A stretch of DNA of 39,464 bases from Tannerella sp. (lineage in GTDB: Bacteria; Bacteroidota; Bacteroidia; Bacteroidales; Tannerellaceae): positions 1-39,464 of the forward strand of contig JAITMT010000359.1 in the NCBI GenBank assembly GCA_031277235.1, written 5' to 3'. The notes under the pieces were generated by a model. That model saw nothing but the letters and a program-made list of their open reading frames with translations. It searched no databases and was not told the origin of the DNA. A program made the position numbers and the translations under genes. Numbering within the stretch: the first letter of the stretch is position 1; each line of letters starts with the position of its first letter. Shown in pieces: positions 1-39,464 of this stretch.

Positions 1-818
1 ACCCCGTTTTTCTGCGCCCGCCAAACGAAGAAAATTCCTGCCAAAATGAACGGAATACTCAGCAACTGCCCCATATTCAGCAACATACCCTGTTCAAAGG
101 CTTCCTGATCGTTTTTCACAAATTCGATGAAGAAACGCGCCGTGAAAATGCAAATCATAAAAACGCCAAAGATAAATCCTTCCTTTTTCCACGCTTCTTT
201 CTTGAAATACAGCCACATACACAACAGGAACGTCAAGGTATAACAGATTGCCTCGTAGATTTGCGTCGGATGGCTGGGCGCTGAAAAGATGGGTGCGGCG
301 CCTTGCTGCCACTTATGCAGGTTTTCCACGAAACGGAAACCCCAGGGCAAACCGGTCGGATGTCCGTAGATTTCATGATTCATCAGATTTCCCAGACGGA
401 TAAATGCAGCCACTAAACCGGTGGGAACCACCAATTTATCGAACACCCACAACATACTTCTGTGCGAAACGTATTTGGAGTATAGGTAGATGGCAACGAT
501 GATGCCCAGCACGCCGCCGTGGCTCGCCAGACCGCCTTCCCAAACGAATAAAATCTCAATCGGGTTAGCAAGGTAATAATCAGGTGCATAGAAAAGACAA
601 TGCCCGAGTCGAGCGCCGATAACCGTACCTCCAAGCGTATAATACAGCAACGGGTCGAGCCAGGCGGGATTCAACTTTTCGTTTTTCCACATTCGCTCAA
701 CGATCTTGTAACCAATGATAAAGCCCAAGACAAACGCCAAGGCATACCAGCGAATTTCCTTGCCGAAAATGGTAAAGATTTCGGGGTGAGCCGTCCATGT
801 AATTTCGAATACCGTCAT
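1..818 (-). CDS. lgt: Prolipoprotein diacylglyceryl transferase (3' end runs off the window)
   Basis: Not in the ORF track. Hand translation from ATG at 818 gives MTVFEITWTAHPEIF...IRWY...GARLGHCLFY...WEGGLASHGG...RLGNLMNHEIYG...HPTQIYE...RFFIEF...MGQLLSIP, all Lgt motifs. No stop before position 1. Confidence 0.96.
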   Translation of the reverse strand, partial: MTVFEITWTAHPEIFTIFGKEIRWYALAFVLGFIIGYKIVERMWKNEKLNPAWLDPLLYYTLGGTVIGARLGHCLFYAPDYYLANPIEILFVWEGGLASHGGVLGIIVAIYLYSKYVSHRSMLWVFDKLVVPTGLVAAFIRLGNLMNHEIYGHPTGLPWGFRFVENLHKWQQGAAPIFSAPSHPTQIYEAICYTLTFLLCMWLYFKKEAWKKEGFIFGVFMICIFTARFFIEFVKNDQEAFEQGMLLNMGQLLSIPFILAGIFFVWRAQKNG

Positions 819-844
819 TGTGTTTGATTTTAACAATATGACCA

Positions 845-852
845 CAAAGGTA
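845..852 (-). promoter_or_regulatory. Bacteroidetes primary-sigma -7 element for lgt
   Basis: TACCTTTG (TAnnTTTG consensus) 26 nt upstream of the lgt ATG. Confidence 0.7.
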
Positions 853-899
853 TGATTTTTTTTCGGAAACGCAATCGGAAACCGCGATAATTTATTTTT

Positions 900-1547
900 T
901 CAACCCGTTCCTTTGTTTTGAAGGGTATATACGATTTTCCTGTCTGTCAGTTGATAGCCGATAACGTTGATTGCTAATAAATCGCTCAGGATATTTTTCG
1001 CCGCGAAATAATTGATCCGTGCGATTTTTCGGAACTGACTGACTGTAATATAGGGATTTACATCCAAATATCTCAAAAGTTTCTCCACCGGACGGCTGAT
1101 TTTTAAATGCGTTCCGTTCAAGCCGGAAGTTTTCAACCACGCCATTTCGAGTATTTCCGGCGCCTCTATATTTTCATCTTTTATCCGGATATATGTTTTA
1201 TAATTGCCGTCTTTATCCGGCGATTGATGAGGTTTCACAGCACTTTTCGTAACTTTTACTTCGAGAATAATTTTCCCCTCCATATTCCATTCCTTCACTT
1301 TAAAGGCGACTCCCGGTCGGCAATACAGTTCCGCAGCCGCTTGAATCATATACGCTTCCTCTTCGCTTTGAATACCGGCGATATGACCGTTGTCCTTCAC
1401 GCCGATTAGCAACGTTCCGCCGTCGGTATTGGCAAATGCAGCAAGGGTTCTGGCGATTTTTTTGCTGTCGCTGACCTCAAATTTGAAATCCAGTTGCCGG
1501 TGTTCTCCCTGCGCAATTAATTCCGTGATGTAACGATTTTTGTTCAT
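900..1547 (-). CDS. AlbA_2 (Schlafen-like) domain protein with probable C-terminal winged helix
   Basis: GEHRQLDFK...IARTLAAFANTDGGTLLIGVKDNG is the AlbA_2 signature. The C-terminus ITVSQFRKIARINYFAAKNILSDL is HTH-like. Confidence 0.85.
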   Translation of the reverse strand: MNKNRYITELIAQGEHRQLDFKFEVSDSKKIARTLAAFANTDGGTLLIGVKDNGHIAGIQSEEEAYMIQAAAELYCRPGVAFKVKEWNMEGKIILEVKVTKSAVKPHQSPDKDGNYKTYIRIKDENIEAPEILEMAWLKTSGLNGTHLKISRPVEKLLRYLDVNPYITVSQFRKIARINYFAAKNILSDLLAINVIGYQLTDRKIVYTLQNKGTG

Positions 1548-1557
1548 AAATTCGATA

Positions 1558-1565
1558 CAAAAATA
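1558..1565 (-). promoter_or_regulatory. -7 promoter element for the AlbA_2 gene
   Basis: TATTTTTG 10 nt upstream of ATG 1547, just downstream of two terminators. Confidence 0.5.
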
Positions 1566-1576
1566 CGGAATTTGAA

Positions 1577-1617
1577 GAAAAAAACAAAAGTCATCGCTTT
1601 ATGGATGACGATGACCT
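1577..1617 (-). terminator. Second intrinsic terminator downstream of rplQ
   Basis: Minus strand AGGTCATCG-loop-CGATGACTT followed by TTGTTTTTTT. Confidence 0.6.
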
Positions 1618-1624
1618 GCTGCCG

Positions 1625-1681
1625 GCGCGGATTGGCGGTCGGCGTGTTGTTCGGCATGGATTACAAATCCGCGCAAACGGG
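1625..1681. repeat. REP-like palindrome (GGATTACAAATCC core)
   Basis: ggcatggattacaaatccgcgcaaacggg at 1653-1681; gcgcggatt at 1625-1633 is the inverse of aatccgcgc at 1666-1674. Confidence 0.55.
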
Positions 1682-1713
1682 AGGGAAATTACGCCGAAGG
1701 CGCTAAACATGGC

Positions 1714-1755
1714 AAGAAAAAGAGGTATCTGCTTCACACAAGCGGATACCCCCTT
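1714..1755 (-). terminator. Intrinsic terminator of the ribosomal superoperon
   Basis: Minus strand GGGGTATCCGCTT-GTGTG-AAGCAGATACCTC then TTTTTCTT, 30 nt after the rplQ stop. Confidence 0.88.
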
Positions 1756-1784
1756 CACAGTAATGTTATGGAAAAAAAATGTTT

Positions 1785-2420
1785 TTAAGCCTTGGGTTCT
1801 TCGTCGGCAGGTTGTTCTGCGGCGTCGTCCTGCGGTACTTCCGGCTGTACTTCTTCCTGTACGTCCTGTACTTCGGCGACGGTTTTTTCGGCTGCCTTTT
1901 CCACATTTTCTACCACGACTGCGTCTTCTGCCTTCTCCTTAGCCTTTGTCTTCTTCTTTTCGGCGACGGGAGCGGCGACAGTTTCTGCGTCGGCAGTAGT
2001 TGTTTTTTTGCGCGAGCGACGGGTTTTCGTTGTTGCTTTTTTGGTTTCTTTCAGCATGTTTTCGTTGAAGTCCACCAATTCAATGAAGCACATTGCCGCA
2101 TTATCGCCCAGACGGTTTCCGGTTTTCAAAATGCGGGTATAACCTCCGGGACGGGTGGCTACTTTTTCAGATACCACTGAAAACAGTTCTTTTACAGCCA
2201 CTTTGTCCTGCAGTTCCGAAAAAACCACACGGCGTGAATGGACGGTGTCATCTTTTGTTCTGTTGATAAGCGGTTCAACGAATTTGCGAAGCGCCTTCGC
2301 TTTGGCGGTGGTCGTAAAGATACGTTTATGCTTGATCAGCGACGACGCCATATTGGAAAGCATGGCTCCGCGGTGCGAACTGGTACGACCTAAATGATTT
2401 ATTTTCTTATTGTGTCTCAT
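1785..2420 (-). CDS. rplQ: 50S ribosomal protein L17 with long Lys/Ala/Glu-rich C-terminal extension
   Basis: [17 protein letters not shown]...[10 protein letters not shown]; follows rpoA. Confidence 0.98.
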
Positions 2421-2422
2421 TG

Positions 2423-3415
2423 TTAATCAATATCTAATTTATATTTTGAAATATCCATGCCGAATGACAGGTGCAATCCGTCGAGCAGTTCGTCGAGTTC
2501 GGTGAGGGATTTTTTGCCGAAGTTGCGGAATTTCAACAGATCATTCTTGTTGTAGTGCACAAGGTCTCCCAGCGTAACGACGTCGGCGGCTTTGAGGCAG
2601 TTCAGAGCGCGAACCGACAAGTCCATGTCCGCAAGTTTCGTTTTCAGGAGTTGGCGCATGTGCAGCACTTCCTCGTCAAATTCCTCATTGACTTCAACAT
2701 CAACGGTTTCAATAGCCATCTTGTCGTCGGAGAAGAGTTGAAAGTGGTGAATCAATATCTTCGCAGCCTCTTTCAGGGCTTCTTTCGGATGGATGGAGCC
2801 GTCGGTAGTGATTTCTACCGTCAGTTTTTCGTAGTCCGTTTTCTGTTCCACACGGTAATTATCTACCGTATATTTCACGTTGCGAATCGGCGTGTAGATG
2901 GAATCTATCGAAATGACGCGTACGTCGGGGCTTTGCACATGCTCGTCGGAGGGCACGTAGCCGCGTCCCTTGTTAATAGTCAGTTCCATTTGCAGCGAAG
3001 TGTCGGACGAAAGGTGACAGATTTCGAGTTCAGGGTTGAGGATTTCAAATCCGCCCGTCAGATGCTTGTCAATATCTCCGGCTCTGAATACTTCCTTTTT
3101 GGAAACGTTTACGGTTATTTTCACTTCCTCCACATCGTCGCCTTCGTGTTTGAAACGCACCTGTTTCAGGTTGAGGATGATGTTGGTTACATCTTCAAGC
3201 ACTCCGGGGATGGTGGCAAATTCATGCTCCACGCCGTCAATCTTGATGGATGAAATGGCATAACCTTCTAATGAAGACAGTAGAATACGACGCAAAGCAT
3301 TACCTATTGTAATGCCATAGCCGGGCTCCAAGGGACGAAATTCGAACTTGCCGAAGAAATCATCCGTCTCCAACATATATACCTTGTCAGGCTTTTGGAA
3401 TGCTAATATCGCCAT
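2423..3415 (-). CDS. rpoA: RNA polymerase alpha subunit
   Basis: [22 protein letters not shown]; [13 protein letters not shown]...RNFGKKSL. Confidence 0.99.
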
Positions 3416-3421
3416 AATCTG

Positions 3422-4027
3422 TTATTTAGAGTATAACTCCACGATTAATTGTTCTTTGATGTTTTCAGGAATATCTGCTCTTTCGGGCAGGTGCAATAGT
3501 TTTCCGCTCAGTGTTGCGGGATCCCATTCCATCCACGGGTATTTGCTGTGGTTGAATCCGGACAGCGCGTTCGTGATGACTTCCAGGGACTTCGAGCGTT
3601 CGCGCACGCCAATCAACTGACCCGATTTCACGGTGTAGGACGGTATGTTTACGACCTTTCCGTCCACCACGATATGGCGGTGGGAAACAAGTTGGCGGGC
3701 TGCGTCGCGCGTGGGCGCCAGTCCGAGGCGGAACACGGTATTGTCCAGCCGGCTTTCCAGCAACTGCAGGAGCACTTCGCCGGTGATGCCCTTGGAACGC
3801 TGCGCCTTCTCGAAGAGATTTCTGAACTGTCTCTCCAGCACTCCGTACGTATATTTCGCCTTTTGCTTTTCGCGCAACTGCGTGCCATACTCGGATGTTT
3901 TCTTGCGACGGCTCAAGCCGTGCTGTCCGGGAGGATAATTCTTTTTTGACAGTACCTTATCCGCGCCGTAGATGGCTTCGCCGAACTTACGGGCAATTTT
4001 TGTTTTTGGACCTGTATATCTTGCCAT
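3422..4027 (-). CDS. rpsD: 30S ribosomal protein S4
   Basis: MARYTGP...PGQHG...[12 protein letters not shown]...LESRLDN. Confidence 0.99.
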
Positions 4028-4046
4028 TATCTTTTCTTTTAAATTT

Positions 4047-4436
4047 TTATACTCTTCTTCTTTTAGGCGGGCGGCAACCGTTGTGCGGAAGCGGCGTTAC
4101 GTCTATGATTTCCGTTACTTCGATACCGGCGCTGTGGATGGTGCGGATTGCCGATTCGCGACCGTTGCCCGGTCCCTTGATGTAGGCTTTTACCTTGCGC
4201 AAGCCCAAATCGTACGCTATCTTGGCGCAATCCTGCGCTGCCATCTGGGCGGCATACGGGGTATTTTTCTTGGAACTGCGGAATTTCATTTTTCCGGCTG
4301 ATGACCAACTGATCACTTGTCCGTCACTGTTGGTGAGGGATATGATGATGTTGTTAAAAGACGAGTGCACGTGAGCTTGTCCGTAGGCGTCCACTTTAAC
4401 TTTTCTCTTTTTTGCTGCGATTGCTTTTTTTGCCAT
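4047..4436 (-). CDS. rpsK: 30S ribosomal protein S11
   Basis: SFNNII...TPYAAQMAA...[18 protein letters not shown]. Confidence 0.99.
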
Positions 4437-4446
4437 AACTTAATGA

Positions 4447-4827
4447 TTATTTAGTAGCCTTTTTCTTGTTTGCAACGGTTTTTTTCTTGCCACGGCGTGT
4501 GCGGGCGTTGTTTTTCGTACTTTGTCCTCTCACGGGAAGCCCGATACGGTGACGTATGCCCCGATAGCAGCCGATGTCCATCAGCCGTTTGATGTTCAGT
4601 TGCACTTCCGAGCGGAGGTCTCCTTCCACCTTGTGTTCCGCGCCGATTACTTCGCGAATCTTTGCTGCCTGGTCGTCTGTCCAGTCTTTCACTTTGATAT
4701 CCCTGTCCACGCCGGCTTTTTTCAATATCGAATTGGACGCGCTGCGACCGATTCCGAATATATACGTGAGGGCTATTTCTCCTCTTTTGTCCTGCGGTAA
4801 ATCAACTCCTACTATTCTTATAGCCAT
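4447..4827 (-). CDS. rpsM: 30S ribosomal protein S13
   Basis: [10 protein letters not shown]...[26 protein letters not shown]. Confidence 0.99.
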
Positions 4828-4874
4828 AGTTTATCTTTTTTTTATTAATTTTAAACTTTAAACCTTGAACCAAA

Positions 4875-4991
4875 TTAGCCCTGACGTACTTTAAACTTCG
4901 GGTTCTTCTTGTTAATCACGTATAAACGTCCCTTTCTCCTGACGATTTTGCAGTCAGGCGTACGTTTCTTCAAAGATGCTCTTACTTTCAT
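4875..4991 (-). CDS. rpmJ: 50S ribosomal protein L36 (type without a full Zn ribbon)
   Basis: Below the ORF-track cutoff. Hand translation: [38 protein letters not shown] (38 aa). Confidence 0.97.
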
Positions 4992-5014
4992 ATCTATCTA
5001 TTTTTTTATATTAT

Positions 5015-5233
5015 CTATTTGTATCTGAACGCTATGCGCCCTTTTGACAAGTCGTAGGGCGACATTTCCACTTTCACCTTGTCTCCGGGCAAAATCTTGA
5101 TGTAGTGCATACGCATCTTGCCGGAGATGTGTGCCGTAATTTCGTGTCCATTCTCCAATTCTACGCGGAACATAGCATTCGACAATGCTTCTATAATCAG
5201 TCCGTCCTGTTCTATTGCTGCCTGTTTAGCCAT
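5015..5233 (-). CDS. infA: Translation initiation factor IF-1
   Basis: [15 protein letters not shown]...[19 protein letters not shown]. Confidence 0.99.
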
Positions 5234-5241
5234 ATATCAAT

Positions 5242-6024
5242 TTAAAAATCCTTTCCAATCACTGCTTCCACATAGTCGAACGACGACAAAATACGCGCTC
5301 CGCCGGGTCGTATCGCCACGCAATGTTCAAAGTGCGCCGACAGTTTGCGGTCGCGCGTGCGTACCGTCCATTTGTCCGACTCGAAGATCACTTCCTTTTG
5401 TCCCTGGTTGATCATCGGCTCGATGCAGATGCACATTCCGCTTTTCAACAGCGCTCCATTGCCTTTGCGTCCATAATTGGGCACTTCCGGCTCCTCGTGC
5501 ATTTTCCTGCCGCAGCCGTGTCCGACCAATTCGCGCACCACCGAGTAACGCCGCTTTTCGCAGTAATACTGTACGGCGTTGCTGACGTCTCCGACGCGGT
5601 TTCCGACTTTCGCCTGTTCGATTCCGGCGTAGAGCGATTCCTTGGTTGTTCGCAGCAACCGTTTTGTTTCCTCCGAAACTTCGCCCACCGGAAATGTATA
5701 TGCAGAATCTCCGACAAATCCGTTCAAAACAGTTCCGATATCAATGGAGATTATGTCGCCTTCTTTCAGTATGACCTTTTCCGACGGTATCCCGTGCACA
5801 ACGTTTTCGTTGACCGAAGCGCAGATGGATTTCGGAAAGCCTTCATATCCGAGAAAAGCAGGGACGGCTCCATGGTCCCGGATGAATGTATCCGCCAAAT
5901 TATTCAGTTGCAGGGTATCAACGCCCGGTTTTATCACTTTGGCGAGTTCGCCGAGCGTTTTGCCTACCAGCTGGTTGGCAGCGTACATCAATTCTATTTC
6001 TTCGTCTGTCTTGAGAAAAATCAT
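5242..6024 (-). CDS. map: Type I methionine aminopeptidase
   Basis: CASVNENVVHGIP, DIG...GDSA, GHG..MHEEP, IEPM, SAHFEH. ATG 6024 is preferred over the TTG at 6033. Confidence 0.97.
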   Translation of the reverse strand: MIFLKTDEEIELMYAANQLVGKTLGELAKVIKPGVDTLQLNNLADTFIRDHGAVPAFLGYEGFPKSICASVNENVVHGIPSEKVILKEGDIISIDIGTVLNGFVGDSAYTFPVGEVSEETKRLLRTTKESLYAGIEQAKVGNRVGDVSNAVQYYCEKRRYSVVRELVGHGCGRKMHEEPEVPNYGRKGNGALLKSGMCICIEPMINQGQKEVIFESDKWTVRTRDRKLSAHFEHCVAIRPGGARILSSFDYVEAVIGKDF

Positions 6025-6029
6025 TTTCG

Positions 6030-7367
6030 TCAATATGCAGCAACCGCTCCCGAACGTCCTTTGATCCTTCCGGATTTGAGAAGTCCGTCGTAGTGGCGCA
6101 TCAACAGATGGCTCTCCACCTGTTGCAACGTATCTAAAATAACGCCTACCATAATCAGCAGGGAGGTTCCGCCAAAAAATTGCGAGAATCCCTGGCTGAC
6201 GCCGGCGAGACGGGCAAATGCGGGTAAAATAGCCACAAGTCCCAGAAATATGGCGCCCGGAAGCGTGATTCTGGACATGATGGTATCCAAATATTCTTTG
6301 GTAGCCTTTCCGGGTTTGACGCCGGGAATAAAGCCGTTATTTCTTTTCAAGTCATCCGCCATTTGCGTCGGATTGACGGTTATTGCCGTATAGAAATACG
6401 TAAACGCAAGAATCATGACGAAGAAGGTGAAGTTATACCAGAAACCGGTATTGTTCATAAATGCCTGCAAAAAACCGGACTGTCCGCCGCTGAACATCCC
6501 CCAAAGCGTCATCGGAATCATCATGATAGCCTGTGCAAAGATAATCGGCATCACGTTGGCTGCATTGACTTTTATGGGGATATACTGGCGCGCTCCGCCG
6601 TACTGCTTGTTGCCGACGATTCTTTTGGCATACTGCACCGGTACCCGCCGCGTTCCCTGCACCAGCATAATCGCGCCGGCGATGACAAGCAAGAGGAAGA
6701 GTATTTCGACCAAAAACATGACCAAACCTCCTGCCTGCTCCGTAATACGGGAAGTAAATTCCTGTATGAGCGCCTGCGGCAAGCGGTTGATGATACCGAT
6801 CATAATGATGAATGAAATACCGTTGCCGATACCCTTGTCGGTGATGCGTTCGCCGAGCCAGAGCACAAACATACTGCCGGCTGCCATGATGATGAGGGAC
6901 GAAACTTTGAACCACATGCCCGCCGGTATGGCAGCGCCTGCCTGACGCAACTGCATATCCAGGTTGGTCAAATAGGCAAAACCTTGAACGATCAGGATTA
7001 TCACCGTCAGATAACGGGTTATCTGATTGATTTTCCGGCGTCCGCTTTCGCCTTCGCGCTGCATTTTCTGGAACGACGGGATCACGATTGCCGCCAACTG
7101 CATCACGATGGAAGCAGAGATGTAGGGCATGATACCGAGCGCAAAAATTGAAGCGTTGGAGAATGCGCCTCCCGAAAACATGTCGATCAGAGCCAGCAAA
7201 CCGCCGCTCGTCTGTTTTGACAATTCGGTAAGGTCTTTCGGATCAATACCGGGAAGCACCACGTATGTACCAAACAGATAAACTGTTACGTACAGGATGG
7301 TGATAAGGATGCGTTTCCTTAAATCTTCAATTTTCCAGATATTTTTTATTGTTTCAATTAATCTCAT
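6030..7367 (-). CDS. secY: Preprotein translocase SecY
   Basis: SIFALGIMPYISASIV, WLGERITDKGIGNGIS, FIPGVKPG, GGTSLLI. Confidence 0.99.
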   Translation of the reverse strand: MRLIETIKNIWKIEDLRKRILITILYVTVYLFGTYVVLPGIDPKDLTELSKQTSGGLLALIDMFSGGAFSNASIFALGIMPYISASIVMQLAAIVIPSFQKMQREGESGRRKINQITRYLTVIILIVQGFAYLTNLDMQLRQAGAAIPAGMWFKVSSLIIMAAGSMFVLWLGERITDKGIGNGISFIIMIGIINRLPQALIQEFTSRITEQAGGLVMFLVEILFLLLVIAGAIMLVQGTRRVPVQYAKRIVGNKQYGGARQYIPIKVNAANVMPIIFAQAIMMIPMTLWGMFSGGQSGFLQAFMNNTGFWYNFTFFVMILAFTYFYTAITVNPTQMADDLKRNNGFIPGVKPGKATKEYLDTIMSRITLPGAIFLGLVAILPAFARLAGVSQGFSQFFGGTSLLIMVGVILDTLQQVESHLLMRHYDGLLKSGRIKGRSGAVAAY

Positions 7368-7373
7368 AATTGT

Positions 7374-7820
7374 TTAAAGTTTTGTTGCTGTTCCACCTGT
7401 CGCTTTGATTGCCTCTTCTGCCGTTTTGGAAAAAGCGTGCGCTTCGACGTCCACTTTCGCTTTCAGTTCGCCCTTGGCAAGAATTTTCACCAATTGCGAT
7501 TTGGAAATGAAGCCTGCATTTCTCAATTCTTCCAATCCGATTTTCGACAGATTTTTCTCTTCTGCCAACTGTTGGAGTGTAGTGAGGTTTATCGCCTTGT
7601 ATTCCACACGGTTCATATTTTTGAAGCCAAACTTCGGCAAACGGCGTTGCATCGGCATCTGACCGCCTTCAAAGCCCGTTTTTTGCTTGTATCCCGAGCG
7701 TGCCTTGGCGCCTTTATGACCTCTTGTGGAAGTGCCGCCCAAGCCGGAGCCCGGTCCGCGACCGATTCTTTTACGGGTTTTTGTTGCGCCTGCTGCTGGT
7801 TTTAAACTGGATAAATTCAT
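7374..7820 (-). CDS. rplO: 50S ribosomal protein L15
   Basis: RIGRGPGSGLGGTSTRGHKG...GFEGGQMP. Confidence 0.99.
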   Translation of the reverse strand: MNLSSLKPAAGATKTRKRIGRGPGSGLGGTSTRGHKGAKARSGYKQKTGFEGGQMPMQRRLPKFGFKNMNRVEYKAINLTTLQQLAEEKNLSKIGLEELRNAGFISKSQLVKILAKGELKAKVDVEAHAFSKTAEEAIKATGGTATKL

Positions 7821-7852
7821 ATCTTTATTTGTTTTTTTACTCGTTTGATTAA

Positions 7853-8029
7853 TTATTCCGAAACGGAAACCAAATGTCTCACTTTTCTTACCATTCCCTC
7901 GATTGCGGGTGTACGTTCGTGTTCAACCGTTTTGTGCATTTTGGTCAGTCCAAGTGCGTCCAGCGTTCTTTTCTGGTCTTTCGGGCTGCCGATGCGGCTT
8001 TTTATCTGCGTAATTTTGATGGTTGCCAT
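7853..8029 (-). CDS. rpmD: 50S ribosomal protein L30
   Basis: Below the ORF-track cutoff. Hand translation: MATIKITQIKSRIGSPKDQKRTLDALGLTKMHKTVEHERTPAIEGMVRKVRHLVSVSE (58 aa). Confidence 0.97.
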   Translation of the reverse strand: MATIKITQIKSRIGSPKDQKRTLDALGLTKMHKTVEHERTPAIEGMVRKVRHLVSVSE

Positions 8030-8050
8030 AATCTGTTTTCCTCCTGATTT

Positions 8051-8566
8051 TTAACCTTTAAATACTTTTTCGAGCGATATTCCCCTGTTCTGCGCCACCA
8101 TCAGCGGGCTTCTCATTTCGTTCAATGCGGCAAACGTTGCCTTCACAAGGTTGTGCGGATTGGACGAGCCTTTGGATTTGGCGAGCACGTCTTTCACGCC
8201 GACGCTTTCGAGCACGGCGCGCATGGCGCCACCGGCTTTTACGCCTGTTCCTGGCGTTGCCGGACGCAATAACACTTGTGCGCCGCCGAACTTACCGGTC
8301 TGTTCGTGGGGAATGGTACCCTTGTAAACGGGTATTTTCACCAGATTCTTTTTCGCGGATTCTACTCCCTTTTCAATGGCAGTCGTCACTTCGCCCGCTT
8401 TTCCGAGCCCCCAGCCGATGATGCCGTCTCCGTTTCCGACTACGACAATCGCGGCAAATGTGAACGTGCGTCCTCCTTTCGTCACTTTCGTAACGCGGTT
8501 GATTGCTACCAATTTATCTACTAACTCTAAATCGTTCGTTGATTTAATTCTGTTGTTTATTGCCAT
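8051..8566 (-). CDS. rpsE: 30S ribosomal protein S5
   Basis: [23 protein letters not shown]...[11 protein letters not shown]. Confidence 0.99.
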
Positions 8567-8572
8567 TGCTTT

Positions 8573-8917
8573 TTAAAATTTAAGTCCACCGTTACGTGCG
8601 GCATCTGCCAGTTCTTTAATTCTCCCGTGATAGAGGTAGCCGTTTCTGTCGAACACAACAGCCTGAATACCTGCTTCCTGTGCATTTTTTGCAATCATTT
8701 CGCCGACTTTGGCGGCAATTTCCTTTTTGGGCGCCTTGTCGGTGATCTTCAATGACGACGCCGAGGCGAGCGTTTTGCCCTGTACGTCGTTGATTACCTG
8801 TGCGTATATCTGCTTGTTGCTGCGGAACACGGTCAAACGCGGACGTTCTGCCGTTCCCGAAACGCGACCCCGAATACTTTTCTTGATCTTTAATCTTCTT
8901 GCATCTTTCTGTACCAT
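8573..8917 (-). CDS. rplR: 50S ribosomal protein L18
   Basis: [20 protein letters not shown]...[12 protein letters not shown]. Confidence 0.99.
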
Positions 8918-8938
8918 AATTATATTTATTTACGAGGC

Positions 8939-9490
8939 TTATTTAGCCGCAGATTTACCTGATTTTCTTCTGATTATTTCTCCCGCAAACTTGATACCCT
9001 TGCCTTTGTAAGGTTCGGGCATGCGGAATGAACGGATTTTCGCGCATATCTGACCGAGCAATTGCTTGTCGGAGGATTCGAGGATGATTTGCGGGTTTTT
9101 GTTGCGTTCCATTTTGGTTTCCAGCTTGATGTCAGCCGGAAGTTCCAAATATATATTGTGCGTAAATCCCAGCGAAAGTTCCAGAATCTGTCCCTGACTG
9201 CTCGCGCGATAGCCCACGCCGACGAGTTCGAGTTGTTTCCTGTAGCCGTCGGATACGCCTGTAACCATATTGTTAAGCAATGAACGGTACAAGCCGTGCA
9301 GCGCGCGGTGGCTGATGCTGTCGGACGGTCTGGAAACGGTCAGCGTACCGTCTTCTACCTTTACTTTGATGTCGGGATTGACTTTTTGCGTCAATTCGCC
9401 TTTGGGTCCCTTTACGGTTATCACGCCGTCTTTTTCGGAGACATTGACTCCCGACGGAATTTTGATGGGTAATTTTCCTATTCTTGACAT
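8939..9490 (-). CDS. rplF: 50S ribosomal protein L6
   Basis: MSRIGKLPI...PEPYKGKGI. Confidence 0.99.
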   Translation of the reverse strand: MSRIGKLPIKIPSGVNVSEKDGVITVKGPKGELTQKVNPDIKVKVEDGTLTVSRPSDSISHRALHGLYRSLLNNMVTGVSDGYRKQLELVGVGYRASSQGQILELSLGFTHNIYLELPADIKLETKMERNKNPQIILESSDKQLLGQICAKIRSFRMPEPYKGKGIKFAGEIIRRKSGKSAAK

Positions 9491-9506
9491 GTTTTTTTCC
9501 TCCTCG

Positions 9507-9902
9507 TTAATAGATGTAACATAAAACTTCGCCGCCGATATTCAGGTCGCGCGCTTCCTTGTCGGTCATCACGCCTTGAGAGGTGGAAAGGATGGCGATG
9601 CCCAAACCGTTCAGCACGCGCGGAAGGTCTTTATGACCGGCGTATCTTCTTAAACCGGGTCTGGAAACTCGCTGGAGTTTCTTGATCGCATTCACTTTAT
9701 TTACAGGGTCATACTTCAGGGCGACCTTGATGGTGCCCTGCGGTCCCTCGTCCACAAACTTAAAATTAAGTATGTAGCCCTTGTCAAAGAGAATTTTCGT
9801 AATCTCTTTTTTCAAATTCGACGCAGGCACTTCCACTACTCGGTGCTGCGCTTTGATTGCGTTGCGCAATCGTGTTAAATAATCTGCAATAGGGTCTGTC
9901 AT
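9507..9902 (-). CDS. rpsH: 30S ribosomal protein S8
   Basis: MTDPIADYLTRLRNA...SRPGLRRY...GGEVLC; start corrected from 9941 to 9902. Confidence 0.98.
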   Translation of the reverse strand: MTDPIADYLTRLRNAIKAQHRVVEVPASNLKKEITKILFDKGYILNFKFVDEGPQGTIKVALKYDPVNKVNAIKKLQRVSRPGLRRYAGHKDLPRVLNGLGIAILSTSQGVMTDKEARDLNIGGEVLCYIY

Positions 9903-9954
9903 ATTTTTTTTACCATTAAATTGATCCGGCATCCCGGACAATATTTAAATTTTT

Positions 9955-9993
9955 TTCAACTTTCAAATCTTCAAATTTTCAAATCTTCAAATC
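9955..9993. repeat. Tandem octamer array (TTCAAATY x4 plus one degenerate unit)
   Basis: ttcaact ttcaaatc ttcaaatt ttcaaatc ttcaaatc in the rpsN-rpsH spacer. Confidence 0.85.
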
Positions 9994-10000
9994 AAAGTAA

Positions 10001-10270
10001 TTACCAACTTGCCTTTTTAACGCCCGGAATCAATCCCTGCGAAGCCATTTCGCGGAACTGGATACGGGAGATACCGAACTGACGCATGTATCCTTTCGGA
10101 CGACCGGTGATTTTGCAACGGTTGTGCAAACGGACGGGCGATGCGTTTTTGGGAAGCGACTGCAATTCTTCATATTTGCCTTCGGCTTTCAGTTGCGCTC
10201 TTTTGGCTGCGTATTTCGCAATTAATTTGGCTCTTTTCACTTCGCGAGCCTTCATGGATTCTTTTGCCAT
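10001..10270 (-). CDS. rpsN: 30S ribosomal protein S14 (89 aa, Zn-free type)
   Basis: [10 protein letters not shown]...[14 protein letters not shown]...PGVKKASW. Confidence 0.99.
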
Positions 10271-10273
10271 AGT

Positions 10274-10828
10274 TTAATTCTTTTTTGCGTTTTTAAAGGG
10301 CAATCCAAACTCTCTCAGGAGTGCATAACCTTCTTCGTCCGTCTTGGCAGAGGTTACAAAGGTAATATTCATTCCCAATATTTTGGTAATATTGTCAATA
10401 TTTATTTCGGGAAAGATGATTTGTTCCTGTATTCCAAGCGTGTAATTGCCGCGTCCGTCCAGTTTTCCCTCGATTCCGCGGAAGTCGCGGATACGGGGCA
10501 GCGCCACGCGCACCAGTCTTTCGAGAAACTCGTACATTTTTTCGTGCCGGAGCGTTACCCGCACGCCGATCGGCATTTTGCGGCGCAACTTGAAATTGGA
10601 AATATCCTTCTTTGAATAGGTTGCTACGGCTTTCTGACCGGTTATCGTCGTCAATTCCTCGATAGCGACGTCTATGATTTTCTTGTCGGCTGTAGCGATT
10701 CCCAATCCCTGATTCACTACGATTTTCTCCAATACGGGCACTTGCATGACCGATTTGAAGTCAAATTCCTTTTTCAGAGCGGGAACGATGCGCTCCCGGT
10801 AATCCTGTTTTAATGCTGTCATTGCCAT
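10274..10828 (-). CDS. rplE: 50S ribosomal protein L5
   Basis: KIVVNQGLG...ITGQKAV...LPRIRDFRG...DGRGNYTLG. Confidence 0.99.
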
Positions 10829-11166
10829 TATTTCAATTCCTCCCCTGATTTTTTAGCGTAACGTACATATTTCTCGGCTTTTTTCTTGCTGCCCGCCGCT
10901 GCCAATTTGCGTCCCACGCGCGTCGGTTTGCCCGATTTCGGGTCGAGCGGGTTCAGGTTGGAAATGTGAACGGATGCTTCCTGTTTCTCGCGTCCTCCCT
11001 GCGGACTTTTCGTGCTGGGTTTCGCATGTTTCGTAACCATATTGATGCCTTCGACGATGGCGCGCTGTTCTTCGACAAGCACTTTCAATACTCTGCCTGT
11101 CTTGCCGCGGTCTTCGCCGGTATTGACATAGACGATGTCGCCTTTCTTAATGTGTAATTTACTCAT
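10828..11166 (-). CDS. rplX: 50S ribosomal protein L24
   Basis: KOW motif [19 protein letters not shown]. Confidence 0.99.
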
Positions 11167-11187
11167 CGTAATAATTTTTTTACATTG

Positions 11188-11553
11188 TTAAAGCACTTCG
11201 GGCGCTAATGATACTATTTTCATGTTGGTCGCGCGAAGTTCGCGGGCTACCGGTCCGAAGATGCGGCTGCCGCGTATTTCGCCTGCCTGATTCAACAGTA
11301 CGCAGGCGTTGTCGTCAAAACGGATGTAAGAGCCATCCTGACGGCGTATTTCCTTCTTCGTACGCACGATAATCGCCTTTGAAACGGCGCCTTTTTTCAT
11401 ATCGCTGGCGGGAAGAACGTTTTTCACGCTCACCACGATGATGTCTCCTACGGAGGCATAGCGTCTGCGGGTTCCGCCCAATACGCGGATGCAAAGGGCT
11501 TCTTTTGCGCCGCTGTTGTCCGCCACTATTAATCTTGTCTCTTGCTGTATCAT
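11188..11553 (-). CDS. rplN: 50S ribosomal protein L14
   Basis: VADNSGAK...IRFDDNACV...[10 protein letters not shown]. Confidence 0.99.
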
Positions 11554-11554
11554 C

Positions 11555-11815
11555 TTATTTGACCTTTTCGATTATTTGAACCAACCGCCATCTTTTGGTT
11601 TTACTCAACGGACGGGTTTCCATAATTTTTACCGTATCGCCGATGCTACACTCGTTCTTCTCGTCGTGCGCGTGATATTTTTTTGTTTTACTCACGAACT
11701 TTCCGTAAATGGGGTGTTTTTCCTTCCATTTTACCGCAACCGTAATGCTTTTTTCCATTTTGTTGCTCAGCACGATACCTGTTCTTTCTTTTCTTAAACT
11801 TTTTCTCCCTTCCAT
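11555..11815 (-). CDS. rpsQ: 30S ribosomal protein S17
   Basis: HPIYGK...AHDEKN...[11 protein letters not shown]. Confidence 0.99.
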
Positions 11816-11819
11816 CGGT

Positions 11820-12017
11820 TCATTTTTTATTGATTTCTCTTTGACGTATTTCCGTTTTTACGCGGGCAATCGTTTTGCGTAACTGCCTGATTCTTCCGGG
11901 ATTGTCCAGCGGGCTGATGCTGTGATTGATTCTCAACTGCGTCAGGGCAACCGTATCGGCATCTATTCTTTCATTTAATTCCTTGTCGCTCAGACTCTTA
12001 ATTTCTGCTTTCTTCAT
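11820..12017 (-). CDS. rpmC: 50S ribosomal protein L29
   Basis: [19 protein letters not shown]; position between rplP and rpsQ. Confidence 0.97.
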
Positions 12018-12022
12018 AATCT

Positions 12023-12457
12023 TTACGCATTTTCGTTTTTCATATCATACTCTCTTCTCACGATAAACTTCGTTGTTACCGGAAGTTTCTGTGCGGCAAG
12101 GCGCAAGGCTTCTTTGGCAATGTCAAAGGATACGCCGTCTATTTCAAAGATGATTCTGCCCGGAGTTACCGGAGCCACGAATCCTTCGGGGTCTCCTTTT
12201 CCCTTACCCATACGCACGTCGGCGGGTTTTTTGGTGATGGGCTTGTCGGGAAATACCCTCATCCATACCTGTCCCTGACGTTGCATGTATCTGGTTACGG
12301 CTTGACGGGCTGCCTCCAACTGGCGTCCCGTCAGCCATTTCGTATCTAATGACTTGATGCCGAACGAACCGAAAGCCAACTGATTACCTCGCTGAGCAAG
12401 TCCCTTCGCACGACCTTTCATCGGTCTTCTGTACTTTACTTTTTTAGGTTGTAACAT
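12023..12457 (-). CDS. rplP: 50S ribosomal protein L16
   Basis: [10 protein letters not shown]...[17 protein letters not shown]. Confidence 0.99.
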
Positions 12458-12478
12458 AATTACTTACTTTTATATGGT

Positions 12479-13327
12479 TTAACGATTCGGTCTTGCGTTT
12501 CTGTCTCTTCTATCGCCTCCTCTGTCGGGTCTGTCACCGACTCTCTCGCGGCGTTCGCCCCTGTCGCCTCCGCGATCTCCGCCTCTATCTCTGTCTCCGC
12601 CTCTTCTTCTCTTGAAGGGTTTATCGCTGCGATCTCCTCTCGGAGCATCGTTTTTGCGTGCAAAATCTTTGGTAGCCGAGAATGAAGGCGCCAGATCTCT
12701 TTTTTCATACACTTCGCCACGGCATATCCATACCTTGATGCCGAGCAGTCCCACTTTCGTAAGCGCCTCAGCCAGAGCGTAGTCAATGTCGGCGCGGAAC
12801 GTGTGCAACGGTGTGCGTCCTTCCTTGTACATTTCGGAACGCGCCATTTCAGCGCCGTTCAGACGACCCGAAACCTGCACCTTGATACCTTCCGCTCCCA
12901 TGCGCATGGTCGAAGCAATTGCCTGTTTCACCGCGCGGCGGTAGGCAATTTTTCCTTCGAGCTGGTGCGCGATGTTCGTCGCCACGATGACGGCGTCCAG
13001 TTCGGGGCGTTTGATTTCGTAGATGTTGATCTGCACTTCCTTGTCGGTAATTTTCTTGATTTCCTCTTTCAGTTTGTCCACTTCGGAGCCTGCCTTACCG
13101 ATGATCATACCCGGACGCGACGTACAGACGGTGATGGTGATCAGCTTCAATGTACGTTCTATTACGATGCGCGACACGCTTGCCTTTGCAAGACGGGTAT
13201 TCAAATAATTACGTATTTTGCTGTCTTCCAGCAACATGTCTCCGTAATTCTTTCCGCCATACCAATTGGAGTCCCATCCGCGGATGATTCCTAAACGATT
13301 ACTTATCGGATTTACTTTTTGTCCCAT
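12479..13327 (-). CDS. rpsC: 30S ribosomal protein S3 with RGGD-rich tail
   Basis: MGQKVNP...[13 protein letters not shown]...[11 protein letters not shown]; start corrected to 13327. Confidence 0.99.
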
Positions 13328-13335
13328 CTTTGCAA

Positions 13336-13776
13336 TTAATTTTGACTTTCTTTTATTGTTTCCTTTTCTTCTTCTTTCGCAACAGCCGCCTTGGTATCCA
13401 CGAACAGCGTTACGTGATTCGAGCGTTTGCGTATCCTGTAACCGCGTCCTTGCGGGGCGGGACGCATGCGTTTCAGCGTCGTCGAGCAATCCACGCTTAT
13501 TCCGGTTACGAACAGTTCGCCCGTTTCCGCTTTCCGCTCGTTCTTCAATTCCCAATTGGCAATTGCCGAACGGAGCAGTTTTTCCACCTTTGCCGCTGCT
13601 TCCTTGTTGGAGAATTTCAACACTCCGAGCGCGCGGAACACTTCCATGCCGCGAATCATGTCCGCCACCAAGCGCATCTTGCGCGGCGAACTCGGAACAT
13701 TGTTCAATTTTGCGAAAGAAACCTTCTTCAACGCTTCTTTTCTTTCCTCTGCTGCTTTCCTTTTTCTTGCACCCAT
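13336..13776 (-). CDS. rplV: 50S ribosomal protein L22
   Basis: [14 protein letters not shown]...SAIAN...[16 protein letters not shown]. Confidence 0.99.
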
Positions 13777-13788
13777 AGTTTCTGTTTT

Positions 13789-14055
13789 TTATTTCTTGTT
13801 ACCTGCGTGTCCACGGAATATGCGCGTTGGCGAAAATTCCCCTAACTTATGACCTACCATATTCTCGGTAATGAATACCGGAATGAACTTATTTCCATTG
13901 TGAACCGCGATCGTATGACCCACAAAATCCGGTGAGATCATGGATGCTCTTGCCCACGTTTTTAACACTGTTTTCTTGCCCGATTCATTCATCGCCAGAA
14001 TTCTTTTTTCCAGTTTTATATTGATGTACGGACCTTTTTTTAATGAACGACTCAT
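13789..14055 (-). CDS. rpsS: 30S ribosomal protein S19
   Basis: [10 protein letters not shown]...[13 protein letters not shown]. Confidence 0.99.
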
Positions 14056-14080
14056 AGTTTTCTTGTCAATTAATCAGTTT

Positions 14081-14905
14081 TTACTTTTTCCTTCTTTCGA
14101 TGATGTAACGGTTCGAGGATTTCTTCGGGGCTCTTGTCTTCAAACCCTTGGCATACAAGCCCTTGCGCGAACGGGGATGTCCTCCCGAAGCGCGTCCTTC
14201 GCCACCGCCCATCGGGTGGTCAACCGGGTTCATAACGACTCCGCGGTTTCTGGGACGGCGTCCGAGCCATCTCGAACGACCGGCTTTTCCTGATTTCTCC
14301 AATGCGTGGTCTGAATTGCCCACGCTTCCTATTGTCGCTTTGCAGGCTGATAAAATCTTCCTGGTTTCGCCTGAAGGCATCTTGATCACGGCATAGGTTC
14401 CTTCCCGCGACGTCAGCTGGGCGAATGCGCCTGCCGAGCGTACCAATTTGGCTCCCTGACCGGGACGGAGTTCTATGTTGTGAATAATCGTACCGACAGG
14501 GATGTCCTGCATCTGTAACGTGTTTCCTATTTCGGGCGCTGCTCCGCTGCCCGACATCACTGTTTGACCGACCTGCAAGCCGTTGGGAGCCACGATGTAA
14601 CTCTTTTCTCCGTCGGCGTAATACAACAGCGCGATACGCGAGGTACGATTCGGATCGTACTCTATGGTTTTCACTGTTGCAGGAATGCCATCTTTGCTTC
14701 TCTTGAAATCAATAAATCTGTATTTGCGCTTGTGACCGCCACCCATGTAACGCATGGTCATCTTTCCGGTGTTGTTGCGACCGCCTGTGCTTTTTTTACC
14801 TGTTACAAGAGATTTTTCCGGTGTACTTGCAGTGATATTATCAAATGCACCGATAATCTTGTGTCTTTGCCCCGGGGTTGTGGGCTTTAATTTGCGTATT
14901 CCCAT
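14081..14905 (-). CDS. rplB: 50S ribosomal protein L2
   Basis: IEYDPNR...[13 protein letters not shown]. Confidence 0.99.
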
Positions 14906-14914
14906 CTCTTTTCT

Positions 14915-15208
14915 TTAAATATTACTGAAGAAGTCAATTGTATCGCCTTCCTTTAATGTTACGATTGCTTTTTTGAATGCCGTTTGGCGACCGCTGACGA
15001 CGCCCGATTTCGTATAGCGACTTTTTCGCTTGCCCGGAAAGTACATCGTATTCACGTCTTCCACCACAACATTGTACAACTCTTCCACGGCTTTCCTGAT
15101 TTCCAGTTTATTCGCGTCAGGCTGAACTCTGAACCCTACTCTGTTCGGTTTTTTATCCGTAATCTTTGTCAGTTTTTCCGTGACAATGGGTTTGATAATG
15201 ATACTCAT
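14915..15208 (-). CDS. rplW: 50S ribosomal protein L23
   Basis: IIKPIVTEK...ANKLEI...KKAIVTL. Confidence 0.98.
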   Translation of the reverse strand: MSIIIKPIVTEKLTKITDKKPNRVGFRVQPDANKLEIRKAVEELYNVVVEDVNTMYFPGKRKSRYTKSGVVSGRQTAFKKAIVTLKEGDTIDFFSNI

Positions 15209-15222
15209 TTTGTGTTCCCTCC

Positions 15223-15852
15223 TTATGCCTTTAAAATGTTTTCGATGATGGATACCGAACTTTCCGTCAATAACAGATTGTTGGCGTCCAGCACTTTGTA
15301 TGTATTCAAGTCGCTTGCCTTGATGATTTCCGCCGTTTGCACGTTGCGAGCCGACAGATAAATCGCCTTGTCTCCTTCCGCCAAAACCAGCAGCACTTTT
15401 TTACCGTCCAGTTTCAAATCCTTCACGAAAGTCAGAAATTCTTTAGTCTTCGGCGCATCCATCGTAAAATCCTCAATGACTGTGATTTCGTTAGCCTGCG
15501 CCTTGTAGGAAAGCGCGGATTTGCGAGCCAGCGCCTTTACTTTTTTGTTCAGTTTGAAACTGTAATCGCGCGGTTTCGGTCCGAAAACCCTGCCGCCGCC
15601 CACCAGTACGGGCGAGTTTATATCTCCCCGGCGGGCGCCGCCGCCGCCTTTCTGGCGAATGAGTTTGCGGGTGCTGCCCGAAACTTCGCTTCTTTCCTTC
15701 GATTTATGCGTTCCCTGACGTTGATTTGCCATGTAGTGCTTCACGTCAAGATAGATTGCGTGGTCATTCGGTTCAATTCCAAAAACCTCGTCGCTGAGCG
15801 TCACCTTTTTTCCGGTTTCTTCTCCTTTTTTATTTATTACGCTTAGTTCCAT
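15223..15852 (-). CDS. rplD: 50S ribosomal protein L4
   Basis: [15 protein letters not shown]...[11 protein letters not shown]...FGPKPR. Confidence 0.99.
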
Positions 15853-16469
15853 TACATTTCTATTAATAAGATTGAACCTTTTGCTCCGGGAACAGAACCT
15901 TTGACCATCAAAATGTTTTGTTCCGGCAATACTTTAATCACTTCCAGGTTTTGCACCGTTACGCGCACGTTGCCCATCTGTCCCGCCATTCGCGTGCCTT
16001 TAAACACTTTGGCAGGATACGAACAGGCGCCGATACTTCCCGGCTTGCGCTGGCGGTCGCTCTGACCGTGCGTTATTTCACCTACTCCGCCGAATCCGTG
16101 GCGTTTCATAACACCCTGAAATCCTTTACCTTTCGAGGTGCCGATGACGTCCACGTATTGGGAGTCGTTCAGCAAATCGGCGGTAATTACATCTCCAAGT
16201 TTGTACTCGGACTCAAAATTCTTGAACTCGGCCAAGTATTTTTGCGGGGCTACGCCCGCTTTCTTGAAATGGCCTGCTTCGGGCTTTGTCGTATGCTTCT
16301 CCTTTTTTTCCTGGAAGCCTAACTGAACTGCCTTATAACCGTCTTTTTCAGCGGTTTTTAACTGGGTAACCACACAAGGACCAACTTCTATAACAGTGCA
16401 TGGCAGGTTTCTGCCCTCGGCGCTGAAAACGGATGTCATTCCGATTTTTTTTCCTAATAATCCCGGCAT
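15852..16469 (-). CDS. rplC: 50S ribosomal protein L3
   Basis: [10 protein letters not shown]...[15 protein letters not shown]. Confidence 0.99.
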
Positions 16470-16513
16470 TTCTTTATTTTTTTTATTATTAAATTCCTTA
16501 AATTCAATTTTTT

Positions 16514-16576
16514 ATTTGAAAATTTGAGAATTTGAATATTAACCATTGAATTTTCAAATCTTCAAATCCTCAACTC
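16514..16576. repeat. Inverted pair of octamer arrays in the rpsJ-rplC spacer
   Basis: atttgaaa atttgaga atttgaat (16514-16537) faces ttcaaatc ttcaaatc ctcaactc (16553-16576). Confidence 0.8.
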
Positions 16577-16578
16577 TT

Positions 16579-16884
16579 TTATACCTTTATTTCCACTTCA
16601 ACTCCGCTCGGAAGTTCCAGTTTCATCAACGCATCAACCGTTTTCGGGGTCGAACTGTATATGTCTATCAACCTTTTATAAGCCGAAAGCTCGAACTGTT
16701 CGCGAGATTTCTTGTTTACAAAAGTTGAGCGATTTACCGTAAAGATACGCTTGTGCGTCGGCAACGGAATCGGACCGCTAACCACCGCACCGGTGGACTT
16801 TACCGTCTTGACGATTTTCTCCGATGATCTGTCCACCAGCGAGTAATCGTAAGATTTTAGTTTAATTCTGATTTTTTGGCTCAT
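16579..16884 (-). CDS. rpsJ: 30S ribosomal protein S10
   Basis: [10 protein letters not shown]...GPIPLPT...SREQFE. Confidence 0.99.
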
Positions 16885-16901
16885 ATTTATTTTTTCTTTA
16901 A

Positions 16902-19028
16902 TTATTTTATCAAATCCACACGTCCCTGCATTTCCGTCAACACCTGTTTGGCTATCGAAGATGAAACCTGCTCGTAATGAGAAAATTGCATCGAAGAAGT
17001 AGCGCGTCCCGAAGTAATCGTTCTCAGGGCGGTTACGTATCCGAACGTCTCAGCCAGCGGCACTCTTGCCTTCACAATACGCGCTCCGGCACGGCTCGAT
17101 TCCATTCCTTCCACCTGTCCGCGACGCTTGTTCAGGTCGCCGATGACATCGCCCATATTTTCTTCCGGCGTTACGACTTCTATCTTCATGATCGGCTCCT
17201 TCAACACGGGCGATGCTTTCAAACACGCATTTTTAAATGCCTGAATAGCACATATTTCAAAAGAAAGTTGGTCTGAATCAACCGGGTGATAGGAACCGTC
17301 TTTCAGCACGACTTTCAGTTTTTCGAGCGTGAATCCTGCCAGCACGCCGTTGTTCATCGCCTTGCTGAATCCTGCCTGAACCGACGGAATAAATTCTTTC
17401 GGAATATTTCCGCCCTTGACTTCGTCCACGAATTGCAGACGCTCCTCAAATCCTTCATCTGCAGGACCTACGCTCACGATAATATCCGCGAACTTTCCGC
17501 GACCGCCGGTCTGTTTCTTGTAAACTTCGCGTAAATTAACTGTCTGGGTAATAGCCTCCTTGTAGGAAACGAGCGGTCGTCCCTGGTTGCATTCCACCTT
17601 AAATTCGCGACGCAAACGCTCGATGATGATTTCGAGGTGGAGTTCACCCATACCGCGAATAATCGTCTGACCGGTTTCCTCGTTGCTCTCAACGCGGAAC
17701 GACGGGTCTTCTTCCGCCAGTTTGGAAAGTCCCGTTCCGAGTTTATCCAAATCCTTTTGCGTTTTAGGCTCGATGGCAATACCGATTACGGGATCGGGGA
17801 AATCCATGGATTCGAGTACAATGTGGTGATTTTCACTGCAAAGCGTATCGCCTGTACGAATATCCTTGAACCCTACCGCCGCGCCAATGTCGCCGCAACC
17901 AATCTTTTCCATCGGATTCTGTTTGTTGGAATGCATCTGGAAAAGTCTGGAAATCCGTTCTTTTTTGCCCGTACGCGGGTTATAAACGTATGATCCGGCA
18001 TTCATTTCGCCTGCATAGACGCGGAAGAAGCACAAACGCCCCACGTAGGGGTCTGTGGCAATCTTGAACGCCAAAGCTGTGAGCGGCTCTTCGGGAACCG
18101 GTTTGCGCGTGATGACTCTGTCGGGACGGTCGGGGTCTTGCCCTTCGATGGCGGGCGTGTCTTCCGGACTCGGCAAATAGGCGCAAACGGCGTCGAGCAA
18201 TGTCTGAACGCCTTTGTTTTTGAAAGACGAACCGCAAATCATCGGATTAATCTTCATTGCCAGCGTTCCCTTGCGGATAGCGGCTCTGATATCGTCTGCC
18301 GTGATGGCGGACGGGTCGTCAAAATATTTTTCCATCAGCGCGTCATCACATTCGGCTATGACTTCGAGCATTTTTTCGCGCCATTCCTGCGCTTCCTCGA
18401 GCAAATCGGCGGAAATTTCTTCCGTGCTGTATTCGGCTCCCATCGTCTCGTCGTGCCAGTAAATGGCTTTCATGGTGACCAAGTCCACCACGCCCTTAAA
18501 TTTTTCTTCCGCCCCGATGGGTATCTGTATCGGACACGGAGTTGCGCCAAGCACATCGTGCACCTGACGGACGACTTCAAAAAAGTTGGCGCCCGAACGG
18601 TCCATTTTGTTCACGTAACCGATGCGGGGTACATTGTAGCGGTCTGCCTGTCTCCAGACAGTTTCCGACTGTGGCTCCACGCCGCCAACGGCGCAAAAAG
18701 CAGCCACTGCTCCGTCCAGGACTCTGAGTGAACGTTCCACTTCTATCGTGAAGTCCACGTGTCCCGGGGTATCTATCAAATTAATTTTATATTTCTGATT
18801 GTTGTAATTCCAGAATGCCGTAGTAGCCGCGGAAGTAATGGTGATACCCCGCTCCTGCTCCTGGTCCATCCAGTCCATCGTAGCCGCTCCGTCGTGCACC
18901 TCGCCTATCTTGTGGGTAAGCCCCGTGTAGTAGAGGACGCGCTCCGAAGTCGTAGTTTTGCCGGCATCAATGTGCGCCATGATGCCGATGTTTCTTGTAT
19001 AATTTAATATTTCGTCTGTTTTACTCAT
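16902..19028 (-). CDS. fusA: Elongation factor G
   Basis: [38 protein letters not shown]; start corrected to ATG 19028 (708 aa). Confidence 0.99.
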
Positions 19029-19038
19029 TTTGATTGAA

Positions 19039-19515
19039 TTAGAAACGGAAATAAGCAAATGCACGGTTTGCTTCCGCCATTCTGTGCATGTCTTCTTTTC
19101 GTTTGAATGCTCCGCCCTGATTGTTGAACGCATCAACAATCTCGGAACACAGTTTGTCCGACATGGATTTTCCTCCACGTTTACGGGCATATTCTATTAA
19201 ATTTTTCATTGAAATGGATTCCTTTCTATCCGGACGGATTTCTGTAGGAACCTGGAAGGTAGCCCCACCCACGCGGCGAGACTTCACTTCTATCTGAGGA
19301 GTTATATTTTCCAGGGCGGCTCTCCATATTTCCAGCGCCGACTTTTCTTCGTTGGGCAGTTTTTTCTTCACGGTGTCCAGCGCCGTATAGAAAATCTCGA
19401 ACGCGGTATTTTTCTTACCATCGTACATCAAATGGTTCACAAACCTCGTAACCCTTGTATCACCGAACACCGGATCCGGTAAAATCTGGCGTTTTTTTGG
19501 CTTTATCTTTCTCAT
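19039..19515 (-). CDS. rpsG: 30S ribosomal protein S7
   Basis: [15 protein letters not shown]...[11 protein letters not shown]. Confidence 0.99.
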
Positions 19516-19546
19516 TTTGTCTCAAAATTATGTTCTTGTTCTGTTT

Positions 19547-19598
19547 GGCTGCTGATTTATTCTGTCTTCAACGGTTCCTCCGAATCATTTACTCAACC
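19547..19598 (-). promoter_or_regulatory. Candidate uS7-binding translational operator (r-leader) in the rpsL-rpsG spacer
   Basis: GGUUG/CAGCC closing helix; inner AGUA-hairpin-GAAGAC resembles the 16S h43 context AGUA-hairpin-GAAUAC. Confidence 0.55.
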
Positions 19599-19703
19599 TT
19601 TTCATCATCACTCTTTCAAAAATCAATTTTCCAAATAAACTTAAACAGATTTATAAATGTATAATATGTTAATTCTCTCGCTGTTTGTTATTTACCTTGC
19701 GGT

Positions 19704-20117
19704 TTATTTCTTTTTCCCTTTCGCTGCTGCGGCTGCTGCCTGTCCCGGTTTCGGACGTTTTGCTCCATATTTTGAACGGCGCTGCGTGCGGCTTGCGACG
19801 CCTGCCGTATCTAATGTACCGCGTACAATATGATAGCGCACGCCCGGAAGGTCTTTCACGCGACCGCCGCGCACCAGTACGATTGAGTGTTCCTGCAAGT
19901 TGTGTCCTTCGCCCGGAATGTAGGAGTTCACCTCCTTGTGGTTCGTCAGACGAACGCGCGCCACCTTGCGCATCGCAGAATTGGGCTTCTTGGGCGTCGT
20001 CGTGTAAACACGTACGCATACGCCGCGTCTTTGCGGACAAGCATCCAACGCAGGAGACTTGCCTTTGACCACCAAAGTCTCTCTTCCTTTTCTTACTAAC
20101 TGTTGAATTGTAGGCAT
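19704..20117 (-). CDS. rpsL: 30S ribosomal protein S12
   Basis: [10 protein letters not shown]...PKKPNSA...[12 protein letters not shown]. Confidence 0.99.
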
Positions 20118-20171
20118 TTTTCTACTATTTTATTCTTTATTTTTTATTGTCTTTTTGTTTAATTTGGGGTG

Positions 20172-20179
20172 CAAAGATA
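20172..20179 (-). promoter_or_regulatory. -7 promoter element of the str/ribosomal superoperon
   Basis: TATCTTTG(CAC) 54 nt upstream of the rpsL ATG. Confidence 0.8.
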
Positions 20180-20377
20180 CGAACATTTTTGAATACAAAA
20201 AATTTTTTTCAAGTTTTTTTTGTATTTGGCGGTTTTTATGAATGAAATGCGGCTGTTTTTTTGGGGAAAAAACAGGAATTGCGCGAAAGACGGAAATTTC
20301 TATTAAAGATGACGGGTACAAACATATTTTTTCCCTTCAAAGTGAATATTGCCAAAAACCAACCTGTAAAACAAAAA

Positions 20378-20409
20378 TTTGGCAAATTGAAAAATTGTTT
20401 TTACCTTTG
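20378..20409 (+). promoter_or_regulatory. Complete Bacteroidetes promoter for the TerB-C/ATPase/TelA operon
   Basis: TTTG (20378-20381), 20-nt spacer, TACCTTTG (20402-20409), 19 nt before ATG 20429. Confidence 0.8.
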
Positions 20410-20428
20410 GCTGAAAAATTTTCTCAAA

Positions 20429-21673
20429 ATGGGGACAACTACTTTTTTCGTCATTATTTTAGTTATTGCCTTTTTTGTTACGGGCAGATTTTTTGAAGGT
20501 TTAGAAGATTCGGGGTTCAAAAGGTTGGGAAATCAGTCTGTAAAAATTGTATCTGGAAAATTCAAACTTGAAAAGGAAGAGAGTCGGCACCTTCAAGAAT
20601 ACAACTTTGAATACCGGCAAGGCTCTTTTTGCTATAACAAAACGATTTTTGGAGAAACCGTCAGGCTATACCTCGAAATGCGCCGGGAGTTGCAGAGAGA
20701 AGACAAATATCTGAAAATTAAAGATTTTGATAGGTATTTTAAAGCCTGTGAATGGTTTGTTTTGAACCGGATGGGAATTTATAACGAAAATATTCCGAAA
20801 TCCGATGAAAACGATGATATTGTACAATTAATCAAGTATAAATCAGATAGTTATCTTGAATTTCCGGAGCATGAAAAATTACTCGTTTATTGCATGTCTC
20901 CTGTCTTTCGCAGGGCTCGATACAATTGGCTAACAATGAATTATGATTATTCAAAGCCTGAAGCGTTTTATCAAAACATCTGTATGTTAAGGGATTCCTT
21001 TCAAAAAAATAGAATTTATTTCGGGACGATAGAAAAAGTGGAAGCCGAATGCCGCAGAATTTTCTTTTCGGCGCATCAGTTTTTAGCCGACAGGGACAGG
21101 ACGTATTCGCTGTTGTCCTATCTTCAATATTTGAATGTAGAAACATCAAAATCAGAAAATTATCACCATAAAACTGTTCCTAAGGAAATTCGTCCCGTCC
21201 TGTTTGGAAACAAAAGAATGGAAGAACGTTTCGGGCTGATTTGCAACAATTTGAAACGGAATAAGGATTGGAACAAAGCCGAGGCGGATACGTTGTTGCT
21301 GCTGGGCGTCGCCAAGCGTAAAATCGAATTAAACCGTGAATCCATCGAAGAAGAAAAAGCCGAACTTTCGGAAACGGCTCAAATGCTTGAAAAATACCTG
21401 CAAGACGAAGAAACGGCGCCGGAAGAGAAAACGGTCTTTTTGCAGCCCGTAACATCGTCCGACCCCGAAAACGAACTGATTATTTTGTTTCAAAACAACG
21501 ATTTTGCGCTAAATAAAAAAGAAATTGATAAATTTGCACTGGAAAAAGGCTTATTTTCCGGCAGCATGATTCAAAAAATCAATGAAAAATACTTTGAAAA
21601 GTTGGATGACGTGCTGATTGAGGAAAGCGAAAATTCCTTTGTCCTGAATCGCGAATATTTGGAAAAATTATAA
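20429..21673 (+). CDS. N-terminally membrane-anchored TerB-C domain protein (Shango SngA-like)
   Basis: Hydrophobic FFVIILVIAFFV at the N-terminus. The C-terminus IELNRESIEE...ETAQMLEKYL...FALEKGLFSGSMIQKINEKYFEKLDDVLIE matches the TerB_C pattern. Start moved from TTG 20261 to ATG 20429 because of the promoter position. Confidence 0.78.
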   Translation: MGTTTFFVIILVIAFFVTGRFFEGLEDSGFKRLGNQSVKIVSGKFKLEKEESRHLQEYNFEYRQGSFCYNKTIFGETVRLYLEMRRELQREDKYLKIKDFDRYFKACEWFVLNRMGIYNENIPKSDENDDIVQLIKYKSDSYLEFPEHEKLLVYCMSPVFRRARYNWLTMNYDYSKPEAFYQNICMLRDSFQKNRIYFGTIEKVEAECRRIFFSAHQFLADRDRTYSLLSYLQYLNVETSKSENYHHKTVPKEIRPVLFGNKRMEERFGLICNNLKRNKDWNKAEADTLLLLGVAKRKIELNRESIEEEKAELSETAQMLEKYLQDEETAPEEKTVFLQPVTSSDPENELIILFQNNDFALNKKEIDKFALEKGLFSGSMIQKINEKYFEKLDDVLIEESENSFVLNREYLEKL

Positions 21674-21677
21674 AAAA

Positions 21678-23726
21678 ATGCTCAATATAAAACCCAAGGA
21701 GGCTACTGCCATTATCAATTCGCTGACGAGCGGCGTCGTTCCGAAAATCGGCGTACAGCACATCACGGTTGGACGTTCCAAAGAAATTGAAGCGACGCTC
21801 GCCGCACTGGAAGACGTGAAAAACGGACACAGCATGATGAAATTCTGGATTGGCGATTTCGGATCGGGCAAGTCATTCATGCTGTACCTGCTCAATACGC
21901 TGGCGATGCAGCAGAAATTTGTCGTTGCGCAAGCGGATTTTACGCCGCATATCCGCCTCTATTCCAACGACGGAAAAGGGCAAGCCCTCTACGCGGCGCT
22001 CATGAATAATCTTTCCATTCAGACCAAACCGGAGGGCGGAGCGTTGCCGGTTTTGCTCGAAAAATGGCTCGAAAGCATACTCTTTTCCGTCGCCCAACAG
22101 CATCAGATTTCCATCGCGGAAATACGTCAGGAACAATATAATACATTGATTCATAATGAAATTATGCAATCGCTGAACAAAATTTCCGATTCGGGCGCGC
22201 TGGATTTTGCTACGGTAATTATTCGGTATTACGAAGGTTTTTTGAAAAATGACGACGAATTGAAAAAAAATGCGCTGAAATGGCTCAGGGGAGAATATAC
22301 GGCCAAAATGGAAGCACGTAAGGATTTGGGAGTCAGCGATATTATCAATGACCGGAATTATTATGACATGCTGAAAAGCCTTTGCCGGCTGTTTGTAAAC
22401 ATCGGCTACAGCGGGCTGGTCATCAATCTGGACGAGGCTGTAAATCTGTATAATATCGTGAATAACGGCATGAGGCAGCGTAATTACGAAAAACTGTTGA
22501 GCATCTATAACGATTGTTATCAGGGAAAAACCGGTCATTTGTTTTTCAATATTGCCGCCACGATCGACGTTCTGGAAGATGCCGCAAAGGGTTTCTACAG
22601 TTACGAGGCGCTGAAAACACGCCTGAAAGTCAATATTTTTGAATCCGACACGCTTCGGGACTATTCTCAGCCCGTCATTCGCCTGATTCCGCTGAATCAC
22701 AGCGAAATATTTGTACTGCTTCAGAATTTGAAACAGATTTTTGATTTTAACTATCAGACGGATATTCGTTTCACAGATGCGGATATTCAGCGTTTTATGG
22801 AAGAAATTTATAACAAGCCACTTGCAGATGAGTTTCTTACACCCCGGGAAGTCATCCGTGATTTTCTCAGCATTCTGAATATTCTTCACCAGAATCCGGC
22901 GGCAAATCTACCGGATTTACTGAAAGAAATTTCGATTTCGGCGGAACGCGAGAACATATCGCCGGAAAACAGCGCGGAAAAATTACGGGAAATGAAATTG
23001 AAACAGGTGCAGAAACTTACTAAAAATCAAATATTTTCGGGTGAAATTCTGGAGGAACTGGCAGGTATACTGCTCGAAAACGAAAATGTGCATAAAATGG
23101 TTTCTTCGTCGTTCAAGAACGAGGCAGGCAATATCATTGTAACGGATAACCGATTGATTTTCATCGGAAAAAAAGGAAATATCACGTATTTTCCCTATCC
23201 TCAAATCAACGACATGACTTTTACGTCCGGAAACCGGTTCAGTACGTTAAGTATGGATTTTGACGGCGGCAAAGTTAAATTCGACTATATTCCTAAAAAT
23301 CAGACAAAACCGCTCATTAATATTCTCAATGCGCAAATCGAAATTTTTGAACGGAAAACGCTGGCTGCCGAACTGAAATATTGGGAAAAAGAAATTTCCA
23401 ACTCCGAAATGAAAGGTATGTTGAACAAAATGAGCCGCATAGCCGATATGATTCAGGAAAAAGACGAAAAAGACGGCGAACTGTTTTTCCTGCGCCATGC
23501 CGATACGTTAGCCAAACTGTTGAATCAGTATAAAACGCTGGAAATTTCAGGCATTGATTCGCCTGAAATCACCGCTTCCAAAACTCAAATACTTCATACG
23601 ATCTCGCTGACAAACAGCGCTTTCGAGCAGGAATTGAAAAATCGCCTGCAAACCGATATTTTAGATGTGGACGCCGAATCGGAAGCGTATCTTAACCGTT
23701 TGAAAATAAAAGGATTATTAAATTAA
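21678..23726 (+). CDS. DUF2791 (BrxD/SngB-like) P-loop ATPase fused to a bacterial PH-like domain and an XpaC-like C-terminal domain
   Basis: INSLTSGVVPKIG..ITVGR N-terminus, Walker A GDFGSGKS (aa 59-66), Walker B LVINLDE, LTPREVIRDF core end. Then GNIIVTDNRLIF (PH-like) and FFLRHADTLAKLLNQY...AFEQELKNRLQTDILDVDAE (XpaC-like). Confidence 0.82.
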   Translation: MLNIKPKEATAIINSLTSGVVPKIGVQHITVGRSKEIEATLAALEDVKNGHSMMKFWIGDFGSGKSFMLYLLNTLAMQQKFVVAQADFTPHIRLYSNDGKGQALYAALMNNLSIQTKPEGGALPVLLEKWLESILFSVAQQHQISIAEIRQEQYNTLIHNEIMQSLNKISDSGALDFATVIIRYYEGFLKNDDELKKNALKWLRGEYTAKMEARKDLGVSDIINDRNYYDMLKSLCRLFVNIGYSGLVINLDEAVNLYNIVNNGMRQRNYEKLLSIYNDCYQGKTGHLFFNIAATIDVLEDAAKGFYSYEALKTRLKVNIFESDTLRDYSQPVIRLIPLNHSEIFVLLQNLKQIFDFNYQTDIRFTDADIQRFMEEIYNKPLADEFLTPREVIRDFLSILNILHQNPAANLPDLLKEISISAERENISPENSAEKLREMKLKQVQKLTKNQIFSGEILEELAGILLENENVHKMVSSSFKNEAGNIIVTDNRLIFIGKKGNITYFPYPQINDMTFTSGNRFSTLSMDFDGGKVKFDYIPKNQTKPLINILNAQIEIFERKTLAAELKYWEKEISNSEMKGMLNKMSRIADMIQEKDEKDGELFFLRHADTLAKLLNQYKTLEISGIDSPEITASKTQILHTISLTNSAFEQELKNRLQTDILDVDAESEAYLNRLKIKGLLN

Positions 23727-23737
23727 AACGATAAATT

Positions 23738-24739
23738 ATGGAAAATTCAATCATTAAAATTGAAAACGGCACCCATCTTCCTGAAAATTATCCGCTTACG
23801 CCGGAAGAAAAGCAGGCAGTCGAAAATTATAAACAGAAAATAGATTTAAGCAGTCCGGGCAGTATTATTCAGTACGGCTCTGATATTCAGCAGAAAATCG
23901 TATCATTCTCCGACAGTGTGCTGAACAATCTCCGCAACAAGGATATAGGCGAAGTCGGGGATGTTTTGTCGGGACTGGTCGCCGAATTGAAAACATTCGA
24001 CAAATCATTGAATACAAATAGGTTTATAGACTATTTCCGTTCCCTGAAAAAGAAAATATTCTACATCAAATCCCAATTTTCAAAAGTGGAAAGAAACGTG
24101 GAACAGGTGGAGGTGCAAATGGAAAAACATTATCAAACGCTATCGAAAGACGTTATTCTTTTTGACAATCTGTATGCTCAAAACGAACAGTATTTCAGGG
24201 ATTTATCGCTGTATATCCGGGCAGGCGAAGAAAAACTGGCCGGGATAAAAGACGCTGTTCCGGAAGACATGGCGCACCGCTTCGACAAAAAACTGCACGA
24301 TTTGAGAATCAGCCGCATGATTTCGTTGCAATTGGCGTCTCAAATCCGTATCCTGCAAAACAACAGCGCAACGCTGATGGAACGAATCCAGTCAAGCCTT
24401 GTGAATACGTTGCCGCTGTGGAGAAATCAGATGATTCTTTCGCTCGGTCTGCTTCATTCGCAACAGGCAGCCGATGCACAACACGCTGTAAACGAGGCTA
24501 CGAACGAAATGCTACGGCGAAACAGCGAAAAACTGAAAACAACGTCGGTGAAAATCGCCAAAGAAAACGAACGCAGCGTGGTTGACCTGGAAACGCTGAA
24601 AAAAGTGAATACCGATTTGTTCGATACCATCCAAAACGTACTGTCCATCCAGCAGGAAGGTCGTCAAAAACGCCAACAGGCTGAACAGGAACTGCTTCAG
24701 ATAGAAAAGGAGATAAAAAGCAAAATGGATTTTCGCTGA
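23738..24739 (+). CDS. Toxic anion resistance protein, TelA/YaaN/KlaB family
   Basis: IIQYGSDIQQKI..FSD..L, QIRILQNN..L..RIQS...NTLPLWRNQM, TNEMLRRNSEKLK, ERSVVDLETLK, IQQEGRQKR. Confidence 0.92.
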   Translation: MENSIIKIENGTHLPENYPLTPEEKQAVENYKQKIDLSSPGSIIQYGSDIQQKIVSFSDSVLNNLRNKDIGEVGDVLSGLVAELKTFDKSLNTNRFIDYFRSLKKKIFYIKSQFSKVERNVEQVEVQMEKHYQTLSKDVILFDNLYAQNEQYFRDLSLYIRAGEEKLAGIKDAVPEDMAHRFDKKLHDLRISRMISLQLASQIRILQNNSATLMERIQSSLVNTLPLWRNQMILSLGLLHSQQAADAQHAVNEATNEMLRRNSEKLKTTSVKIAKENERSVVDLETLKKVNTDLFDTIQNVLSIQQEGRQKRQQAEQELLQIEKEIKSKMDFR

Positions 24740-24811
24740 AAAGAAATAGCCTCTTTTGGACTTGAAAAGGAATAGTACTTTACCGGTGGAGTACGCTACG
24801 CGGTGCGCATC

Positions 24812-24845
24812 AAAAAGGATAACCGTTGTCGCAACGCCTATCCTT
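24812..24845 (-). terminator. Intrinsic terminator of the putative sRNA
   Basis: AAGGATA/TATCCTT stem, inner CGTT/AACG stem, followed by a T-run on the minus strand. Confidence 0.75.
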
Positions 24846-24933
24846 CCATGTTAATACTAAAAAACTAAAAATTAAAAATTATTATGAGATAAGGTTTTAC
24901 TGTGTGAAAAAACAATATTTCTACTGTTTTGCG
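24812..24933 (-). ncRNA. Putative ~120-nt small RNA (U-rich anti-start-region segment plus terminal hairpin; FopS-like architecture)
   Basis: Upstream TACCTTTGC promoter, no convincing ORF, CAUAAUAAUUUUUAAUUUUUAG tract, 3' hairpin AAGGAUAGGCGUUGCGACAACGGUUAUCCUUUUU. The 5' end is approximate. Confidence 0.65.
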
Positions 24934-24937
24934 AGTG

Positions 24938-24945
24938 CAAAGGTA
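24938..24945 (-). promoter_or_regulatory. -7 promoter element driving the putative sRNA
   Basis: TACCTTTG(CAC), same context as the rpsL promoter. Confidence 0.7.
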
Positions 24946-25085
24946 CGGCGTTTTATGGAAATAAAAATTGATGTAGGATAATAAATTATTTTTTACGCGC
25001 TACATTAAACCGAATCAGTGTTTTTCTATCAAAAGGACAAATGAGATTTTAAACCGAATTATAAACAAGTTAAAAAATTACAGCT

Positions 25086-26204
25086 ATGAAAAGATTTATT
25101 TTAGTCTTAAGTTTAGGGTTGATGGTTGGATTTTTCAATGTCAACAAAAGTGAAGCGCAGGTTCATATCAGTATCAATATAGATATTCAACCGGCTTGGG
25201 GTCCTTCGGGATATGATTATGCCGAATTTTACTATATTCCCGAATTGAATATATATTATGATGTTCTCAATCAGTTGTTTTACTATCTGGACGGAAGTCG
25301 CTGGATACGCACCATGTATTTGCCTGTGGCGTACAGTTACTACGATTTCTATTCATTGTATAAAGTAGTGTTAAACAACATATTAGACCCATGGAGATAC
25401 AACCGGAACCATATAGGTTTGTATCGCAGTTATTGCTACAATTACAGACAGGTTCCCATTTTCTACATGACCGACACGCGCTATTACCGTGCCCGCGAAA
25501 ACTATCGCGTTTGGGTAGAACCCCGCTACATGCCGCAAGACAACGGTCGTCCGCGGAGTCGCAATTTCTCAACGAACACGCGTAACGGTCGCATAAGCGC
25601 CGAATACCGTTCGGCAAGCGCCAATACAGCCTTGCGAAATAGCGGAAATTCAAGGAGTACTACCGTGAACAGAAGTTCCTCCAGTAGTCGTGCGGGTTCT
25701 TCAAGTTCTTCAAGCGTTGGAAGCAGCCGCAGCACGACAAACCGCAGTAGCGCAACAACAGGCGCCCGCAGTACAACAAACAGTTCGCGTGCGTCAAGAC
25801 CATCGGCGTCCGGCAGCAGTTCGCGTGAATCCTCCTCTTTTTCAGGCAATAATGACAAGGCGCGCAGTACGCCGATAACGCGCAGCAGTTCGAATAATTC
25901 AGGCGTATCGCGCAGCAGTAATGCCACTCGCAGTTCAGGTACGGGAGTCAGCAGCTCCCGTACTGCTGCTTCAAGGAGTTCATCATCAAGCGTTTCCACA
26001 CGAAGCAGAAGCAATGGTGCAGGTTCTTCCGTAAGCAGCAGCAGTTCGCGCAGTTCTACTTCAAGAGGCTCATCATCAAGTGTTTCTACACGAAGCAGAA
26101 GCAATGATGCGGGTTCTTCCGTAAAAAGCAACAGTTCGCGTAGCAGTAATGGGCGCAGTTCCACTGCTGCAAGTTCGCGAAGCAGCCGTTCAAGAGGAAG
26201 ATAA
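25086..26204 (+). CDS. Secreted hypothetical protein: Tyr-rich N-terminal domain plus ~200-aa Ser/Arg-rich disordered tail
   Basis: Signal peptide MKRFILVLSLGLMVGFFNVNKSEA|Q, then INIDIQPAWGPSGYDYAEFYYIPE. A-rich start context and downstream terminator. Confidence 0.85.
   Translation: MKRFILVLSLGLMVGFFNVNKSEAQVHISINIDIQPAWGPSGYDYAEFYYIPELNIYYDVLNQLFYYLDGSRWIRTMYLPVAYSYYDFYSLYKVVLNNILDPWRYNRNHIGLYRSYCYNYRQVPIFYMTDTRYYRARENYRVWVEPRYMPQDNGRPRSRNFSTNTRNGRISAEYRSASANTALRNSGNSRSTTVNRSSSSSRAGSSSSSSVGSSRSTTNRSSATTGARSTTNSSRASRPSASGSSSRESSSFSGNNDKARSTPITRSSSNNSGVSRSSNATRSSGTGVSSSRTAASRSSSSSVSTRSRSNGAGSSVSSSSSRSSTSRGSSSSVSTRSRSNDAGSSVKSNSSRSSNGRSSTAASSRSSRSRGR
25971..26144 (+). repeat. Two imperfect copies of a 90-bp (30-aa) unit in the Ser/Arg tail
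   Basis: tcatcatcaagYgtttcYacacgaagcagaagcaatgRtgcRggttcttccgtaa recurs at 25980 and 26070. Confidence 0.9.
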
Positions 26205-26265
26205 TATACGGATATACAGTTATTTATGCCTTTTCAGGAGAAAATCCGAAAACATAAAAAATGTT

Positions 26266-26305
26266 AATAAGCGTAAAGAACCGAAAACTTTATGCTTATT
26301 TTTTT
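26266..26305 (+). terminator. Intrinsic terminator after the Ser/Arg-rich gene
   Basis: AATAAGCGTAAAG / CTTTATGCTTATT stem plus T-run. Confidence 0.8.
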
Positions 26306-26334
26306 GATTAAATCAAATATATGCATTACTTTTG
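26303..26334 (+). promoter_or_regulatory. Bacteroidetes promoter for the 26369 gene
   Basis: TTTG (26303-26306), 20-nt spacer, TACTTTTG (26327-26334). Confidence 0.75.
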
Positions 26335-26368
26335 TCCGCAATTTTAATTAAAAAGGAGAAAAAATGAT

Positions 26369-27304
26369 ATGAAGAAATTATACACTTTAGGCATCATCGC
26401 TTGTATGATGCTGTTTGCATCAAGTATTCGTGTTCAGGCACAACAAAAAATTGATACATTAAATAACACATGGTATTTGAATAAGCAAAGTGCCATTGAG
26501 GCAGCAACATCGCAGAAAAAACAGATTTTTGTCTGCTGGGGAAGGACAACTTGCTGGTACACGTCAAATGTCAGGCAATTATTAGGTACGGGCGAATTGA
26601 AACATTTGGTTGACAGCGCCTATATTTTATGGTTTGTGAATGGGGATTTGTATTCTTTATTTGGGAATGAAACAGGAGAGTATTTCCTCCCGGAATTAAG
26701 AGGTTCGTCCGGAATTATTAATTTGCCGGTACTCTGTTTGGTAAATCCAAATGATGTACATAAGTCCTATGGTTTCTCTACCGGATCAAGAAGCCAAAGT
26801 CAATTAATGGATGTGCTTGACAATGGAATTATTGTTAAAGGAAACAGCGAAGAAGGTGACGGTGGTGATGACGGTACCATTGATGATGGCAACGGAGAAG
26901 ACGGCGACGGCGGAGACGATGGCAACATTGACGAAGGTAATGACGACGGAAACGGTGGAGACGATGGAAACATTGATGAAGGTAATGACGACGGAAACGG
27001 CGGAGATGATGGCAACATTGATGAAGGTAACGACGACGGAAACGGTGGAGACGATGGCGATAAGGTTGCCAATGAAATTATCCGGGCGTCTAATGCAGAA
27101 GCGTATATATCGTTAAATAAACTTATTATAGATAATACCGCTGAAAATGAGACAGTAAGCGTTTATTCCATCACGGGTTCCCTGATTGATCGGTTCTCCA
27201 AAACGGGACAGAATGTTTCGCGGATTACCACGAATTATCCTCCCGGAATACTCATTATCTCAGGCAGTTCGGGATGGACGAAGAAAGTGATTAAGACGAA
27301 GTAA
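26369..27304 (+). CDS. Putative T9SS cargo: signal peptide, thioredoxin-like domain, Asp/Gly/Asn repeats, C-terminal sorting-type domain
   Basis: Signal ...SIRVQA|Q. W...AIEAA...KKQIFVCWGRTTCWYT and LPVLCLV are Trx-like. C-terminus VANEII...VSVYSITGSLI...PGILII...WTKKVIK is typical of T9SS CTDs. Confidence 0.7.
   Translation: MKKLYTLGIIACMMLFASSIRVQAQQKIDTLNNTWYLNKQSAIEAATSQKKQIFVCWGRTTCWYTSNVRQLLGTGELKHLVDSAYILWFVNGDLYSLFGNETGEYFLPELRGSSGIINLPVLCLVNPNDVHKSYGFSTGSRSQSQLMDVLDNGIIVKGNSEEGDGGDDGTIDDGNGEDGDGGDDGNIDEGNDDGNGGDDGNIDEGNDDGNGGDDGNIDEGNDDGNGGDDGDKVANEIIRASNAEAYISLNKLIIDNTAENETVSVYSITGSLIDRFSKTGQNVSRITTNYPPGILIISGSSGWTKKVIKTK
26861..27058 (+). repeat. 45-bp tandem repeat encoding GGDDGNIDEGNDDGN
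   Basis: Three full units at 26909, 26954 and 26999, a partial unit at 27044 and a degenerate 48-bp unit at 26861. Confidence 0.95.
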
Positions 27305-28339
27305 ATCCTGCAATTCCTTGCGTTTGATTTTTCCGGTTTCCGTCATCGGAATTTTATCTAAAACAATAATTTTGCGAGGTTGACAATACTTAGGCAAGTC
27401 TTTTAACAGGGACTTGCCTATTTGTTTTTCAGTTACCAGTACAACGGCTTCTCCCAATTTTTCGTCGGGCAGGGAAGTAATGGCGAAAGGATTATCTATC
27501 AAAGGAGTAAGCATTTTTTCTATGACCTCCGGCTGAATTTTTATTCCGCCGGAATTGATAATATTGTCCTTTCGTCCGATAATTTGAAAACTGCCATCCG
27601 TAAAAATTTCTGCAACATCGTGGGTATATAAAATATTATCCGCAACAAGCGGCGCATTAATAATCAGGGAATTATCTTTATCCAAAGTGAGTTTTACGGA
27701 ATCAAAAGGCTTATAGTAAGGAGATTTATCTTTTCCGTTGAGTTTGCGAAGTGCGATATGCGAAAGCGTTTCGGTCATTCCGTAAGAAGCGTAGAAATTG
27801 TTGGTAAAAGGTTGAAGCCGTTCCTCCAGTTGCGAATCAATCGCACCTCCTCCAATCAACACGTTTTTGATATTTTCTAACTGTTTTGGATTGTTATCCA
27901 GCGAGTTATAAACCTGTAACGGTATCATTGCCGCAAAATCAAAGGAAAAATGATTAAAACTGTCAAGCGGATTTCCGTCCGGTTGCACGGCAAATAAATC
28001 AAGTTCGGCAACGATTGCCCTGACTACCATCATCTTACCGGCAATATAATCAAGCGGCAAACAGAGCAAAGCCTTGTCGCCGTATTTCAAATGCAGAAAA
28101 TTACAGGTCAAAGTCGCGCTGTTTATCATCTTTTGCCTGGATACCTGCAACTGTTTAGGCGTCCCTGTCGAGCCGGACGTTTTCACCGTTACCGTCGGAG
28201 CCTCCGAAAACCATTCTTTCAAAAATTGAAACAATTGCAAATGGAAGTCTGATTTATTTACAAATGAGGGAATTATATCGTTTCTAAAATCATCAGACCG
28301 ATAAACGCAACCCTCAATCATAATCCTGTCATAAATCAT
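27260..28339 (-). CDS. menE: O-succinylbenzoate-CoA ligase
   Basis: TSGSTGTPK, YGMTET, GRKDNIINSGGIK, TETGKI; men cluster context. Confidence 0.92.
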   Translation of the reverse strand: MIYDRIMIEGCVYRSDDFRNDIIPSFVNKSDFHLQLFQFLKEWFSEAPTVTVKTSGSTGTPKQLQVSRQKMINSATLTCNFLHLKYGDKALLCLPLDYIAGKMMVVRAIVAELDLFAVQPDGNPLDSFNHFSFDFAAMIPLQVYNSLDNNPKQLENIKNVLIGGGAIDSQLEERLQPFTNNFYASYGMTETLSHIALRKLNGKDKSPYYKPFDSVKLTLDKDNSLIINAPLVADNILYTHDVAEIFTDGSFQIIGRKDNIINSGGIKIQPEVIEKMLTPLIDNPFAITSLPDEKLGEAVVLVTEKQIGKSLLKDLPKYCQPRKIIVLDKIPMTETGKIKRKELQDLLRLNHFLRPSRTA

Positions 28340-28392
28340 AACCTTGAACTTTAAACCTTAAACTTTGAATCTTGAACCTTAAACCTTGAACT
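28340..28392. repeat. Heptamer tandem array (AAYYTTR x7 plus partial) filling the menC-menE spacer
   Basis: aaccttg aacttta aacctta aactttg aatcttg aacctta aaccttg aact. Confidence 0.92.
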
Positions 28393-29416
28393 ATAAAAAA
28401 TTACACCAAAGTTTTCCGTTTTCGATATGAAGCGGAAATTCAAAATTATTGTGATAAAGCGCGCCCGTTCCCAAACCCTGATGCAGCGGGTTATCGAAGG
28501 TGGCGCACCATTGTGAAATGCAGTTTAATCCGATATTCGATTCGAGCGCGGACGTAATCCACCAGCCTACATGTTCGGATTCGGCAATTTGAATCCATTC
28601 ATTGCCGCCAAAAATACCCCCGTGTAGAGACGGTTTTATGATAATGTACTGTGGATGAATCACTTTCATTAACTCTTTTTTCGTTGAAAAGTCATTAATT
28701 CCAATCAAATCCTCGTCTAAAGCAACAGGTATCGGCGATGTGTCGCATAATTTTGCCATTTCGTCCCAATGCCCTGCTTGTATGGGCTGTTCGATGGAAT
28801 GAATATCAAAATCCGACAATCGTTTTAGTTTATCCAAAGCCTCCGCCGCCGGAAAACTTCCGTTCGCATCTAATCTGATTATTAAGTCTTTATCGGTAAA
28901 ATTTGTCCGGATATACCGTAACAGGCGGAGTTCGTCTTCAAAACCGATGGCGCCGATTTTGATTTTGATACAGTTGAATCCCGTATTGATCTTGTTTTCA
29001 ACTTGTTGAAACATATCTTCGTAGTCGCCCATCCAGATAAGCCCGTTTATATCAATTCCTTTTGCTCCGCACGTAAAAGGAGTATCCCATAGTTTATAAC
29101 TATTTGATTCATAATGAAGTATTGCTGTTTCAAATCCGAAAAGCAAAGAAGAATAATTTCTCCATCTTTCAAAATCTATCTTTCCCGTTTTTTCAAATTC
29201 AGCACAAAATTCAGTTAAAACCTTCTCATATTCAGCGCTGTAGTCGCAACTCAAATCGGGTAACGGCGCACATTCGCCTCTGCCGATATGTTCGGGATTG
29301 TTTTTGTCAAAAATTTCAAGAATCCATATTTTGCGTTCACGATAAGTTCCGCGCGAAGTTCCTGCCGGACGCTTGAATATCAGGGTATAAGGCGTTATTT
29401 TGGTTTTGAACGGCAT
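28391..29416 (-). CDS. menC: O-succinylbenzoate synthase
   Basis: Enolase superfamily motifs IKIKIG, RLDAN, IEQP, ALDE, IIKP; start corrected to ATG 29416. Confidence 0.93.
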   Translation of the reverse strand: MPFKTKITPYTLIFKRPAGTSRGTYRERKIWILEIFDKNNPEHIGRGECAPLPDLSCDYSAEYEKVLTEFCAEFEKTGKIDFERWRNYSSLLFGFETAILHYESNSYKLWDTPFTCGAKGIDINGLIWMGDYEDMFQQVENKINTGFNCIKIKIGAIGFEDELRLLRYIRTNFTDKDLIIRLDANGSFPAAEALDKLKRLSDFDIHSIEQPIQAGHWDEMAKLCDTSPIPVALDEDLIGINDFSTKKELMKVIHPQYIIIKPSLHGGIFGGNEWIQIAESEHVGWWITSALESNIGLNCISQWCATFDNPLHQGLGTGALYHNNFEFPLHIENGKLWCNFL

Positions 29417-29420
29417 CGTA

Positions 29421-30242
29421 TCAGGGAAATTTCGGGAATTTTTTGAAATCGGGTTTGCGTTTTTCGAGAAAAGCGTTTTTACCCTCGTGTGCCTCTTCCG
29501 TGAGGTAATAGAGCAACGTAGCATTGCCTGCAAGTTCCTGAATACCAGCCTGTCCGTCGAGTTCCGCATTCAATCCCATCTTGATCATTCGCAAAGCCAT
29601 CGGGCTGTGTTGCATCATTTCTTTTGCCCATTTAACCGTCTCATCTTCAAGTTGTTCAGGCGGTACAACCGTATTGACGAGTCCCATTTCCAACGCTTCC
29701 CGGGCAGAATACTGGCGACAGAGAAACCAAATCTCGCGCGCTTTTTTCTGTCCGACAATTCGCGCCAGGTAAGAACTGCCGAAACCCGCATCAAAACTGC
29801 CTACCCGCGGTCCTGTCTGTCCGAAAATCGCATTTTCGGAAGCGATGCTTAAATCGCAAACGACGTGCAGAACATGCCCACCGCCGATGGCATAGCCGTT
29901 CACCATGGCAATGACCGGTTTAGGCAATGAGCGGATTTGCCGCTGTACATCAAGGATATTGAGGCGTGGAACACCGTCGGCGCCTATGTAGCCGCCCTTT
30001 CCCTTAACGTTTTGGTCGCCGCCGGAACAGAACGCCTTATCGCCGGCGCCGGTCAGTATAACTACGTAAATATCAGTATTTTCCCGGCATATTCTCAGGG
30101 CGTCGCTCATCTCCATCGTCGTTTCGGGTCGGAAAGCATTGCGATAACGCGGACGATTGATGGTTATTCTGCCGATTCCTTCGCTATAGTCAAACAGAAT
30201 ATCCTGATACTCTTTAATTTGTGTCCAATTTCTTGTTTCCAT
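29421..30242 (-). CDS. menB: 1,4-dihydroxy-2-naphthoyl-CoA synthase
   Basis: [33 protein letters not shown]. Confidence 0.98.
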
Positions 30243-30249
30243 ACATTTA

Positions 30250-31878
30250 CTATTTTTTAATGTCCGTTATAACTTCCAAACACATAGAGGTTTCTATTCG
30301 TTTGTTCATCAGTACGTCCAAATTCTTGGATAACTGTCTTCTATTTTTTGCCTGTAAATATTTAACGGAAGTCGCTTCAATCCATTTCTGAACATCCGTA
30401 TCATGCTGAACAGTAATAAATTGATGAATATCTCCCATTTTGTCAAGTCCCGTAATCGAACGGAAAATTCCACCGCCTTTGTTGTTGATTAACAGGATTC
30501 TCAGATTTTTTATGTGTTCAATTCTCCAGAGCGCATTCAGACCGTAGAAGAAACTTAAATCGCCAATTATCAGATACACAGGATCTTTACATACAGATGC
30601 AAAACCGATGGCGCCGGCTAACGTACCTTCCAAACCGTTGACTCCCCGATTGCAATATACGGATATGGAGCTGTCTAAATTGAAAAATTGCGCATTTCTG
30701 ACTGTTAAACTGTTGGCTAAAATCAATTTTGAGTTATCGGGTAATCTTTTGATTAACTGACCCGTAACATATAAATCGGAAAATTCGGCGCTGTCATCTC
30801 CGGGCGCCATGATTTGTGTGGATTTATGATACCAATTGTTGCTGTACTTATTTGATTCCTTGGATAATATGCTTTTATTGGCTAACTGGTTGAGAAATTT
30901 TTTTTCACCTGCTTCAATTAAATCTGTTAAAGACATATATAAATCCGCAACTTCTTTATTATTAGATAAATGCCAATGATATTTCGGCTTATTTTCCCGC
31001 AAAAACCGCTTCAGCCGTTTGGAAACAATATGCCCGCCAAGAGTGATTAATAAATCTGGCGACAAATCCTGTTTTTCGTTCTCTTTTGCTTTGTACAAAA
31101 TCCGGTCGAAATTGTGGATAAATTCCTCGGAATGGCTGTTAGCCAAGTGTTCCGACAAAATAATACAGCCCGAAGTTTCGGCTAAAAGTTCCAAAATTTC
31201 CGTTAATTCAGGGTTTTGGGGCATCTGACCGATAACGAGCATTTTCTTCGCTTCCTGATTCCAGATTTTCGAGAACGGCTTTATATCTACGGTTTTAGCC
31301 GGTTTTACGTATGCAATTTTGCGTACTTCCGGCAAATTTTCAACGGTGAAATGAAACAGCGGTTCGGAAATGGGAACATTGATGTGCACAGGTCCTGGAA
31401 CGTCTGAATAGCAAGTAATTAAAGCCTCATTAATCAAACGGTTACAATACCATTCTCCCGACTCGTCGTGCACTTCGGGCAAATGCACGGATTTTTGAAT
31501 ATAACCGGCAAACACATTTTGTTGCGGCATCGTTTGCCCGTCCATCTGTCCTATCCACTCCTGCGGTCTGTCCGCTGAAACAATAATCAGTGGAAGTTGT
31601 TGATAATAAGCCTCTACAACAGCAGGCGCATAGTTTAACAGCGCGCTCCCCGAGGTGCAGCACACAGCTGCAGGTTGCTTGGTACATTGAATGATACCCA
31701 ATGCAAAAAATGCAGCATTACGCTCATCTGCAACTAATTGACAGTTGAAAAAAGGTTCCTGCGTAAAACATTGAATCAAGGGCGCATTGCGAGATCCCGG
31801 CGAAATCACAATATGTTTGACGCCATATTCTTTGAGCAAGGCAACCGTTTGTAATATATTATTCTTATCCGAAAACAT
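30250..31878 (-). CDS. menD: SEPHCHC synthase
   Basis: [48 protein letters not shown]. Confidence 0.97.
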
Positions 31879-31924
31879 TATTTTAGTTATTAATAATTAG
31901 TACTTTACATATTAAATCTCAAAT

Positions 31925-33007
31925 TTAAAATAGCCTGAGCAACATTTGCAATTTATATTCCGTTTCGAGCCATTCTTCGTCGAGAATGGAACCGGCAATC
32001 AAACCACCACCTACATAAAGGTTTAAATAACAGTCTGATACATGCATACATCGGATGTTCACATGCAGATCAACAGCATTTTCCATATTCACCGGTCCGA
32101 TAAATCCTGAATAATAGAGCCTTGGGTGATTTTCGGTCGCTGCGATGAACTCCATCGCCTCGTTTCTTGGAAGACCGCAAACAGCCGGAGTCGGATGTAA
32201 ATCCCTGATTAATAATCCTGCCGTTTTCATGAAATCCAGATGAAACTTGAAATCGGTTTTGTAATGTTCTATGTTTCCAACAGTTACAGTTTGCGAACTT
32301 CCCTTGACAAAATCCGTTGTCGTTTTTTTCAATTGTTCCTCAATGAATTTTACGACAATTTCCTGTTCTTCAATATTTTTCCTGTCCCAATCCGCCGGAG
32401 ATACCGCTGTTTTTCGCGTACCGGCGACGGCTGCCGTTCGCCATTCTCCATTTTTTTCCGAAAGCAAAAGTTCGGGTGTACATCCCATCCAAACTCCTGT
32501 TTCAGAAGTATTTAGTAAATAAGTAAAAGCGTCCGGATAGGTCTCAATGGCTCGCTCAAAAATTTGTCCGATTGAAAATCCCTGTTCTTTTTCCACCGAT
32601 AATATTCTGGATAAAACGAGTTTGTCAAACTGTTTATTCATCAACGTTTTATGAAATATTTCAAAGTTTTTTGCATACGCCTTGAAGTCCTCCTTAAAAA
32701 TAACTTCCCGCTCATGCGAAGAAACCGGCTCCTGTTGTTGTGGCAAACGGTTTTCCAGGAAATCAATAATGGTAGAGAGTCCCTTGATGTAAAAATCCGG
32801 TCGGATTATCACGGTCGGAGTTTGTTCATCTTGAATAAAAGGGCTAATTATAAATCCTTTATAATCAACGACATTTTCAATATTCCGGATACTTTGCACG
32901 GATCGAGTCTCCTGCATTATCATACAAACTTCCCCTTCGCCGGGAAGTTTGTATAATGCAAAAGGTAATTTGCTGTTTATCAGCCTGTCAAAAATTAAAT
33001 AATCCAT
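31925..33007 (-). CDS. menF: Isochorismate synthase
   Basis: KLVLSR, GCTPELL, AVAGT, LHPTPAVCG, YSGFIG, VGGG..EW.ET..K. Confidence 0.92.
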   Translation of the reverse strand: MDYLIFDRLINSKLPFALYKLPGEGEVCMIMQETRSVQSIRNIENVVDYKGFIISPFIQDEQTPTVIIRPDFYIKGLSTIIDFLENRLPQQQEPVSSHEREVIFKEDFKAYAKNFEIFHKTLMNKQFDKLVLSRILSVEKEQGFSIGQIFERAIETYPDAFTYLLNTSETGVWMGCTPELLLSEKNGEWRTAAVAGTRKTAVSPADWDRKNIEEQEIVVKFIEEQLKKTTTDFVKGSSQTVTVGNIEHYKTDFKFHLDFMKTAGLLIRDLHPTPAVCGLPRNEAMEFIAATENHPRLYYSGFIGPVNMENAVDLHVNIRCMHVSDCYLNLYVGGGLIAGSILDEEWLETEYKLQMLLRLF

Positions 33008-33028
33008 TCCACTTTCAAATACTTACAC

Positions 33029-36000
33029 TCATCTTCCGTGGCAATTTTTATATTTTTTACCACTTCCACAAGGACAAGGATCATTCCTACCGACCTGTTT
33101 TTCAACCCTTACCGGCTCCAACGGCGCCCGTTGTTGCGGTCCGAGGGGCGGGCGTTGTCCTTGCGGATATACATCACCGCCGTCTCCGTTTCTCTGTCCG
33201 GATCGCGCAACTTCGTCTTTCTGAGTGCGATAACGACTTAAATCCGTGCGTCTTTCGGGAGCCGCTTCCCTCACCTGCACGTTTTCCCTGACGGGAATTT
33301 GACCTCTCATCAAAATGGAAGCCGTTTTCTTGTTCATATCTTCAACCATCACTTTGAACAGGTTATAGGCTTCCAATTTGTAAATCAACAGCGGATCCTT
33401 GTTTTCGTAACTCGCATTTTGAACGGAATTACGCAAGTCGTCCATTTCGCGCAAATGCTCCTTCCACGCCTCATCAATCGTATGCAAAATGATGGATTTT
33501 TGAAATGCTTTTGTGATTGATTTTGAGCCTGTTTCATATGCTTCTTTCAAGTTGCAGGAGATGTTGTACATCTTTTTCCCGTCCGTAATCGGAATCAGGA
33601 TATTTTCATATTGAGCGCCCTGATTTTCATAAACTTGCTTGATAATGGGATTTGCCACCTGCGCCATTTTTTCGATATTCCGCTTAAAGAGTGCAAGCGC
33701 TTCATTATAAATGGTTTCCGTCAATTTTTCCATTTTCAAGCCCTTGAAATCATCTTTTGACATGGGCAAATCGGTTGCAAGCGCACGATATACATCCATC
33801 TTAAGTGTATCATAATCACCGTCTTCGTGCTGTTCCGCGATACTTCCGCTGACGTCGTACAACGTATTCACAACGTCCAATCCGATCCGCTCGCCCATCA
33901 AGGCATGGCGGCGGCGGGTGTAAACCACATTACGCTGGGAATTCATAACATCGTCATATTCAAGGAGTCGCTTACGAATACCGAAATTATTTTCCTCCAC
34001 TTTTTTCTGGGCGCGTTCCACCGATTTGTTCAACATGCCGGCTTCCAGCACGTCCCCTTCCTTAAAACCCATCCTATCCATCAGACCTGCAATCCTTTCG
34101 GTGGCAAACAGACGCATCAAATCGTCTTCAAGCGAAATGAAAAACACGGACGAACCCGGGTCTCCCTGACGACCGGCGCGACCGCGCAACTGCCTGTCCA
34201 CACGGCGACTTTCATGCCGTTCCGTGCCGATAATGGCGAGACCGCCCGCTTTGCGAACGGCTTCCGAGAGTTTGATGTCGGTACCGCGACCCGCCATGTT
34301 CGTCGCAATCGTAACCATTCCGGACTGACCGGCTTGCGCCACAATGTCGGCTTCTTTCTGGTGCAGTTTGGCATTCAAGACGTTATGCGATATTTTTCGC
34401 ATATTCAACATGCGGCTCAGCAATTCCGAAATCTCGACCGAAGTCGTACCGACCAATACGGGACGACCGGCTTTCACCAGTGAGTTAATCTCCTCAATAA
34501 CAGCATTATACTTTTCGCGCTTTGTCTTGTAAATCCGGTCGTTCATATCTGTACGCGCTATCGGTTTGTTGGTCGGAATGACTACAACGTCCAATTTATA
34601 GATGTTCCAAAACTCGCCTGCTTCCGTTTCTGCCGTACCGGTCATACCCGCGAGTTTGTGATACATGCGGAAATAATTTTGTAACGTGATGGTTGCAAAT
34701 GTCTGAGTAGCAGCCTCTACCTTCACGCGCTCCTTGGCTTCAATCGCTTGATGCAATCCGTCGGAATAACGGCGACCTTCCATGATACGACCGGTCTGTT
34801 CATCAACGATTTTCACCTGTCCGTCAATCACCACGTACTCGTCGTCCCGGTCAAACAGAGAATATGCTTTCAACAATTGATTGACCGTGTGAACCCGCTC
34901 ACTCTTAATCGAATAGTTCGTCAACAATTCGTCTTTTTTCGCCTGTTTTTCCTCTTTCAGCAAATTCATGTTTTCAACCTGCGACAGTTCCGAAGCGATG
35001 TCGGGCAAAACGAAAAACTGCGGGTCGTCACTCTTGCCTGTCAGGAGGTCTATTCCCTTGTCTGTCAGTTCAATCGTGTTGTTTTTTTCGTCAATTACGA
35101 AAAACAGTTCATCCGTAACCACGTGCATTTGACGATTGTTGTCCTGCATGTAAAATTCTTCCGTTTTCAGCATCGCCGACTTCACGCCCTGTTCGCTCAA
35201 ATATTTGATAAGCGCCTTATTCTTAGGCATTCCCTTGTAGGAACGATAGAGGGAAAGCGTGCCTTCTTCCAGCGTTTTCTTGTCGTCGCTTGACATTTTT
35301 TGTCTTGCCTCGGTTAAGAGTTTGGTACACAGGTTTTTCTGTGCATTTACGACGACTTCCACATTCGGACGGTATTCCTCAAACAGTTGGTCGTCGCCTT
35401 TCGGAATGGGTCCCGAAATAATCAGCGGCGTACGCGCATCGTCAATCAAAACCGAGTCCACCTCGTCCACAATCGCGTAATTATGTTTGCGTTGTACCAA
35501 ATCGTGTGGACTAATTGCCATATTATCACGCAGATAATCAAATCCAAATTCATTATTCGTTCCAAAAGTAATATCGGCGTTGTACGCTTTGCGGCGTTCA
35601 TCGGAGTTTGGACGGTGTTTGTCAATGCAATCCACTGATAATCCGTGAAACATGTAAATCGGTCCCATCCATTCGGAGTCGCGTTTCGACAGGTAATCAT
35701 TGACCGTAACGACATGTACTCCGTTGCCTGTCAGTGCATTCAGAAAAACAGGGAGTGTTGCCACGAGCGTTTTTCCTTCTCCCGTCGCCATTTCGGCAAT
35801 TTTGCCCTTGTGCAGCACCACGCCGCCAAACAACTGAACATCGTAGTGCACCATATCCCATTTGATTTCGTTACCGCCTGCTACCCAGCGGTTTTGATAG
35901 ATAGCCTTGTCACCGTCAATGCTGACAAAATCGTGATTGATGGAGAGTTCGCGGTCAAAATCGTTGGCGGTAACCGTAATCGTCTCGTTTTCAGACAGTC

Positions 36001-36358
36001 GTCTTGCCGTATCCTTTACAATGGCGAAAGTTTCGGGGAGCACGTCTTCCAGCACGTCTTCCAACTTGTCTATGATGTTTTTTTCGATTTTGTCTATTTC
36101 CGCCCAAAGAGACTCACGGTCTTCAAGCGGCTTATCTTCAATACCTTCGCGAAGTGCGGCTATCTGCGCCTTTTCTTCGCTGACGTAATCCTGCACTTTT
36201 TGCCGGATAGCGGCGCTTTTTGCCCGTAATTCATCGTTGGAAAGCGTTGTAACAGAAGGATATACGCTTTTTATTTTTTCCACGAAAGGCGTAATTTCCT
36301 TCAAGTCCCGCTGCGATTTGTTGCCGAACAACTTTGTCAATATATCATTTAATCCCAT
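33029..36358 (-). CDS. secA: Preprotein translocase ATPase SecA
   Basis: [71 protein letters not shown]. Confidence 0.99.
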
Positions 36359-36463
36359 ATCTGTTAATTATTTGCTACTTAATTTGTTATAAAAATTTAA
36401 TTTGAAAACGGAAGATTTATCCGTATCTTCCCAATCCCTTTGCGGGCAAAACGGTTAATTCCC

Positions 36464-36649
36464 AATCCCGTCGAGGATTATCTCCCGGCAGAAAATGTTT
36501 TCTCTTTGAGGAAGCATTCCTGACGGAATACCTCTTGTGGGGTTGATAATTTTCCTACCGAGCGCTGCATTCCTACGGAATGCGTCTCGCGGATTGATAG
36601 CCTCACCGAGCGCTGCATTCTTGACGGAATGCTTCCTGTTTTCTACCGC
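36464..36649. repeat. REP-like cluster ((CT)ACCGAGCGCTGCATTCYt(g)acGGAATGC)
   Basis: Units at 36555-36583 and 36605-36632, a partial palindrome at 36514-36531, a ctaccg stub at 36643 and a degenerate inverted copy at 36464-36494. Confidence 0.8.
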
Positions 36650-36705
36650 ACTCTGAGACATCAAACAATTGTAAAAGAACTCAATAGCCCTGCCTTTGCG
36701 GGGTT

Positions 36706-38304
36706 TTAAGGGGTTGCAATGACTTCCGAAAGCGGAAGGTCGCTGCAAGCGTTGGGCGAACGGATGCGCAGAATGCCCGTTATGGTCGGCGCCACCTCCG
36801 TGGCATACACGGAACGCTCTATTTTAGCGGGTTTCAGACCATATCCGAAAAATATCAGCGGCGTCAGAATGGCGTTGTTATTTTTGACATTCATTCTCGT
36901 TCCCGTCGTTTCGTCCTGCACGCCCCAACCGGGTTGCAGTTCGATAATCAAATCGCCGCGACCAATATGATACGTGCCGTAAAGCAAGGAAGCCGAACCT
37001 TCGTTCCATTCTCCGCTGCGAAGCACGCGATCGGTCGTAACTTTCTGAACACCACTAAATTCCGCGATAAAATCCGCCGCTTTGTCCTGTATTTCGTTCA
37101 AATTAACTTTTTCATCTTCAATCGTTTTGCGGTTCAGGTAAATCTGTTTATTGTAATAGCCTTTTACCCAGCTCTTTTGACCGTAAATTGCCATCAGATA
37201 CATGTTCAGCAACGCCGTGCATCGTTTCGGGTGAAAAGTGCCGCCGACCGCATCTTCTCCTTCCGGAAGTATCTCTTTATTAACGTAATAGCCATTACCC
37301 ATGACGGCAATAAACGTATTGGAGAGTCCGATTTTACGGTCTATTACGTCCAGTAATTCTTCAATATTTTTATCCAATTGATAATAAATGTCTTGCACCT
37401 CACGTGTGTAGGATTGCTCCTGTACATCGGCAAAATTTCCGCCATAATAGGTAACAGACAGTATATCAGGCGTTTGACGGGTTCCCAAGTTTCCATGATT
37501 GATAAATTCCAGGGCGAGCCTATTTACTTCCCGATTCACCAGCGCCGACGTTTTGAAACGTGGATAACAGCCGACTTCCTTTTCGTTGAAAGTATAGTGA
37601 TAAGGCTTATTATCAGTAATATACGGTAAGGCGGTATATTTATCCGCCGACAGCATCACGTCCCATGACATCGCCGGAAGTCGCTGAGAAAGAGACTCCT
37701 GGCCAACATTCAATTTATCCACGGAAGGTGGAATCCCTTTGTAATAGGTGGTTGTAGCCCATTTTCCGTTGAGATCGTCAATCCAGAATGCGCCGTTTCC
37801 CGCGTGTCCGGCTGCGATGATGGCGCTTTCAGGCTCGGGAGCGACGGCATACACTTCGCCGGCGCCTTTTGAAGCCCATCGCAATTCATCGGAAATCGTT
37901 GAACAGAGCAGGTTTTTCGGAGAAAAATTCTGGTGGGTATAGTTGCCCAGATAGTGCGAATCGTAGAGGCAGGACGTAAGTTTATCCTTGTCGAAATCAT
38001 AGTTCGTATTGCCCGTAATGCTGTGATAGCAAGGGTTTGAACCGGTGAAAAGCGTGGCAAACGCACTGGCGCGGTCAATGTTTGAAAACTCGAACTGTAT
38101 GTGCCTGTACGTAATCCCCTCGTTCAGCAAACGCTTGAAACCGCGCTCGCCGAAAGTTGATTTGAAATACTCCAAATAATCTCCGCGCAACTGATCTATC
38201 GTGATGATAACCACTAATTTAGGCGCATTTTTTTGCTGTGCGCACAAATTGGCTGCCATCAGAACCGTAATAAGCGAAGTAACAAATTTCCTCATTCTAT
38301 TCAT
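36706..38304 (-). CDS. Alkaline phosphatase superfamily (PafA-like) protein, probably catalytically inactive
   Basis: Signal peptide, PKLVVIITIDQLRGDYL, GFKRLLNEG, AGH..NGAFW. Start at 38304 (ATGA overlap with the upstream gene) or 38295. Confidence 0.88.
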   Translation of the reverse strand: MNRMRKFVTSLITVLMAANLCAQQKNAPKLVVIITIDQLRGDYLEYFKSTFGERGFKRLLNEGITYRHIQFEFSNIDRASAFATLFTGSNPCYHSITGNTNYDFDKDKLTSCLYDSHYLGNYTHQNFSPKNLLCSTISDELRWASKGAGEVYAVAPEPESAIIAAGHAGNGAFWIDDLNGKWATTTYYKGIPPSVDKLNVGQESLSQRLPAMSWDVMLSADKYTALPYITDNKPYHYTFNEKEVGCYPRFKTSALVNREVNRLALEFINHGNLGTRQTPDILSVTYYGGNFADVQEQSYTREVQDIYYQLDKNIEELLDVIDRKIGLSNTFIAVMGNGYYVNKEILPEGEDAVGGTFHPKRCTALLNMYLMAIYGQKSWVKGYYNKQIYLNRKTIEDEKVNLNEIQDKAADFIAEFSGVQKVTTDRVLRSGEWNEGSASLLYGTYHIGRGDLIIELQPGWGVQDETTGTRMNVKNNNAILTPLIFFGYGLKPAKIERSVYATEVAPTITGILRIRSPNACSDLPLSEVIATP

Positions 38305-39464
38305 AACTTTTTTCTTAACAAAGCCCAACCCGATCGCAATAAAAGACTTGCTATCAGGGGAATAAACGCAATGTTAAAATGCTGCGGAATGAAAATCCAA
38401 GCCACGCACATCGCGAAAATCACTGCAAAGTTAATAAAATGATACCAAAAAGCAGGCTTTTTCCATTTTTTTATGGCGAAAAAGACGGCGCCCAACAAAT
38501 GGAGCGGGTGCAACCAAAGCAAATTGATGTTCGGAAACGTGCTTGGATGCACGGAAATGAAACTCAGAAAAAATATAATGCAACCCGCAATGCCCGCTAC
38601 CAAAAACAAAAAACTGTCAATCCAGCGGAAATATTTTTGGGTAATCCGTTCAATAATAGTGGTTATCAGTAAAATAACGAATAAAATACTGAAACACAGA
38701 AGCGGGGACGACAGTATATTGAAAGGAGGTTCCGGTTTGGGTTGCTGTGGGGCGAGTATGTTGGTTTTGAGAACTATCGGTTGAGCGGTTGCTTCCCTGA
38801 CTATCACGGAATTGGCAAGATAATCTCTCAGATATTCGGGTATAAATAACCGTTCCTTTTGCGTCATCACGCGGTCGGTTGGCAGCCCTAAAACGAGGTC
38901 GCAACCCAGCGTTTGCCATTGCTGATATTTGGTGCAGGTATTGATGGCGTCCCGAAAAGTTTCCGTTATATCAACTCCCTGATAATTAATTGTTCCATTA
39001 ATATTTTTTTCAATCATTGCAATCGGGCGGGTGGCGCAGTTGTCGAAAAAGAAATTGTAGCGGTAAACCCGATGTTCGGGCGAGGCATTCAACGCCAACG
39101 CCTGCCATAACGCTTCCCGCTCCTGCGGCAACAGATTGAGAACCTGCTCGCAAACCTCGCTTCCCCGTTCCTGATACTCAATAAGATAATACTTAAAATC
39201 AAAAGCGGCTAACTTATAGTCGGTTTCGCCTTTTGCAAAACGGTAAATGAAATTCGGTTTTGAAAAATCGAAAATGCCGTAGTTGAACACCCAATCCATT
39301 TTTACCGAATCGTCCTTGACCCGAATCGCCGAATGACCGTACAGCGCATACACTTCTCCGTCGTGCGGCGAACTCGTTAAAAGGCTGATAATGGCGCCGG
39401 AACTCAACTTTTGCGCCTCGCTTGTTTCCGACGATAAATGTGCCGAAAACAACAATAACAAAAG
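38301..39464 (-). CDS. lnb: DUF4105 membrane protein, probable Bacteroidota lipoprotein N-acyltransferase (5' end beyond the window)
   Basis: YALYGHSAIRV, FNYGIFDF, YRYNFFFDNCATR (His/Cys pair), several C-terminal hydrophobic helices; frame open at the right edge. Confidence 0.8.
   Translation of the reverse strand, partial: LLLLLFSAHLSSETSEAQKLSSGAIISLLTSSPHDGEVYALYGHSAIRVKDDSVKMDWVFNYGIFDFSKPNFIYRFAKGETDYKLAAFDFKYYLIEYQERGSEVCEQVLNLLPQEREALWQALALNASPEHRVYRYNFFFDNCATRPIAMIEKNINGTINYQGVDITETFRDAINTCTKYQQWQTLGCDLVLGLPTDRVMTQKERLFIPEYLRDYLANSVIVREATAQPIVLKTNILAPQQPKPEPPFNILSSPLLCFSILFVILLITTIIERITQKYFRWIDSFLFLVAGIAGCIIFFLSFISVHPSTFPNINLLWLHPLHLLGAVFFAIKKWKKPAFWYHFINFAVIFAMCVAWIFIPQHFNIAFIPLIASLLLRSGWALLRKKL

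Follow-up and report, generated by a model that had tools for sequence, protein, structure and literature searches.

An operon of Tannerella sp. that combines a Shango-like front end with an XpaC-TelA module: a candidate ATP-switched membrane guard

What do a Shango-type membrane protein and ATPase act on when their operon ends in telA? Shango consists of the TerB-domain protein SngA, the DUF2791 ATPase SngB and the DEAD/Lhr-like helicase SngC, and xpaC-telA (yaaN) pairs occur in B. subtilis, Listeria (lmo1966-1967) and E. faecium. Elements of both were found on the plus strand of the 39,464-nucleotide stretch of Tannerella sp. DNA that we analyzed (the window). Three genes are involved: an SngA-like gene (20429..21673; 414 aa from its ATG, in a frame open from 20261), a gene for an SngB-PH-XpaC fusion protein (21678..23726; 682 aa) and telA (23738..24739; 333 aa, toxic anion resistance/YaaN family). 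They are separated by 4 nt (sngA-like/fusion) and 11 nt (fusion/telA) and are divergent from rpsL (19704-20117, minus strand), in agreement with an earlier note that had described three intact, closely packed genes at this place. Each of the three occurs only once in the source genome.

A promoter-like motif of the Bacteroidota type (TTTG N20 TACCTTTG) lies at 20378..20409 on the plus strand, 19 nt 5′ of the first ATG, and fits the sequence TTTG-N20-TACCTTTG, which we take to be the Bacteroidota promoter consensus. A canonical promoter had been proposed here; the motif is indeed present, but it is not significant by itself: the window has three matches where 0.69 would be expected, and 8 of 100 shuffles reach that number. 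The full motif precedes sngA in just one of 12 other loci. The rpsL-adjacent position is particular to the source genome and incidental to the operon, which was found upstream of rpsL in none of the 29 other rpsL loci of the genus (four of them with less than 500 nt inspectable). The idea that the rpsL site is a defence hotspot gained no support from a comparison with the operon: the upstream genes differ across the genus and none matches it. At these 29 loci (L046-L074), the gene upstream of rpsL belongs to one family in seven cases (mutL-like by eye) and to another in four (metK-like by eye), and is different in the rest.

The product of the first gene begins with a hydrophobic stretch (residues 4–22, KD 2.18), followed by a helical body. 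TerB_C matches residues 295–414 (E 3e-15) and the PADLOC SngA profile matches with E 3e-17, which bears out the proposal of a membrane-anchored TerB-C protein. Judged by eye, TerB-C might have a winged-helix fold. Residues 43–414 are homologous to the C-terminal ~430 aa of Bacteroidota SngA (365 columns, HH probability 100%). In what follows, loci with the fusion gene are called variant and those with a short ATPase followed by SngC canonical. Variant SngA has a median length of 405 aa. N-terminal of the shared region, a domain of 110–140 aa is present in 12 of 18 canonical loci versus none of 14 variant loci, according to a profile built from 8 of the 12 positive loci; in L017 it covers residues ~85–225. 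Of the six canonical loci without it, one is cut and three have a shortened sngA. Variant SngA has thus lost an N-terminal domain that canonical SngA carries, and because this domain was lost together with the helicase, we suggest that it serves the helicase arm of Shango. Its identification as TerB_N is not supported (score 14.0, reached by 4 of 20 shuffles). Pfam TerB_N is absent from 11 of 11 variant and 10 of 10 canonical Bacteroidota SngA, and Atlas feature matches of SngA residues 25–292 to TerB_N clusters (0.77) are a lead only. Median identity among variant SngA proteins is 30%, with 43% in TerB-C; since canonical SngA is about as divergent (mean column identity 32%), this divergence is not specific to the variant.

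Some sngA genes have other arrangements. Two diverged sngA-like copies precede one fusion gene at L013:2775-5939, with a small lipoprotein-like gene between them on the opposite strand. The first gene of canonical Shango at L025:4781-6004, and likewise in L027, encodes a resolvase N-terminal domain fused to TerB-C. In three further loci (L007:1158-3911, L019:406-2793 and L020:3389-5992), the N-terminal SngA domain missing in the variant is present as a tandem pair, and the sngA gene of L019 begins with a TM2 domain.

The second gene encodes an SngB/DUF2791 P-loop ATPase domain (21687..22928, plus strand) with a long C-terminal extension, as had been reported from the sequence. BrxC_BrxD (DUF2791) matches residues 4–417 (E 8e-138) and the PADLOC SngB profile matches with E 2e-156, the DUF2791/SngB matches together extending over residues ~4–437. 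Both Walker motifs are intact, as claimed before: Walker A reads GDFGSGKS (residues 59–66, lysine at 65) and Walker B LVINLDE (residues 247–253). In 33 of 33 fusion proteins G59, G64, K65, S66, D252, E253, N291, R315, R327, R390 and R394 are invariant. The ATPase region of the predicted structure is poor, with pLDDT below 50 over long stretches. The extension starts with a bacterial PH domain (bPH_3, residues 466–551, E 1e-11; 23073..23330, plus strand), whose fold was recovered in the model (Z 13.8, rmsd 2.6, 101 residues aligned to 4tyz). It is optional in the family, being missing from 24 of 68 fusion clusters, and the scatter of PH-less forms in the tree suggests repeated loss. XpaC and PH domains also pair outside the fusion: in two genomes that belong to the same genus (L043:6167-7790 and L044:5698-7304), the place of telA behind a standalone XpaC-like gene of the membrane type is taken by a bPH_3-SHOCT gene. 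We considered these bPH-SHOCT genes as the origin of the PH domain and rejected them (E 0.0024 for one of the two).

The last part of the fusion is a helical domain assigned to XpaC (Halogen_Hydrol; residues 558–682; 23349..23723, plus strand), which had been called from the sequence and which lacks the usual N-terminal membrane helices. The direct PF10112 match (residues 576–667, E 2.6e-5) scores 24.7 bits and falls below the 29.8-bit cut-off. One other fusion protein (P0038) exceeds the cut-off with 34.6 bits, and a profile of the last domain finds 827 proteins at E≤0.001. From the best 150 of these matches 51 were scanned; three were pieces of fusions, and 38 of the other 48 contain PF10112 (E≤0.001). 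The assignment rests on this profile search, because its standalone matches are mostly Halogen_Hydrol proteins. The nearest standalone relatives among the best 150 of the 827 matches are 240–280 aa long and have hydrophobic N-halves (by eye), and no hydrophobic window above KD 1.3 was found in the fusion protein. Judging from these comparisons, the XpaC domain derives from membrane-anchored XpaC proteins and has lost its own N-terminal anchor. In L042 and L089 genes for these nearest relatives lie directly 5′ of telA, and the L042 pair is 42% (XpaC) and 50% (TelA) identical to the operon. One genome contains two other standalone XpaC-like genes (L097:1117-1872 and L099:74-826), with no telA matched in the fetched stretch and, for L097, phage-like neighbors by eye.

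The third gene is telA, as proposed (PF05816, E 2e-88). The predicted structure is all-helical (pLDDT 64) and superimposes on another TelA model with TM 0.93. TelA has no strongly hydrophobic segment and contains an amphipathic basic stretch near residues 93–105; for this reason a peripheral membrane coat fits better than a self-sufficient pore. The top VIA structure match of the model was the ClyA pore protomer (6mrt; Z 12.2, rmsd 3.2, 194 residues aligned), which lies below the Z 13 caution level for helical bundles. Cry6Aa, AhlB, AhlC and PspA rank below ClyA, all within the common helical-bundle range. Foldseek gave no match for the TelA model at E≤0.001, and searches of the sequences of solved structures with TelA, SngA, fusion and XpaC profiles gave nothing significant. 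Co-folding of the XpaC domain with TelA, run without controls, scored 0.00 and carries no weight in either direction. Within the genus, TelA is restricted to 3 of 47 genomes, the same three that carry the fusion; four other members have SngB followed by a helicase-like gene (helicase by eye).

A scan of species genomes yielded 28 loci, 10 with a long and 18 with a short ATPase. The short ATPase is followed by SngC in 18 of 18 loci (E≤1e-184). For the long form, telA lies downstream in 9 of 9 complete loci, in eight directly and in L015 after one inserted gene (8092-8760; 222 aa, no Pfam match, lipoprotein-like by eye); the tenth, L008, is cut, and its XpaC-telA continuation was located on a different contig of that genome (L094). 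Overall, telA is found 3′ of the fusion in all 15 other loci with downstream sequence (L001-006, L012, L013, L015, L033-037 and L094, of which L037 and L094 show the XpaC end only; L032 duplicates L013 and was counted once). Among L033-L037, where telA follows the XpaC domain, four have a PH-less fusion and L037 is cut. In all 13 loci whose upstream sequence is available, the gene before the fusion is sngA-like. SngC was not found in the source genome, where the best match scores 59.5 bits against >600 for true SngC, nor in any of the 10 carrier genomes, which are drafts. PADLOC profiles accordingly match SngA and SngB without SngC, as the earlier note had expected, and its gene order recurs well beyond one strain, with no carrier holding sngC at the junction.

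We examined 125 protein clusters: 68, including the source protein itself, are ATPase-XpaC fusions (44 with and 24 without PH), one is cut after PH and 56 are short. Fusion carriers include named isolates (L003, L004, L005 and P0025), and all named carriers belong to Bacteroidales or Bacteroidia. Recurrence across loci and across the 68 clusters led us to reject an assembly artefact or a recent deletion chimera of a Shango locus with an xpaC-telA operon, an explanation of practically negligible probability even though the source assembly is fragmented (579 contigs, N50 11 kb). Saturated synonymous sites among fusion loci argue against it as well, as does one contig of a single run, X1, which spans the three genes and matches 20518-24841 without differences, although X1 is possibly the source data and hence not independent.

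The fusion proteins share a single origin. In a tree of the ATPase domain with 142 rows, a branch with support 100 sets the 67 fusion rows apart from all others, and in a second tree the fusions (44 of 61 rows) are likewise set apart with support 99; both are quick trees, FastTree included, and L028, with its split ATPase, was left out. With two distant SngB proteins as outgroup, the fusions nest among Bacteroidota SngB, subject to a long-branch warning on the root. The simplest history is a single event by which sngB became fused to xpaC's soluble half and telA took the position of sngC. Median identities among the fusion loci are 75% for the ATPase, 61% for PH, 62% for XpaC and 66% for TelA. 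Because synonymous sites are saturated while these identities stay at 61–75%, the fusion is old and maintained; the same saturation means that dN/dS is not well estimable. Three observations were made on individual loci: the sngA and sngB reading frames are split at L028:4434-7301, SngC has ~320 extra C-terminal residues at L018:7307-10390, and at L010:452-4469 and L018:91-4057 canonical Shango stands next to an apparent Ter-type cluster, whose genes resemble vWA, protein kinase and TerC by eye.

Set against known systems, the operon resembles Shango in the order of its first two genes, in an SngB domain ~66% identical to Bacteroidota SngB with intact motifs, and in the homologous region of SngA. 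It differs from Shango in having telA third, with no SngC beside it or found elsewhere in the 11 genomes (drafts), in the PH and XpaC domains of its SngB, and in the shortened N-terminus of its SngA. With the xpaC-telA pair, of which L042, L089 and L098 are Bacteroidota examples, it shares an XpaC domain directly 5′ of telA; unlike in that pair, XpaC lacks its hydrophobic N-half and is fused to an ATPase, and a TerB-C membrane protein comes first. BREX BrxD-BrxHI uses an ATPase of the same Pfam family (BrxC_BrxD; PADLOC BrxD E 3e-42), but the ATPase of the operon scores 143 bits against the NCBIfam BrxD cut-off of 350, with no helicase, methylase or PglZ nearby and no brx gene among 73 flanking proteins. 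Searches of full texts, 10.1101/2024.10.26.620412 among them, yielded no description of an ATPase-XpaC protein combined with telA; the supplements of the 2025 modularity preprint (>500 candidate clusters, P. aeruginosa) and Anantharaman et al. 2012 on Ter systems could bear on this point. The operon is apparently an undescribed hybrid of a Shango front end and an XpaC-TelA pair.

Our preferred reading, put forward tentatively, is that this Shango-derived operon encodes an ATP-switched membrane guard, directed most likely against phage. The shortened SngA would sit in the inner membrane via its N-terminal helix and hold the ATPase, with TerB-C, the part of SngA that is best conserved, as the probable contact; SngA and the ATPase would together stand in for the anchor by which XpaC is ordinarily attached to the membrane. 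The fused XpaC domain would dock TelA, restraining or positioning it, in keeping with the wiring through XpaC that the earlier note had proposed. This step we base on E. faecium, where drug binding and lipid domains change upon loss of xpaC provided that telA is intact (PMC6811118, a conference abstract). A membrane event such as phage DNA injection, sensed by the fast-evolving SngA body, would shift the nucleotide state of the ATPase. Freed TelA might then assemble on the inner membrane and either prevent entry or perturb the membrane so strongly that infection is aborted, with the PH domain as an optional accessory binding module.

The signalling step of this model is inferred, and the fusion has lost exactly the hydrophobic N-half of XpaC, so that an anchor is needed. 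SngA and the ATPase could merely supply that anchor while TelA does its ordinary job without ATP-dependent control. We consider such a passive tether improbable, as neither the Walker A and B residues nor five other polar positions vary in any of the 33 fusion proteins, although synonymous sites are saturated, and the ATPase is the most conserved part.

Several points speak for phage as the target of the guard. The anti-phage activity of Shango has been tested, and the system has been proposed to monitor the membrane (10.1101/2022.05.11.491447; 10.1101/2022.11.11.516204). Descent from it and the patchy spread of the fusion both count in favor: 3 of 47 genomes in the genus carry it, the families of G004 and G003 have 7 carriers among 182 and 1 among 201 genomes, and in an order sample and a phylum sample (401 genomes each) the source genome was the sole carrier. 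The fast evolution of SngA (30% median identity) and its duplication in L013 are further points. The presence of TelA in jumbo phages and Ter systems points the same way; according to PMC7824862, jumbo phages carry TelA, and the protein is proposed to build structures beneath the membrane that keep phage or xenobiotics from entering. The argument also leans on Dionysus (DinA-DinB-DinC), in which the anti-phage proteins include the TerB-like DinB and the four-TM pore protein DinC (10.1101/2025.09.30.679545). Only its logic resembles that of the operon, as a system of three anti-phage genes that couples a Ter-type protein to an effector acting on the membrane; Dionysus differs in that no ATPase, XpaC or TelA is named for it, TelA and XpaC being absent from the main text of that preprint.

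Genomic neighborhoods give no support for a defence-island setting of the variant loci. A defence gene lies within ~6 kb of 1 of 13 variant loci (L006, a type II restriction-modification fusion) versus 5 of 16 canonical Shango loci, a difference that is not significant (Fisher p 0.18); two FtsK matches near variant loci are housekeeping. Five variant loci have the same upstream DUF3857/transglutaminase gene pair, 11–37 nt away, and downstream housekeeping genes are common to two pairs of variant loci. With this shared synteny the operon looks like a settled chromosomal one; it is chromosomal in every locus seen, with mostly housekeeping neighbors. No full-length fusion was found in 72,556 plasmid records, and no relatives in viral contigs.

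These observations count against a phage purpose and fit a domesticated envelope-stress module, in which the same wiring would put XpaC-TelA under the Shango front end as a protection from antimicrobial peptides, bacteriocins or toxic anions, the phage role being gone. The published XpaC-TelA phenotypes, namely nisin, tellurite and daptomycin tolerance (PMC12791056, PMC6811118), weigh the same way, as does the loss of both the helicase and an SngA domain. We regard this as a real possibility. It sits poorly with so patchy a distribution within one genus, which is odd for a general stress function, and canonical Shango loci, too, are mostly outside defence islands (11 of 16).

Control of DNA transfer is a further candidate function: TelA might act like plasmid KlaABC (FiwB) and exclude conjugative elements by blocking DNA transfer at the membrane under ATPase control. 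We take KlaA and KlaB to be TelA-family proteins. FiwB needs KlaA, KlaB and KlaC (PMC5696584), and Ter systems serve plasmids in fertility inhibition (PMC7824862). The chromosomal location in all loci seen, the lack of full-length fusions on plasmids and the fact that no KlaC-like partner was noted make this very improbable.

In a bolder form of the phage-directed guard, the Shango/BREX-type ATPase would have ceased to serve a helicase and would use the built-in XpaC latch to arm TelA, which would remodel the membrane or act in a pore-like way as the effector of an anti-phage system so far undescribed; this is conceivable and on balance doubtful. If it were true, TelA would directly be an immune effector, and the lost SngA domain would be assigned to the Shango helicase arm. 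The module swap suggests that SngA-SngB is a detachable sensor-switch to which more than one output can be coupled, and that the helicase has an SngA domain of its own. In the literature searched no mechanism is known for Shango or for XpaC-TelA, and the swap informs both. With XpaC placed under an ATPase, mutating one Walker motif could be enough to turn TelA on or off.

Downstream of telA, the window contains two further open reading frames on the plus strand. The product of the first (25086-26204; 372 aa) has no Pfam match; its N-terminus is signal-like, and a Tyr-rich domain and an extended tail rich in Ser and Arg are present. The second (26369-27304), preceded by a promoter-like motif at 26303-26334, encodes 311 aa that match thioredoxin-like proteins weakly, contain Gly/Asp/Asn repeats and terminate in what resembles a type IX secretion signal.
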